Of a stretch of 64,000 nt of DNA, positions 1-64,000 are shown one piece after another. Position 1 is the first letter of the stretch; each line of letters begins with the position of its first letter. Position numbers and translations under genes: made by a program. The DNA lies in assembly GCA_017962565.1 (NCBI GenBank), contig JAGCVC010000020.1:68622-132621 (forward strand), in the 5' to 3' direction. Source of the stretch: Alphaproteobacteria bacterium. GTDB taxonomy: Bacteria > Pseudomonadota > Alphaproteobacteria > CAAHEQ01 > UBA3637. Below the pieces are notes generated by a model. That model searched no databases. It was not told the DNA's origin and worked only from the letters and a program-made list of their open reading frames with translations.

Positions 1-1324
1 ATTTTAAATCCTGCACAGTGTCTTTATCATAAACCACACTTTCCAGTTGAAGATATTTCAAAAGTAATATCGGAGCAGCTTGTTTTAAAATATTCATACA
101 AGTATTCAAATCAAAATTATTTGAAAATCCTTCTTTATGAACTTCTTTATCTATTTTCTTCAATATGTTATCAAGTTTTGATCCATAAAGTGGAAAGGAT
201 ATTTCTTCTTCAAAAATACTTTCATCCGGCACACTTTCAGTTTCCGAAAAATCATCTTCTTGTTTACTTTCCTGAAGTTTAAACAAATATTCATCCCAAA
301 TCTCGTCCACTGCAAGCATACCTTCTTCGCTGACAAGTCCTAATTTACCGAATAAATCAAAATCAACGTTCATACCATCTACATAACAATAGGTGTTATT
401 TTTAAGCAAACGCTTTATTTCTTCCTTTTTAAAGATTCGTCTCCATTTAGCATCTTCGAGAACACTTCTACCCGAAACACCTAAAACATCCTTGAGCTTT
501 TCGTTTTCTATCATTCTGGAAAGTTGGGAAATCCATTCATAAGACCAGTCAAACAAAAATGCTTTTTGTTTTACATCCTCTACAGGGTTCCAAACTGCAG
601 CTTTCTTAACTAATTCCAAAACCTCTTTTTCTTTTTCCAAAACTTCTTGTTTGGTTATCATTCGGATGGAATTATTGAAAAGTTTTGAAAGATTTGAATA
701 AGCCGTTGTTACCTTTTCATTTTGGCTGTACAACATGGACATAACTGTTTCTTGGGACAAAAAATACTTTCCGACATTCCTTAATGAGTAACGTAATTGT
801 TTTTCCAAATAATCAGCCCTTTTGTGCTTTCTTCTGAAAACTGGAATAAAATGAGAATCTTTCATACACTGATCCAAAGAAATTTCACTTCTTAAAGCAT
901 CAACGGTATTCAAAATAATTGCTAAATAAACGCGCCAACGAAATTCCATTTCCGTTCCAAATTTCGATGTTGCAATTTGTTTTTGTACATTCTTGAATGA
1001 AAAAGTTTGAGGTCCTTTAAAAAAATACCCTTTTTCTGTTTCCAATATTTTAATTTGCAAAGGTAATGCAGCCAGACATAAGAAATTAAGTTGCTCTTTA
1101 TAAAGCGGCCATCTTTTAATCATTTTTGGAAGATGTTGAAAAGATATGGGAACCTCCAGATCCAATGATGAAGTCGGCATATCAATTTCAGAACGATAGG
1201 CTTTTTCAAATGCCCTTACTTCTTTTTCATCCATCAAACCGATTTCCTTCAAAAATTCCGGTTTACAAGAATCAATAGAAAGATAATTCAATAAAATATT
1301 TGCTTGCTTATTCTGATCCGACAT
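1..1324 (-). CDS. hypothetical protein, N-terminal 441 codons; gene continues past window start
   Basis: Minus-strand ATG (complement of 1322-1324) opens a frame that stays open to position 1 by my reading. The six-frame track shows no other >=60 aa ORF across 1-1370, consistent with one frame running off the window edge. AAGG roughly 10 nt upstream. The product is acidic and Lys/Glu-rich with no recognised domain. Confidence 0.5.
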   Translation of the reverse strand, partial: MSDQNKQANILLNYLSIDSCKPEFLKEIGLMDEKEVRAFEKAYRSEIDMPTSSLDLEVPISFQHLPKMIKRWPLYKEQLNFLCLAALPLQIKILETEKGYFFKGPQTFSFKNVQKQIATSKFGTEMEFRWRVYLAIILNTVDALRSEISLDQCMKDSHFIPVFRRKHKRADYLEKQLRYSLRNVGKYFLSQETVMSMLYSQNEKVTTAYSNLSKLFNNSIRMITKQEVLEKEKEVLELVKKAAVWNPVEDVKQKAFLFDWSYEWISQLSRMIENEKLKDVLGVSGRSVLEDAKWRRIFKKEEIKRLLKNNTYCYVDGMNVDFDLFGKLGLVSEEGMLAVDEIWDEYLFKLQESKQEDDFSETESVPDESIFEEEISFPLYGSKLDNILKKIDKEVHKEGFSNNFDLNTCMNILKQAAPILLLKYLQLESVVYDKDTVQDLK

Positions 1325-1370
1325 TTTACAAAACCTTTCAACGCGCCAAATGACAAGCAGTGTATCAGAT

Positions 1371-1979
1371 TCATAAAATTTTGTCAATACTTTTCATAAA
1401 TTTCCATTCAATTTGCTGAACCCTTGTCGAAGAAACACAAAACATAAAATTATTTTGGTTCAAATAATGAAAAAAAGTCTTTTCAAATGTACTTTGCTCA
1501 CAAACGGAAGACATTTTATAATAAGCCTCACGACGGGTCCACAATCTGAAAAAAGTTTCTTGCAATCCGTATCCTTGCGAAAGCAATTGTCCGGCATCTT
1601 TTACCGCATCAATTTGTTCCAAAATTGCGTTGTAGTTGTCCTTTTGTTGCATCCATTCCATATCTAATCCGACAGGATCCGGACAAAAAGCAATTGCGAC
1701 TTGATTATTTGAATGTGACAAACTGATATATCCTAAAGATGTATCAGACAAAACCAAAGCACCAGAACTTAACGTGTTAATTTCGATTTCATTCAACGGT
1801 TTTTGAAGCTCTTCACTTAATACCTTTCGCAACAGAAAATGTCCGCAAATAAATTCGTGCTGACGTTTGACAGAAATCATATTTTCCAAGCGTTTTTTTT
1901 CGGCATCGGACAACACATCGGTTATTTGGCTTAACCGTTCCGGTAAGATTTGGGATATATCACTGACAAAAACTTTCAT
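1371..1979 (-). CDS. 4'-phosphopantetheinyl transferase, Sfp/EntD type
   Basis: Track ORF 1371..2018. PPTase signature motifs GLDMEW (metal-binding G.D.E) and WTRREAYYKM (W.KEA.K). Start moved to the internal ATG (MKVFVSD, 1977-1979) because the track start at 2018 is a TTG codon. Confidence 0.7.
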   Translation of the reverse strand: MKVFVSDISQILPERLSQITDVLSDAEKKRLENMISVKRQHEFICGHFLLRKVLSEELQKPLNEIEINTLSSGALVLSDTSLGYISLSHSNNQVAIAFCPDPVGLDMEWMQQKDNYNAILEQIDAVKDAGQLLSQGYGLQETFFRLWTRREAYYKMSSVCEQSTFEKTFFHYLNQNNFMFCVSSTRVQQIEWKFMKSIDKIL

Positions 1980-2078
1980 ATTTTCAGTATAGCAGGAATA
2001 AAAAAATATACAAATCAAAAAATCCCCCGTTTCAGCAGGGAATTTCTTGTATAGGTATTTTATAAAAAAAGTGACTGC

Positions 2079-3377
<1,299 letters not shown>

Positions 3378-3543
3378 TCATCTTTAACTTTGCAAAAATT
3401 TTTGTCATAGAAAAATTTTTTAGTCTAAAGATACTTTTTCAAGTGATTTTTATTGAAAATAATAAAATTTTATGCTACAGTCCTTGCAACTGAACAGCTC
3501 TCCGTATTTATATGTTTAAAAATTTTAGAAAGGATCTTTAATA

Positions 3544-3915
3544 ATGCAGAAAATTGACTGCAATAAAGAAATTAAAAAAGCGACCGTGCGTGTCAACTTT
3601 TTGAAAGAAACGACTGACATATTTTTCATGGTCTCAGCTGCGATGGCTGTTCTTTGTGTAGGTGCAGAAGCTGCCAAATCTTTTGGTGTTGGGAAAAATC
3701 ATTTACCATTAGGTTCTCTTGCTATAACAAATTTTATTACGTCTCTCTCCTTTTTCTTTTTGGCTTCCATGAGCAACGTTTTGAAAAATGAAGCGATTGA
3801 CGAACGCGAAAGGTTAATCCGGGATTTAAATAAAAAGAAAGAAGATGCTAAAAAGCTTATGCATCATCATGATTCAAATAATATAGTCAAAGCACAAAGT
3901 AAAGAACACTGCTAG
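3544..3915 (+). CDS. hypothetical membrane protein (ORFan)
   Basis: 123 aa ORF in an AT-rich intergenic islet. Two hydrophobic helices followed by a charged Lys/Glu-rich tail. No recognised family. Confidence 0.45.
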   Translation: MQKIDCNKEIKKATVRVNFLKETTDIFFMVSAAMAVLCVGAEAAKSFGVGKNHLPLGSLAITNFITSLSFFFLASMSNVLKNEAIDERERLIRDLNKKKEDAKKLMHHHDSNNIVKAQSKEHC

Positions 3916-3930
3916 TAAAGGAAAATAAAA

Positions 3931-4500
3931 ATGTTTTATCAAGATTTTGATGCGGCAATTAAAAATGCATCTGGGAAGAAAAATTTTGCTCAACGGGCTA
4001 CAACTGCCTTTAATATGGCTGCAAAAACTTTTGGAATGATCGGAGTATGTTCCCTTACATTGTTTGGAATTGGTATCAGCTCAATGTCCGGAACTTCCAC
4101 TATCTTATTGGCCGCGACAAGTATTATTGCATCTGCTTCATCTTGGGGGCTGTCTCACTTTTCTTCCGCTTACGCAAAAGAAGTTAATTATGAAATAAAA
4201 TACTTCAACGAAAAAAAGGCTCTTCAAGAAATGTTCAAAGAAAACGAAAACACTTTGCAGAAACGTTATCAAAGAAGAAGGCATATTGCCTTTTTAAAAG
4301 AAGAGTTTAAAAAGACAAAATTAATTGGTAATGAAGGCATGGAAGAAACTTTACAAAAATCAAATAAGGCAAAAGAAATTGCTATAGCGATCAGCACAAA
4401 TTCGGAAATATTAAGAACGGGTTGCGCTTCCAGACACAAAAAAGCCGAAAAATTGTTGAAGGCACGAAAAAGATTTTGGAATTCCCATCAGAAAGAATAA
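3931..4500 (+). CDS. hypothetical membrane protein (ORFan, same architecture as 3544..3915)
   Basis: 189 aa. Gly/Ser-rich hydrophobic helices (GIGISSMSGTSTILLAATSIIASASSWGL) then a basic coiled tail. Followed immediately by a strong terminator. Confidence 0.5.
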   Translation: MFYQDFDAAIKNASGKKNFAQRATTAFNMAAKTFGMIGVCSLTLFGIGISSMSGTSTILLAATSIIASASSWGLSHFSSAYAKEVNYEIKYFNEKKALQEMFKENENTLQKRYQRRRHIAFLKEEFKKTKLIGNEGMEETLQKSNKAKEIAIAISTNSEILRTGCASRHKKAEKLLKARKRFWNSHQKE

Positions 4501-4505
4501 AGAAA

Positions 4506-4530
4506 GGCGGTATCAACACCGCCCTTTTTT
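4506..4530 (+). terminator. rho-independent terminator
   Basis: GGCGGT-atcaac-ACCGCC hairpin followed by CTTTTTT, directly after the stop codon of 3931..4500. Confidence 0.6.
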
Positions 4531-4623
4531 AACTCACTTTTAATTATTTTTGGTGTACATTATATTTGTAAAACGTTTACAAGACGTTACGTAAAAAAAA
4601 GCTAAACATGAGAAAGGAAAAAA

Positions 4624-4989
4624 ATGTACGAAGAAGATTTAACAAGAGCAATTAGAAAGTTATCTGAAAAAATAGAGGAATTAAACAGCAAACTCTCTCA
4701 TTTAGAACTCCCAGATTTACTGGTAAGAGTTAGTCGAAGTCTCAATAATAATGGGGAACAATTAGAAGCATTCGGCAAGCTATTACGGTCGAATAATGAG
4801 CTACTTGATAATATGATTCAGATATCAAATGCTAAGAAAAGAGAAGATGGATTGAAAAAAGAAATTGAAAAACGTACTGCCGAAGATATATCAAAAAAGC
4901 TAGAGAAAAATCCTAACTATTCAATAAAAAATAAAAATACAGGAGATCTGAATATTACAGTCAAGTCAAAAAAAATACATACTCTGTAA
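4624..4989 (+). CDS. hypothetical coiled-coil protein (ORFan)
   Basis: 121 aa, highly charged with heptad-like pattern. AGGAAA SD-like sequence upstream (gagaaaggaaaaaaATG). Confidence 0.45.
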   Translation: MYEEDLTRAIRKLSEKIEELNSKLSHLELPDLLVRVSRSLNNNGEQLEAFGKLLRSNNELLDNMIQISNAKKREDGLKKEIEKRTAEDISKKLEKNPNYSIKNKNTGDLNITVKSKKIHTL

Positions 4990-5007
4990 TATATTTGCAG
5001 TCTTTAA

Positions 5008-5036
5008 AAAGGGCGGTATTAAAACCGCCTTTTCTT
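5008..5036. terminator. bidirectional rho-independent terminator between convergent genes
   Basis: AAAAAGGGCGGT-attaaa-ACCGCCTTTTCTTATTT. The stem is nearly identical to the 4506-4530 hairpin. A-run and T-run flank it, so it can serve the 4624..4989 gene on + and kdsA on -. Confidence 0.55.
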
Positions 5037-5853
5037 ATTTCTTTGCAACTTCATCAAATTCTTTTATTTTTGTCAAAATGGATTCCAATTGATGAAGCGG
5101 TATCATATTCGGTCCGTCACTGGGAGCATAATCCGGATTAGCATGCGTTTCAATGAACACACCGGCAATACCCGCTGTAATTGCTGCATTTGCTATTATC
5201 GGTGCAAACTCACGTTGACCACCACTGCTGGTACCCTGTCCACCCGGCTGTTGAACACTGTGCGTTGCATCAATAATTACCGGATAGCCCGTTTGTTTCA
5301 TAATCGGTAAACTGCGCATATCGACAACTAAAGTATTATAGCCGAACGAAACGCCCCGTTCCGTCAACAATATGTTTTCATTGCCTGTACTTTCCAACTT
5401 ACCGACAACGTTTCTCATATCCCAAGGGGCCAAAAATTGTCCTTTCTTGACATTGATGCATTTACCCGTTTTACCGGCAGCAACCAACAAATCCGTTTGA
5501 CGACACAGAAAAGCCGGTATTTGCAAAATATCGACAACTTCGGCCGCTTTTTCACATTGCCATGGTTCGTGAATATCCGTAATTACCGGGCAACCGTACT
5601 TTGTTTTAATATCCGAAAATGCTCTTAAAGCACTATCCAATCCGATACCACGAGCACCGTTAATCGAAGTACGATTGGCTTTGTCAAAGGATGCTTTGAA
5701 CACGTATGGAATATGTAACTTTTCGCAAATTTCGTTAATTGCACAAGCCATTTCCATCCCGTGTGCCTCACTTTCCATTTGGCAAGGACCGGCAATTAAA
5801 ACGAATGGCAATTCGTTTGAAAAAGTAACTTTTCCAACTTGAACTTTTTTCAT
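5035..5853 (-). CDS. kdsA: 3-deoxy-8-phosphooctulonate synthase (KDO8P synthase)
   Basis: 272 aa; ...[15 protein letters not shown]... typical KdsA/DAHP-synthase-I family. Confidence 0.9.
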
Positions 5854-5862
5854 AAGAAACCT

Positions 5863-6186
5863 TTATTCTTTAGCGTCTGAACTTCCTTCAGTCCCTGCCG
5901 CTGCATCTTGCGTCTGTGTCTGAATCGGTAAATCCTTCACAAGGTCAACAGGTTTTGCATTTTGTTTTGCCAAAACACTTAAACTCAGTGTAATAATAAA
6001 GAACAAAGCCGCAACTGTGGCTGTTGCTTTTGTCAAAGTATTACCAACTGAACGGCCGGTCATAAAGCTTGATCCCGTACCTCCGCCAAGTCCACCCAAA
6101 GCACCGCCTTCTGAATCTTGTAACATGACCAAAATACATAAGAATATGGCCAAAATAATATCTATGCCCAACAACACATTATACAT
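5863..6186 (-). CDS. secG: preprotein translocase subunit SecG
   Basis: 107 aa. Two TM helices and a Gly-rich loop (GGALGGLGGGTGSSFMTGRS) typical of SecG. Conserved position next to tpiA. Confidence 0.85.
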   Translation of the reverse strand: MYNVLLGIDIILAIFLCILVMLQDSEGGALGGLGGGTGSSFMTGRSVGNTLTKATATVAALFFIITLSLSVLAKQNAKPVDLVKDLPIQTQTQDAAAGTEGSSDAKE

Positions 6187-6206
6187 TTTATTTTACTTTC
6201 CTTTCT

Positions 6207-6965
6207 TTATTTCACTGTTTCAGCAATTGCCCAAAAATCGTCTGCTTTCAAACTGGCACCGCCAACCAAAGCACCATCCACATCGGACAAGCTCAACAAT
6301 TCCGCTGCATTACTCGGCTTAACAGATCCGCCGTACAAAATTTGCATTTTATCAGCAATATCTTGTCCCAACAATTTTGCTAATTCCGAACGAATAAATG
6401 CATGAACTTCTTCGACTTCTGCCGTTGTCGGAATTTTTCCCGTACCAATAGCCCAAACAGGTTCATAAGCAATAACAACCTTGCCTGCTGTTGCATTTAA
6501 AGGGACAGAACCACGTACTTGCGCACCGACAACATCCAAAGTTTTACCGGCTTCGCGTTCAGCCAAAGTTTCACCAACGCAAATAATCACGCCCAAATCT
6601 GCAGCCAAAGCAGCTGTTGCTTTTGCATTTACCAATTCGTTTGTTTCAAAATGATCAGCACGACGTTCCGAATGTCCGACAATAACGCCACCGCAACCCA
6701 AATCTTTTAACATCAACGGGCTGACATCACCTGTATGAGCACCTTTTTCAAATTGGGAACAATCTTGTGCACCGACCCAAACACCCGAATTTTTTGCAGC
6801 ATCGGCAACCGCATCCAAAATAGTGAACGGTGGAGCAATAAACATATCAAATTTTTTATCTTCCAATGCTTTGTATTTTTCAGCAACAGCCGTTGCCAAA
6901 GCAATTCCGTCCGCCTTCAAGCCGTTCATTTTCCAGTTACCGGCAATTAATTTTCTTCTTGTCAT
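6207..6965 (-). CDS. tpiA: triosephosphate isomerase
   Basis: 252 aa; IAGNWKMNG..., GHSERR, AYEPVWAIGTG motifs. Confidence 0.95.
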   Translation of the reverse strand: MTRRKLIAGNWKMNGLKADGIALATAVAEKYKALEDKKFDMFIAPPFTILDAVADAAKNSGVWVGAQDCSQFEKGAHTGDVSPLMLKDLGCGGVIVGHSERRADHFETNELVNAKATAALAADLGVIICVGETLAEREAGKTLDVVGAQVRGSVPLNATAGKVVIAYEPVWAIGTGKIPTTAEVEEVHAFIRSELAKLLGQDIADKMQILYGGSVKPSNAAELLSLSDVDGALVGGASLKADDFWAIAETVK

Positions 6966-7050
6966 TTTAATCCTCTTTCATAGTAAAACAATAGCATACA
7001 TTTAGCACATTTTAAGTTTTTTTCAAGAACTTTTTCATAAAAGCCCATAA

Positions 7051-7827
7051 TTATTTTTTTGGCAAATGTCGTAATATCGGGTGAATTATACAAGCCGGCA
7101 GAGCACTCATCAACCAAGCACCCAAGGCCATTGGCAACGGAAAAGCAATAATTGCTTTATTTTTGGCAATACCTTTTTGAATAATTTTAGCGGCCTTTGC
7201 CGGTTGCATCAAAAACGGCATTCGGAAAGCATTTGCATCCGTCAGTGGCGTTTTAATAAAGCCCGGACAAATCACATTGACCTTGATATTTTCATCTTTC
7301 AACCAACCGCGCAAGCCTTCTCCCCACGCTTTGACGCATGATTTACTGGCAGAATATGCCGGTGCATAAGGCAATCCGCGATATCCGGCAATAGAGCTGA
7401 CAATAGCAACCTGCCCGCTTTTACGTTTACGCATCCTCTCCAAAGTCGGCAAAACGCAATTTACAACACCGGAAATGTTTGTATTGAAAATCTGTCGAGT
7501 CTGCGAACCGCCTTCCGGCTCGCCCAAAACACCACCCGATATACCGGCATTGGCAATCAGCAAATCAATCGGATGCACACTGTCCGCATTTAAAATTGCT
7601 TCCTGAACTGCAAAAGCATCCGTCACATCAAATTGGTAAGTATAAACTTCTGCGCCCTTTTCCTTACAAACAGCGGCTGTTTCGTACAAACGTTCTTTGT
7701 TGCGTCCGCATAAATACAAGCATTTATCGGGTGCGGCATAACTTTCTGCTAATGCTTTACCCAAACCGCTGGAAGCCCCTGTGATAAAGATGGAATACTT
7801 TTTCTTTTTCATTTCTTTTTTGTGCAT
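7051..7827 (-). CDS. short-chain dehydrogenase/reductase (SDR) family oxidoreductase
   Basis: ITGASSGLGKALA Rossmann motif and Y...K active-site region (YSASK). Track ORF extends to 7980, but that extension overlaps tRNA-Leu on the opposite strand. Start placed at internal ATG 7825-7827 (MHKKEMKKKKYSIFITGASSGLG). Confidence 0.75.
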   Translation of the reverse strand: MHKKEMKKKKYSIFITGASSGLGKALAESYAAPDKCLYLCGRNKERLYETAAVCKEKGAEVYTYQFDVTDAFAVQEAILNADSVHPIDLLIANAGISGGVLGEPEGGSQTRQIFNTNISGVVNCVLPTLERMRKRKSGQVAIVSSIAGYRGLPYAPAYSASKSCVKAWGEGLRGWLKDENIKVNVICPGFIKTPLTDANAFRMPFLMQPAKAAKIIQKGIAKNKAIIAFPLPMALGAWLMSALPACIIHPILRHLPKK

Positions 7828-7927
7828 TTTGCTGTTCCTTTTTAAAACTTCAAAAATTTTTAATTTTTTTCTTGACAATAAACAATATATCAATATAATA
7901 TGCTCTTGTCTACTGAAAAAAGCATGT

Positions 7928-8014
7928 GCCTCTGTGGCGGAATTGGTAGACGCGATAGACTCAAAATCTGTTGCTCGCAAGAGCGTGCTGGTTCAAGTCC
8001 GGCCAGGGGTACCA
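7928..8014 (+). tRNA. tRNA-Leu (anticodon CAA)
   Basis: Folded by hand. Acceptor stem GCCTCTG/CAGGGGT with G-U pairs, D-arm, anticodon loop CTCAAAA (CAA), long variable arm GCTCGCAAGAGCG typical of Leu. T-arm GCTGG-TTCAAGT-CCGGC, discriminator A, encoded CCA. Confidence 0.85.
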
Positions 8015-8061
8015 AATCTAACAACCGTTCCGATTGGGACGGTTTTTTATTGTTTTGCAAG
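8009..8061. repeat. att-like direct repeat copy 1: tRNA-Leu 3' end plus terminator
   Basis: 53 bp, GTACCAAATCTAACAACCGTTCCGATTGGGACGGTTTTTTATTGTTTTGCAAG. It recurs with 2 mismatches at 10180..10234. Confidence 0.8.
8021..8055 (+). terminator. rho-independent terminator of tRNA-Leu
   Basis: AACCGTTCC-GATT-GGGACGGTT 9-bp stem with tetraloop, followed by TTTTTATTGTTTT. Confidence 0.6.
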
Positions 8062-8272
8062 CATTTGAGCGAGTTCGATAACTCCCCCTTTTTAAAGGCG
8101 CCATTTCCGTAAATTATCGAACTTTTGGGATGCTGTTTCTTTATAAAACAATCACTTATAATGAGTTCAAGTCTGGCCAGCCCCAGAAACGAATTTTAAT
8201 TAATTTATTATTGACCAAGGAATCATAATTAAGTAGGATATATAAAAAGTACACAAATGTAGTGAGAAAGAA

Positions 8273-9112
8273 ATGACAAAAAGAAAATTATTTATTCCTG
8301 AAGGATATGAAGAAGATTATATCCGACACATACGACAAGAATCCAAGTACATACAAAGAAAATCACAGTTTGCAGAAGCAGAAATTCCACCTCTTGTTCC
8401 TAAATGGAAACCAACTCTAATGATGTATAATATAACAGATGAGATACAAGAAAAAAACAAACAAAGACATAGCCTTTATGACAAAATAGGTTTTTATGTG
8501 TTCCTTTTTATCTCTTTGATTATAATATATAAGGGACTATGTACAGCTAAAGGATTTTCATCTTTTATTGGAATTCTTTTACATAGAGCTTTCATTTGTT
8601 TAATTTTCGTTGGAGGACCTGTGGGTGCCATTCTATCCATTAAAACAGGTGTTGATAAACGTATTGAAAAATACAACAGACATTTAGAGGCATGGAAATA
8701 TTGGTATGAATTATATCCTCGGAAAAAAGTGATTTCTTATTGGAAAGATTTATCTGGATATAAGTTTGAAAAAGAACTTGCACAAATTTTTATTAAAAAT
8801 GGGTTTGATACTGAAATAACAAAAAAAAGTGGAGATGGTGGAGTAGACATTATACTCAATCCCAAAGGAGAAAAGATTTACATACAATGTAAAGCGTACA
8901 AAACACGTGCCGGTGTGGCTGTTGTCAGAGAGCTTTTAGGATGTATGGAATTAAACAATGTTGAATATGGTATCGTAGCCTGTACAGGAGGCTTTACGAA
9001 AGGAGCTATCGAAGCAGCACTAATGGCACACATTACTTTGTTGGATTCAAGCGATATTGTAAAGTTGATGGATAAAGACATACCATTGGATTATTTCTAT
9101 AGAAAAGAGTAA
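8273..9112 (+). CDS. membrane-anchored Mrr-family restriction endonuclease-like protein (Mrr_cat PD-(D/E)xK domain)
   Basis: 279 aa. N-terminal about 70 aa soluble region, two predicted TM helices (IGFYVFLFISLIIIYKGL; FIGILLHRAFICLIFVGGPVGAILSI). C-terminal domain has hallmark Mrr_cat motifs FEKELAQIF..., SGDGGVDII, IYIQCKAYK, GFTKGAIEAA. Confidence 0.75.
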   Translation: MTKRKLFIPEGYEEDYIRHIRQESKYIQRKSQFAEAEIPPLVPKWKPTLMMYNITDEIQEKNKQRHSLYDKIGFYVFLFISLIIIYKGLCTAKGFSSFIGILLHRAFICLIFVGGPVGAILSIKTGVDKRIEKYNRHLEAWKYWYELYPRKKVISYWKDLSGYKFEKELAQIFIKNGFDTEITKKSGDGGVDIILNPKGEKIYIQCKAYKTRAGVAVVRELLGCMELNNVEYGIVACTGGFTKGAIEAALMAHITLLDSSDIVKLMDKDIPLDYFYRKE

Positions 9113-9224
9113 CTTCTTTAATTCTTATTTTCTTGATTTTCTTGCCATAATATGATACAGTTCAGATATTAAAAATAGAAAAACATTTTCAAAATTTTAG
9201 TTAAAAAGAAATGAAGGATTTAAT

Positions 9225-10061
9225 ATGGCTAGTTATTCAGAATTAAATAGTAAATATTTCATAGATAATAAGGCATTTAATTGTCCCTTTTGTGGTTTAA
9301 GAAATACTACTTATACTATATTAGCAATTTTAAAGTATGATTTAAATAAAAACAAGTCTGCTAAAGTTATTTTTGTCCGCTGCAATAGATGTGGAAAAGT
9401 ATCCATTCATTTTGCTTCTTGTGATATACAAACTTCATGGGGAAAAGATGCACTTGGTGTTATCAAAGGTTTCAGTGGTTCTTCTGTGTGGATTAATACA
9501 TTGAATAATATCGATTTTTTAAATTCTAAAAATGATGATAGCGAATTTGATATCGATATAGATTCTAAAATATATCACAGTATTCCCTCTTCATCTTTTA
9601 CAATGGATGAACGAATCCCCAGGAATTTAAGAGATCTTTTTGATGAAGCTCAAGAATGCAAAAAAGCAAATTTAAAGACAGGAGCATCAGCTTGTTTAAG
9701 AAAATTAGTTTATACTTTGTTATCAGATCAGCTAAATAAAAAGCATAAAAAGACGAAGCAATCAATAAAAGATTTAGGCTACGAACATTATTCTGATTGT
9801 ATTAAAGCCTTAAAAGAATATCATCCTAATTTAAGCGTTTTTATCGCCCCTCTAGAAGGTATTACAGGTATAACTAGCGACCAAGTGCATGAAGATTCAT
9901 GGGCTGAAATATCATCACAAGATTTGGGCATTTGCTTAGAAGCTATGAGGGATTTATTAAACCAGATATATGTTCAACCTGCTATCTTGAAAGAAAGAGA
10001 AAACAAAATACGTGAAATGAGTAAGAAAGCATCCACTAAAAAAAAGAGTACGGATAAATAA
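9225..10061 (+). CDS. hypothetical protein with N-terminal Cys4 zinc ribbon and C-terminal DUF4145-like helical domain
   Basis: 278 aa. CPFCG...(26 aa)...CNRCG zinc-ribbon spacing. The C-terminal region (LFDEAQECKKANLKTGASACLRKLVYTLLSD ... GITSDQVHED ... EAMRDLLNQIY) resembles DUF4145 as I recall it, unverified. 112 bp downstream of the Mrr-like gene on the same strand. Confidence 0.5.
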   Translation: MASYSELNSKYFIDNKAFNCPFCGLRNTTYTILAILKYDLNKNKSAKVIFVRCNRCGKVSIHFASCDIQTSWGKDALGVIKGFSGSSVWINTLNNIDFLNSKNDDSEFDIDIDSKIYHSIPSSSFTMDERIPRNLRDLFDEAQECKKANLKTGASACLRKLVYTLLSDQLNKKHKKTKQSIKDLGYEHYSDCIKALKEYHPNLSVFIAPLEGITGITSDQVHEDSWAEISSQDLGICLEAMRDLLNQIYVQPAILKERENKIREMSKKASTKKKSTDK

Positions 10062-10097
10062 ACTTTCTCTCATAAAAAATTTAAAACAGGACCTCGA

Positions 10098-10125
10098 CGT
10101 CCTTAATTAAATCATTTATTTGCTG
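10098..10125 (+). terminator. possible weak terminator after 9225..10061
   Basis: AGGAC-CTCGAC-GTCCT short hairpin followed by an AT-rich tract. Weak. Confidence 0.3.
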
Positions 10126-10150
10126 TACCAACTTTTTGAAATCGTCCGGA

Positions 10151-10234
10151 TGTTTGGCTCGGTATTCGTTAAGCATGCTGTACCAAATTTAACAACCGTT
10201 CCGATTGGGACGGTTGTTTTATTGTTTTGCAAGG
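10151..10234. repeat. att-like direct repeat copy 2 (29-nt prefix plus 55-nt tRNA 3' end/terminator copy)
   Basis: 10180..10234 matches 8009..8061 with 2 mismatches and includes the terminator hairpin. The prefix TGTTTGGCTCGGTATTCGTTAAGCATGCT is shared with the copy at 10904. Confidence 0.8.
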
Positions 10235-10254
10235 TTGTTTTGAATAAAATTCTA

Positions 10255-10812
10255 TTATCTTCCGGAACGACAAAAGATTGCAACATTATGGAATAATTTA
10301 CACCCTCTGTGATTTTTCCCTAGATTTCTTATTTCTCCAATCGTTGTTTGAGAACCTTCCTTCATATTAAAAAGATCTAATGAAACATCCGGACAATCCA
10401 TGCATAAAATAGCAATTCCTTCTGCTGTTTCGGGATTACCATCTAAATCTAAATATAAATCGGCGTATCGATGAGATAATATTTGGGTTGGTTTAATAGG
10501 CAAATTTCCTACTTTTCCGCTGATAGATAAAGTTTCCTTAATAAGCATATTTGTGTACTTTTTACCACCACTACCGTACAAAGCATTTTTATCTGTAAAA
10601 TTACCTTCACCGCTTATAGAGCCTTTTGCATTAAAAGAAAATGGTGCGATTGATGTCCCATCAACTTCATCAGCTTTTATATACGTTTCTTTTTTGATAA
10701 TGCGAACAGAGGTATTATCTTTTCTTTCATCTACTTTTTCCCATGCGTTTACATTGAATAAAGCAGAAAAAATCGTCATTCCTAAAATCAATTGTTTTAA
10801 TTCTTTTTTCAT
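10255..10812 (-). CDS. hypothetical secreted protein (ORFan)
   Basis: Track ORF 10255..10929. Start moved to MKKELKQLILGMTIFSALFNVNA (signal-peptide-like) at 10810-10812 so the gene does not overlap the repeat at 10904-10950. Cys-rich C-terminus. No recognised family. Confidence 0.5.
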   Translation of the reverse strand: MKKELKQLILGMTIFSALFNVNAWEKVDERKDNTSVRIIKKETYIKADEVDGTSIAPFSFNAKGSISGEGNFTDKNALYGSGGKKYTNMLIKETLSISGKVGNLPIKPTQILSHRYADLYLDLDGNPETAEGIAILCMDCPDVSLDLFNMKEGSQTTIGEIRNLGKNHRGCKLFHNVAIFCRSGR

Positions 10813-10903
10813 CTTTAAACCTTCTTTTATGTGTTTCGAGAGCATCATTCTAGCATATTTTATTTTTTTGTCAAGATTTTTTACAAGTGTAAAGTATTCC
10901 GTG

Positions 10904-10950
10904 TGTTTGGCTCGGTATTCGCAAAGCACGCCGTACCAAATTTAACAACC
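10904..10950. repeat. att-like direct repeat copy 3
   Basis: TGTTTGGCTCGGTATTCGCAAAGCACGCCGTACCAAATTTAACAACC: 47 nt matching 10151..10197 with about 5 mismatches. Lacks the terminator-hairpin part. Confidence 0.7.
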
Positions 10951-11057
10951 ATTAAATTATGAACAATTATTTGTCAGTTGATTTCTCGACTATGTTTTTA
11001 TTGACAATTTTTCGATTTTTTGTAAAAATAAAAATCTAATTTGACGGAGAATTAAAT

Positions 11058-12236
11058 ATGGCTACATTAAAAACCAAAGTTTTAAACATTGAATTTGAAA
11101 ATCCTTTTTTATTATCATCTGCGCCACCAACCGCACGCATAGATAGTATTGATAAAGCTTTTGAACTCGGTTGGGGCGGTGCCGTACTTAAAACGATTAC
11201 TCCGGATAATTTGGAAATGATAGAAGCCAGCCCGCGTTATGCTGCGTGGAAATTAAACGGTAAAGTATATGGTTTTGAAAACATCGAATTACTGAGTCAT
11301 TTAACTGTTCAAGAATGGTTGGATGGTATTGCTTATCTTAAAGCTAAACATCCTAAAAAAGTAATCATCGCCAGTATTATGGCTCCGGTTATCAAAGAAG
11401 AGTGGCAAAAACTTGTTAAAACTTTAAACAATACATCAATTGATGCCTTTGAGTTAAACTTTTCTTGTCCTCATGGCATGCCGGAAAAAGGCATCGGCAT
11501 GGCAATTGGAACAGATCCTGAAATATCGGCAAACATTACAAAATGGGTAAAACAAGTAGCTCAAAAGCCTGTATTTGTAAAGCTTTCTCCGAATGTTTCA
11601 AACATTAGCAAAATTGCTCAGGCTGTGATAGATGCAAATGCCGATGGCTTATCTGCGATAAACACTGTACAATCAATAATGGGAGTGGATTTAGATACCT
11701 TGGAACCACAACCAAATGTCAATGGAACATCTACTTTTGGCGGATATTCCGGTATAGCCATAAAGCCAATCGGTCTAAGATGCGTTGCTCAAATAAGGCA
11801 AACAACGGACAAACCGATTTTAGGAATGGGCGGAGTATCAAATTGGCATGATGCTGCCGAATATATAGCTATTGGTGCAGATGTTGTTCAAGTTTGTACC
11901 GAAGTTATGATAAACGGCTATGAAATTATAAAACCTATGTGCGATGGATTACTCAATTATTTAGAAAGCAAAGGTTTTAACTCTCCAAATGACATAAAAA
12001 ACAAGGCATTTGTCAAACTGACATCTCATGAAAAATTGAAAAAGATGCATACATGCCACCCAGATATAAATGATGAAAAGTGCTTGAAATGTGGTAAATG
12101 CGTTTCTATTTGTGCAGAACAAGAACATAGTGCTCTGCACTTGGAAGATCGCAGTGTAAAAGTTGACATGGAAAAATGTGTGGGTTGCTCGCTTTGTTCG
12201 ATTGTCTGTACTCGTGGCGCAATTAAAATGAAGTAG
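11058..12236 (+). CDS. dihydroorotate dehydrogenase-family flavoprotein with two C-terminal 4Fe-4S ferredoxin motifs (PreA-like dihydropyrimidine dehydrogenase subunit)
   Basis: 392 aa. TIM-barrel DHOD/DHPD-like N-terminal body (GGAVLKTIT, FELNFSCPHG, GGVSNWHDAAEYIAIGA). C-terminal CLKCGKCVSIC and CVGCSLCSIVC clusters. GGAG SD 8 nt upstream. Confidence 0.75.
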   Translation: MATLKTKVLNIEFENPFLLSSAPPTARIDSIDKAFELGWGGAVLKTITPDNLEMIEASPRYAAWKLNGKVYGFENIELLSHLTVQEWLDGIAYLKAKHPKKVIIASIMAPVIKEEWQKLVKTLNNTSIDAFELNFSCPHGMPEKGIGMAIGTDPEISANITKWVKQVAQKPVFVKLSPNVSNISKIAQAVIDANADGLSAINTVQSIMGVDLDTLEPQPNVNGTSTFGGYSGIAIKPIGLRCVAQIRQTTDKPILGMGGVSNWHDAAEYIAIGADVVQVCTEVMINGYEIIKPMCDGLLNYLESKGFNSPNDIKNKAFVKLTSHEKLKKMHTCHPDINDEKCLKCGKCVSICAEQEHSALHLEDRSVKVDMEKCVGCSLCSIVCTRGAIKMK

Positions 12237-12255
12237 CTCAATCGCCTGGCACATT

Positions 12256-12273
12256 GTACCAAATTTAACAACC
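12256..12273. repeat. att-like direct repeat copy 4 (core only)
   Basis: GTACCAAATTTAACAACC, identical to the core of copies 2 and 3, located 20 nt after the preA-like stop. Confidence 0.55.
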
Positions 12274-12390
12274 ACTTAGAAATGTTTTTTTCATTGTTTT
12301 TCGATTGGAAGCAAGTAACAATTATTTTTGGAAATATAATTAGTTATAAAAGATTGACAATGTAATATTTTCAGCGCTATTATTGAAACC

Positions 12391-14022
12391 ATGAAAAAAT
12401 ATGCTTTTTCTTTTAGCAAAACGACTTTGATTAGTGTAGTTCGTCTCTGCAAAACGTGGGGTGCCTATTTTCTTAAACTACTTTTCTTGTCATTACTTTT
12501 ATCAATGCCACTATGGTGTATGGATTATTGCTTGAATTGGCTTGGGATCTACATTCAACCTCATTTTCATGTAGATTCTTTCTTTTTAGCAGTTTTGTTA
12601 TCCCTATTGTTAATTCACGTCAAAAGTAATTATTTTTTTTATTCGATATTTGTCGGATTATTGTTAATAATATATATCGGTTTTTTCCATTATTTATATT
12701 TTGGAAGATATTTTACCGGATATGATATTTCTTTATTTTTCAATGAAATGCAAGATACAATCCTGGAGTTCAGTAATGATTTTTGGAAATATTGGCAGTT
12801 ATTGTTAAGTGTTATATTTGGGCTCTTATTGATGTTTTGTGTGCGGTTTTCTGCTAATCGGCATATTAAACAGTCTAATTTGTTTGTTGTGTTAATAATC
12901 CTTTCTTTAATGATTATTCCTATTCAAAATATTAAACGTGGCGGAGAATTTATTTTTCCAAATTCCGCTCAATTTATGTACTACAATGGATTAAAATCAA
13001 TTTCTTCATATTTTATCGATGTGTTAATCTCACGCAAGGAATTAAAATCATTTTTGCCCTATCAAATTGAATTAAAACATTCTTCCTCGGAACCAATGAC
13101 AATTATTTATATAATGGGAGAAAGTCTGTCGGCGGATCATTTGTCTTTATTTGGGTATGCAAGAAAAACGACCCCTTATTTAGAAGAATGGGCTAAACAG
13201 CAAAACTTTTATTATACACGCGGAGTTTCAGGATCTACTGTAACACGCAATTCAATTGCGGCATTTATAAATTTCCAAAAAGAACCGGAAAATTATACCT
13301 TAGTTCAATCCAAGGAACATAATTTGTTTAAATTAGGAAAAAGGGCTGATTTTTCTACAACATTTATGAGTGCCCAAACATTTTCCTCGTTTCCTCATGT
13401 AGGGCTGGAATATGTTGACTATTCTTTTTATAAAGGTAAAAGAAACTTACCTTTAATTTTAGGAGATGATTTTTGGCAAGAAAATTTAAAATCGATCCCG
13501 TTATCTAATAAAAATTTTATTGTAATTCAAATGCGGGCAATACATAGTCCTTACAAAAAAGGGTGGCAACACCGCTTTGATGATTTTAACCATTTTTCAG
13601 GACACCCTGAAGACAAAATTGATGATTATGATAACGGTGTTTTATACGTAGATTCCATTTTGAATAAGACATTAGAATGGGCAAAAGATCTTCCAGGTAA
13701 AGTATATGTGTTTTTTGCATCAGACCATAACGAATTGTTTGGAGAATATGGTATCCGAGGGCATATAACTTTGCACCGACAAGTAGCCCGTATACCTGTT
13801 TTTATTTGGAGTAATGATACGAATTTTGTCCGCGATTTTAAGTCAATTATAAATCCAAGCCATTGGGATATAGGGGAACAAATTTTGCGTTTAATGGGAT
13901 ATGAGGTTAACAATCCAAATACAGAAAAAGATATCATTTTTATACAAGGTAGTGATCCTACAGGTGAGGCAGGATTTATAACCTTAAAAAAAAGCGGTCA
14001 AGAATTAATTGAGGTACATTAA
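12391..14022 (+). CDS. phosphoethanolamine transferase (EptA/MCR-like, sulfatase-fold, 5-TM N-terminus)
   Basis: 543 aa. Five N-terminal TM helices. Periplasmic sulfatase-like domain with IYIMGESLSADHLSLFGYARKTTPYL, YDNGVLYVDSIL and ASDHNELFGEYG motifs typical of the EptA/EptB/MCR family. The nucleophile position carries Ser (GESLSA) where EptA/MCR have Thr (GETARA). Confidence 0.75.
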   Translation: MKKYAFSFSKTTLISVVRLCKTWGAYFLKLLFLSLLLSMPLWCMDYCLNWLGIYIQPHFHVDSFFLAVLLSLLLIHVKSNYFFYSIFVGLLLIIYIGFFHYLYFGRYFTGYDISLFFNEMQDTILEFSNDFWKYWQLLLSVIFGLLLMFCVRFSANRHIKQSNLFVVLIILSLMIIPIQNIKRGGEFIFPNSAQFMYYNGLKSISSYFIDVLISRKELKSFLPYQIELKHSSSEPMTIIYIMGESLSADHLSLFGYARKTTPYLEEWAKQQNFYYTRGVSGSTVTRNSIAAFINFQKEPENYTLVQSKEHNLFKLGKRADFSTTFMSAQTFSSFPHVGLEYVDYSFYKGKRNLPLILGDDFWQENLKSIPLSNKNFIVIQMRAIHSPYKKGWQHRFDDFNHFSGHPEDKIDDYDNGVLYVDSILNKTLEWAKDLPGKVYVFFASDHNELFGEYGIRGHITLHRQVARIPVFIWSNDTNFVRDFKSIINPSHWDIGEQILRLMGYEVNNPNTEKDIIFIQGSDPTGEAGFITLKKSGQELIEVH

Positions 14023-14132
14023 TTAGTTTTCAAATGTGAAACTCTAATTTCCTGAATTAAAATTTTAAAAGTTTATAAAACTTGAAACCCGCTAAATAAT
14101 TTGCCAGGTATTCGCTCAGCCCACTATATCAA

Positions 14133-14999
14133 TTACTCTCTGGTTTTTTCGACAACTTGTTGCGTACGGGCTATTTGCTTTAATTGCTTATCCGTAATTT
14201 CAGCGGTAAATACGGTTGTTGCAGGTCCGGCCATCAACACATCTTTATTTTTATCATAGCTTACAGAAAGTTCTCCTCCATCCAAAATAACTTTTGCATT
14301 ATCAGAAACCATCTTAATATGATTAGCCACCGCAAACGATGCACATGCACCCGTTCCACAAGCCATTGTGCGTCCGGATCCCCTTTCCCAAACACGCACA
14401 CGTAAAGCATCTTTCGCCTTTGCCGGTTCGATAAATTCAACGTTAGTCCGTTCCGGCGCAAAACAAGCATCGTTTTCTATTGCTTTTCCAAAATCATTGA
14501 CTTCCGTTGCTTTTATCTGCCCGGGTAAAACAACAAAATGCGGATTACCGACATTAACGCAATAACCTTCAATTAAGCGACCCAAAATCTTTAAAAGAGT
14601 TAGCTCCTTTATTTCAACCTTTCCCATATTGACCTGAACTGCACTTACTTGATTATCTTCATCTGTAAACAAAGTCAAATGCTTTACCCCAGACAAGGTT
14701 TCAATCCGTAACTTCTTTGAAGTTGTCAACCCGTTATCATATACATACTTTCCGACACAGCGAATTCCGTTTCCGCACATTTTACCTTCGGAACCATCCG
14801 AATTAAAAATACGCATTTGAAAATCATTTTTATTGTCTTTTGGCGGTAAGACAAAAATAACCCCATCCGAACCGATACCGATATGAGAAAGGCTGAAATA
14901 CTTTGCCAAATCTTCCGCATTATCTATTGCTTTCGGATATGCATAACCGTCAATGTAAACATAATCGTTTCCTAAACCGTGCATTTTTGTAAATTTCAT
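14133..14999 (-). CDS. dapF: diaminopimelate epimerase
   Basis: MKFTKMHGLGNDYVYIDG... and two catalytic Cys regions (MCGNGIRC; ACGTGACAS). Track ORF reaches 15014. The internal ATG at 14997-14999 has AAGGGA upstream and matches the conserved DapF N-terminus. Confidence 0.85.
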   Translation of the reverse strand: MKFTKMHGLGNDYVYIDGYAYPKAIDNAEDLAKYFSLSHIGIGSDGVIFVLPPKDNKNDFQMRIFNSDGSEGKMCGNGIRCVGKYVYDNGLTTSKKLRIETLSGVKHLTLFTDEDNQVSAVQVNMGKVEIKELTLLKILGRLIEGYCVNVGNPHFVVLPGQIKATEVNDFGKAIENDACFAPERTNVEFIEPAKAKDALRVRVWERGSGRTMACGTGACASFAVANHIKMVSDNAKVILDGGELSVSYDKNKDVLMAGPATTVFTAEITDKQLKQIARTQQVVEKTRE

Positions 15000-15117
15000 T
15001 TTTTTCCCTTTCATTTAAGATCTTGAAATTATTTTACTAAAAAAAACGGCATTTGCAACTTTTTTATTCAGCATTTTTATATACTCTATGCCATCAGAAA
15101 GACAGTTATCAAAATTA

Positions 15118-15152
15118 TTGACAAAAGTCACAAAATATAGTAAAGTAGCTTT
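15118..15152 (+). promoter_or_regulatory. possible sigma70-type promoter upstream of guaC
   Basis: TTGACA, 17-nt spacer, TAAAGT, about 35 nt upstream of the guaC ATG. By eye only. Confidence 0.25.
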
Positions 15153-15186
15153 TCGGCCTGTTCATCAGATATAGAAAGGAAGTAAC

Positions 15187-16284
15187 ATGGACAATATGGA
15201 CGAACAGTTAGATTTTGATGATGTAATGATCATACCCAAAAATTCAAATGTAGAATCAAGACGAGATGTTATCATTACTAGAGAATATAAATTTAAGTGG
15301 ACAGACAAAGTAATAGAAGGAAATCCCGCAATTGCTGCTAATATGGCAACAACAGGTACTTTTGAAATGGCTCGGGAATTACAAAAGCATCAAATGTTTT
15401 GTGCATTACATAAACATTATACAGCCGAAGAACTTATTCAATTTTTGGAACAAAACAAAAAAGAATTTGGAACAAACGATTATATTTTCATTGGTACGGG
15501 ATTGAGAAGTGCTGATTTTGAAAATTTGAAACAAGTAATGAAAACGGGGTTATGCAATAACATTTGTTTAGATGCACCAAACGGATATATTCAAGGTTTT
15601 GTTCAACATTTGAACAGACTGCGCACCCTCTTCCCAAAAGCCGTTATTATGGCTGGTAATATCGTGACTCCGGATAAAACTGTTGAGCTGATAAATAACG
15701 GTGCAGATATCGTAAAAGTCGGTATTGGCAGTTCTGCAGTGTGTCGAACACGTACGCAAACAGGTGTCGGCAGACCGCAATTATCAGCAGTAATGGATTG
15801 CGTTTCTGCTGCAAAACGTTATGGCGGGATGATTTGTTCTGATGGTGGCATTCAAAAGCCGGCAGATTATGTAAAAGCCATCGGTGCAAATGCTGATTTT
15901 GTAATGATGGGTGGATATTTAGCAGGCTATTCAGAAGCCGGTGGCGAATTGATCACACGCTTTGTAAGAACCGGATTTGTTGATGCTAATGGCAAAGATA
16001 TTATAGAAGAAAGAAAATATAAATTATTCTATGGAATGGCTTCTTCTTTTGCACAAAAGCAACACTATGATGGTTTGCCGTACTATCGTGCATCTGAAGG
16101 TACTGTATTCGAAGTTCCTTTCAAAGGTAATGTGTCATCCGCCATACAAAATTTGGAAGGTGGACTGCGTAGCGCTATGACTTACACAGGTGCTCGAACT
16201 TTGAAAAAATTTCCGGAATTGGTAGATTTTTATAAGGTCAAAACACAACTTAATCGCATGTTCGGTTATAACGAAAAAGAATAA
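15187..16284 (+). CDS. guaC: GMP reductase (IMPDH/GMPR family without CBS insert)
   Basis: 365 aa. IMPDH/GMPR TIM-barrel motifs (VKVGIGSSAVCRTRTQTGVGRPQLSAV; GGIQKPADYVKAIGANADFVMMGG). Length and the missing CBS pair fit GuaC better than GuaB. Confidence 0.8.
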   Translation: MDNMDEQLDFDDVMIIPKNSNVESRRDVIITREYKFKWTDKVIEGNPAIAANMATTGTFEMARELQKHQMFCALHKHYTAEELIQFLEQNKKEFGTNDYIFIGTGLRSADFENLKQVMKTGLCNNICLDAPNGYIQGFVQHLNRLRTLFPKAVIMAGNIVTPDKTVELINNGADIVKVGIGSSAVCRTRTQTGVGRPQLSAVMDCVSAAKRYGGMICSDGGIQKPADYVKAIGANADFVMMGGYLAGYSEAGGELITRFVRTGFVDANGKDIIEERKYKLFYGMASSFAQKQHYDGLPYYRASEGTVFEVPFKGNVSSAIQNLEGGLRSAMTYTGARTLKKFPELVDFYKVKTQLNRMFGYNEKE

Positions 16285-16299
16285 TACTTGAAAGTTCTA

Positions 16300-18240
16300 T
16301 TAGTTCTTTTTGGCTTTATGAAATTCCAAAACCATCATTGTAATGTCATCCGATTGTGGAGCATCCTTCACAAAACGTTGTATATGCTTATGTACATTTG
16401 CCACCGTATCCGTCAAAGACATTTCTTTTTGGTTTAATGCTTTCTTCAACCGCTCTTTATCAAAGAATTTTTCATCAATGGTTTGTGCTTCCGGAATACC
16501 ATCCGTATAAAGGAACAATCTGTCATTTTTATTTAATTTAAATTTACCACCTTCGTATTTATAATCTGGTGAAACACACAAAAATAAATTTCGAATAACA
16601 GTGATATAATCATAACCGTCTTTTGTCTTATGTAAGGGTGGACAATGACCGGCACTGACATATTGGACTTGCCCTGTTGTCAAATCAAGAATACCAACAA
16701 ATGCCGTAACAAACATACCACGTGCATGGTTGTCGCAAAGCCCTCTATTCGCTCTATTCATGGCATCTTGCAATGGATATCCAGCTTGCAACATATTTTT
16801 GATAACCGTTTTTGCTGACATCATATACAATGCAGCCGTAATTCCTTTACCGGAAACATCAGCCATGACAAAGGCAAAATGATTTTCATCGACGGGGAAA
16901 AAGTCGTAAAAATCCCCTCCGACTTCTTTTGCTGGGGTCATGGAAGCAAACAATTCAAAATATTCATTTTTAGGAAAATCCTTTGGTAAAGCAGAATCTT
17001 GAATCGTATGTGCAATAGCCAATTCAGATTCCATTTTTTCTTTTTCACTGGAAACTTTTGCCAATTGTAACAGATGCGCTTTCATGTCCGTTTTCATTTT
17101 GTTGAAAGAAGAAGCCAATTGAGCCAATTCGGATGGCTTATCCAAATGAATTGTTTTTTCCAAATCCCCTTGGCTAATTTTTTGTGCTATTTCCGTTAGT
17201 TCAGAAATCGGTTGGTTAATGTTGCGCTTTAACACCCAATACAAAATTCCGACGATGATAAGCGTGCTAATTAAAAGAACACTAAGCAACACACATAAGT
17301 GATGAAGTGCAGCTTGGAAGAGTTCAAATAAAGGGACATTGACGATTAAAAATAATCCGTTGCCGAGTTGTTTGATGTAGGGGATATATTTTGTTCCGTT
17401 ATAATTAAAGGGTTGACCTTCTTTTAATTGCTTTGAATACCACTTAAGTGTTGATAAAGATTTTCCCATAATAGCATCGTTGTTAACGCCTTTTTCCGTC
17501 GTTGCAATGATATAATCGCTTGTCTTATCTGCAAAAAGAACAAAACTGTTTGGAGTTGGTTTGATTTTCAGAATGGATTTCAAAATTGTGTCCAATTCCC
17601 AATCAACCGTTGCCATTCCAACTAAATCCTTTTGATTATAAATACCGGCTCCAACTGTTGTCATAAGAATGCCAAGTTGAGTACTTCTGTAAGGTTTTGT
17701 CCAAGATACTTTTTGTCTTTTTTGTAAGTCGTTCAAAATTTCCGGATACCAATTTTGATCAAAATAATTGAAAGTGTTTGTAACACATGAAGGAAGCATG
17801 CTGATTTGATTGTCCTTTTCCCAAACAGCATGAATACAGGAAATCTTTCTATCATCGGATATTTCGTAGGGCTTAAAGTAAATGCCGTTTCCCATCGAAT
17901 TCGGATAATTTTTCAAAATTTGTTTGGTAAAAAATTCTCCGACATCTTGTTGTTTGCCTTTTTGAAAGTAAATTTCACCCATAACAGCCAAATCTTGCGC
18001 GTTTTTTTCAAGTGCTGCAATTTCGGTGTTCAATTGACCTTCAAATGCTGTAATGGCAGAATTATTTCCGGCAATTATCAGTTCTTTATCGTGGTAAAAA
18101 GCCATAATTGCAGCACCAGTAACTACAAGTCCCAACACAAGCAATAACGAAAGAGTTAAAATAACAATTTTTGATTTGATACTGTTCAGCATTTTATTTC
18201 CTTTTTCTTCGAATATAATACTTTCACTACTTCTTTTCAA
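16300..18240 (-). CDS. sensor protein-serine/threonine phosphatase: periplasmic sensor domain, HAMP, SpoIIE/PP2C (RsbU-like)
   Basis: 646 aa. N-terminal TM, about 280-aa extracytoplasmic region, second TM, HAMP-like linker (ISELTEIAQKISQGDLEKTIH). C-terminal PP2C/SpoIIE motifs (GGDFYDFF, FVMADVSGKGITAAL, LFLYTDGIPEA). Confidence 0.8.
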   Translation of the reverse strand: MKRSSESIIFEEKGNKMLNSIKSKIVILTLSLLLVLGLVVTGAAIMAFYHDKELIIAGNNSAITAFEGQLNTEIAALEKNAQDLAVMGEIYFQKGKQQDVGEFFTKQILKNYPNSMGNGIYFKPYEISDDRKISCIHAVWEKDNQISMLPSCVTNTFNYFDQNWYPEILNDLQKRQKVSWTKPYRSTQLGILMTTVGAGIYNQKDLVGMATVDWELDTILKSILKIKPTPNSFVLFADKTSDYIIATTEKGVNNDAIMGKSLSTLKWYSKQLKEGQPFNYNGTKYIPYIKQLGNGLFLIVNVPLFELFQAALHHLCVLLSVLLISTLIIVGILYWVLKRNINQPISELTEIAQKISQGDLEKTIHLDKPSELAQLASSFNKMKTDMKAHLLQLAKVSSEKEKMESELAIAHTIQDSALPKDFPKNEYFELFASMTPAKEVGGDFYDFFPVDENHFAFVMADVSGKGITAALYMMSAKTVIKNMLQAGYPLQDAMNRANRGLCDNHARGMFVTAFVGILDLTTGQVQYVSAGHCPPLHKTKDGYDYITVIRNLFLCVSPDYKYEGGKFKLNKNDRLFLYTDGIPEAQTIDEKFFDKERLKKALNQKEMSLTDTVANVHKHIQRFVKDAPQSDDITMMVLEFHKAKKN

Positions 18241-19366
18241 TTAAAATTAACGGCACAACCATTTCTTTGTTTGTTAGTCCCGAATGCATCCCAGGTAAAT
18301 AGTTATATGTATCATTTTCAAAACGCTGCACTAAACTTTTTTCCGTCTTTGCAATAATCAAATAATCGCCTAAAAAGTCCCTGACACAAGAACGTTCTTT
18401 TCCGTATCCGAACAAATTCATTCCCAAAGCATCATTTGACTTTACCAAGATAAAATCCTTTGCCAAATACTTTTTGAATAAATCAAGGAATACCTTTTCT
18501 TTACCCTCTTTCAAAAAAACTGTTTGAGCACGTCCGTCTAATCCCAAAGGAACCGCTAAACAATCAATTAAGTCCGGATAATCATTTAACATAACATCCT
18601 TACTGTTAATATGTCCATGATCCGCAGAAATAATAACCAACGTATCCTTTAAATTCGCACACATTTGCTTTACTTTTGAATTTAAAGTTTTCAATACATC
18701 CTTAACTTCTTTAGAATAAGGACCAAACTCGTGACTGGTTGAGTCCGGATTTGTCCAGTAAGCTAAAACAAACTGTTTTCCGTCTTCTTTGGTTTGTTTT
18801 ACAACTCTTTGACAAAGTTCATCGAAATCCGATACGCCATCCGGCTTGATAAAATTCGGAAAAACGCCTGTTAATTGAACATCTGTCTGTACAGATTTAA
18901 TCCTGTCAAAAATATGCACATAAGGCATTTCTTTTACAACACTTTCTTCCAGCAATTCACCGGTATAAAAATCTTTGTTAGTAAAAATTTCAACCACACG
19001 CCCCAACTTTTTAAAATATGGCGACCATCCCAACCAACCATGTTCAACGGGAGAAAGACCGGAATAATAACTGGTTGTTGCGGCAACTGTTGTCGGTGGA
19101 AAAACAGAAGAAATTTTACCTTTAATATGCCGTCTTAAAAAAGAAAAAAAAGGCAAATCGTGTTGCAGCATATCAACACCCATTCCATCCAAAATAAGCA
19201 ACACAACATTTTTGTATTTGCGCTTTAAAGCCTGTTCCAACTCCGGCAAATGATACATATCTGTATCAACCCCATAGTGCCTTAATAAGGAATTGGATAT
19301 ACCCAATATGGAACAGTCGTAGTTTGGATAAAATATTTTTCTTTTCATAATGCCTCCTTTAAGCAA
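18227..19366 (-). CDS. alkaline-phosphatase-superfamily metalloenzyme (type I phosphodiesterase/nucleotide pyrophosphatase-like)
   Basis: 379 aa. VVLLILDGMGVDML and ADHGH metal-ligand motifs typical of the AP/NPP superfamily. 3' end overlaps the downstream sensor-phosphatase gene by 14 nt. Confidence 0.65.
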   Translation of the reverse strand: MLKGGIMKRKIFYPNYDCSILGISNSLLRHYGVDTDMYHLPELEQALKRKYKNVVLLILDGMGVDMLQHDLPFFSFLRRHIKGKISSVFPPTTVAATTSYYSGLSPVEHGWLGWSPYFKKLGRVVEIFTNKDFYTGELLEESVVKEMPYVHIFDRIKSVQTDVQLTGVFPNFIKPDGVSDFDELCQRVVKQTKEDGKQFVLAYWTNPDSTSHEFGPYSKEVKDVLKTLNSKVKQMCANLKDTLVIISADHGHINSKDVMLNDYPDLIDCLAVPLGLDGRAQTVFLKEGKEKVFLDLFKKYLAKDFILVKSNDALGMNLFGYGKERSCVRDFLGDYLIIAKTEKSLVQRFENDTYNYLPGMHSGLTNKEMVVPLILIEKK

Positions 19367-19455
19367 GTCCTATTTTAGGCATATTTTGATATGAGAATCA
19401 ACAGTTATTTTGATCCTGACTGTTTTTTTGCAACTTTGTAATTCAGTTTATTATT

Positions 19456-20031
19456 CTAAGAAATGCTTTTTGCCAAATGTTCTGCAATATTTTTGCTCAA
19501 TTGCATCCACAACATACTATATCCGTTAATTAAATCATCATAGCTCTTACCAATTTTCAACTCACTTGAAAATTTTTGCCGTTTCAACAACTTACCTGTG
19601 TTATCTTTGATTGTAAACCAAGCTTCCATTTGCGCCTTTTCACTCAAAACAGCATTCATTTTAACGACTTCCACAGTAACAAACATATCAAATTTTTCCG
19701 TAACGTTTTGACGCATTTTAATTTGTGCTTTCGGCAACAAAGCACTTAAATCCTCTGTCAACACACGTGTAGTCAAAACAGCAGGAGCTTCCACCCATCG
19801 ATTATACTCAGATATAACCATCTCAGGTGAATCTTTACCTTGTGTAACAATTTGCGGACGATCCAAATATTTGGGTAATTGAACACGTCCAACACCGATA
19901 AAAGCATTGCATTTTTTTGAAACAACAGCTGTCTGTTCGGAAGTCAGCGTATAAAACTTTGCATTTTGACTGGTCCCAAAAATACATGCACTTAAAAACA
20001 AACAAGCAACTAATAACTTAAAAAAACGCAT
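19456..20031 (-). CDS. ABC-type transport auxiliary lipoprotein (DUF330/PqiC-like) associated with the Mla/MCE system
   Basis: 191 aa. Lipoprotein signal with lipobox LSAC. Immediately downstream of mlaD in the same orientation, the usual position of this family. Confidence 0.7.
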   Translation of the reverse strand: MRFFKLLVACLFLSACIFGTSQNAKFYTLTSEQTAVVSKKCNAFIGVGRVQLPKYLDRPQIVTQGKDSPEMVISEYNRWVEAPAVLTTRVLTEDLSALLPKAQIKMRQNVTEKFDMFVTVEVVKMNAVLSEKAQMEAWFTIKDNTGKLLKRQKFSSELKIGKSYDDLINGYSMLWMQLSKNIAEHLAKSIS

Positions 20032-20032
20032 T

Positions 20033-20830
20033 TTATTCCCCCTTCTTTCCTTTAATTAAAGCTTCCGGATGTTGTTCCAAATAATCTGCCAAATTTTGTA
20101 AAGACTTTGCCGCATCCGATACGTCTTGCAATGTTTTATTCAAATTTGAAATTGTTTCATCGCTGTTATCAGATATTTTCAACAACACTTCATTTAAATT
20201 TTCGACACTCTGAGATAAAGCAGGCATCAAAATTGGTAGTTGTTTATTCAATGTTTCCGTTATATGATTAAATTGATTGATTGTATTTTGAATTTGCAAA
20301 TGATCCAATCCCTTTGAAAATTCTTCTGTTTTTGAAAGAACTGTTGGAACCTGCAAAAATTTTTCGTCATCTTGTCCATGAACTTCTTCGACTTCAGTAT
20401 CTGGTAACATAACCAACTCAATTCCTAATTGTCCTGTTAACAAACTTTGTGTCGTCAATCTGGCACGCAAACCCTGCTTAATTAAAGCATTTAACAAATC
20501 ATCTTCCCTTTGCCATATTCTTTCCCACATAGAAGCTTCTTCTGCATCTTCGAAGGGATGCATCCGAATATAAACGGGGATTTGAAATTGTAAATCTTTT
20601 GGATTCGCCACCAAACGAATACGGATAACTTTACCCACCTCTACCCCTTGAAATACAACAGGGGAACCTTCTGACAACCCTTGAATAGATTCGTGAAAAT
20701 ACATAACATAAACACCTGTTTCATCAGATCTTATTTTATGCCAAACAGATTGACAAATCAGCCAAAAAAATAAGGCAAAACCAACAATCAAAAATAAACC
20801 AATCGCTTTTTTATTAGGTTCTTTTTTCAT
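20033..20830 (-). CDS. mlaD: MCE-domain protein MlaD (outer-membrane lipid asymmetry system)
   Basis: 265 aa. N-terminal TM, MCE domain, long helical C-terminus. Follows mlaF-mlaE. Confidence 0.8.
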   Translation of the reverse strand: MKKEPNKKAIGLFLIVGFALFFWLICQSVWHKIRSDETGVYVMYFHESIQGLSEGSPVVFQGVEVGKVIRIRLVANPKDLQFQIPVYIRMHPFEDAEEASMWERIWQREDDLLNALIKQGLRARLTTQSLLTGQLGIELVMLPDTEVEEVHGQDDEKFLQVPTVLSKTEEFSKGLDHLQIQNTINQFNHITETLNKQLPILMPALSQSVENLNEVLLKISDNSDETISNLNKTLQDVSDAAKSLQNLADYLEQHPEALIKGKKGE

Positions 20831-21581
20831 AAGATGCTCCTCTGGTTAGAAATTCATAAACTTGTTCATTAGGTGGATTTTTTAACAGTTCTTTCGGATT
20901 TCCTTTTGCCGAGATGGTCTGAATCGTTTTGTCCAAAAAGATGCTGTTTTTTCCGATAGCAAAAAGAGAGGGTAATTCGTGTGTTACAACAATAATGGTT
21001 GTTCCCAAACTTTTATTAATTTCTAAAATTAAATCGTCCAAATTTTTGGAACTGACCGGATCCAATCCTGCTGAAGGTTCATCAAAATACACTATTTCCG
21101 GATCTAATGCTAAAGCTCGCGCTAAGCCCGCACGTTTGCGCATGCCTCCACTAATTTCTGAAGGATAATAACCTCCAAATCCTGCTAATCCAACCAACGC
21201 TAATTTGAAAGCAACAATATCTCGAATTTTATTTTGAGAATAGTTGGTATATTGTTGTAAAGGAAGCGCTACATTTTCAGCCAAAGTCATAGAACTGAAC
21301 AAAGCACCGCTTTGATATAAAATTCCCGAATGCTTCATTATTTCCAGTTTTTGAGCAGCCGTTGCACGCCCCATTTCAATACCTTGAATATAAATTTGAC
21401 CATTTTGCGCCGGGATTAACCCTATCAAAGTTCTCAACAGCGTACTTTTACCACATCCGGAACCGCCCATAACGATAAAAATATCACCTTTCTGCACTTC
21501 AAATGACAGATTTTTCATAATTGTTTTTCTGTCATAGCCAATATCCAGATTTTTTACGCGAATGATAGGATCTTTATTCAT
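20814..21581 (-). CDS. mlaF: ABC transporter ATP-binding protein MlaF
   Basis: Walker A GGSGCGKST, signature LSGGMRKRAGLARAL, Walker B IVYFDEPSAGLDP. Confidence 0.85.
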   Translation of the reverse strand: MNKDPIIRVKNLDIGYDRKTIMKNLSFEVQKGDIFIVMGGSGCGKSTLLRTLIGLIPAQNGQIYIQGIEMGRATAAQKLEIMKHSGILYQSGALFSSMTLAENVALPLQQYTNYSQNKIRDIVAFKLALVGLAGFGGYYPSEISGGMRKRAGLARALALDPEIVYFDEPSAGLDPVSSKNLDDLILEINKSLGTTIIVVTHELPSLFAIGKNSIFLDKTIQTISAKGNPKELLKNPPNEQVYEFLTRGASYEKRT

Positions 21582-22666
21582 TATATACCAACCATTTCAC
21601 ACGCCAAAGTGATAAAACCAGTCATAATAATCATCCACACAATTGCATAAACAACGGCTTTTGTCGTTGCTGTTCCGACACTGTCAGCATTTCTGCCGCA
21701 GTGAATTCCAAAATAACATCCGCATAAAGCAATAATAAGACTAAACATTACACCATGGAACACTCCCACTAAAAAATTTGTCATATCAAATGAATTGATG
21801 GTGTATTTAATATATTCTGATAGAGGAACTTCCAAACAGAGCACGCAAACGAAGCAACCTCCTAAAATGCCCATAATATCTGACAATAAAACCAAAATCG
21901 GCATAGACAACAAAAGAGCATTCATTCTGGGCAAAACCAGAAAATCTGTTTTGGGAATACCCATTGTTTGCAGAGCATCCAATTCTTCATTGACCTGCAT
22001 TGTACCAATACTGGCGGCATAAGAAGCGCCTGTCCGACCGGCCATAATAATGCCCGTCATAATTGCCCCCATAATACGTGTCATACCGATTGTAACCAAA
22101 CTGGCCACATAGATTTGTGCCCCGAACGTTTTTAATTGCAAAGCACCTACAAAAGCCAAAATCAAACCAACCATGAAACTGATTAAGGAAACAATCAATA
22201 TTGCTTTTGGCCCGCAATCTGACAAAACAAGCCAAAAATCCTTTTTACGATAAACAGCTTTTCCAATTAACTGACGATTCCAAGAATGAAGACATCTTCT
22301 GATGAAAATGCATCCCCGTTTAACCGATTGAGCAAAACGAATACCGTAACCACCCAAACGTTCCAAGAAACTTTCTTTTTTACTTTTGTTCTCACATTCT
22401 TTAAAGGGAGTTTGAAAAGCTAAATTTAATAATTGTTTCATTCCCTCCGGCAAATCCGTATAAGTGATATTTTCTTTAGGAACACGTTTCAATAGGTTAT
22501 AAAGCATTACTACGAAATCTGTATTCCAAGAGACAATATCTTTTCCTGACAGTTCAATTTTCTTATTTTCCAAATCACGAAAAGAAATATCGGGATGTTT
22601 AGATTCGTTCAAAACACCGCTCAAAGAGAAAACAACTATATCTTTTTTTGCTTTTACTTTAATCAT
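21581..22666 (-). CDS. mlaE: ABC transporter permease MlaE with an about 100-aa N-terminal STAS-like extension
   Basis: 361 aa. C-terminal 260 aa is a typical MlaE permease. The N-terminus (DIVVFSLSGVL...) looks like a fused MlaB/STAS-type domain. Confidence 0.8.
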   Translation of the reverse strand: MIKVKAKKDIVVFSLSGVLNESKHPDISFRDLENKKIELSGKDIVSWNTDFVVMLYNLLKRVPKENITYTDLPEGMKQLLNLAFQTPFKECENKSKKESFLERLGGYGIRFAQSVKRGCIFIRRCLHSWNRQLIGKAVYRKKDFWLVLSDCGPKAILIVSLISFMVGLILAFVGALQLKTFGAQIYVASLVTIGMTRIMGAIMTGIIMAGRTGASYAASIGTMQVNEELDALQTMGIPKTDFLVLPRMNALLLSMPILVLLSDIMGILGGCFVCVLCLEVPLSEYIKYTINSFDMTNFLVGVFHGVMFSLIIALCGCYFGIHCGRNADSVGTATTKAVVYAIVWMIIMTGFITLACEMVGI

Positions 22667-22747
22667 ACTTATGGAAAGTAAAGTGTTTTAAAGTAAAAGT
22701 CAAACGATTTTTCAATCAATAAATGTGAAAGAAAGTTAAGAAATTTA

Positions 22748-22942
22748 TTAATCCATACCTTTTATAAAACAAGTTGTCATAAAAGCGACAAAACCCGTTG
22801 AGAAAACATAAGAAGCAACTACATCTTTTGTTGTGTTTTCCGGTCCCATAGCTAAAAGCGTTCCCAATAAAGCACCCCCACCCAAGACAATAGCACCTAA
22901 AGTACCCCAAAAAATAAGCGCATCTTTATCATCTTTTTTCAT
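22748..22942 (-). CDS. small hydrophobic protein, 64 aa (paralog of 22962..23150)
   Basis: MKKDDKDALIFWGTLGAIVLGGGALLGTLLAMG... Gly-zipper-like TM helix. Tandem paralog pair. Confidence 0.45.
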   Translation of the reverse strand: MKKDDKDALIFWGTLGAIVLGGGALLGTLLAMGPENTTKDVVASYVFSTGFVAFMTTCFIKGMD

Positions 22943-22961
22943 AATTATTGTCCCCTTTCAA

Positions 22962-23150
22962 TTAATCCCTGCTCAATCCAATATACATGCCCGCAAAAGC
23001 AATAAATGATTCTGTAAAAAAACCAACAACACTTTCTCCGACACTATGTGTCTTATAGGCCAAAATAGCAGCGCCCCCAATACCAGCTGCTAATATGAAT
23101 GCACCCAATATACCTAATGTTATTAACATCTCTTTGTCATCTTGTTTCAT
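22962..23150 (-). CDS. small hydrophobic protein, 62 aa (paralog of 22748..22942)
   Basis: MKQDDKEMLITLGILGAFILAAGIGGAAILAYK... same architecture as its neighbour. Confidence 0.45.
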   Translation of the reverse strand: MKQDDKEMLITLGILGAFILAAGIGGAAILAYKTHSVGESVVGFFTESFIAFAGMYIGLSRD

Positions 23151-23250
23151 AATACTTTCCCTTCTGTTTGTCTTAACGAAATTATTGTCAGTTCCCTTTG
23201 TTTAAAGACGGCAACAGCTTAACATATTTTTATATTTTTGTCAAGTATTT

Positions 23251-23706
23251 TTATTGTTTTCTAAATGAAAAGTATTTATGCAATAGAAATGTAAGTATGG
23301 TCGATATAATTAAATAAACACCCTGTGCCAACCATAATGGCCAGTCAAATATCACTATCAACCCGCTTATTATAGGCGCATTAACGGCATATATAAACAA
23401 ATAAACACACCAAGCACGCACATATTCTTTCTTCCAAATGCCGTGACTTTGAAAGACGTAGTAACGCATAGTAATAAAAGACAGATTTATACAAATCACG
23501 TATTGAAGAAACAATGCTATATTGGCAATGATACTTTTTGAATAAGGTAAATATTCGGAAAAAATAAAATTCAGCAAATTTAATAAAAGATAGGAAAAAA
23601 CTGTATTAAACCCGCCGACAAGAAGAAATCTTATTTTCAAAGGAAGGCCAAACCATATCTTCTCCGCCCAAAAATAAAGTTTTTTAATCCAATTTATCAA
23701 TTGCAT
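23251..23706 (-). CDS. GtrA-family membrane protein
   Basis: 151 aa, four TM helices, N-terminal FLLVGGFNTVFSYLLLNLL pattern typical of GtrA-like proteins. Confidence 0.65.
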   Translation of the reverse strand: MQLINWIKKLYFWAEKIWFGLPLKIRFLLVGGFNTVFSYLLLNLLNFIFSEYLPYSKSIIANIALFLQYVICINLSFITMRYYVFQSHGIWKKEYVRAWCVYLFIYAVNAPIISGLIVIFDWPLWLAQGVYLIISTILTFLLHKYFSFRKQ

Positions 23707-23769
23707 TGTCCCTATTAAACGTTTAAATCAGTTGTTATGTAACATATTTAAATTTCTTTGTCTAGGAAA

Positions 23770-23800
23770 TAACAAAAAAACGCCCTCTTTCGAGAGCGTT
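23770..23800 (-). terminator. rho-independent terminator downstream of secF
   Basis: On the minus strand: GAAACGCTCTC-GAAA-GAGGGCGTT hairpin with one bulge, followed by TTTTTTT. Confidence 0.45.
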
Positions 23801-23811
23801 TCATTAAAGGA

Positions 23812-24819
23812 CTATTTTCTCCTGCAACCTTTGTTATACCGGCTATACTGCCCCAAAGGTTCTTTTTTTGCTTCCATTTCGTATTTAGAAGCTTCTGCAT
23901 AAGGACCTGTCTCTTCAGCTTTTGAACCGATAATACGTAAGTCAAATAAACTCAGCATCGGCACAGCTAAATATAAAGATGAGTATGTTCCGATAATAAC
24001 ACCAAATGCTAAACAAACAGAAAATCCGAACAATGTTTCTCCACCGAAGAAAATCAAAATAACCAACATTATCAAAGTCGTGACAGATGTGATCAACGTT
24101 CTTGACAACATTTCGTTCAATCCTTTATTCAGTAATTCAGGTATTGGCATTTTATGATACAATCTCAAATTTTCACGCACACGATCGAAATTAACAACTT
24201 TATCGTTTGTCACATAACCGGCCATAGACAACAAACCTGCAACAACGGTCATATTAAAATCCAATCCCGTCCAAGCAAACAGGCCAACCGTAACAAGCAA
24301 GTCATGAGCTAATGCAATTAAACAAACCAATGAAAATTGCCATTCAAAGCGGAACCAAATATAAAGTGCAATCGCGACAAGCGCCAATATAGCCGCCCAA
24401 ATACTCTTGTTCAATAATTCAGCACCAACCTTTGGCCCAACAACTTCAATACGACGATATTCAAAACCATCACCCAAACTTCCTTTAATTTGTGAGATGA
24501 CTTTTTCCTGAACTGCTTTATCCGTTGTGTCAACAACAACGTGAATTAACATTTCATTGCCACTGGTACCAACCGACTGTAAGTTCGTTTCACCCAATTT
24601 CAAAGCAGAAATCTGTGAACGCATTTTTCCCATATCGATGTTTTCTTCTGATTGAACTTCAACCAAAATACCACCGACAAAGTCAATACCTTTATCCAAA
24701 CCTTTGTAGAAAAGCCCAAAGATTGACAATACTACACAAATAGCAGAAATAATAAAAGCATATTTACTTTGAGCAATAAAATTAATTTGCTTCTTTGTTT
24801 GAAAGTTAAATTTTGTCAT
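23812..24819 (-). CDS. secF: protein translocase subunit SecF
   Basis: 335 aa. Follows secD. Typical SecF periplasmic domain plus TM bundle. Confidence 0.9.
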   Translation of the reverse strand: MTKFNFQTKKQINFIAQSKYAFIISAICVVLSIFGLFYKGLDKGIDFVGGILVEVQSEENIDMGKMRSQISALKLGETNLQSVGTSGNEMLIHVVVDTTDKAVQEKVISQIKGSLGDGFEYRRIEVVGPKVGAELLNKSIWAAILALVAIALYIWFRFEWQFSLVCLIALAHDLLVTVGLFAWTGLDFNMTVVAGLLSMAGYVTNDKVVNFDRVRENLRLYHKMPIPELLNKGLNEMLSRTLITSVTTLIMLVILIFFGGETLFGFSVCLAFGVIIGTYSSLYLAVPMLSLFDLRIIGSKAEETGPYAEASKYEMEAKKEPLGQYSRYNKGCRRK

Positions 24820-24835
24820 TCTTTCATTCCTTCTT

Positions 24836-26410
24836 TTATAATTTAATCTTAATTTCTTTTGGTTTTTTCAATGAATACCAAACCATAATCAAAAATCTTG
24901 TAATCATGATTGAAGTAAACAGAGAGGTAAATATACCAATTCCCAAAGTAACGCTGAATCCTTTAATCGGACCGGCACCCATGAAAAACAAAACTATTGC
25001 TGCAAACAATGTCGTAATCTGGCTATCGACAATGGCAGTAAAGGCATTACCAAAACCACGTTCTATCACATTTAGTGGCTGTGTATGTCCGGACATAATT
25101 TCGTCACGCATACGTGAATAAATCAACACATTTGCATCAACAGCCATACCGATTGTCAAAGCAATACCGGCTAATCCAGGCAAAGTCAACGTTGCACCCA
25201 AAGCACTTAAAATTGCAAAAATTAAACATACGTTTATAATCAGTGCTACGTTCGCAAAAATACCAAACCAACCATAGACAACAAACATAAAGGCAAAAAC
25301 CAAAAGAGCACCAACCACACAAGCATATGCACCTTTACGAATAGAATCAGTTCCCAATCCGGCACCAACTGTTCTTTCTTCTACTACTTCCAAAGGAGCC
25401 GGAAGAGCACCTGAACGCAACAACATGGAAAGTTCGCCGGCACTTTCAATCGTGTAATTACCACTGATAATTCCTCTACCACCCGTAATAGCGTTTCGAA
25501 TAACCGGTGCAGAAATAACCTGGCCGTCCAAAACAATTGCTAAACGTTCTCCGATATTTTTACTGGTTGCTTCACCAAATTTTTTAGCTCCTAACGGTTT
25601 AAATGAAAAAGCTACCGCAGGCTCACCATCTTGATCATAATCCGGTTTTGCACTATCCAATTGATCACCGCTAACAACAATTGCACGTTTTAAAACCAAC
25701 GGACCTGTTTCATCACCGGGAACAATCATTGATTCCAACGGCAACTTACCACGTTGAGCATCAGCTAAAGAAACCGAACTGTCAACCAAATGGAAAGTCA
25801 TTTTAGCTGTCTTTCCCAACAAGGATTTTACTTCTGCCGGATTTTGAACACCGGGTAATTGTACGGCAATACGGTCAGAACCTTGACGTTGAATGGATGG
25901 TTCCTTTGTGCCCAATTCATCAATACGACGACGAACAATATCAATAGACTGAGAAGCTGCTTCGGCTTTTATTTTTTCCAATGCAGCATCTGAATAAGTA
26001 ATAATCAGTTCATTTCCGTCATGTTCAACTTCCATTTTTTCTGATTCTTGCTTTGTGATTATACTTTGAGCATCGGACATATCGGATGCATTCAAAATCT
26101 TCACGCGCAGCTGTCCGTTTTCAACCTTAAAAGGTGAATGCTTAATCTTATTACGCAAAGCCGAACGAGCCCCATCGGCTACCGATGACAAGCGTTCATT
26201 TATTAACTCATCTACCTGAATTTCCAACAACAAATTGGAACCTCCCTGCAAATCCAAACCTAAAGTCATCGGATGCCACCATTCTTGCATCTTTGCAGGA
26301 ACATTCGCTTTATAATAATCTTTCGACATAAAATTAGGAATACTGAAAAAGATTCCCAACACAGATACGACAATAACTAACCAAGCTCGCCATTTCGGAT
26401 AACCAAACAT
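24836..26410 (-). CDS. secD: protein translocase subunit SecD
   Basis: 524 aa. Conserved yajC-secD-secF order. Confidence 0.9.
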   Translation of the reverse strand: MFGYPKWRAWLVIVVSVLGIFFSIPNFMSKDYYKANVPAKMQEWWHPMTLGLDLQGGSNLLLEIQVDELINERLSSVADGARSALRNKIKHSPFKVENGQLRVKILNASDMSDAQSIITKQESEKMEVEHDGNELIITYSDAALEKIKAEAASQSIDIVRRRIDELGTKEPSIQRQGSDRIAVQLPGVQNPAEVKSLLGKTAKMTFHLVDSSVSLADAQRGKLPLESMIVPGDETGPLVLKRAIVVSGDQLDSAKPDYDQDGEPAVAFSFKPLGAKKFGEATSKNIGERLAIVLDGQVISAPVIRNAITGGRGIISGNYTIESAGELSMLLRSGALPAPLEVVEERTVGAGLGTDSIRKGAYACVVGALLVFAFMFVVYGWFGIFANVALIINVCLIFAILSALGATLTLPGLAGIALTIGMAVDANVLIYSRMRDEIMSGHTQPLNVIERGFGNAFTAIVDSQITTLFAAIVLFFMGAGPIKGFSVTLGIGIFTSLFTSIMITRFLIMVWYSLKKPKEIKIKL

Positions 26411-26421
26411 TTTTTATTCCT

Positions 26422-26793
26422 TTACTTCTTTTTTTGTTTTTCCAAGGGTTGTTCATCAGCCTTTTCAATAAGCACTTGTGAAACGGATGATCTCAATACT
26501 TTCACTTTTACACCATCTGCTATTTGTACCTCAACTTCGCCTGCATTGACAATTTTTGAAATTTCACCAATCATGCCGGAAACAACAACTTCGTCACCAA
26601 CCTTTAAATTGGCTAACATTTGCAGTTGCTCTCTTGCACGTTTTTGTTGAGGACGAATAAAAAACAAATAGAAAATAATTATAATGGCAGCAAGTTGAAT
26701 CAACGCACGTGACCAATCAGCTGCCGGAGTATCTCCCACAGCCTGTTGAGTCGTTGCTGTTGCTGTCGCTGCCAATGTAAAAAATGAAATCAT
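26422..26793 (-). CDS. yajC: preprotein translocase subunit YajC
   Basis: 123 aa. Single TM and conserved YajC core (IIIIFYLFFIRPQQKRAREQLQMLANLKVGDEVVVSGMIGEI). Confidence 0.85.
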   Translation of the reverse strand: MISFFTLAATATATTQQAVGDTPAADWSRALIQLAAIIIIFYLFFIRPQQKRAREQLQMLANLKVGDEVVVSGMIGEISKIVNAGEVEVQIADGVKVKVLRSSVSQVLIEKADEQPLEKQKKK

Positions 26794-26920
26794 TTTTCAA
26801 ACCTCTTTTTTTCTTAACCGTTTATTAACGAATCAAACAGAATATAATCATATTAAAAAAAAATTGCAACTTATTTTTTATCACCACAAAAAATTTTAAA
26901 TCAAAATATTGTTAAAGCAC

Positions 26921-26962
26921 AAAAAAAAGAACGCTACCTTAATCGCAGTAACGTTCTTTAAT
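26921..26962 (-). terminator. rho-independent terminator downstream of 26980..27717
   Basis: Minus strand: AAAGAACG-(16-nt loop)-CGTTCTTT followed by TTTTTTTGTGC. Confidence 0.5.
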
Positions 26963-26979
26963 TGAAGATACAAAATACT

Positions 26980-27717
26980 TTATTCACCTTTTTGGATTTG
27001 TTTTGCTTCAGATAAAGCTTTTTCTTCCATTTGATTATTTGTACCTATTACACGAATACTGTTTTCCTTTGAAAGCGAATTCACGCCCAATGAAAAATAC
27101 TTTACGCATTCTTCGTATAATGCAGGACAAGCATCACGCAATGCTTCAACCATAATCATACGTGTTTTATAGTATTCTATATGCCATTCAGGAGGCTTTT
27201 TCGGATTTGGATTTTTATAAGAAACTTCAAAATTTTGCAATTTTTCAGCCAACAAAATAACTTTTGCCTGATGACTTAAGCCCATTGCCCATTTTGTTTT
27301 TTCTTGCCATTGCTGTTCTTTTGTCTGACTTTTATCTTCTTCCGGTTCTCCAGCTAACTCTTCGACAATGGAAGCAACTTCAGGAGAAAAATTATGCGCA
27401 ATTGCTCTCAGCACATCCTCTTTTGTGGCATTTTTTCTTGCCTCAATAGCTTTTTCATTTAACCTTTTTACCTCAAGTGCTTTGTACAAATAGGCTGTCA
27501 ACACTATTTGTTGTTTTTCTTCGACTTGCTGTTTATCTTCAACGTTAATATGGTAGAACGCACTTACTTTTTGGGCTGTTCCTTTAACTTGGGCAAACAT
27601 ACCCGATTCATCATCAGGGCCAGTGCATTTTTTACCACCGTAATCGACACCTTTATGCCAAAACTTAGCTGTATTCTCAGCCAGTGCGAGTTTTTCATTA
27701 AAAATTTTTTCTTCCAT
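26980..27717 (-). CDS. hypothetical protein (acidic, helical; no recognised domain)
   Basis: 245 aa ORF with its own terminator. No family recognised by eye. Confidence 0.5.
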   Translation of the reverse strand: MEEKIFNEKLALAENTAKFWHKGVDYGGKKCTGPDDESGMFAQVKGTAQKVSAFYHINVEDKQQVEEKQQIVLTAYLYKALEVKRLNEKAIEARKNATKEDVLRAIAHNFSPEVASIVEELAGEPEEDKSQTKEQQWQEKTKWAMGLSHQAKVILLAEKLQNFEVSYKNPNPKKPPEWHIEYYKTRMIMVEALRDACPALYEECVKYFSLGVNSLSKENSIRVIGTNNQMEEKALSEAKQIQKGE

Positions 27718-27762
27718 TTTGAGCCCTCTCTTTCGTTAGACAACGTTCCTATAATAGAACTT

Positions 27763-29052
27763 TTATTTATATTTGTCAATCTTTTTTAAAACGGCATAAT
27801 CTTTATCCGATAAAGAAACGTATAGTTCAATATCTTTATCCCCCTCTTGACAGGAAATAACTGCACCTTTTTCATAAAGCCATGCCAAAGTTTTACCATC
27901 ATGAAAAGGCAAATGGATAACATATGTCCTCTGATTTTCCGATAATGCTTTATCAATAAATAATAATAAATCTTCAATACCCTCACCCGTCTTGGCGCAA
28001 ACAGGCCAAACAAGTTCTTTATAACTGCTGATACGCGTCAAAGCTGTCCGTTCTTGTGGTGTTAACAAGTCAATTTTGTTTAAAACTTCCGGTAACCCTT
28101 TTGCAATTTTATCATTTAAACCTAAATCTTTTAAAACATTTTCAACATCTTGCTTTTGAGCCTCTGAATCCGAATGAGAACAATCCCTGACATGTAAAAT
28201 CAAATCTGCTTCCAAAACTTCTTCCAAAGTAGCTCTGAACGCGGCAATCAATTCTGTCGGTAGATCGGAAACAAAACCAACGGTATCCGATAAAATGACC
28301 TTTTTACCACTGGGCAATTCGATTTGCCTCATTGTCGGATCCAATGTGGCAAACAATAAATTTTCAGCAAACACATTTGCTTTTGTCAGTCGATTGAACA
28401 AAGTTGATTTTCCGGCATTGGTATAACCGACCAAAGACACAATCGGGAAAGGCACTTTTTTACGGCTTTTACGTTGTAAACCGCGTGTTTGCTTGACGTG
28501 TTCCAATTCCTTTTTAATGCGAACCAGCTTATCATCGATAATACGCCGGTCCATTTCAATTTGTGTTTCACCGGGTCCACCCAAAAAACCGGCACCACCA
28601 CGCTGTCTTTCCAAGTGCGTCCAAGAACGAACCAAACGAGAACGTTGATAAGTCAAATGAGCCAATTCAACCTGTAACACACCTTCTTTTGTTTGTGCTC
28701 GTTCACCAAAAATCTCCAAAATCAAGGCCGTTCTGTCAATAACCTTGACTTGCCATACTTTTTCCAAATTTCTCTGTTGAATAGGAGATAAAGCACAATT
28801 CATCAGTACCAATTCGGCACCTAACTCACATAACCGTAAATGCAAGCGTTCCGCGGCTCCTTTACCGATATATGTTGCAGGATGAATGTTTCGTAAAGGA
28901 ACTATCTCACTGCCAACGACATCCAAATCAATCGCTTTGGTCAAACTGATGGCTTCTGATAAACGCGCTTGTCCCGAACGCAGTGTTTTTTCTGTATTTT
29001 TTGAGTCAATTTCAATAATAAAAACTTTTGTTGGAATCTTTTTTTCAGACAA
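27763..29052 (-). CDS. hflX: GTPase HflX
   Basis: 429 aa. G-domain motifs GYTNAGKSTLFN, DTVGF, NKID. Directly downstream of hfq, overlapping by 8 nt. Confidence 0.9.
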   Translation of the reverse strand: MSEKKIPTKVFIIEIDSKNTEKTLRSGQARLSEAISLTKAIDLDVVGSEIVPLRNIHPATYIGKGAAERLHLRLCELGAELVLMNCALSPIQQRNLEKVWQVKVIDRTALILEIFGERAQTKEGVLQVELAHLTYQRSRLVRSWTHLERQRGGAGFLGGPGETQIEMDRRIIDDKLVRIKKELEHVKQTRGLQRKSRKKVPFPIVSLVGYTNAGKSTLFNRLTKANVFAENLLFATLDPTMRQIELPSGKKVILSDTVGFVSDLPTELIAAFRATLEEVLEADLILHVRDCSHSDSEAQKQDVENVLKDLGLNDKIAKGLPEVLNKIDLLTPQERTALTRISSYKELVWPVCAKTGEGIEDLLLFIDKALSENQRTYVIHLPFHDGKTLAWLYEKGAVISCQEGDKDIELYVSLSDKDYAVLKKIDKYK

Positions 29053-29263
29053 TATCGTCTTCCTTTAAATAAGTTCCCGCGGAAACACTGGATATAGCGT
29101 GTTTATAAATCAACTGTAAACGCCCCTCGTGTTCTAATAAAACAGTATTTTCATCCATCGACTTAATTGTTCCTTGCAATTTCACATTACAAGTCAAAAA
29201 AATCGTAACTGGTAATTTTTTTTCAAACAGCTTTTCCAAAAAGATCTTTTCTGTATTTTCCAT
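29045..29263 (-). CDS. hfq: RNA chaperone Hfq
   Basis: 72 aa. Sm motifs (VTIFLTCNVKLQGTIKSMDENTVLL; YKHAISSV). Confidence 0.85.
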   Translation of the reverse strand: MENTEKIFLEKLFEKKLPVTIFLTCNVKLQGTIKSMDENTVLLEHEGRLQLIYKHAISSVSAGTYLKEDDIV

Positions 29264-29278
29264 TTTCTATTCCTTAAA

Positions 29279-30646
29279 TTAAAAGAAAAACAAACCCGCC
29301 ACAAATAATTTTTCCACATTTTTAAATTGACCGGATGGAGCCAAAATTATCACACTATCCCCCACTTCAATTTTAAGATCGTCCTCTAATTTTATCAAAT
29401 GTCCTTTCCGAACGACCCCACAAACACGCATACCCTTCTTTTTCCGTAATTTTCCAATCGTATAATCGACAATTTTAGATGTTTCCAAAACCTCAAATGA
29501 CATTAAGTCACCCAATTGTTGTTTTAAAGAATAAATGGATTGAACTTGTCCCTTACGGATATGCTGTAAAATCGTAGACGTTGAAATAGTGTTTGGATTA
29601 ATAATTACATCGACACCCAAATGAGCCAGAACTTTATCATAAATTTGCTTATTTATCAAAGCAAACGTTCTTTTAACGCCACGTTGTTTTGTCAGCAATG
29701 ACAATAAAATATTGTCTTCATCTTCACCGGTTAAGGAAACAAATGCATCTGCATTATCAATATTAGCTTCTTGCAAAATATCCTCATCCATTGAATTGCC
29801 TTTGATAACAAGCGTCTGATTCAAACTTTTTGCCAAATAAACAGCTTGATCTTCGTCTTTTTCAATTAAGGAAAGGTGGTCTGCCATACCTTCTTCTTCC
29901 ATCAACTTTGCTAAACAATAACCAATACGTCCACCACCGGCAATAACAACGTGATCCGTTCTGTTTATTGGATGGCCCAAAGCTTCCAAAATTTTTTCAC
30001 AATGCTTGTTGTCAACAACAAAATAAACTTCATCCCCAACCCTAAGAGTTGTTTTTGAATCAATTGCCACAGATTGCCCGGAACGTACAATTCCGGCAAT
30101 ACAAGTTGTGTATTCTTCAAAATCTTTTTCTATTGAACCGATTGTTTTCTTTAAAAATTCGCATCCGCGCATACACTTTGCTCCGACAAAAACAGCATCC
30201 CCGGGCATATTTATAAATTCCAATGCTCCTGGTGTTTTTATGTTACGCAAAATTGTTTTTGCTGTTTCTCTTTCCGGATAAATAACCACATTTACATGTA
30301 AATCATCAAAGAAAGGCGGATATTTTTGATTGGAATAGAAACCCGAACGAATACGGGCAATACGAAGCGGAATATTAAACAAACAAGCAGCTTCAAAACA
30401 AATCATCATATTTACTTCATCACTGGGGGTCAGAGCAATAATTAAATCTGCATCAGCAGCACCTGCCTGTGATAAAACTTCCGGTGAAGAAGCAACACCG
30501 ACAACGGTTTGAAGATCCATCTCACTTTCCAGTTTTCTCAATGTTTCAGCATCTGTGTCAATGACAGACAATTGATGCCCTTCATGGAACAAATAAGAAA
30601 CGATACTATTACCGATATCCCCACAGCCACAAATAATGATGTTCAT
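29279..30646 (-). CDS. trkA: Trk system potassium uptake protein TrkA (two RCK/NAD-binding modules)
   Basis: 455 aa. MNIIICGCGDIGNSI and VVIAGGGRIGYCLA Rossmann motifs. Conserved position upstream of hfq. Confidence 0.85.
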   Translation of the reverse strand: MNIIICGCGDIGNSIVSYLFHEGHQLSVIDTDAETLRKLESEMDLQTVVGVASSPEVLSQAGAADADLIIALTPSDEVNMMICFEAACLFNIPLRIARIRSGFYSNQKYPPFFDDLHVNVVIYPERETAKTILRNIKTPGALEFINMPGDAVFVGAKCMRGCEFLKKTIGSIEKDFEEYTTCIAGIVRSGQSVAIDSKTTLRVGDEVYFVVDNKHCEKILEALGHPINRTDHVVIAGGGRIGYCLAKLMEEEGMADHLSLIEKDEDQAVYLAKSLNQTLVIKGNSMDEDILQEANIDNADAFVSLTGEDEDNILLSLLTKQRGVKRTFALINKQIYDKVLAHLGVDVIINPNTISTSTILQHIRKGQVQSIYSLKQQLGDLMSFEVLETSKIVDYTIGKLRKKKGMRVCGVVRKGHLIKLEDDLKIEVGDSVIILAPSGQFKNVEKLFVAGLFFF

Positions 30647-30888
30647 ATTTTATCCCCTTTTATTTTAAATTTTTTCATTTTTGAATATAACGTATTGCGG
30701 TTAATACCCAATAAGTTTGCCGCATGCAACTGATTACCCTTTGTTTTTTCCAAAGCAACTTTAACAGCGGATTTTTCTGCTAATCCGACAATTTTATCGT
30801 ACATTTTGTCCGGATGCTTTCGACTTTCAAAATAAGTCAAATACGCCCGTACATATTTATCCAAAATGTCCTCTATACTTACGCTCAA
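30643..30888 (-). CDS. Fis-family helix-turn-helix DNA-binding protein (stand-alone NtrC/NtrX-type C-terminal HTH)
   Basis: 81 aa. ...KTKGNQLHAANLLGINRNTLYSKMKKF matches the Fis/NtrC HTH_8 signature. Overlaps the dusB stop and the trkA start by 4 nt each. Confidence 0.6.
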   Translation of the reverse strand: MSVSIEDILDKYVRAYLTYFESRKHPDKMYDKIVGLAEKSAVKVALEKTKGNQLHAANLLGINRNTLYSKMKKFKIKGDKI

Positions 30889-31814
30889 TTTCCAAAAAAC
30901 TCCCGTATCAAAGCTTTTACATTTTCTGGTTTTGTTTCATTATAAACACTTTGTCTGAAATTAGCAACAAAAGAATGTCCACTTGCGTACCAAGCAAGAT
31001 GTTTTCTTGCAATAAACAACCCTTTTCTGCCATAATAAGAAAGTAATCTGTCAAAATGTTCCTGCACAATCGGTTCAATATCTGATGGTGGTTCTTGCCC
31101 ATCAATTTGCGCTAAAATCCAAGGCCGTCCCAAAGCTCCACGCCCAATCATCAATCCGTCTGCTAACGTCTGTTTTCGACAATTTTTCGCTGTCTGTTCA
31201 TCGACAATATCACCATTGGCAATTACGGGTATTGATAAAACTTGCTTAACTTCTGCGATTTTTGACCAATCTGCTTTACCGCTATAGCCGTCTGCTTTTG
31301 TTCTGGCATGAATTGTAACAGCATCTGCACCGGCCTGCTCCATGTATAAGGCAAATTCTTTTACATTGATATGTTCTTTATCCCACCCCAAGCGCATTTT
31401 AACTGTCACAGGAATTGAAACAGCTTTTTTAACGGCTTCCACAATTTCAGCAGCCAAAATCGGTGATTGCATCAACGCAGCTCCCGAAGTGTTGGAAATC
31501 AGTTTTCGAACGGGGCAACCCATATTGATATCAACCAAAAAAGCGCCATTTTGCTCTGCTTTTTTCGCGGCCATTGCCATGTGTTCGGGATTATTACCAA
31601 CCAATTGAATAGCTATCGGAGCTTTTTCATCAGATAAATCCATCATCCGTTCGGTTGTTTTTGAACCGTAAACATAAGAAGTTGCCGCAACCATTTCATC
31701 ATAAAGCAAATGCTTTCCGAATTGTCGCATCATTTGGCGGAAAGGCTTATCCGTCACACCAGCCATCGGCGCTAAAAAAACATTTGAAGAAAGTTTTGAA
31801 AGAAAATCACTCAT
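30885..31814 (-). CDS. dusB: tRNA-dihydrouridine synthase B
   Basis: 309 aa. LAPMAGVTD..., DINMGCP, ...KMRLGW motifs typical of DusB/NifR3. Confidence 0.85.
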   Translation of the reverse strand: MSDFLSKLSSNVFLAPMAGVTDKPFRQMMRQFGKHLLYDEMVAATSYVYGSKTTERMMDLSDEKAPIAIQLVGNNPEHMAMAAKKAEQNGAFLVDINMGCPVRKLISNTSGAALMQSPILAAEIVEAVKKAVSIPVTVKMRLGWDKEHINVKEFALYMEQAGADAVTIHARTKADGYSGKADWSKIAEVKQVLSIPVIANGDIVDEQTAKNCRKQTLADGLMIGRGALGRPWILAQIDGQEPPSDIEPIVQEHFDRLLSYYGRKGLFIARKHLAWYASGHSFVANFRQSVYNETKPENVKALIREFFGN

Positions 31815-32734
31815 TTGCGCGACCGTTTTTCATCCATGAAAGAATAGGCCTGATAAAGTGCTTCTTCTTGTTCTTCTTGGCTCATTTTTTCAAAAAAATC
31901 CTTAAGTTCCGGCGAAACAGTTGTCAAATCTGTTTCATTGGGGAACAAGTACGATAAGGAAACATATAACCAACTGGCAGCTTTAATCTTGCTGGAAGAA
32001 TCATCTTTTTTAGAATAAATTTCGTACAGTTTACGCTGGGCCGGGATATAATCATGCTGTGCGGCTTGCTCGTACCAGAACAAAGCCTTTTCCATATCTT
32101 TGTGAACTCCAAGTCCTTCCAAATAAAGATTCGCCAAAGAATACATTGCTTCCAAATGTCCTTGAGCTGCTGCTTTTTCGTACCAGATGGCTGCTTGTCC
32201 GTAATCCATTTGGATTTTTTTGCCTTCTGCATACAAACGTCCCAAGTCAAATTGACTTTGACTGTCTCCGAAAGTTGCCGTTTTTACAATCCACTGCATA
32301 TTCCATCTATCATCAATTGTTGGTGGACTGAGCATCTTGTATGCTGGTTGATTGCGTAAAATCTCCAATGCCTGAACAGCTTGCTTATCTCCCCGCAAAG
32401 CTGCTTTTTCATACCATTTTTCAGATTCCAACAAATCGGGCGGAACACCGGGCTTTCCATATTGATAAATATGCCCCAATGCAAACTGAGCTTCCAAAAC
32501 ACCCTGTCGTGCAGCTTTATAAAGCCATGAAACAATAACAGGATATTCTGTATCTTTTTGTTTTTCGTAAAATAAAGCCAATTGATATTGAGATTCCGCA
32601 TTTCCGCTTTCTGCGGCTTGATACAATTGCTTAAAAGCCTCATCATTTTGATTAAGCGGCAGCAAAACAGAAGCATTTACAGGTAATGCCATTCCCAAAA
32701 CGAATCCCATAAATATCAGTTGACTTTTACGCAT
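31811..32734 (-). CDS. secreted Sel1/TPR-like repeat protein
   Basis: 307 aa. Signal peptide followed by at least five Sel1 repeats ([31 protein letters not shown]; [30 protein letters not shown]; etc.). Confidence 0.75.
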
Positions 32735-32800
32735 ATTTCTTATACTTTCTTTCCTATCAGAAGCAATTATAACAGTTTTTTTAAAAAGGTTAAGAGAAAA

Positions 32801-34129
32801 ATGGATAAAAAAGCGCGTGTTATCGGAGCCGGTTTAGCCGGCAGTGAAGCGGCTTGGCAACTTGCAAAGTGCGGTTATCAAGTTGATTTATACGAAATGC
32901 GCCCTGTGAAGAATACACCGGCACACACAACGGATAAATGCGCTGAATTGGTTTGTTCCAATTCGCTACGCAGTGATGATTGGCAAACAAATGCTGTCGG
33001 TTTGCTTCATGAAGAATTACGCCGCTGCGGTTCTTTAATTATGAACTGCGCAGATGAAACACGTGTGCCAGCCGGTGGAGCATTGGCTGTGGATCGTGAA
33101 GCTTTTTCAAGTTTGGTAATGCAAAAATTGACTTTTCATCCTTTAATTACCATCCACAGAAAAGAAATAACCGATTTAGATGAACTGGATGACATCCCCA
33201 CCATTTTGGCAACCGGCCCTTTAACCAGTGAAAAAATGGCTGAAAATTTACAAAAAATAACCGGAGACGAACATTTACATTTCTTTGACGCGATTGCCCC
33301 GATTGTTTATACAGACAGTATTGATATGTCGCAAGCGTGGTATCAATCCCGCTATGACAAAGGCGACAAATATGATTATCTGAATTTGCCAATGAACAAA
33401 GAGCAGTACGAAAATTTTGTTGCAAATCTGTTGGCCGGTGAAAAAGTCGAATTTCATGATTGGGAAAAAGAAACACCCTATTTTGAAGGATGTTTGCCGA
33501 TTGAAGTGATGGCCGAACGCGGTCCTTTAACTTTGCGTTTTGGACCAATGAAACCGGTCGGATTGACCAACCCGCGTGATCCGAAAAATAAACCTTTTGC
33601 TGTTGTCTAATTACGTAAAGAAAATAAAGAAGGTACATTGATGAACCTGGTCGGTTTTCAAACGAAATTAAAATATAATGCGCAAAAAGAAATTTTTTCA
33701 AAAATACCGGGATTGGAAAATGCTTCATTTGCACGCATGGGCGGCATCCACCGTAATACTTTTGTTTGCGGCCCGAAAGTCTTAGATGAAAGATTGCATT
33801 TAAAAAATAAATCAAACGTTATCTTGGCCGGGCAAGTTTCCGGGTGCGAAGGTTATGTTGAAAGCACAGCTATGGGATTTTTGGCCGCACGATTGTTGGC
33901 AAATTCGGCATTGCCTTTGCCACCGGCCGAAACAGCTTTGGGCGCAATGCTAAGGCACGTCACGTCCGGCAACGTAGAAACTTTCCAACCGATGAACATC
34001 AACTTTGGCATCTTCCCCGAATTACCGAAAACAGGCGGACGAAAAATTAAAGGCGCAGACCGTAAAAAACTTTATTCCGACCGCGCCCTTTCCGCCCTTG
34101 ATAAGTGGATGAAGAATTTTATTTATTAA
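32801..34129 (+). pseudogene. trmFO: methylenetetrahydrofolate--tRNA-(uracil54-C5)-methyltransferase TrmFO interrupted by one in-frame TAA (33608-33610)
   Basis: Track ORFs 32720..33610 and 33638..34129 are in the same frame. Together they span a complete TrmFO (N-terminal [21 protein letters not shown] motif; C-terminal NLVGFQTKLKYNAQKEIFSKIPGLENASFARMGGIHRNTF). The only interruption is TAA at 33608-33610, at the position where TrmFO proteins have Gln in the conserved ...AVVQLR... segment. The frame reads AVV*LRKENKEGTLMNLVGFQT, so this is a CAA to TAA change, or a sequencing error. Confidence 0.75.
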
Positions 34130-34135
34130 TTGAAA

Positions 34136-35245
34136 TTATTCTTCCAGCGGGATGATTCTTTTGTTTTTAATTTGTTTTAAGAATGTTGGAACGCGCAACA
34201 ATCCGTTATCTTCCAAATGCACATTGCCGATCAGTCCTTGATAATCCCTTTGCTGATACATGGTATCGCGAAATTCTTTTGTGGTTGGAATACGTTTTAA
34301 TGCTCTTCCAGCTTTTTCATAAGTATTTACAATGACATTCATTGCATCATACATATAGACAGCGTCAGGATGTTTTGACTTTAAAAAGTTTTCCCATTCA
34401 GCATTATAAGGTTTTCCAACCTCATAGAAACCGTCAAAATACGTAAAATCATAATTAGCAGTTTCCACCGTATCAAAGCCCAAAAGAGGCATATCAAATT
34501 CCTGCGATTTAATTTCTCGCGCAATAAATACAATACCGGGAGCCCATCCATAAAGAATGACCAAATCATGATTATTGGATTTTACCCTTGCAACCATCGT
34601 TCTGAAAGCATCCAATTCCTTTCCGTCATACAGGTATTTTTCGTAAGTTATTCCTTTTTCTTTTAACTTAGGTTCCATAATATTAAGAATTTCAACCCCT
34701 CCGGGAACTTGTTGAAAAATCAACCCGACATTCTTAAATTTCCATTTAAAAATAAAGTCCAATGCCGCCGGGGCTAAATCAGAGCCGGTCACAGAACAAT
34801 TAAAAATATTTTTTCCGTCTGATAAATCCGCATAGCTATCAATAAAAAGAATTTTATCATTTTCAATCATCAACGGTTTAATTGCACTGCTGGGACCTGA
34901 CCAACTGGACATAATCAGATGCACCCCATCCATATCTAACATTTTATGCGCTATAGTTATGGTATTTGCCGCCTTTAACTCATCATCCTGCGCAATAAGT
35001 TTATAGTTGAAGTAACGGTCGGGATTACTATTCGCTTTATCTAACACCATTTGCGCAGAATTTAAAACATCTTTTCCCAAATATCCCATGGCACCCGTCA
35101 TCGGATAAATAAGCCCAATTTTGATAACCGGTTTGTCACTTTTCTGCTCTTGTTGTTGATACACATTAATACTGATGATACTCGCTACCACCAGTACAGC
35201 TAAACACCATCCAATTATTTTTTTCCAACTTACTTTCTTTGTCAT
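34136..35245 (-). CDS. membrane-anchored periplasmic binding protein, LivJ/LivK-like (PBP type 1), no cognate permease nearby
   Basis: 369 aa. N-terminal uncleaved-looking TM anchor (WKKIIGWCLAVLVVASIISINVY). PBP1 fold with Leu/Ile/Val-binding-protein-like motifs. Confidence 0.7.
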   Translation of the reverse strand: MTKKVSWKKIIGWCLAVLVVASIISINVYQQQEQKSDKPVIKIGLIYPMTGAMGYLGKDVLNSAQMVLDKANSNPDRYFNYKLIAQDDELKAANTITIAHKMLDMDGVHLIMSSWSGPSSAIKPLMIENDKILFIDSYADLSDGKNIFNCSVTGSDLAPAALDFIFKWKFKNVGLIFQQVPGGVEILNIMEPKLKEKGITYEKYLYDGKELDAFRTMVARVKSNNHDLVILYGWAPGIVFIAREIKSQEFDMPLLGFDTVETANYDFTYFDGFYEVGKPYNAEWENFLKSKHPDAVYMYDAMNVIVNTYEKAGRALKRIPTTKEFRDTMYQQRDYQGLIGNVHLEDNGLLRVPTFLKQIKNKRIIPLEE

Positions 35246-35258
35246 AACAAAACCTTTT

Positions 35259-36371
35259 TTATTCTTCCATCAAGACAAACCTTCCGTCTTTAATTTCTGC
35301 GACAACATAGGAATAAAAACTGTCTCCGTTATTCAATTTCACTGTTCCGGAAACACCGTTCCACTGTTCCATTTTTGTATAAGTATCTTGAGTAAACGGT
35401 AAATTATTATCAAAAGTATATTTGATTAAATTCATCGTATCAAATACTTGAATTGGTAAGAAAAAAGCCGGAATATTTTCTTTTTTCAAAGTTTCCAAAA
35501 GTTTATTATCCCGAATATCTATTTCTTCAACATCAGCAGGCACGGTTTGAGCAATAATACCATCGGCCAGCTCTCCTAAACCCCGGTAAGTATAAGGATC
35601 GGAAATACTATGATTAGCAATGATTTTTCCTTGATAACCGCTTTCTTTTAATATTCTGATAGCATTAATGTATGCCAAAGTTACCGTACCAGAAAAAAAT
35701 ACTGCTTCCGGTGGATTTTCAATAATTTTCTGAACCTCATTTCTAACATCAAAACTGCGCAACGGTAAGCTGACTGTATTTAAAATCTTTCTTCCATCTG
35801 CTTGATATTCTTTTATAAACAAATCTTTTCCCGCAACCCCAAAATCATCTTCCATATTGATAATGGAAACTGTATTAAAACGTTTAGCATATTCTATGAT
35901 TGCTTTTCCGTCATAAATACCGGATGCCACGCGCTGATAGCCGGACGAAAGACCTAGTTGCTTTCCTTCAATAGTCGTAAGGGCAAACGTAAATCCACCT
36001 TGTTTTTCCACAATTGGAATCAGGATTCTTGAAATGAACGAAAAAGCGGATATAACTATCGGTTTTTCTTCTGATAAAGCTATTTGTTGAAACACAGAAA
36101 CTGCCTTATCCGGCTTGGATTCATCATCTAAATAGATAATTTCAAAAGGAACATTGTCCGTATTGTCCATGTAAATAGTCATATAAGATTTTATTCTTTG
36201 TCCCAGATCAGCCACTGAGCCGCTTAATGGCAAGACAGCATAAACTTTTGGTTTTCCGCTTGAAGATTGTTGCTTTGCCTGATACGCATTATATCCGATA
36301 ACACCGAATATAACGACTATTGCAACTACCCATCCGATGATATTTTTCCAACTGATTTTTTTTACCATCAT
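35259..36371 (-). CDS. membrane-anchored periplasmic binding protein, LivJ/LivK-like paralog
   Basis: 370 aa. Same N-terminal anchor pattern (WKNIIGWVVAIVVIFGVIGYNAY) and the same family as its neighbour. Confidence 0.7.
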   Translation of the reverse strand: MMVKKISWKNIIGWVVAIVVIFGVIGYNAYQAKQQSSSGKPKVYAVLPLSGSVADLGQRIKSYMTIYMDNTDNVPFEIIYLDDESKPDKAVSVFQQIALSEEKPIVISAFSFISRILIPIVEKQGGFTFALTTIEGKQLGLSSGYQRVASGIYDGKAIIEYAKRFNTVSIINMEDDFGVAGKDLFIKEYQADGRKILNTVSLPLRSFDVRNEVQKIIENPPEAVFFSGTVTLAYINAIRILKESGYQGKIIANHSISDPYTYRGLGELADGIIAQTVPADVEEIDIRDNKLLETLKKENIPAFFLPIQVFDTMNLIKYTFDNNLPFTQDTYTKMEQWNGVSGTVKLNNGDSFYSYVVAEIKDGRFVLMEE

Positions 36372-36439
36372 AAAGTCCCTTCATCAAAAAAACGCTGCTT
36401 TTATCTTACATAAAAAACAATGCAAAAACAAGACTTTTT

Positions 36440-37357
36440 TTATCTTGTTTTTTCTTGGATTAAATATTTTTCCAAATAAAATTTTCCGTTTTTACTGACC
36501 GGACGGCAAAAGTCTTTAATGCCTGCCTTATCCGCTGTTTCCAAAGCAACATCATATCCGGCAGACAAATCCTTTATCTTATGCGCATCATCACTTAAAA
36601 AAGTCGGGATTTTAAATTGAGCAAACAGTTGCAATAATTGTAATAAAAAAAGTGTATTGTAACCGTTTTTCCTTCCGTTTTCTTTGGGTAATAATCCGGT
36701 ATTTATTTCCGCAGCGACATTGTGTTCGGCCAAACAAGCAACCGTTTCTTGCTCATCCGGTCTGAAACTTTCTTCAATACCTAACCCGCGAATTTTATAC
36801 AAATCCAAATGCGCCATAAAATCAAAATATCCCGAACTGATTGCTGTTTGAGCGTTCTTCCAATAATTATGAATGACTTCATTTTTCTGTTCTTCCGATA
36901 ACAATTGAACATCGTGCATATTCATAATTTGGCCTTTGTACACAGAAAAATGTGTTGCCCCAATAACATAATCCGGTTTTAAAATATCCAAAGCCTTTTC
37001 AAAATTCTTGCTCCAACCGGCATATTGGAAAAAGTCGGCTTCCATCCCTTTATAAACAGGAAAAGATGTTTGCGCCTTTACTTTTTCAATTTCATCATAG
37101 TTGCGTTTGAATTTATCCAAAGCATCTTCAAAACTTAAAGAATACATTGCATGATATGGAACTCTTCCTTCTTTTGGTGGACACTTTGCAACCTTGTACA
37201 TCCCGGTGTTTTCAATTCCCGGATACACAATAAAATGATTTGTAATACCGATTGCGCTATATCCGATTTTCTGAGCAGCATCAACCATTTCTTGCACGCT
37301 ATTACTGCCATCGAAACCTATTGTATGCGTATGTAATGAAAATATTTCTTGCTTCAT
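36440..37357 (-). CDS. PHP-family phosphoesterase (histidinol-phosphatase HisK-like)
   Basis: 305 aa. LHTHTIGFDGSNSVQEMVDAA...GITNHF PHP motifs. Overlaps the mfd stop by 4 nt. Confidence 0.7.
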   Translation of the reverse strand: MKQEIFSLHTHTIGFDGSNSVQEMVDAAQKIGYSAIGITNHFIVYPGIENTGMYKVAKCPPKEGRVPYHAMYSLSFEDALDKFKRNYDEIEKVKAQTSFPVYKGMEADFFQYAGWSKNFEKALDILKPDYVIGATHFSVYKGQIMNMHDVQLLSEEQKNEVIHNYWKNAQTAISSGYFDFMAHLDLYKIRGLGIEESFRPDEQETVACLAEHNVAAEINTGLLPKENGRKNGYNTLFLLQLLQLFAQFKIPTFLSDDAHKIKDLSAGYDVALETADKAGIKDFCRPVSKNGKFYLEKYLIQEKTR

Positions 37358-40300
37358 TTTTCTTCCACCTCTTCCGCCATTTTGGCGAAGGTTTCAAGTA
37401 AGCTTTTGACACCGACAAGACGATCCATCGGATTGTTCCAAATACGTGTGATTGTCAACTTATCAGGCTTTAATTTTGCCAAGCCCATTTGCGAATTAAC
37501 AAAGCCGACCAACCCCGCTGGATTAGGGAATAAATTGTTCCTAAACGTAATCGACATTCCTTTACTGCCCGCTTCGATTTTTTCAATATGTGCTTGACGG
37601 CATAAAGTTTTTAATGAAACCGTTGTCAACAAGTTTTCAACCTCTTCCGGTATAGCACCGAATCGATCTTCCAATTCCAAACGTATTGATTGCATTTCTT
37701 CCGGCGTTTGCAAGTTCGCCATACGATGATAAAGCTCCATACGCAATCCCAGATCCGGGACATACTTTTCCGGTATCAATACTGACAACCCTAAAGAAAT
37801 TTGCGGCGAATAGTTTTCTTGTTCGATATTTTCAATATCTTGGCCGCTTTTCAGCATAGAAACTGCATCTTCCAACATTTTTTGGTATAATTCGACACCG
37901 ACTTCTTTAATATGCCCGGATTGTTCTTGACCAAGTAAGTTACCGGCTCCGCGAATATCCAAATCATGACTTGCCAACGTAAAACCGGCACCTAAACTAT
38001 CAAGACTTTGCATCACTTCCAACCGCTTTTGAGCTCCCGGCGTTAAAACTTTGTTTTCAGAAGTCGTCAAGTAAGCATAAGCTTTGACCTTAGAACGCCC
38101 TACCCGTCCGCGCAATTGATATAAAGCCGCCAAACCGAACATATCAGCTCTGTGAATAATTATTGTGTTCACATCCGATAAGTCAATTCCCGATTCGATA
38201 ATAGAAGTTGCCAATAAGACATCAAACTTGCCATCAACGAAATCCGTCATAATTTTTTCCAATTCGGTTGGCTTCATTTGTCCGTGAGCCGCGACTATTT
38301 TCAATTCCGGCACAATGCGTTTCAACTTGTCCATCAAAGGTGCCATATCCGAAATACGCGGACAAACATAGAAGGTTTGACCACCACGCAAATGCTCACG
38401 CATCATAGCATCCCGCAAAATCACCGCATCGAAAGGCAAAACAAAAGTACTGACCGCCAACCTGTCCACCGGTGGCGTTGCAATCAAGCTTAGATCCCGA
38501 ACTCCTGTCAACGACATCTGTAACGTACGTGGGATAGGCGTTGCCGTCAATGTCAAAACATGAACAGATGCTTTTAATGCCTTTAATTGTTCCTTATGAG
38601 CTACACCGAAGTGCTGCTCTTCATCCACAATCAGTAACCCTAAATTTTTAAACTGCACGGACTTTGCAAGCAAAGCATGCGTTCCGATGACAATATCAAC
38701 AGATCCGTCCGCCAAACCGGCCAATGTTTTTTTCTTTTCTGCCGCACTGACCAAACGTGAAAGCCGCCCGATTTTAAGTGGAATCCCTTCAAATCGTTTT
38801 GCAAAAGTAGCATAATGTTGACGCGCTAACAACGTTGTCGGAACAATAACCGCAACTTGCATTCCACTTTCTGCTGCCATAAAAGCCGCACGTAAAGCCA
38901 CTTCCGTCTTACCAAAACCAACATCTCCACAAACCAACCGATCCATCGGATGACCGGATGCAAAATCCGATATTACATCATTGATGGAGTGCAATTGATC
39001 TTCCGTTTCCACATAGGGAAAACGAGCGCAAAATTCATTATAAAATCCAATATCGGGAGTTACAACCGGCATTTGTGTTGCATAACGAGCCGCTGCAATA
39101 CCTATCAATTTTTCAGCCATTTCTAATAATTGTTTTTTAACTCTGGCTTTACGTGCTTGCCAACCGGAACCGCCCAATCTGTCCAATGCAACTGCCGTAT
39201 TTTCCGAACCATACCTGGAAAGCATATCCAAGTTTTCAACCGGCACAAATAATTTATCGTCACCATCATAGATAATTTTCAAGCAATCGTGTGCTGTTCC
39301 GCCCGCCTGCAAAGTAATTAAACCTTCATACCGACCGATACCATGTGTCACGTGAACAACCAAATCTCCGATATTTAAAGTTGAAATATCTTCAATAAAG
39401 TTTTCTTTTGCTTTTCTGTGACGTGTCGGACGAATCATCCTCTCGCCCAAAATATCTTCTTCGGTTAAAATGGTAAAATCTTTTGCAACGAAACCTTTTT
39501 CAAGTGGTATCTGTATGATCGAGGGCGCATTTTTCAAGGCACCAACCCAAGAAAAAGCTTTATTTAAGGATATACCAAATTGGGCAATTCCTTTTGTAAT
39601 ATGTTCACTTGATGAATCCGAAAAAGAAGCAATAATAACCGGATGTTTTGATTTATGAATAAACTGTGCAACTTTTTCAAAAACATTTCCGGATGCTCTG
39701 TCAGCAGCGAAACTGATACCGACACGCGATTGCAAATCTTCCTGGTCAGGTCCGACAAATGAGGATAAAACAAAACGATCAAAACCGTGTAACTTTGTTT
39801 GCCATTCTTCTTCATTTAAAAAGAAAGTGTCCGGAGCAACAGGATAATACACATCTTCCAATTTATCTTTAATTTTTAAAGCGTTCAAACGCGCTTGATA
39901 GTATTCCATTATCTGTGATTGACGCGATAAAACGGCTTGCGGAACATCTTCATCTAAATAAATTGGTGTTTCAGATGGCAAATAATCCAAAAAGCAATCC
40001 ATTTTTTCAAAAAACAAGGGCAACCAATGTTCCAAACCATTTACTTTTCGACCTGCTGAAACGCTTTCATAAAGCATATCAGAAGATGTCTGTCCCCCCG
40101 CCAACGCACGATAACGTGTCCGAAAATCCGAAATTGTCTTTTCGTTCAAAACATATTCGGCCATAGGCTTAATGGACAAATTTTGCACAATCGCATTCGT
40201 TTTTTGCGTTGTGACAGAAAAAGTCCGAATGCTTTCCAAAACATCTCCGAATAAATCCAACCGATAAGGCTCTTCCGACCCGCTGACGAAAATATCCATA

Positions 40301-40782
40301 ATACCGCCACGCAAAGCATATTCGCCGGCTTGCATAACCTGTTCTGTTCGCACATAACCGTTTTTATTTAAAAATGCTTGAACCTTATCAATGTCAAACA
40401 AATCACCTGTTTTAAAGAATAATCCCTGTCCTTTGAAAAAATCAATTGGCGGAACTTTTTGCAAAACCGCCGAAACGGATGTTAAAATAAGTGTATTTTT
40501 ATGTTCATTGTAATTTGCCAATTCAAACATTGTATCCAATCGTTCCGATTCGATTGCCGAATTGGGTGATACTCTGTCATAAGGTATTGTGTCCCATGCT
40601 GGGAAAGTTAAAACACGTACATCCGGTGCAATTACATTAATCAAAGATGCCAGTGTATTTAAGTGATTTTCACTGTCTGCAATATGCAAAACGTAGCCTT
40701 TTTCGTTCACTGCGCGTGCCAAAACAAAGGCATCATATCCCGAAACGACACCACCTAAAATATGTTCTTTATTGTCTGTCAT
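37354..40782 (-). CDS. mfd: transcription-repair coupling factor Mfd
   Basis: 1142 aa. UvrB-homology N-terminus, RNAP-interaction domain, superfamily-2 translocase motifs (GDVGFGKTEVALRAA, DEEQHFGV), TRG motif, C-terminal D7. Confidence 0.95.
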   Translation of the reverse strand: MTDNKEHILGGVVSGYDAFVLARAVNEKGYVLHIADSENHLNTLASLINVIAPDVRVLTFPAWDTIPYDRVSPNSAIESERLDTMFELANYNEHKNTLILTSVSAVLQKVPPIDFFKGQGLFFKTGDLFDIDKVQAFLNKNGYVRTEQVMQAGEYALRGGIMDIFVSGSEEPYRLDLFGDVLESIRTFSVTTQKTNAIVQNLSIKPMAEYVLNEKTISDFRTRYRALAGGQTSSDMLYESVSAGRKVNGLEHWLPLFFEKMDCFLDYLPSETPIYLDEDVPQAVLSRQSQIMEYYQARLNALKIKDKLEDVYYPVAPDTFFLNEEEWQTKLHGFDRFVLSSFVGPDQEDLQSRVGISFAADRASGNVFEKVAQFIHKSKHPVIIASFSDSSSEHITKGIAQFGISLNKAFSWVGALKNAPSIIQIPLEKGFVAKDFTILTEEDILGERMIRPTRHRKAKENFIEDISTLNIGDLVVHVTHGIGRYEGLITLQAGGTAHDCLKIIYDGDDKLFVPVENLDMLSRYGSENTAVALDRLGGSGWQARKARVKKQLLEMAEKLIGIAAARYATQMPVVTPDIGFYNEFCARFPYVETEDQLHSINDVISDFASGHPMDRLVCGDVGFGKTEVALRAAFMAAESGMQVAVIVPTTLLARQHYATFAKRFEGIPLKIGRLSRLVSAAEKKKTLAGLADGSVDIVIGTHALLAKSVQFKNLGLLIVDEEQHFGVAHKEQLKALKASVHVLTLTATPIPRTLQMSLTGVRDLSLIATPPVDRLAVSTFVLPFDAVILRDAMMREHLRGGQTFYVCPRISDMAPLMDKLKRIVPELKIVAAHGQMKPTELEKIMTDFVDGKFDVLLATSIIESGIDLSDVNTIIIHRADMFGLAALYQLRGRVGRSKVKAYAYLTTSENKVLTPGAQKRLEVMQSLDSLGAGFTLASHDLDIRGAGNLLGQEQSGHIKEVGVELYQKMLEDAVSMLKSGQDIENIEQENYSPQISLGLSVLIPEKYVPDLGLRMELYHRMANLQTPEEMQSIRLELEDRFGAIPEEVENLLTTVSLKTLCRQAHIEKIEAGSKGMSITFRNNLFPNPAGLVGFVNSQMGLAKLKPDKLTITRIWNNPMDRLVGVKSLLETFAKMAEEVEEK

Positions 40783-40910
40783 AAGGCAATAATAATCCTT
40801 TTTTCTGAAATTATAAAGTATTTTTTATATTTTTTTGTTGACAGCATCTTTTTTTTGGTGTATATATTCAGTCCTTGAAGTTTCATGTTTGATTTGAAAA
40901 AGGATTTATT

Positions 40911-41210
40911 ATGTTTGCAGTTATTAAAACAGGCGGAAAACAATACAAGGTTGCAAAAGACGATGTCATTGTTATTGAACGTATCGCTGGTGAAGAAGGT
41001 TCAAAAGTAAATTTCGCCGAAGTATTGATGGTTGGCGATAAAGTCGGAACTCCTTTGGTTGACGGAGCTTCCGTTGCCGGTGAAATCGTAAGACAATCTC
41101 GTGGTGAAAAAGTGATTGTTTTCAAAAAGCGTCGTCGTCAGGGTTATAAACGTAAAAACGGTCACAGACAAGAATTGTCCGTTGTAAAGATTACAGATAT
41201 TAAGGCATAA
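40911..41210 (+). CDS. rplU: 50S ribosomal protein L21
   Basis: 99 aa; [25 protein letters not shown]... Confidence 0.9.
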
Positions 41211-41221
41211 GGAGATTTATC

Positions 41222-41479
41222 ATGGCTCATAAGAAAGCTGGCGGTAGCACAAGAAACGGACGCGACTCCGAAGGTCGTCGTTTAGGTTTGAAAAAAGCAG
41301 GTGGACAATCTGTCATTCCTGGAAACATTATTGTTCGTCAACGTGGAACACAATATTATCCAGGTGATAACGTAGGTATGGGTGTTGACCATACTTTGTT
41401 TGCAAAAGTTGAAGGTACTGTCGAATTCAAACATTCAAAAGATGACAGAACTTTCGTTTGCGTTGTTCCAAAAGCTTAA
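41222..41479 (+). CDS. rpmA: 50S ribosomal protein L27
   Basis: 85 aa; [25 protein letters not shown]... Confidence 0.9.
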
Positions 41480-41501
41480 TAAATACCTTTAGAATTTTAC
41501 A

Positions 41502-41537
41502 AAAATCTCCGTGCTATTTTGTGCGGAGATTTTTTGT
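41502..41537 (+). terminator. rho-independent terminator after rplU-rpmA
   Basis: AAATCTCCG-(11-nt loop)-CGGAGATTT followed by TTTTGTG. Confidence 0.5.
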
Positions 41538-41635
41538 GTAAGTAAGAACTGTTTCAAAGTACAGATACAATAAAAAATTTCTTGCTTTTTTCATATTCTT
41601 GCGTTACTTTTATTTGGAGAAAGGTCAAAGGATAG

Positions 41636-42651
<1,016 letters not shown>

Positions 42652-42652
<1 letters not shown>

Positions 42653-43035
42653 TGAAAAAAGAAGCAGTTAAAAAAACAAAAACAGTTAAAAAGCCAAAAT
42701 CAGAAAAGACTGATTTGCCTGCGTTGATTGCCAAGATTTTAGATGATGGTAAGGCCTTCAATATTTTATCCATAAACTTAACAGGGAAAACATCCTTAAC
42801 CGATTATTTAATTATTGCTTCCGGCACATCATCAAGGCACGTCTTGTCTTTGGCAAACACGTTAAATGAAAAATTAAAAGAAATGGGTTACCGGCCAAAG
42901 GTAGATGGAAAACAAAGTAGCGGTGAATGGGTTGTCCTAGATTTGGGCGATGCTATCGTTCATATATTCCAACCGGAAACTCGCTCATTTTATGAAATTG
43001 AAGCTTTATGGGGCGAAAAAACGCCAATTGTTTAA
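42652..43035 (+). CDS. rsfS: ribosome silencing factor RsfS (Iojap family) with Lys-rich N-terminal extension
   Basis: 127 aa; ...LTDYLIIASGTSSRHVLSLANTLNEKLKE...WVVLDLGDAIVHIFQPETRSFYEIEALW. Confidence 0.75.
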
Positions 43036-43050
43036 AAAGGGGAAAGAAAA

Positions 43051-43713
43051 ATGTTACCACAGGTTCCAATCATTCGTGTTACAGATTCTGAAAAAATCCC
43101 ACTGCCATCTTACTACGATGGTGTAGGAACATGTGTGACCTTACGTTCAAATGAAGTGAAATCTATCAAAATTGCTCCTCAGCATTTTGAGACTTTCTCA
43201 ACCGGCTTTGCCATAGCATTACCTATGGGAATGGAAGCCCAGGTTCGTTCATTAAAAGAGTCTACCGAAAGCGGAGTAATCGTACTAAATGCACCTGCAA
43301 CAATTGATGCTTCCGACAGAAAAGAAATTAAAGTTTGCATTTTTAATGCATCTCAAGAGTCGGTTATCATTAAGCAAGGCGATCCGATTGCTCTTATGGT
43401 TTTTTCCATGGCTTTGCGTATACGGTGGGTCGATTTGGCACAACAGCCGGGAAATACAAGTTATCTGAACACACAACCAAGGGAAGAACCTACACCCCCG
43501 CTCTCAAATACTTCGGAAGCTGTTTCTATTGAAGTCGCAACTTCTGACAATCAAGATATTATCCAACCGGTTACACGTTCTGAAACAGAAAAGAATTTAA
43601 TTTCAGAAGAAGATACACCTGATGAAGATCCTGTTGCTACTCCATCCATTCTGGAAGAATTTGAAAAAATTGAAAGCGAATTTGAAGACGATCAATCGGA
43701 GGATGACAATTAA
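43051..43713 (+). CDS. dUTPase-fold protein with degenerate catalytic motifs and an acidic, low-complexity C-terminal tail
   Basis: 220 aa. Motif I is TCVTLRS where active dUTPases have AG.DLR (the Asp is absent). Motif III is IDASDRKEI where they have IDSDYRG. Motif IV is PIALMVF against RIAQMIF in E. coli Dut. There is no motif V Gly-rich arm; residues 130-220 are Pro/Glu/Asp/Ser-rich instead. Confidence 0.6.
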   Translation: MLPQVPIIRVTDSEKIPLPSYYDGVGTCVTLRSNEVKSIKIAPQHFETFSTGFAIALPMGMEAQVRSLKESTESGVIVLNAPATIDASDRKEIKVCIFNASQESVIIKQGDPIALMVFSMALRIRWVDLAQQPGNTSYLNTQPREEPTPPLSNTSEAVSIEVATSDNQDIIQPVTRSETEKNLISEEDTPDEDPVATPSILEEFEKIESEFEDDQSEDDN

Positions 43714-44190
43714 ATGCGAACTCTGATTGCTTTTATTTTCTCTTTGTTTTTATTTACTACTTATTCGGTGGCACAAGTATTGCCTATTCCGCGTTTTGAT
43801 TCTTTACGTAACGACACCGTTTACATGCGTGCAGGACCAGGAGAACGTTTTCCGATCGAATGGGTTTATGAAAGAAAAGATCTTCCCGTGAAAATTATTG
43901 ATAGTTTTGAACACTGGTATAAGATAGAAGATGTTGATGGAAATCAAGGTTGGGTTCACAAAAGAATGTTATCCGGTAAAAAAACAGCCCTAACTCCGAA
44001 AGATAAAAAAACAGCATTATATAAGAAGAATAGTGCACAATCTAAAGTGCTTGCTTATTTTGAAGGACAAGTCATTGTAAAAATTATCGACTGTAAATCA
44101 GATAGTCTGTTCTGCCAAGTTAAATACGATGATTTAAAAGGATATATTCTTAAAAACTCTTTGTTTGGTACACAATTAGACGAAAGATAG
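43714..44190 (+). CDS. secreted bacterial SH3-domain (SH3b) protein
   Basis: 158 aa. Signal peptide, then two SH3b-like segments (VYMRAGPGERFPIEWVYERKDLPVKIIDSFEHWYKIEDVDGNQGWVHKRML; second copy ...KVLAYFEGQVIVKIID...CQVKYDDLKGYI). Start is 1 nt after the previous stop. Confidence 0.6.
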   Translation: MRTLIAFIFSLFLFTTYSVAQVLPIPRFDSLRNDTVYMRAGPGERFPIEWVYERKDLPVKIIDSFEHWYKIEDVDGNQGWVHKRMLSGKKTALTPKDKKTALYKKNSAQSKVLAYFEGQVIVKIIDCKSDSLFCQVKYDDLKGYILKNSLFGTQLDER

Positions 44191-44193
44191 CAA

Positions 44194-45273
44194 ATGAAAA
44201 AAATTTTTTTCCTGGCAATTTTACTCAGTTTAACATCAACTTTTCACGCGAATGCTGTTGATGTCTTTGCTTTACCGACAAATGAAAAAACATTTTATGA
44301 AAAGGGCTTCCCTTTAAACGAGTACTTAATTTATACACCGGATAAAAAATGCTTCTTGCACTATCTGTCAATAAAATCTTTATCCATGTATAAAAACATT
44401 CAAATTAATCAACTGTCTCCATCAGAAAATGATCAGTGTCTTGAAAAGGGTTTTGCCTCCGTTAATATTACGGATGACAAAAATAACTTAATCCAAACAT
44501 TGACCGGTTATTTTTTAAATGGTTTTTTCATCGGCTCTGTTCCATTAAACAGCTATGCAATCAAAAGATCTGCCGAAGCTGATGGAACACAAAACCTGTT
44601 TTATTTTATTGATAAAGATGACAATTTAAAAGTTCAATATATCGGTGAAATGCATTCCTATCTGGAAAATGATGGGACCTATACACATTTTGATGCTTGT
44701 AATCCTTTTGAAATTTTGCTTCAAACACAAAATAAAGCATTATTTAATGATCCTGTAACCATTCAAAACTTGTTTACTGTTGTTAAAAGTTACGCTCGAA
44801 CAATTTGTCCACAAGTTGAACATATTGTTTTTAAAGCAACGGACAGCCCTTCTTTAGATAATAACGGTATTTTCTTTCAAAAAACCTTCTACAAAGATGC
44901 ACCATCTGATATATGGATGGAAGATACAAACATTTCATCTAATCATGTATTGGAACCGACTGAAGCTCAAGTTTACTCCGATTCGCATGCTAATTTAGAC
45001 GAGGAGATACAAATTACGGACGATCAAGAATACATTATTCATGTTTCTGATAAAACAAACAAACGGGTTTTGTTCGTAGATAAACCTTATCTGATGAAAG
45101 CTACTCAAAATGAACATACTCTGGAATTAAAGCCCGGATGGTATAAAGTAAAAGCAAAATTCTCTCCAATGGAAGACTTGGAAAAGAAGCGCACAGGCAT
45201 TTCCTTAAACGAAAAAGCGGCTATTATAGACATAGAGTCTGCAAAAGCATGCAAAAATTCAGATTGTTATTGA
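44194..45273 (+). CDS. hypothetical secreted protein
   Basis: 359 aa. Signal peptide (MKKIFFLAILLSLTSTFHANA). No recognised domain. Fourth gene of the rsfS-to-44194 co-directional cluster. Confidence 0.5.
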   Translation: MKKIFFLAILLSLTSTFHANAVDVFALPTNEKTFYEKGFPLNEYLIYTPDKKCFLHYLSIKSLSMYKNIQINQLSPSENDQCLEKGFASVNITDDKNNLIQTLTGYFLNGFFIGSVPLNSYAIKRSAEADGTQNLFYFIDKDDNLKVQYIGEMHSYLENDGTYTHFDACNPFEILLQTQNKALFNDPVTIQNLFTVVKSYARTICPQVEHIVFKATDSPSLDNNGIFFQKTFYKDAPSDIWMEDTNISSNHVLEPTEAQVYSDSHANLDEEIQITDDQEYIIHVSDKTNKRVLFVDKPYLMKATQNEHTLELKPGWYKVKAKFSPMEDLEKKRTGISLNEKAAIIDIESAKACKNSDCY

Positions 45274-45578
45274 AGAGTCAAACGAACTAAGAAATAAATA
45301 CCAATCACAGAAACACACGATAAAATGATTCTGATAAAATCTTTCAGAATTGCCAAAAATGTCCGTTTTATGTAAGCGCCTTCAGCACGGTATGCAAATA
45401 TCCATATGAGCAAATTGAAGAAAATTACGGAAATAAAGACAATTGCATATAATATAGGCGATATAATCAAATTAAACAAATTCATATCCGAAAGAAAAGA
45501 TACCAACACAAGTCCAAGGACAACTCCAATCACATCGGAAAAATGAAATGAAAGCATTTTCTTCATAAGTTTAAACAT
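45267..45578 (-). CDS. small membrane protein (three TM helices)
   Basis: 103 aa hydrophobic ORF, 2 nt downstream of the Sel1 gene stop. Confidence 0.4.
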   Translation of the reverse strand: MFKLMKKMLSFHFSDVIGVVLGLVLVSFLSDMNLFNLIISPILYAIVFISVIFFNLLIWIFAYRAEGAYIKRTFLAILKDFIRIILSCVSVIGIYFLVRLTLQ

Positions 45579-45579
45579 A

Positions 45580-46620
45580 TTATCTTCTCCGCATCAATCT
45601 TTGTGAACGTTTCGGACGGGGACGAGCTTTATCCTTATCAACAACACCTTCAAGAGGAGTAATCGGAGCAATTACATAATCGTCTTCTTCCGGTTTAATA
45701 GGAAGATCAACTTCTTTATTTGTTACACGTTTGTTCAATGTAACACCTTCCGATTTTGCCCTTGATATGTCAGAAGAACTCATCGAATCTGATAAAAGCT
45801 CAAGTGCTGAGTTAGCCTTATCAAAATTATTTTTAGCTGCTTCCGACATCCACGCATATGCCTGAATCTTATTAACTCCACCTTCAACCAAACCATCTGC
45901 ATACATAGTAGCTAGGTTGAACTGAGCCATAGGGAATCCCATCACAGCAGCATATTCATAAAAGGAACGAGCTTTCTCCATGTTCTGCTCAACACCAATA
46001 CCATTTTGATACATATGCCCTAACATATAGTGCGCTTCCACCGATTTTAACTGAGCTGCGCGTTTATAGTATGTAAAAGCTTTGGTTGCATTTTTTGCTA
46101 CACCATACCCATAAAAATATAAATTTCCCAAGTAAAACTGAAGAATCGGATGTTTTACACTTTCGATGGAATTCAACAACTCAAAAGCCTTTTCGTAATT
46201 TTGTGGAACGCCCTCTCCTCTGTAGTACAAAACACCCAAGTTCATAATCGCGGTTACATCAAATTCATCTGCAGATTGTTGGTAAAGTTCGAAGGCCTTT
46301 TGTCTGTTTCGTCTGACTCCTTTTCCTTCGTCATACATATATCCCAAAAAAGTCCTGGCTTCAGTATGACCCTGCTCTGCTGCAGCTTCAAATAAAGAAA
46401 AAGCTCTTTCATAACTCTGTGGACCACCCAAGCCGTGATAAAGCATAAAAGCAGTCAAATACTGACACTTTGCATCTTTTTCGAGCAAGCATCCCCTCAG
46501 CTCTGCTTCCGTTGTTGTATAATCGGCCTTCTGAAAAGCCTCCAACCCCTTGACATAATCAGCAAAACTTAACGAACTTATTGTAGAAAACAACAAAACA
46601 TAAAAAAACGTTTTCTTCAT
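45580..46620 (-). CDS. secreted Sel1-repeat protein with basic C-terminal tail
   Basis: 346 aa. Signal peptide. At least six Sel1 repeats (LGYMYDEGKGVRRNRQKAFELYQQSA; LGVLYYRGEGVPQNYEKAFELL; LGNLYFYGYGVAKNATKAFTYYKRAA; LGHMYQNGIGVEQNMEKARSFYEYAA...). C-terminus ...KARPRPKRSQRLMRRR. Confidence 0.75.
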   Translation of the reverse strand: MKKTFFYVLLFSTISSLSFADYVKGLEAFQKADYTTTEAELRGCLLEKDAKCQYLTAFMLYHGLGGPQSYERAFSLFEAAAEQGHTEARTFLGYMYDEGKGVRRNRQKAFELYQQSADEFDVTAIMNLGVLYYRGEGVPQNYEKAFELLNSIESVKHPILQFYLGNLYFYGYGVAKNATKAFTYYKRAAQLKSVEAHYMLGHMYQNGIGVEQNMEKARSFYEYAAVMGFPMAQFNLATMYADGLVEGGVNKIQAYAWMSEAAKNNFDKANSALELLSDSMSSSDISRAKSEGVTLNKRVTNKEVDLPIKPEEDDYVIAPITPLEGVVDKDKARPRPKRSQRLMRRR

Positions 46621-46796
46621 GGATTACCCTTTTCTCCTTCTATTCTCGGTTGAGTTTAGCAGACTCGTAAAGAACTGTCTAGTATTATTTTCATTTTTTT
46701 TCACTTCATAATATTGTAAGAGTCTTGACTTTTAAAGATAAAATTGTATAATTAAGGGCTGTTTTAGAAAAAATAATAAATTTTAGGAGATAAAAA

Positions 46797-48161
46797 ATGC
46801 CTGCAACCAGTATGGAGCAACTTGTATCATTATGCAAACGTCGTGGTTTTATTTTTCAAAGCGCTGATATTTACGGTGGCTTACAGGGTGTTTATGATTA
46901 CGGTCCTTTGGGTGTAGAGCTGAAAAATAATTTAAAAAATGCCTGGTGGCGTGCAATGATTTATGAACGAGATGATGTAGAAGGTTTGGATGCTTCTATT
47001 TTAACCTTACGCCAAGTATTGCAACACAGCGGGCATGAAGCAACCTTTTCCGATCCTTTGTGCGATTGCCGTAAATGTAAAACACGTATGCGGGCTGATC
47101 ATGTCAAAGATGGTAAGTGTATTAATTGCGGCAGTACGGATTTAACAGAGCCGCGTCCGTTTAACCTGATGTTTAAAACAAATGTCGGACCGGTTGATGA
47201 CGGTTCCAATATTGCTTATTTAAGACCGGAAACAGCACAGGCGATTTTTACTCAATTTAAAAATGTAGTGGATTCCACATCACGCAAGGTTCCTTTTGGT
47301 ATTGCGCAAATCGGAAAATCTTTCCGTAATGAGATTACTCCGCGTAATTTTATTTTCCGTGTTCGCGAATTTGAACAAATGGAATTGGAATTTTTTGTCA
47401 AACCTGGCGAAGATGAAAAGTGGCAAGAATATTGGAAAGACCAACGAATCAACTGGTGGGTTGCACAAGGTTTAAAGCGTGAAAACATTCACGTTCATGC
47501 TATTGCAAAGGAAGACTTGGCACATTATTCCAAAGCAACATATGATTTGGAATATTTATTTCCACATGGAGTTGAAGAATTAGAAGGTATTGCGAATCGA
47601 ACAGATTATGATTTAGGCAATCACACAAAGCAACAAAATGAGCTGAATTTATCTGCTCATGTTCATGAAAACAAAGATTCTACAGCAAAATTGGCATTGT
47701 TTGATGATGAAGAAAAAAAGTGGTTTGTTCCTTTTGTTATCGAGCCGTCTGCCGGTGTTGACCGTGGTTTGCTTGCCGTTATAACAGAAGCTTATACAGA
47801 AGAAACTCTGCCAAGCGGCGATACAAGAATTGTTTTAAAATTGAAAAAGCATTTATCCCCGGTCAAAGTTGCCGTTATTCCGTTGAAACGAAACAATGAA
47901 CAAATTGTCGGGTTAGCGCATAAAATTAAAGATGAACTGTTAAAAACCGGTATCGGTCGAGTTATGTTGGAAGACAGTGGAAATGTCGGAAAAGCCTATC
48001 GCCGCCATGATGAAATCGGAACACCGTTCTGTGTAACAGTCGATTTTGAAAGTATTGAACAATCACCGGCAACTGTTACGATTCGCGATCGCGATACAAT
48101 GAAACAAGAACGAATCGCCGTCAGTGAACTTGCAGATTATTTCAAAAAGGAATTTATTTAA
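46797..48161 (+). CDS. glyQS: glycine--tRNA ligase, homodimeric alpha2 (GlyQS) type
   Basis: 454 aa, single polypeptide. N-terminus ...[35 protein letters not shown]..., class II motifs ([25 protein letters not shown]) and C-terminal anticodon-binding domain. Not the GlyQ/GlyS alpha2beta2 type. Confidence 0.85.
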
Positions 48162-48170
48162 GGTTATTTC

Positions 48171-49094
48171 ATGAGTCAAAGTATCAGTCACGATGTCTTT
48201 TTTTATATTAATAAAAAGGATCCTTTGTATATCAAGGGAGTGAATGCTATTGAACAACAAAACAAAGAACGTTTAGCCGCTGTTTTAAATGATCCTTCAT
48301 TTGACAAAACTTCTTTTGAAGCGACCGGTTTATTATTTCAAGCCGCACAAAAACCATACATTGAAGGTTTTCAAATGTTAGGCGATGCAGGTGTTAAAAT
48401 GTCACAAAACATGGATGTGATTGTAACTCGTCATTATATCCTTCCTCATATCCATTTGGAACCTGTCTTGCTGACAAGATATGAAACGCCTTTACATGTT
48501 TTGATAAAAAAAATTAATGCAGAAGGGTTATCCGCCTTAGATTTAGAAAAGCACTTCAAGGATCCATCCGATATTGAAAGAACTTTAAATACTTATTACG
48601 TCGACTATTCCAAACGAAAAGAAATAACTCTTACAGGTAACAATAAACCATCACAGCATATTGACGGCGAAGGAACACCTTTGCAACTTGCTTATGAATC
48701 TCATATTTCTGCAAACAAATTCCTAAGAGAGCATGATTGTGACATTGTTTCTGAAGGCTTTTGGGATTTTTATGTTTGTATGAAACCTTTTCATCCGAAC
48801 GTACAAGCTCCATTGATTGTGAATGATGAAATGTTATTTCAAAAAGCAATTCGTTTGAATGATGTAGATACACTGGATATTATATCTTTTTATACCGTAG
48901 ATTGTTTGAATGCACTTCAATATCACTATTCCAAAGAAGAATATGACACTTTGAGAAAATTCAGATTATCCGAAGTATTGAAAACGCACATGATCAAAGG
49001 ATTTCAAGAAGAAGTTGCCGTTGAGAAAAAGTCCACCTTCCGAGGATTAAAAAAACTTGCTCAAATCTTTAATCGGCAAAAAACAAACGATTAG
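48171..49094 (+). CDS. hypothetical protein with degenerate ankyrin-like repeats
   Basis: 307 aa. TPLHVLIKKINAEGLSALDLEKH and GTPLQLAYESHISANKFLREHDCD resemble ankyrin repeat cores (TPLH...A). Weak, by eye. Confidence 0.4.
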   Translation: MSQSISHDVFFYINKKDPLYIKGVNAIEQQNKERLAAVLNDPSFDKTSFEATGLLFQAAQKPYIEGFQMLGDAGVKMSQNMDVIVTRHYILPHIHLEPVLLTRYETPLHVLIKKINAEGLSALDLEKHFKDPSDIERTLNTYYVDYSKRKEITLTGNNKPSQHIDGEGTPLQLAYESHISANKFLREHDCDIVSEGFWDFYVCMKPFHPNVQAPLIVNDEMLFQKAIRLNDVDTLDIISFYTVDCLNALQYHYSKEEYDTLRKFRLSEVLKTHMIKGFQEEVAVEKKSTFRGLKKLAQIFNRQKTND

Positions 49095-50260
49095 AAACTG
49101 AACGGATTTGAAATTTCTTGTTCTTTATTCCAATCTTCCGCCTGGCGATAATCCGTTCCTCTTTGTGTAACGTCTTCCAAAATAATACGTCCGTCCATAG
49201 CATTCCCCTCCATAAAGACACGCATCAAAACACCGTTTTGATTTCCCCAGAAGAGTGAACCATCATTTCCTCTTGGACGACCATATTTATCACTAACGTA
49301 CTTCCAAAAGACATCGCGTCGATTCGTTTTTTTCAACAAATCTTTGTAAGATGTACTTAAAGAATTATCACCAAACCCTGTATAATCAATCTTAAACGCT
49401 TGATTATCCGTCAAAGTAGATGAAAATAAAACAACAATTTGTTCTTTTGTTATCTCTTTTTTCAAGACTAATTGTGAGATATAATAAACATCTTCATCTC
49501 TTGCCCGTTCACGAACACATTCATGTATTAAACGTAACTGATAAAGTCCGCTTTCACGACAATCCCTTTCAAAATTCGTTACCATAAAAGAAGGAATACC
49601 ATAAGCAACATTAGTCACTTCAAAACCATTATCAGCTGCGCTGTCAATAACATCTTCCGGAGACATACCCAATTGCAAATCGGCAATATCAAAGCCCCCC
49701 ACATTAGCGGACACACCGCTTGAAAAAGGTGTCAAACTCGGACGTTTCTGAGCAGTCGGTTCAGCAGATGCTTCTACCTTCTTTTCGACATCTTTCTTTG
49801 GCTCTTCAGGTGCATTCTTTTCAGTCTGCTTTACACCTTTCTGTTCTTTATCCTTATCATCTTCAGCTTTTTTTATTTGAATTTTTGTCTCTGAAGGCGT
49901 TTCCTTTACACCGGAAAAATCGACAGGAGCAGATAACTTATTGGAATACTCCGAAGTATCTACATATTTACTCTCATATGCCAAATTCATTCCTTCAAAA
50001 GGTTTTGGCGACAACGTTTCTTCCGGAGCTTTTATATTAACCGCAGGAAATGGAGGTGGAGCAAAGTAAATCGATTCGACCGGCTTCACATCATTACCGA
50101 TAATTGGATTTTTCTTTTTTGTACATGTTGGGCACGGCTCAGCCTTTTTTTCTTCCTCAAACAAAGGCAAATCCGTACTTTGCGCAAAAACAGAGCTGCC
50201 TAGAAATAAACAAGTAAAAAATAGTAAAAAAGTTCTTCTTTTCATCGTTGTCTTTTCCAT
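49091..50260 (-). CDS. hypothetical secreted protein with Lys/Glu/Pro-rich linker
   Basis: 389 aa. Signal peptide (MKRRTFLLFFTCLFLGSSVFAQS). Low-complexity KE-rich middle. Structured C-terminal domain of unknown family. Confidence 0.5.
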   Translation of the reverse strand: MEKTTMKRRTFLLFFTCLFLGSSVFAQSTDLPLFEEEKKAEPCPTCTKKKNPIIGNDVKPVESIYFAPPPFPAVNIKAPEETLSPKPFEGMNLAYESKYVDTSEYSNKLSAPVDFSGVKETPSETKIQIKKAEDDKDKEQKGVKQTEKNAPEEPKKDVEKKVEASAEPTAQKRPSLTPFSSGVSANVGGFDIADLQLGMSPEDVIDSAADNGFEVTNVAYGIPSFMVTNFERDCRESGLYQLRLIHECVRERARDEDVYYISQLVLKKEITKEQIVVLFSSTLTDNQAFKIDYTGFGDNSLSTSYKDLLKKTNRRDVFWKYVSDKYGRPRGNDGSLFWGNQNGVLMRVFMEGNAMDGRIILEDVTQRGTDYRQAEDWNKEQEISNPFSF

Positions 50261-50340
50261 TTCTTTGTGCTATCTTAAACCATGTAAGATAAAGTGTAAA
50301 CGTAAAAAGTGAACAAATATTTAATAAAAAAAGGTAAAAA

Positions 50341-50922
50341 ATGCGATTAAAGAGTATATGTGTGTTTTGTGGTGGTAAAAATGGGAACGATCCTGCATTT
50401 GAAAAAGCGGCTACAGAGTTGGGACGTTTAATTGCCGAAAATGGCGTCAAATTAATCTTCGGTGCCGGCGGAACTGGTTTAATGGGAGCTGTAGCGACAT
50501 CTTGCAAACAGCACGGAGGTGAAGTTATCGGCATGACCATTTCACACTTGTTTGAAATAGAACGCCCCGATTTGATGCAAGATGCCATGGATGAAATTCG
50601 TGTTTTTCAAAAATTGTATGAACGCAAATTTGCAATGACATCAGCTGCAGAAGCATTTTGCGTCCTTCCCGGAGGACTTGGAACGGTAGATGAATTGATG
50701 GAATTAACCGTCTTAAGGCAGCTTGGATTGTTTAACAAACCAATTATTCTTTTAAGCATTAATGGATTTTTTAAACCACTTAAAGAAGCTATTCAATATA
50801 TGATAGATGAAGGTTTTATGAAACCAGAACATTTAAACCTAATTACTCCCCTTGATAAAGTTGAAGATGTTTTACCAACAATTGAAAAGGAATTAAAAGA
50901 ACTTGATAAAAATTCAAAATAG
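50341..50922 (+). CDS. LOG-family protein (TIGR00730; cytokinin riboside 5'-monophosphate phosphoribohydrolase-like)
   Basis: 193 aa. ICVFCGGKNGNDPAF, GAGGTGLMGAV and the PGGLGTVDELMEL motif characteristic of the LOG family. Confidence 0.8.
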   Translation: MRLKSICVFCGGKNGNDPAFEKAATELGRLIAENGVKLIFGAGGTGLMGAVATSCKQHGGEVIGMTISHLFEIERPDLMQDAMDEIRVFQKLYERKFAMTSAAEAFCVLPGGLGTVDELMELTVLRQLGLFNKPIILLSINGFFKPLKEAIQYMIDEGFMKPEHLNLITPLDKVEDVLPTIEKELKELDKNSK

Positions 50923-50950
50923 TTTATTTTGAAGTATAAAAGAGGGTTTT

Positions 50951-51736
50951 ATGGTTATCATTAAAAAGTTACGACATTTGTTTTTTTGCTTTATAGGTTG
51001 CTTACTTTTAGCAGCGTGCGCTACGCCACCGACAGATCCTATAGCATTAGAACAATTCAATGCCAACAATGATCCATTTGAACCCTATAATCGAGTAGCT
51101 ACTGACTTTAACTTTAAAGTAAATCGATATATCTATCGCCCTTTCGATGAAGCTTACCGCTTTGTTACTCCCGAACCTGTACGAAACTGTATATCAAATG
51201 CATCCAGTAACATTTCTCAACCTTATTATTTTGTAAATGCCGTCTTACAGGGAGAACTTGAAGAAAGTGCTCAGATTTTTGGTCGTTTTTTTACAAACTC
51301 GACACTGGGTGTCTTCGGTTTGTTTGATGTCGCCGGGGCATTAGATATAGAAGCACCACAAAAAGACTTTGGAGAAACCCTCTATAAATGGGGTTGGAAA
51401 CAACCTACTCCATATTTTGTAATACCATTCTTGGGGCCATCTGATATTCGAGATACAACCGGTCGAGTCGTTGGTTTTTTTGTTGATCCGCTTGACTATG
51501 TCTTTCCACGACCAGAAAGAAGATATTTGTTGATTTTCAGATATATTACGATGGGAATTGTTACTGTTGACAACTTAAGTGAATTATTAGAAAATATCGA
51601 AAAGAATTCCATTGATCCGTATATTGCGTTGCGAACAATGTATCGTCAAAGTCGCGCAAAGTTCTTAAATGCAAAGGATATTGATGCTCAAACGGAAAAC
51701 TATAACTTTGATTTTGATGATGAAGAGGAGTTTTAA
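50951..51736 (+). CDS. mlaA: MlaA/VacJ-family outer-membrane lipoprotein
   Basis: 261 aa. Lipoprotein signal (LLLAACA). Conserved VacJ core (DPFEPYNRVATDFNFKVNRYIYRP...; FGLFDVAGALDIEAPQKDFGETLYKWGW). Confidence 0.8.
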   Translation: MVIIKKLRHLFFCFIGCLLLAACATPPTDPIALEQFNANNDPFEPYNRVATDFNFKVNRYIYRPFDEAYRFVTPEPVRNCISNASSNISQPYYFVNAVLQGELEESAQIFGRFFTNSTLGVFGLFDVAGALDIEAPQKDFGETLYKWGWKQPTPYFVIPFLGPSDIRDTTGRVVGFFVDPLDYVFPRPERRYLLIFRYITMGIVTVDNLSELLENIEKNSIDPYIALRTMYRQSRAKFLNAKDIDAQTENYNFDFDDEEEF

Positions 51737-51737
51737 T

Positions 51738-52361
51738 ATGAAAAAAATATTTGTTCTGATCTTGACTTTTTTCTGTTTTACCCACATTGCGATGGCTCAA
51801 GAAAAATCAGCAACGACATTTGTCAATACACTGATTAACAATATCATCGAAAACGTTCTGACCGTAAACATTTCAAAGGAAGAAAAGACAAAACGTTTTG
51901 AAGAATATATTTCAGATGCAGTCGATACACAAGCCATTGCAAAGGCCGTATTAGCTCAATATTGGCGTACGATATCTCCAAAAGAAAAAGACGATTTTGT
52001 TGATGCATTTAAAGAAATGGCTATAAAAATGACTGCCGAACGTTTTGACATGTATAACGGACAAGAAGTCAAATTTTTCTCTGAACGCCCTGCCCAAGGG
52101 AAAAATCAAGTGTTCGTTGACAGTACGGTAAATCATGATTCAAAAGATATTCAAGTTGTTTGGCGAGTTCGGGAAAAAGATGGAAAATATCAAATTTTAG
52201 ACATCATTATAGAAGGTGTCAGCATGACATTAAATTATCGTAATGAATATACCGCTTTTTTGCAAAATCACACCATTCAGGATTTGATTGCAGAATTGAA
52301 AAAACAGGCTGAAAATGCAGCTGACACTGTTGCAAAGAAAAAAGAAGAAAAGAAAAATTAG
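51738..52361 (+). CDS. mlaC: MlaC/Ttg2D-family periplasmic phospholipid-binding protein
   Basis: Track ORF 51669..52361. Start moved to MKKIFVLILTFFCFTHIAMAQ (signal peptide) at 51738, 2 nt after the mlaA stop. Tgt2/MlaC fold hallmarks (WRTISPKEKDDFVDAFKE...). Confidence 0.75.
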   Translation: MKKIFVLILTFFCFTHIAMAQEKSATTFVNTLINNIIENVLTVNISKEEKTKRFEEYISDAVDTQAIAKAVLAQYWRTISPKEKDDFVDAFKEMAIKMTAERFDMYNGQEVKFFSERPAQGKNQVFVDSTVNHDSKDIQVVWRVREKDGKYQILDIIIEGVSMTLNYRNEYTAFLQNHTIQDLIAELKKQAENAADTVAKKKEEKKN

Positions 52362-52417
52362 ATTTAATTAAAGTTAAATCCATTTCATTATAATAACAAA
52401 GCTTACATTAGAAAAAG

Positions 52418-52708
52418 TCAATCATACAGAACTTTAAATGATTGCGAATCGCATAGCAACTTATCCTGTTCCTTCACGGTCAAGAACTGCATATCAAATA
52501 CGTTTGAAAACAACGGCCCCTTTTGACAACAACCTATGAACTCAACAACGTTGACCTGATCTCCCGATGCATACACTTCCACAGAACCGTCTTGAGTGTT
52601 ACGCACCCATCCACACAAATCCAAACGCTCAGCTGATCGCAAAACGAATCTGCGAAAACCAACGTGTTGGACACGACCTTCAATCAATAAATGGATTTCC
52701 TTTATCAT
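52418..52708 (-). CDS. acyP: acylphosphatase
   Basis: 96 aa. IEGRVQHVGFR and GWVRNTQDGSVEV signature motifs. Confidence 0.8.
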   Translation of the reverse strand: MIKEIHLLIEGRVQHVGFRRFVLRSAERLDLCGWVRNTQDGSVEVYASGDQVNVVEFIGCCQKGPLFSNVFDMQFLTVKEQDKLLCDSQSFKVLYD

Positions 52709-52713
52709 ATCAG

Positions 52714-55038
52714 TTAGTCAGAGGAATCTTCATCTTTATCATTCAAGACATCTGACAAAGTATTCAACAACTCTCTTCCCAATTTCTGAGCTTTTGTCTG
52801 TTCAGTTGTTTTCTTTTCTTGTTTTTGTTCTGTTTTTTCAGAAGCAACTGCAGCCACGCGACCAAAATAATCATCAATTGTCTTTAATTGCATATCAGCC
52901 GATGCGACACGGCAAATGGAAACGCCTTCAACCACTTTTTTGGTAGTATAAGCATCTAACACAGCCCTTTTACTGTTAAGTTTAGAATGCTTTGTTGTTC
53001 CATCTTCAGAGTTACCGGATGCATTATTTGTTTCGACACTTGCTTTTGGTTCCGCCAAATTACCACTTAGGACAACAGCACGCATAACACCGGTACTTTG
53101 TCCATAGCGATCAACGGCATTTTTTTGCGGAGCAAGATGTAAATTGATTGTTTCCTTGTCAAAATTAACATCACCACTTATTAACATATTAAAACGACTG
53201 GTTTCAACTGCTACTTTTTTATCAAAAGAAACCACACCATTATTAACAACAGCATTTACCACAGCACATTTTACAAATAAATCTTTTGAAGCCCGGTATG
53301 TGCCATTTGCATCATTTTCAGCAAATAAATCTGCAACCAGAGGGGACAGAATTTCAACTTGATTGGCTGAAAGCAACAAATAGCCGTTTAAAGAACTCCA
53401 AATATCTTTTTGAGTATTGCCTTCCGCTGTCAAGAATAAATTAACATTGAAAACACCATTTAACAATTGTTTCTTCCAACTGCTCACTTGATTAAACATC
53501 AAATTCTCACCGACCAATTCCAAATTCCAATTCGGTTTCTGAGCATTTTCCGCATCAATGACAAGTTTACCAACAACTTGTCCGCCCGCGATGAAAGAAT
53601 TTTCCAACAAGCGTACATCCAAAACACTGTCTTTCAACTGAACCTTACTTATAATAACCGGGTAACGCGAAAATAAGTTCTTTGCGGAAAAATTGTCTAT
53701 TGATAAAGACAAAGTTGCATCGAATTTATCCAACCAACTCAAATTAATCTTACTCTTAGAAAACAATGAATCATCAATAGAAAGTTCATCATCAAGATTC
53801 GTCAAAGGATTCTTTTCAAAAATGTTTGAAAATTTAAAATAATGCGAATGCAACTTACCGGAAATTACGGGCTTTTTAGCGGACAAATCTACATTCAATG
53901 ATCCGTCTATATCCGTTTCATCAAACATTAATGTTAAATTTGAAATATCCAACGATTTATCCAAAACAACATTATAGTTTGCTTGTGCCGAAAAAGTTCT
54001 TAAACCGAATCGTCTGACAAGGTCAGGCTTAGAAACATCAATGTTAACACGCCCTTTTCCTTCTTTACTGTCTAAGTTTTGTTCCACATTATAGGATATG
54101 CTAACACCATCACTGGTAAATTCCAAAACACCATCCATCAATAACTGTCTTTTTAACAACCGACCGGCAAATTGGAATGAATAAGCGGTCGCGGGAACAT
54201 CATTTTCCCCTATCATAAAGAACTCATATACCTTTTTTAAATCCGTCCCTTGAGAATTGATGTTCAAGATTATATCATCTTCACACTTTGTCAAATCACG
54301 ACATACACCGGAAATTTTGGAAGAACCGTCCAATCCGTTAACAGAAAAGCTGAAATTCAAATCACGTTTGTTTACAATAACAGAAAGTAAATTTTTAACA
54401 GATCCGGAGAAGTTGAACTTTTCTTGATTAGATAAAAGTTCCCCTTCAATATTGACCAAATGATCAATAGCTAACTTATTCAAAACAAAAACATTATTTA
54501 TGTTATCCTGTTTGTTATCATAACTTATTTTAACATTTCTCATAGTAATCAAGTCAAATTCTGCTTGCTCTGCAGGAGATAACGATTCGGCTTTTGAAAG
54601 TGTCGGACGCTTCCGTTCTTTCTTATTTTCACCGACTCGTTGTGTCTTTGGAAGACGACTCCAGTTATCATGTCCTACTTCATTAACTTGCAGGAAAACA
54701 TCAACATCAGAAAAATTAATCCGTTGAACCTTAATAATATCCTTCAAGAAAAGAAGCAAATCAAAGGATACCTCAGCTTCTTTTGCTTTAAAGAAAACGG
54801 GTTCCGAAAAACCGGCGGCATTTTTAATTTCTACGTCACGAAGAACCAAATTGGGCTTTAATGATTTCGAAAGGCTCATTTCTCCTTGAATAGAAACCGC
54901 ATATCCGGTGTGATCTAACAAGAATTTTTCGATGCTACCTTTATAGGTGTTAACATCAAAGGTGAAGAGATATATAACTCCACCAAATATGACGGCAAGA
55001 ATCAAAACTAACAAAGAAATTAATATATTTTTCATCAA
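52714..55038 (-). CDS. AsmA-family outer-membrane biogenesis protein
   Basis: 774 aa. N-terminal TM anchor plus AsmA N-domain pattern. Long beta-rich periplasmic body. AsmA-like C-terminal region. Confidence 0.7.
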   Translation of the reverse strand: MMKNILISLLVLILAVIFGGVIYLFTFDVNTYKGSIEKFLLDHTGYAVSIQGEMSLSKSLKPNLVLRDVEIKNAAGFSEPVFFKAKEAEVSFDLLLFLKDIIKVQRINFSDVDVFLQVNEVGHDNWSRLPKTQRVGENKKERKRPTLSKAESLSPAEQAEFDLITMRNVKISYDNKQDNINNVFVLNKLAIDHLVNIEGELLSNQEKFNFSGSVKNLLSVIVNKRDLNFSFSVNGLDGSSKISGVCRDLTKCEDDIILNINSQGTDLKKVYEFFMIGENDVPATAYSFQFAGRLLKRQLLMDGVLEFTSDGVSISYNVEQNLDSKEGKGRVNIDVSKPDLVRRFGLRTFSAQANYNVVLDKSLDISNLTLMFDETDIDGSLNVDLSAKKPVISGKLHSHYFKFSNIFEKNPLTNLDDELSIDDSLFSKSKINLSWLDKFDATLSLSIDNFSAKNLFSRYPVIISKVQLKDSVLDVRLLENSFIAGGQVVGKLVIDAENAQKPNWNLELVGENLMFNQVSSWKKQLLNGVFNVNLFLTAEGNTQKDIWSSLNGYLLLSANQVEILSPLVADLFAENDANGTYRASKDLFVKCAVVNAVVNNGVVSFDKKVAVETSRFNMLISGDVNFDKETINLHLAPQKNAVDRYGQSTGVMRAVVLSGNLAEPKASVETNNASGNSEDGTTKHSKLNSKRAVLDAYTTKKVVEGVSICRVASADMQLKTIDDYFGRVAAVASEKTEQKQEKKTTEQTKAQKLGRELLNTLSDVLNDKDEDSSD

Positions 55039-55056
55039 ACGCCCCTTTTCGTTTCA

Positions 55057-56007
55057 TCAAAAGAAATCAAAACTTTCTTTCTCTTTTTTAACATTAAAAT
55101 TAAAAAATGCAAGGCTTTTTTTCATATAATCTGGTATTAACGCATCAACTTTTAACTTTTTTTGATTTAAAAGTGGAATTTGCAATGCCTTTGCATGTAA
55201 AAGCATCTTTTTTTCTAAACCGTCTACAAAATGTCCGCCGTATTTTTCATCACCCACAATCGGACATCCGATATAAGCACAGTGCACGCGCAACTGATGT
55301 GTTCGACCGGTTAAAGGCATTAAACGAAGTAAGGAATAATCCCCGGTTGTATCGACAACTTCATACAAAGATTTAGCATATTGACCGTTTTCATCAACCT
55401 GCACTGATTCGCCTCCATTTTTTCCGGATTTTTTCAACAAAGGAACTTCTATTTCCCCTTGCATTTGCTTTGGACAACCATGTACAACAGCCCAATAAAT
55501 CTTATGAGCTTCTTTTGTTTTAAATGCTTTTGTCAGATAAGCAGCCATTTTTACATTACGAGCCAAAGCCAAAACACCGCTTGTTTCCTTATCCAAACGG
55601 TGGACTAAACGCGGACGTTCCCCGCCAAACTTCAATCCGTCCAAAAGCCCGTCCACATGTCGCAAAGTCTTTGTACCGCCTTGAACAGCTAACCCAGCCG
55701 GTTTGTTTAAAACAATAATATCTTTATCTTTGTAAATTACCAATGATTGAATAAATTCAATGTCCGCTTTTGAAAGCTCTTTTGTTGCTTTTTCTTCCTG
55801 TTTTGGCATAGGCGGGACACGAATTTCATCCCCTGTTTGCAATCGCAAATCTGCTTTTGCACGTGCACCGTTTACACGGATATTTTTTGCACGCAACATC
55901 TTTTCTAACATACCGTGAGAAAGCGCCGGATAATAACGTTTAAACCATCTGTCCAAACGTGCGTCAGAGTCTTTTTCTTCTACCTTGACAATTTTCACTT
56001 CTGACAT
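55057..56007 (-). CDS. 23S rRNA pseudouridine synthase, RluA family with N-terminal S4 domain (RluC/RluD-like)
   Basis: 316 aa. S4 region (ARLDRWFKRYYPALSHGMLEKMLRAKNIRVNG). Catalytic HRLDKETSG motif. Confidence 0.8.
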   Translation of the reverse strand: MSEVKIVKVEEKDSDARLDRWFKRYYPALSHGMLEKMLRAKNIRVNGARAKADLRLQTGDEIRVPPMPKQEEKATKELSKADIEFIQSLVIYKDKDIIVLNKPAGLAVQGGTKTLRHVDGLLDGLKFGGERPRLVHRLDKETSGVLALARNVKMAAYLTKAFKTKEAHKIYWAVVHGCPKQMQGEIEVPLLKKSGKNGGESVQVDENGQYAKSLYEVVDTTGDYSLLRLMPLTGRTHQLRVHCAYIGCPIVGDEKYGGHFVDGLEKKMLLHAKALQIPLLNQKKLKVDALIPDYMKKSLAFFNFNVKKEKESFDFF

Positions 56008-57293
56008 TTCTTTTTCTGCTTTCTTAAATTATCCCAATATGTCAGGCGTTTATTGATTTCACGTTCAAAACCCCTTTCCGGCGGACGATAAAAGGTACAA
56101 TGATGCATCTTATCCGGAAAATACTCTTGTCCGGAAAAACCGTCTTCAGTATCTGGATCATATTGATAACCTTCGCCATAACCCAATTCACCCATTAACT
56201 TTGTCGGAGCATTTAATATGTGCATCGGCGGAGAAAGAGAACCGGTTTCTTTTGCTGTCTTTTGAGCGGCACCCCAAGCCTTATAAACACCAACGGACTT
56301 TGGTGCTGTCGCCAAATAAACAACTAATTCGGCAATTGCCAAATCACCTTCCGGTGAACCAAGCCTTTCGTATGTGTTCCATGCTGAAATAGCAATGTTT
56401 ATCGCATTTGGATCGGCCAAACCAACATCTTCTGTTGCAAAACGCGTCAAACGACGCAAAACATATTTTGGATCTTCGCCGCCTTGCAACATACGTGCCA
56501 ACCAATACAAACCCGCATCCGGATCACTGCCACGTAAAGATTTATGCAAAGCGCTGATTAAATTATAATGCCCTTCTCTGTCTTTATCATAAAGCGGCAT
56601 ACGTTGTGAAATAACTTTTGACAACTGCTCTGTTGTCATCGGTTTATCGGCACCATATTGTTCGATTGCTTCAATCATATTGATAAAGTAACGGCCGTCA
56701 CCGTCTGCCAAATTTAATAAATACTCTTTTGCATCTTCCTCCAATGGCAGAGGATGTCCCAATTCTTTTTCAGCCTTTGCTAAAATTTTTTCCAATCCGT
56801 CACGTTCCAAAGCTTTCAACACAAAAACCTTACAACGTGACAATAAAGCGCTGTTCAATTCAAAAGACGGATTTTCCGTTGTTGCACCGACCAAAATAAC
56901 CGTACCGTCTTCTACATAAGGTAAAAAACTGTCCTGTTGAGAACGATTGAAACGATGGATTTCATCCACAAATAACAGTGTCTTTTTACCCATCTGCCGA
57001 CGTGCTTTTGCATTTTCAAAAATTTTGCGTAAATCAGCAACACCCGAAAAAACAGCAGACAAAGGCTCATAATACAAGCCGGCAACGTTGGCAAATAATT
57101 TTGCAATTGTCGTTTTACCGCAACCGGGAGGGCCCCAAAGAATAAAGGAAGAAACTTTACCCGTTTTCATCATACGTCCCAATGGTGCATCAGGCGCCAA
57201 CAAATGATCCTGCCCGACGACTTCTTCCAAAGTTGCCGGACGTAAACGATCTGCCAAAGGACGATCTTGCGGACGTTCAAAAAGTGTTGCCAT
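55995..57293 (-). CDS. rarA: replication-associated recombination protein A (RarA/MgsA AAA+ ATPase)
   Basis: 432 aa. Walker A GPPGCGKTT, Walker B LFVDEIHRFN, sensor and MgsA C-terminal helical domain. Confidence 0.9.
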   Translation of the reverse strand: MATLFERPQDRPLADRLRPATLEEVVGQDHLLAPDAPLGRMMKTGKVSSFILWGPPGCGKTTIAKLFANVAGLYYEPLSAVFSGVADLRKIFENAKARRQMGKKTLLFVDEIHRFNRSQQDSFLPYVEDGTVILVGATTENPSFELNSALLSRCKVFVLKALERDGLEKILAKAEKELGHPLPLEEDAKEYLLNLADGDGRYFINMIEAIEQYGADKPMTTEQLSKVISQRMPLYDKDREGHYNLISALHKSLRGSDPDAGLYWLARMLQGGEDPKYVLRRLTRFATEDVGLADPNAINIAISAWNTYERLGSPEGDLAIAELVVYLATAPKSVGVYKAWGAAQKTAKETGSLSPPMHILNAPTKLMGELGYGEGYQYDPDTEDGFSGQEYFPDKMHHCTFYRPPERGFEREINKRLTYWDNLRKQKKKCQK

Positions 57294-57391
57294 TTTTCTT
57301 TCCTTATATTGCCGTCAGCATAGCACAAAACAAAGATGATGTAAAATAAAAAGAACTTTTCTTTTTGGCTTTTTTTTGTTATAAGATTCTT

Positions 57392-57721
57392 ATGACAAAA
57401 CAATTTACACGTATTCAAGAAGACTTTATTTGTGAAATGTGCGGTGCGACAGTACATGGCAACGGGTACACCAATCATTGTCCGGAATGTTTAACTTCCA
57501 AACATGTGGACATTATGCCTGGCGACAGAGCTTGTGACTGTGGCGGTTTAATGCCTGCAATTGGATTAGATACAAAAAACGGTGAATTTGTTTTAGTTCA
57601 ACAATGTCAAAAGTGCGGGTATATTCGCCGCAATAAAATATGGGAAAACGACAGCAAAAAAGCCATTTTAGCTTTAATGAACGGAACTTTACCCGAATAC
57701 ATCCAATCAATAAAAAAATAA
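57392..57721 (+). CDS. RNHCP-domain zinc-ribbon protein
   Basis: Track ORF 57365..57721. Start moved to MTKQF. CEMCG...HCPEC...CDCGG...CQKCG spacing typical of the RNHCP domain. Confidence 0.55.
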   Translation: MTKQFTRIQEDFICEMCGATVHGNGYTNHCPECLTSKHVDIMPGDRACDCGGLMPAIGLDTKNGEFVLVQQCQKCGYIRRNKIWENDSKKAILALMNGTLPEYIQSIKK

Positions 57722-57722
57722 T

Positions 57723-58970
57723 TTATTTCTTACCGATAAATTTACGAGCAACGGAAAGCACCGGCAATTTGTCCAAAATCGATTTATCAACAGGAATACG
57801 AACAGCCTGTCCTAAATGACCGGTAGAAATGACTTCCAAAGATTTGCCGTTTTCGGCATCATAAAAATCATCTATTTTGACACAAATGGGTTCGAATTGA
57901 TAAGGAGAAAGAAATTCAATTTCATCCCCTTTTTCAATTTTGTGTTTAATTTCCAAAATAATACTGTCGCCAGTTTTATCCATAACACGACCGGCATAGC
58001 GCCATTCACCATTACTTGCCGAAATATCGTAATTTAAACTTTCCGGTCCTGCATTTCCATCAAAAAACCCCAAGGTATAACCACGATTTTGCAAGGTTGA
58101 TAGTTCTTTGATATATTCGTCCGGCTTCCAATTTTTCGGATTTTCTGCCCAATCATCGATGGCTTTACGGTAAGCACGCGCGGCAACAGATACATAGTAT
58201 TCGGATTTGTTACGCCCTTCTATTTTGAAGCTGTCTAACCCGACATTAAGCAATTCATTCAATCTGGGCATCAAGCACAAGTCTCGTGAATTCATCACAT
58301 ATGCGCCGTGATCATCTTCATCCAACTGCATAAATTGTCCCGGACGATTTTCTTCTTCAATATAAAACTTGTATTTCCAACGACAAGTGTGTGCGCAATT
58401 TCCCTTATTAGCACTACGCCCCGTTAAAAAGTTCGATAATAAACAACGACCGGAATAACTGACACACATGGCACCATGTACAAAAACTTCCAATGCTATG
58501 TCCGGACATTTTTCACGAATCTCCCGCATTTCTTTCAAAGGTACTTCACGACCTAAAACACACAACTTTGCACCTTGTTTTTGCCAATGTTGAACGGTCA
58601 TCCAAGAACAAATGTTTGCTTGCGTAGAAATATGGAGTGGCAAATCGGGACAAACTTCACCGATATAATCAAAGACACCCGAATCAGCAACAATAACTCC
58701 ATCAGGTTTTAAAAATTGAAGCATTTTAACGGCTTCTTCCAAACGTTCCATATCTTGATTATGCGTAAATAAATTCAAAGTCAGATAAATCTTTTTACCG
58801 ATTGAATGAGCATAATTGATGCCTTCCTTTAGATCAGCAGAAGTAAACCCGCTTTTTGCCCGCAAAGATACTGATGGCAAACCGCAATACACAACATCCG
58901 CACCGTATAAGAAAGCGGTTTTTAATCTGTCCAACGTACCGGCTGGCAATAAAAGTTCAGGTTTCTTCAT
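57723..58970 (-). CDS. peptidase U32 family protein (YegQ/RlhA/TrhP-like)
   Basis: Track ORF to 58988. Start placed at MKKPELLLPAGTLDRL (the conserved U32 N-terminus) at 58968-58970. U32 core E.......GADA-like motif region and Cys cluster (CAHTCRWKYKF). Confidence 0.75.
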   Translation of the reverse strand: MKKPELLLPAGTLDRLKTAFLYGADVVYCGLPSVSLRAKSGFTSADLKEGINYAHSIGKKIYLTLNLFTHNQDMERLEEAVKMLQFLKPDGVIVADSGVFDYIGEVCPDLPLHISTQANICSWMTVQHWQKQGAKLCVLGREVPLKEMREIREKCPDIALEVFVHGAMCVSYSGRCLLSNFLTGRSANKGNCAHTCRWKYKFYIEEENRPGQFMQLDEDDHGAYVMNSRDLCLMPRLNELLNVGLDSFKIEGRNKSEYYVSVAARAYRKAIDDWAENPKNWKPDEYIKELSTLQNRGYTLGFFDGNAGPESLNYDISASNGEWRYAGRVMDKTGDSIILEIKHKIEKGDEIEFLSPYQFEPICVKIDDFYDAENGKSLEVISTGHLGQAVRIPVDKSILDKLPVLSVARKFIGKK

Positions 58971-61780
58971 CAGTGGGCCTCTTTCCAATTCTTACCGACA
59001 CCGACTTCCGCAACCAAAGGAACAGATAAATGAACTACATTTTCCATTACATCTTTAATCAAAGATTTTGCCTGTTCGACTTCATCATCCGGAACTTCAA
59101 AAACCAATTCATCATGCACTTGTAACAACATTTTTGTTTTCATTTGACGTTGTTCCAATTCTGATTGCATCTTAATCATGGCCATTTTGATAATATCAGC
59201 GGCACCGCCTTGAATAGGCGCATTGATTGCGGCACGTGATGCAAAACCACGTGTTGCAGCATTTTCAAAACCGGAAACAAAACACTTACGGCCAAAAGGA
59301 GTCAAGACATAACCCTTTTCGGATGCAAATTGAATCGTTTCATCCATATACTTTTTGATTTCCGGATATTTTTCAAAATAAGAATCTATATATGTCTTGG
59401 CTTCTGTCCTTGAAATACCTAACTGACGCGCCAAACCAAAAGGAGAGATTCCGTAAATAATTCCAAAATTGATGGCTTTCGCATTACGACGCACCATCGG
59501 ATCCATATTTTCCATTGGAACACCAAAAACTTTGGATGCCGTTGCTGCATGAATATCTAACCCGTTTGCAAAATCTTCCTTTAGTTGCTTTACATTTGCA
59601 ACATCAGCCATCAAACGTAATTCAACTTGACTATAATCCGCAGAAATTAAAACATGACCGGCGGAGGCAATAAATGCAGAACGAATTTCACGCCCCATCT
59701 CACTTCTGATTGGGATGTTTTGCAAATTCGGATTATTAGATGACAAACGCCCGGTTGCAGTCATTGTTTGTGAAAAAGTCGTATGCACACGTCCTGTTCG
59801 ATTGTTTATCAGATTTACCAAAGAATCAGTATATGTTGATTTCAATTTCATATACTGACGATATTCCAAAATTTTGGAAGCAATTTCCACACCGTTGTCG
59901 GCAAGTTCTTCCAAAACTTCCGAATCGGTAACCCAATTTTTGCTTTTTGAATTCTTTTTTCCGCCCGGTATTGCCATTTTTTCAAACAAAACTTCACCCA
60001 GTTGAAGCGGAGAGTTCAAATTGAAATGTTCGCCTGCAAGATTATAAATCTCTTTTTCCAATAAACAAATTTTTTGATAAAACTGAAAACTGAGTCTTTG
60101 TAGAGCTTCTTTATCAATCAAAACACCTTCGTTTTCCATTTTTGTCAAAACACGAATCAATGGTCTGTCAACTTGATTGTAAAGTTTTTGCACATTTTCT
60201 TTTTCGAGTTTGTTTTTGAAAAAATGGTATAACCTTAAAGTCATATCAGCATCTTCTGCTGCATAATCCGTTGCCGATTTCAAATCCACCTGTTTAAAAC
60301 AAATGGCTTCGCGACGAGTTCCGCAAACTTGCTGATAAGATATCATTGTTTCATTTAAGAAAATTGAAGCCAAATCATCTAAACTGCGTTTGTGTGTTAC
60401 CCCATCCAAATCATATGCCATTACGATGGTATCTTGCAAAGTTTCATCCGATAAATCCACATCAAAATTTGTATGAATAATCTCTAAATCGAACTTAATA
60501 TTATGCCCGATTTTTACGATGTTATGTTTTGCCAACAAATTCAACAAATGCTTTTTGATAAAATCTTTTGATATTTGTTTCGGGCGTGATATCTCTTCTT
60601 GAAACAGGCTTAAACCTTCCCATTGACTTTTAGGGGCATCATTTGAACAATGATTAATTGGAATATAGCATGCTTTTCCCGGTTCTACACATAATGAAAT
60701 ACCTGCTATTTCGGCTGTTTGACTGTCCAAAGAATCTGTTTCTGTATCCAAAGCAACAAAACCGGCCTTTTCGATTTTCTCACACCATTTCAATAAATCT
60801 TTTTCTTCTTGAATACATTCATAATGACGTTCGATTTTTTCCGGTGAAACAGGCAAGTCCATTACCAAATCTTGTTGCGGTAATTGTTGTTGCAAAACGG
60901 TTTGGCGTTTTTTTATAAAAGGATCCACACGCCCCATCAGACTTTTAAAGCTCATTGTTTGTAAGAAGTCTTTTATCTTTTGTGCGTTCGCTTCTTTACG
61001 ACAAAAATCAGAAATCGGTTTGGGCAACGGAGCATCGGCATCCAATACAACCAATTTTTTTGAAATAAATGCTTTTTCTTTTTCTTGACGTAATAATTCT
61101 GCTCTGCGTTCCGGAATTTCGTCCAAATGATTGTAAACTTCTTCCAAAGAACCAAACTTATTAATTAATTCAGCCGCTGTTTTCGGACCGATCCCATGAA
61201 CACCCGGAATATTATCAGTTGAATCACCCATCAAAGATTGAACTTGAATTACTTTATCAGGTAAAACACCGAATTTTTTTATCACATCTTCCGTTGAAAC
61301 ATAATGCTTTTTCATCGGATCATAAAGCAATACGTTATCGCCGTCCATTAATTGCATTAAATCTTTATCTGCAGACACAACGACCACCTGGAAACCCTCT
61401 TCGACACCTTTTTTTGCATAAGCAGCAATCAGATCATCTGCCTCGTAACCATCTTCTTCGACACTGGCTACATCAAATGAATGAACAACATCTCTGATTA
61501 AAGGAAATTGAGGAATTAAATCTTCCGGTACTTCTTTTCTGGTTGCTTTATATTCGGGATAAATATCATTTCTGAAATTACGTCTTGCCGTATCAAAAAC
61601 AACAGCTATACAGTCGTCCGCATTTTCCGTCATAAACTGCATTAACATAGAGGTAAAACCGAAGACAGCATTTACAGGCACACCGTCAGAAGGACGTGAC
61701 ATCGGTGGCAACGCATAAAAAGCGCGGTAGATATACCCCGACCCATCAATCAGGCATAATCTTTTCTTTTGCGTTGTCAT
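58970..61780 (-). CDS. polA: DNA polymerase I
   Basis: 936 aa. 5'-3' exonuclease N-terminus, 3'-5' exo-like middle domain, polymerase A-family motifs (DYSQVELR; RRNAKAINFGIIYG; QVHDELVFE). Confidence 0.95.
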   Translation of the reverse strand: MTTQKKRLCLIDGSGYIYRAFYALPPMSRPSDGVPVNAVFGFTSMLMQFMTENADDCIAVVFDTARRNFRNDIYPEYKATRKEVPEDLIPQFPLIRDVVHSFDVASVEEDGYEADDLIAAYAKKGVEEGFQVVVVSADKDLMQLMDGDNVLLYDPMKKHYVSTEDVIKKFGVLPDKVIQVQSLMGDSTDNIPGVHGIGPKTAAELINKFGSLEEVYNHLDEIPERRAELLRQEKEKAFISKKLVVLDADAPLPKPISDFCRKEANAQKIKDFLQTMSFKSLMGRVDPFIKKRQTVLQQQLPQQDLVMDLPVSPEKIERHYECIQEEKDLLKWCEKIEKAGFVALDTETDSLDSQTAEIAGISLCVEPGKACYIPINHCSNDAPKSQWEGLSLFQEEISRPKQISKDFIKKHLLNLLAKHNIVKIGHNIKFDLEIIHTNFDVDLSDETLQDTIVMAYDLDGVTHKRSLDDLASIFLNETMISYQQVCGTRREAICFKQVDLKSATDYAAEDADMTLRLYHFFKNKLEKENVQKLYNQVDRPLIRVLTKMENEGVLIDKEALQRLSFQFYQKICLLEKEIYNLAGEHFNLNSPLQLGEVLFEKMAIPGGKKNSKSKNWVTDSEVLEELADNGVEIASKILEYRQYMKLKSTYTDSLVNLINNRTGRVHTTFSQTMTATGRLSSNNPNLQNIPIRSEMGREIRSAFIASAGHVLISADYSQVELRLMADVANVKQLKEDFANGLDIHAATASKVFGVPMENMDPMVRRNAKAINFGIIYGISPFGLARQLGISRTEAKTYIDSYFEKYPEIKKYMDETIQFASEKGYVLTPFGRKCFVSGFENAATRGFASRAAINAPIQGGAADIIKMAMIKMQSELEQRQMKTKMLLQVHDELVFEVPDDEVEQAKSLIKDVMENVVHLSVPLVAEVGVGKNWKEAH

Positions 61781-61783
61781 GAC

Positions 61784-62257
61784 TTATTTTGCTTTAAAAA
61801 CTCCGGAATAAGCAATTGCACAATGCTCTTCACAGTAAATTTTGCCGGGAACACATTCTTGGCCACAGAAGCAAAAATCTGGATCTTTCGGATCGCCTTC
61901 CGGCCAACGACATGAATTTGGTTTTAAATCAACCAACTGAACACCTTTACGTTTCTTCTTTTTAGGAACAGCTTTTTCCACAATCGGTTCAACTTCAAAA
62001 ACAGGTTCCGGTGGTAAAATACTCTGTGTTACTTTTTGTTTAGGCGCTTCCACTGTTTTTTTAGGTGCACGGACAACTGTTGCTTCTTTTTTCTTATCGC
62101 GTTTAATAGGTGAAGGACGGCCTTCCAATCCCAAACGGTGAGCCTTACCGACAACGGCATTTTTACTCATACCAATACGATTGCCGATTTCGACCGTTGT
62201 TAAACCTTTGTTCCACAAACGTTTCAATTCTTTGATTAAATCGGGTGTCCAAGCCAT
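61784..62257 (-). CDS. gcrA: cell-cycle regulator GcrA
   Basis: 157 aa. N-terminal MAWTPDLIKELKRLWNKGLTTVEIGNRIGMSKNAVVGKAHRLGL matches the GcrA DNA-binding domain. C-terminal Cys/aromatic-rich sigma70-interaction domain. Confidence 0.8.
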   Translation of the reverse strand: MAWTPDLIKELKRLWNKGLTTVEIGNRIGMSKNAVVGKAHRLGLEGRPSPIKRDKKKEATVVRAPKKTVEAPKQKVTQSILPPEPVFEVEPIVEKAVPKKKKRKGVQLVDLKPNSCRWPEGDPKDPDFCFCGQECVPGKIYCEEHCAIAYSGVFKAK

Positions 62258-62309
62258 TTTAAAACTCCTATTCTTTTAGTAATGTAGCATTAATCATATA
62301 CAAAAAATA

Positions 62310-63356
62310 TTAAAAGTCAAGCAAAACCGGTGTTCCTAAAAATAATAATTTATCGTGGAACGTTTTTTCCAATTCTTCTTCTTTTCCTTCAATTGCATCT
62401 ACATCTGCCTTACTGGTATCAAACATATGTAATAAAGCCATACTCAAGCGACGACGATAGGAATTCTTTGGTGATTTCATAGAAGCTTCCACCTCATAAT
62501 AAATAGCGCGAAGAATTCCGGGAGCCGCTAACTTCATTCGATAAGCCTTTATAACAGCATCACATTTTTGTGCAAATTCATCAACGGTCATATTTTCCGC
62601 TTTTACTTGATTTTCAAACCATTTATCTGCTTCTATTTTATCCAAATGAGAAATTAATGATTGACACGGATTAACATGAGCATCAATCAATACATTCGTA
62701 TCTTGATAATCTAAGATCAAAATATTGCGCCGTTCACGTCCCTTGGAACCAATCTCTAACTTCTTTAGTTTGCCCATAACAGTTATAACAGAGGCAACAT
62801 CTTTCTGAGTTAAATCTCCTTGTTTTCTCTTTCTTTGCTTGATTTGATAGGTACCATTTAACAACTGTCCCAAAAAAGAATCTGGATCAATAGAAGGCGG
62901 AAAAATCCGATTCATTTCTTCCGTTGAACTTATTTGAATCACTTGTGGTACAAATTCGGAATGATGTCCCTCTTTTTCCGGTTCCGGCCACGCTTCCGGC
63001 ATCAAATACGGATAAAAAACAGGATGCAAATAACGCAAATGCTCTTTAGCAAATTCTTCCAATTGAGGTGCTATTCGAGTTGGTAATTTTCTGCGCCATT
63101 CAACAATACCAGGCATCATACGTGTTTTTTCCGAAACCCCATACATGTCTGCAACCATCGGCATCACATATTGGTGATATAAAGGATCTATTGCAAACAG
63201 CATTTGAACGAACATTTCTTCATTTTTCAGTGGGTTCTTTGTAAGTTCCACAATCTCTTCAACGCTCATATCACCCACTGCCCTTGGAATCTGCCGAGCA
63301 CCGGTTTCAAAGGATACAAAGAATATTAGAAAGAATACTAAAATTTTCTTCATCAT
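62310..63356 (-). CDS. hypothetical secreted protein
   Basis: 348 aa. Signal peptide (MMKKILVFFLIFFVSFETGA). No recognised domain. Start overlaps the stop of the upstream DUF4139-like gene (ATGA). Confidence 0.5.
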   Translation of the reverse strand: MMKKILVFFLIFFVSFETGARQIPRAVGDMSVEEIVELTKNPLKNEEMFVQMLFAIDPLYHQYVMPMVADMYGVSEKTRMMPGIVEWRRKLPTRIAPQLEEFAKEHLRYLHPVFYPYLMPEAWPEPEKEGHHSEFVPQVIQISSTEEMNRIFPPSIDPDSFLGQLLNGTYQIKQRKRKQGDLTQKDVASVITVMGKLKKLEIGSKGRERRNILILDYQDTNVLIDAHVNPCQSLISHLDKIEADKWFENQVKAENMTVDEFAQKCDAVIKAYRMKLAAPGILRAIYYEVEASMKSPKNSYRRRLSMALLHMFDTSKADVDAIEGKEEELEKTFHDKLLFLGTPVLLDF

Positions 63357-64000
63357 TATTGGTTAGTTACCTGTACTTTAAAAGTTAAAATTACATCTCC
63401 TTGTTCCGGAACAGAGACATCCCAATAAATTTTATTGGACGTTTCTTTTTGACTTTTCATACTTTCAGACAAGATCGTCCAACCATTCGGTAGATATTGA
63501 TAAAAAAGAACTTTAACAGGTGTTGTTTTTGCATTGCTGATTTTGATTTCAAACTCCGCTTGCGAAATTTTAGCATCAATCTTTTTAAACGAAACACGTT
63601 TTCCCTTTGCCGTAATATCGAAATCTTTCCCCAAAAGCAACCGAACATCTTGTCCTTTTGCTGTATGATTAATTGAATCTTCACCCACAAAAATCAATCC
63701 ATCTTTTGAATCTTTTTCATAAACACGTACTGTTCCTTTTGGCAACGCTTGCCCTAATCCGTTGTTCTTTGTGTTTTTAAAAGTCAAATACATTGTCGGT
63801 TTTGCCTTTTCAAACTCATAATCGGAAAAATAATTCAAAGGTGATTCATATTCATAAGACCTTTTCGCTTGAATACCACTACCGGACAGTAAAGCAACTT
63901 GTTTTGTTTGTTTGGATAAAATATTTGTCGGTCGACCGATTGTGTAAAGATAATAGCCACTAATCGATTCGACTTCCGGTTCCCTGATTGCTTGTGCAAG
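63356..64000 (-). CDS. DUF4139-like domain protein, C-terminal part; gene continues past window end
   Basis: Track ORF 63356..63838 (160 aa). The frame appears to continue upstream to the window edge. Conserved-looking beta-rich C-terminal domain (GTVRVYEKDSKDGLIFVGEDSINHTAKGQDVRLLLGKDFDITAKGK...) reminiscent of DUF4139, from memory. Confidence 0.45.
   Translation of the reverse strand, partial: LAQAIREPEVESISGYYLYTIGRPTNILSKQTKQVALLSGSGIQAKRSYEYESPLNYFSDYEFEKAKPTMYLTFKNTKNNGLGQALPKGTVRVYEKDSKDGLIFVGEDSINHTAKGQDVRLLLGKDFDITAKGKRVSFKKIDAKISQAEFEIKISNAKTTPVKVLFYQYLPNGWTILSESMKSQKETSNKIYWDVSVPEQGDVILTFKVQVTNQ

Follow-up and report, generated by a model that had tools for sequence, protein, structure and literature searches.

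An assembly-private in-frame TAA at a conserved glutamine codon of trmFO in an alphaproteobacterial metagenome-assembled genome

Introduction

TrmFO (Gid) is the folate/FAD-dependent tRNA (uracil54-C5)-methyltransferase, which forms m5U54 in tRNA from methylenetetrahydrofolate and FADH2. In the alphaproteobacterial assembly studied here, trmFO reads as a complete gene except for one in-frame TAA, placed at a codon where homologs encode Gln. Stop codons reassigned to Gln are familiar from some phages (TAG) and from ciliates (TAA/TAG), and a clean stop at a Gln position bears a superficial likeness to such recoding systems. It could also be a young null allele, or a mistake in the consensus. A first-pass annotation of the 64,000-nucleotide stretch of DNA analysed here (the window) left very recent pseudogenisation, sequencing error and tolerated readthrough side by side as options. 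Is the stop real and, if so, is it still read as Gln? We address this question by setting the gene against its protein family, its homologs and a set of near-clonal assemblies from other samples.

Structure of the trmFO locus

The complete trmFO frame runs from 32801 to 34129 on the plus strand, and comprises 442 sense codons followed by the natural TAA terminator (34127..34129). It is interrupted once, at codon 270, by a premature ochre TAA (33608..33610) in the sequence gct gtt gtc TAA tta cgt aaa gaa aat aaa. The first-pass annotation had described two plus-strand ORFs, 32720-33610 and 33638-34129, as halves of a single TrmFO; the two do lie in one common frame (both starts are 2 mod 3), and ATG 32801, inside the former, is the sensible biological start. 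Translation of 32801-34129 gives NKPFAVV, the stop, and then LRKENKEGTLMNLVGFQT, with this as the single internal stop, confirming the location of the TAA to the base. The C-terminus (KNFIY) coincides with the C-terminus of homologs in the alignment, and the natural terminator is followed by T, forming TAAT as at the internal stop.

Profile matches divide at the same point. The segment upstream of the stop (32801..33607), which would yield a 269-residue N-terminal product if the stop is real, matches positions 3-264 of the 441-position TrmFO equivalog profile NF003739 with 415.7 bits, and on its own exceeds the profile cutoff of 262. The 172 codons downstream (33611..34126), untranslated or orphaned in the window allele, match positions 266-437 with 213.9 bits. 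One profile column is absent between the two halves, and the stop codon sits in that column; the halves are thus in frame and a single codon apart, and together they make up a complete TrmFO. The Pfam GIDA match is divided likewise, into positions 3-281 and 289-387 of 391. When the stop is replaced by Gln, as in the sibling alleles described below, the protein is colinear with positions 3-437 of NF003739, with no indels at the junction, and scores 651.8 bits against that profile (cutoff 262) and 570.9 bits against TIGR00137 (cutoff 428.65). The N-terminal fragment retains the GxGxxG FAD motif and both conserved cysteines (C52 and C231), but lacks the final third of the GidA-type FAD fold (Pfam GIDA positions 289-387).

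Upstream of trmFO lies a divergently oriented Sel1-repeat gene (31811-32734). The two start codons, at 32734 and 32801, are separated by only 66 bp, so the genes may share a promoter region. A second Sel1-repeat protein is encoded at 45580-46620.

Conservation of the Gln codon

A protein search with the stop replaced by Gln returned thousands of TrmFO homologs. The 120 listed are all full length (434-468 residues), and none of them is split; the closest cluster representative among the matches listed is 90% identical to the restored protein. In an alignment of 25 of these homologs (64-90% identity), the stop column is occupied by Gln in every sequence, within the motif VVQLRKEN. At the level of DNA, the aligned codon is a Gln codon in 80 of the 80 alphaproteobacterial genome loci listed, as CAG in 56 and CAA in 24. 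The closest relatives among the GTDB genome matches listed are uncultured gut/rumen-type Alphaproteobacteria MAGs, at approximately 66% identity (all at or below 67%). The Thermus thermophilus TrmFO structure 3G5Q also carries Gln at this column (FAVVQLRQED), and aligns with the restored allele over residues 4-438, with 423.7 bits and an E-value of 6.9e-126. Ortholog alignment therefore upholds the proposal that the TAA replaces a conserved Gln, and a stop at the Gln270 column was found in none of the 25 homologs, the 80 loci listed or five sibling contigs.

The restored protein also has the family's other hallmarks, among them the architecture of a GidA-type FAD domain that carries an insertion domain. 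G9, G11, G14, C52 and C231 are invariant across 26 sequences (the window protein and the 25 homologs), and C52 and C231 align with the VCSNSL and FEACVP segments of 3G5Q. We take these two residues to be the counterparts of the catalytic cysteines Cys51/Cys223 of T. thermophilus and Cys53/Cys226 of Bacillus subtilis. In its colinear full-length match and its two conserved Cys residues the gene corresponds to TrmFO (Gid) as defined by NF003739/TIGR00137 and the T. thermophilus structures 3G5Q, 3G5R and 3G5S. It departs from them in that codon 270 of the window allele is a stop, such that no full enzyme is encoded as written, whereas the five sibling contigs carry ordinary intact members of the family.

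Sibling assemblies and the origin of the T

The intact 442-residue product was located on five contigs from at least four samples. Four of these are ENA ERZ27256979 (228 kb), Logan SRR12529100 (18.8 kb), ENA ERZ28653958 (3.9 kb) and ENA ERZ28018878 (3.3 kb); the fifth is a contig of 50-200 kb whose accession was not displayed. Compared base by base over the 1,329 bp of trmFO, the siblings differ from the window at a single position, 33608, where the window has T and the sibling assemblies, including all four contigs displayed, have C (CAA, Gln). The segment downstream of the stop, 33611..34126, shows zero differences from the intact alleles, and the uninterrupted frame that is broken in the window at codon 270 is present in all sibling assemblies. 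Moreover, the exact product of the neighboring gene (34136-35245) is found on four other contigs, each with an adjoining intact 442-residue trmFO.

This similarity extends well beyond the gene. The 228-kb ENA contig (ERZ27256979 k141_946342) differs from the window by six mismatches in 64,000 positions, with no indels, and over approximately 31.8 kb the contigs of Logan SRR12529100 differ at 33608 and 38425 alone, both of which are private to the window. With no other difference in the 1,329 bp of the gene, these counts argue that the nonsense change is young. The direction of change is given by the five contigs with CAA and by Gln in all 105 more distant homologs (the 25 aligned and the 80 loci listed). 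Since near-clonal siblings read CAA and trmFO is otherwise identical between them and the window, the T at 33608 is a derived C>T transition, private to this assembly, on a terminal branch and extremely young. The CAA to TAA change, which had been deduced from the conserved residue, is thereby seen directly. No other assembly searched carried the T allele.

The same strain is near-clonal over at least five metagenome samples or assemblies, among which the shared SNVs 57148, 57160 and 61809 define sub-genotypes. A 38-mer with either allele (Y at 33608) had no match in a JGI metagenome scan. Megablast of 32000-35000 against PLSDB plasmids gave no match, which suggests that the region is chromosomal and absent from that collection.

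The deposited annotation agrees with the presence of the stop. Four window proteins are identical to NCBI entries, namely an MlaD-family protein (MBP5534961.1), a SpoIIE-family phosphatase (MBP5534958.1), a Sel1 protein (MBP5534976.1) and an ABC substrate-binding protein (MBP5534977.1), all of them named in the form 'MAG: ... [Alphaproteobacteria bacterium]'. The Sel1 and ABC genes flank trmFO and their accessions are consecutive, which indicates that no TrmFO protein was deposited between them. The stop is thus presumably in the public record, with trmFO treated there as a pseudogene. In keeping with a source MAG that has no deposited TrmFO protein, the truncated products (269, 296, 163 and 162 residues) had no exact match in a collection of 15 billion proteins.

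Private variants

Four SNVs in the 64 kb are private to the window when it is compared with all other assemblies. At 16578, a plus-strand C>A changes Gly539 to Cys in the SpoIIE-family protein, with the ancestral base on five Logan/ENA contigs (4 + 1). At 20755, a plus-strand C>A changes Gly26 to Cys in MlaD, with the ancestral state on four ENA contigs and in a 141-residue ENA fragment. The remaining two are the plus-strand C>T at 33608 (Gln270stop in TrmFO; ancestral on five contigs) and a plus-strand A>C at 38425, which is synonymous in mfd and ancestral in three other samples. Pairwise SNV counts between the other samples resemble this private count. Both Gly to Cys changes convert GGT to TGT, and the Cys versions are found only in the NCBI MAG (MBP5534958.1 and MBP5534961.1).

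A stop among so few changes requires no special cause. Of all possible single-base substitutions in the coding sequence of the window, 5.1% create a stop (5.4% for GC>AT transitions), such that the probability of at least one stop among four private SNVs is approximately 0.19. The nonsense SNV is no more than chance would give, and is statistically unremarkable.

The spectrum of these changes is more distinctive. The three protein-altering private changes are all radical, and each falls on the second C of a CC on the plus strand. For two of them, 20755 and 33608, the surrounding ancestral sequence fits one pattern, G-W-C-[C]-A-A-T (20752-20758 and 33605-33611). A further ten GWCCAAT sites in the window show no change, and the motif is somewhat under-represented there (10 observed against 17.8 +/- 4.5 expected). 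The shared motif could be due to chance, to a mutation hotspot linked to methylation or to a site prone to errors. We did not adopt an explanation through a methylation motif, given the ten unchanged sites and the post hoc nature of the match.

Sibling assemblies have singletons of their own. At window position 32024, one of them reads TAA for TAC at a site in the Sel1 gene that lies 22 nt short of where its contig ends; near window position 40094, a 1-bp insertion splits mfd into 918 and 234 residues; and at window position 62411, AAG reads TAG in an N-containing scaffold. These disruptive sibling singletons are probably assembly artefacts, and probably indicate the base rate at which 'pseudogenes' arise in this material. 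Clusters of three to four SNVs per 40-70 nt also occur in single sibling assemblies, at 41788-41822, 45280-45286, 53135-53173 and 57148-57215, the latter two at contig ends or scaffold joins. These clusters look like assembly-end noise or small recombination patches.

Other features of the window

The window has a G+C content of 36-37%, and GC skew on the plus strand is persistently negative. The GcrA cell-cycle regulator (gene at 61784-62257) is encoded immediately upstream of polA, in agreement with an alphaproteobacterial origin. At 8273-9112 and 9225-10061, an Mrr-type restriction endonuclease gene (Mrr_cat, NA-iREase1) adjoins a gene for a 278-residue protein with no Pfam match, just downstream of tRNA-Leu(CAA) at 7928-8014. 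This pair may represent a small tRNA-associated defence islet. In sample ERZ28653882, a 62-nt stretch (10686-10747) within the minus-strand ORF 10255-10929 is replaced by approximately 66 unalignable nucleotides. This gene, which also lacks a Pfam match, is called there as 97 residues rather than 197, and the stretch forms a small hypervariable or rearranged segment.

Discussion

We favor the reading that the window carries a real, very young loss-of-function allele of trmFO, present in the source strain or in its majority genotype, and give this a probability of roughly 55%. Under this reading, a single C>T at 33608 would have turned Gln270 (CAA) into an ochre TAA on the branch leading to this MAG. 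Translation would break off at codon 270, where UAAU forms a strong termination signal, to leave a 269-residue fragment, probably inactive without the C-terminal third of its FAD-binding fold. The tRNA would then lack methylation at U54, barring a second enzyme encoded elsewhere in the genome. Cells would tolerate this loss, since TrmFO has proved dispensable in those bacteria in which it has been tested, and no recoding mechanism need be involved. Such dispensability makes the loss of the gene plausible: T. thermophilus survives deletion of trmFO (PMC6418473), and trmFO is reported to be frameshifted in a viable strain of another alphaproteobacterium, Brucella melitensis CMCC55210 (PMC11073494).

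It is quite possible, even so, that the T stems from an error in the consensus, in base calling or in assembly, or from a minority allele picked up by the assembler, and that trmFO in the organism is intact with CAA at codon 270. Several observations speak for this reading, and count against a real variant. The T occurs in one assembly and is opposed by five contigs with C. It is accompanied by two private Gly to Cys changes from C>A, giving a damage-like spectrum (C>A, C>A and C>T) in which all three changes fall at CC and two share GWCCAAT. Library damage typically produces C>A/G>T and C>T artefacts, which can enter a low-coverage consensus. The approximately 31.8 kb that match SRR12529100 at all but two window-private positions suggest that the MAG could come from the same or a sister sample, and sibling assemblies of the same population contain disruptive singletons too. 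However, those sibling artefacts cluster at contig ends and scaffold joins, whereas 33608 lies deep within a long contig, over 30 kb away from each end of the window and inside 227 kb of contiguous sequence. Neither are there any indels relative to the siblings in 64 kb. The private synonymous SNV at 38425 in mfd points to a sample or genotype slightly distinct from the siblings, as opposed to a copy with damage, and the number of private SNVs matches the differences that separate other samples. Both of these outcomes, recent pseudogenisation and sequence error, were among the options of the first-pass annotation, and both survive our analysis; its third option, readthrough or reassignment, is strongly disfavored by the sibling CAA and by the ordinary use of TAA as a terminator.

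All readings other than a null allele or an error or minority allele are, taken jointly, unlikely. One of them supposes that the stop is real and that function is kept by readthrough, through an ochre suppressor tRNA encoded elsewhere or a near-cognate tRNA-Gln. Basal readthrough of UAA in bacteria often inserts Gln, which here would restore the ancestral residue and so could maintain a trickle of wild-type TrmFO, with the nonsense allele buffered naturally. We regard both this reading and the buffering that it implies as very unlikely, and the data show nothing specific beyond such a basal level. UAA-U is the most efficient termination signal in E. coli, and no natural terminator context is more frequent in the window, where it is seen at 18 of 52 long ORFs. 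Compared with shuffled sequence, the RNA past the stop shows no gain in folding (z = -0.54), and the flanks are identical to those of intact alleles, such that no dedicated signal can have evolved. Leu-CAA is the sole tRNA within the 64-kb window, and the stop is conserved in no relative examined. Less credible still is a two-piece enzyme, in which translation would restart at ATG 33641 and the 269-residue N-terminal and 162-residue C-terminal fragments would assemble into active TrmFO. From the sequence, this ATG appears to be the only conceivable restart site: a GAAGGT (33629-33634), Shine-Dalgarno-like by chance, stands 6 nt before it and the ATG itself 31 nt past the stop, within a short stretch (33629..33643) that also holds an in-frame TTG at 33638. 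However, the putative ribosome-binding site is ordinary coding sequence (K-E-G-T-L-M) that is also present in intact alleles, and a restart would lose residues 270-280 (QLRKENKEGTL), including the invariant L271, R272, K273, E274 and G278. The lack of any split trmFO among the 120 homologs listed likewise argues against a functional two-part enzyme.

A change of genetic code, with TAA read as Gln, is recommended only by the coincidence of a stop at a Gln column, and its probability is vanishingly small. TAA ends 35 of 51 long ORFs in the window (36 of 52 when the internal stop is counted), trmFO itself terminates in TAAT at a C-terminus common to homologs, and siblings use CAA at codon 270. 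The first-pass annotation had called for a genome-wide count of TAA at other conserved sense positions; within the 64-kb window, no other gene contains an in-frame TAA. Nor was any other interrupted gene found in the window, which is separated by six SNVs and no indels from a sibling in which every gene call is intact. Within the limits of the window, reassignment and programmed readthrough are all but excluded. The locus is unlike known stop-recoding systems on every point but the Gln position, with an unconserved stop, a strong termination context, TAA as the standard terminator and no other gene affected.

A real null allele would instead find its closest parallels among young nonsense-SNV pseudogenes, which it resembles in its one disabling substitution, the lack of further decay, an intact near-clonal allele and a dispensable gene. 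Mollicutes are reported to have lost m5U enzymes repeatedly (PMC7226160). The Brucella melitensis CMCC55210 case (PMC11073494) and the Mollicutes (PMC7226160) show that inactivation of trmFO occurs and is compatible with viability. Those cases concern frameshifts or whole-gene losses in cultured or reduced-genome lineages, whereas here a nonsense SNV is seen in one MAG. The feature is of a kind already known: an ordinary private nonsense SNV in a dispensable tRNA-modification gene.

Overall, the finding carries little biological weight, and its practical value is one of caution over clean in-frame stops at conserved codons in MAGs. Comparison with near-clonal siblings reduces an apparent case of recoding to a private SNV at roughly the rate expected by chance. 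At most, these data suggest that a fresh trmFO null can exist in an alphaproteobacterial strain of gut or rumen type, which would fit the known dispensability of m5U54.
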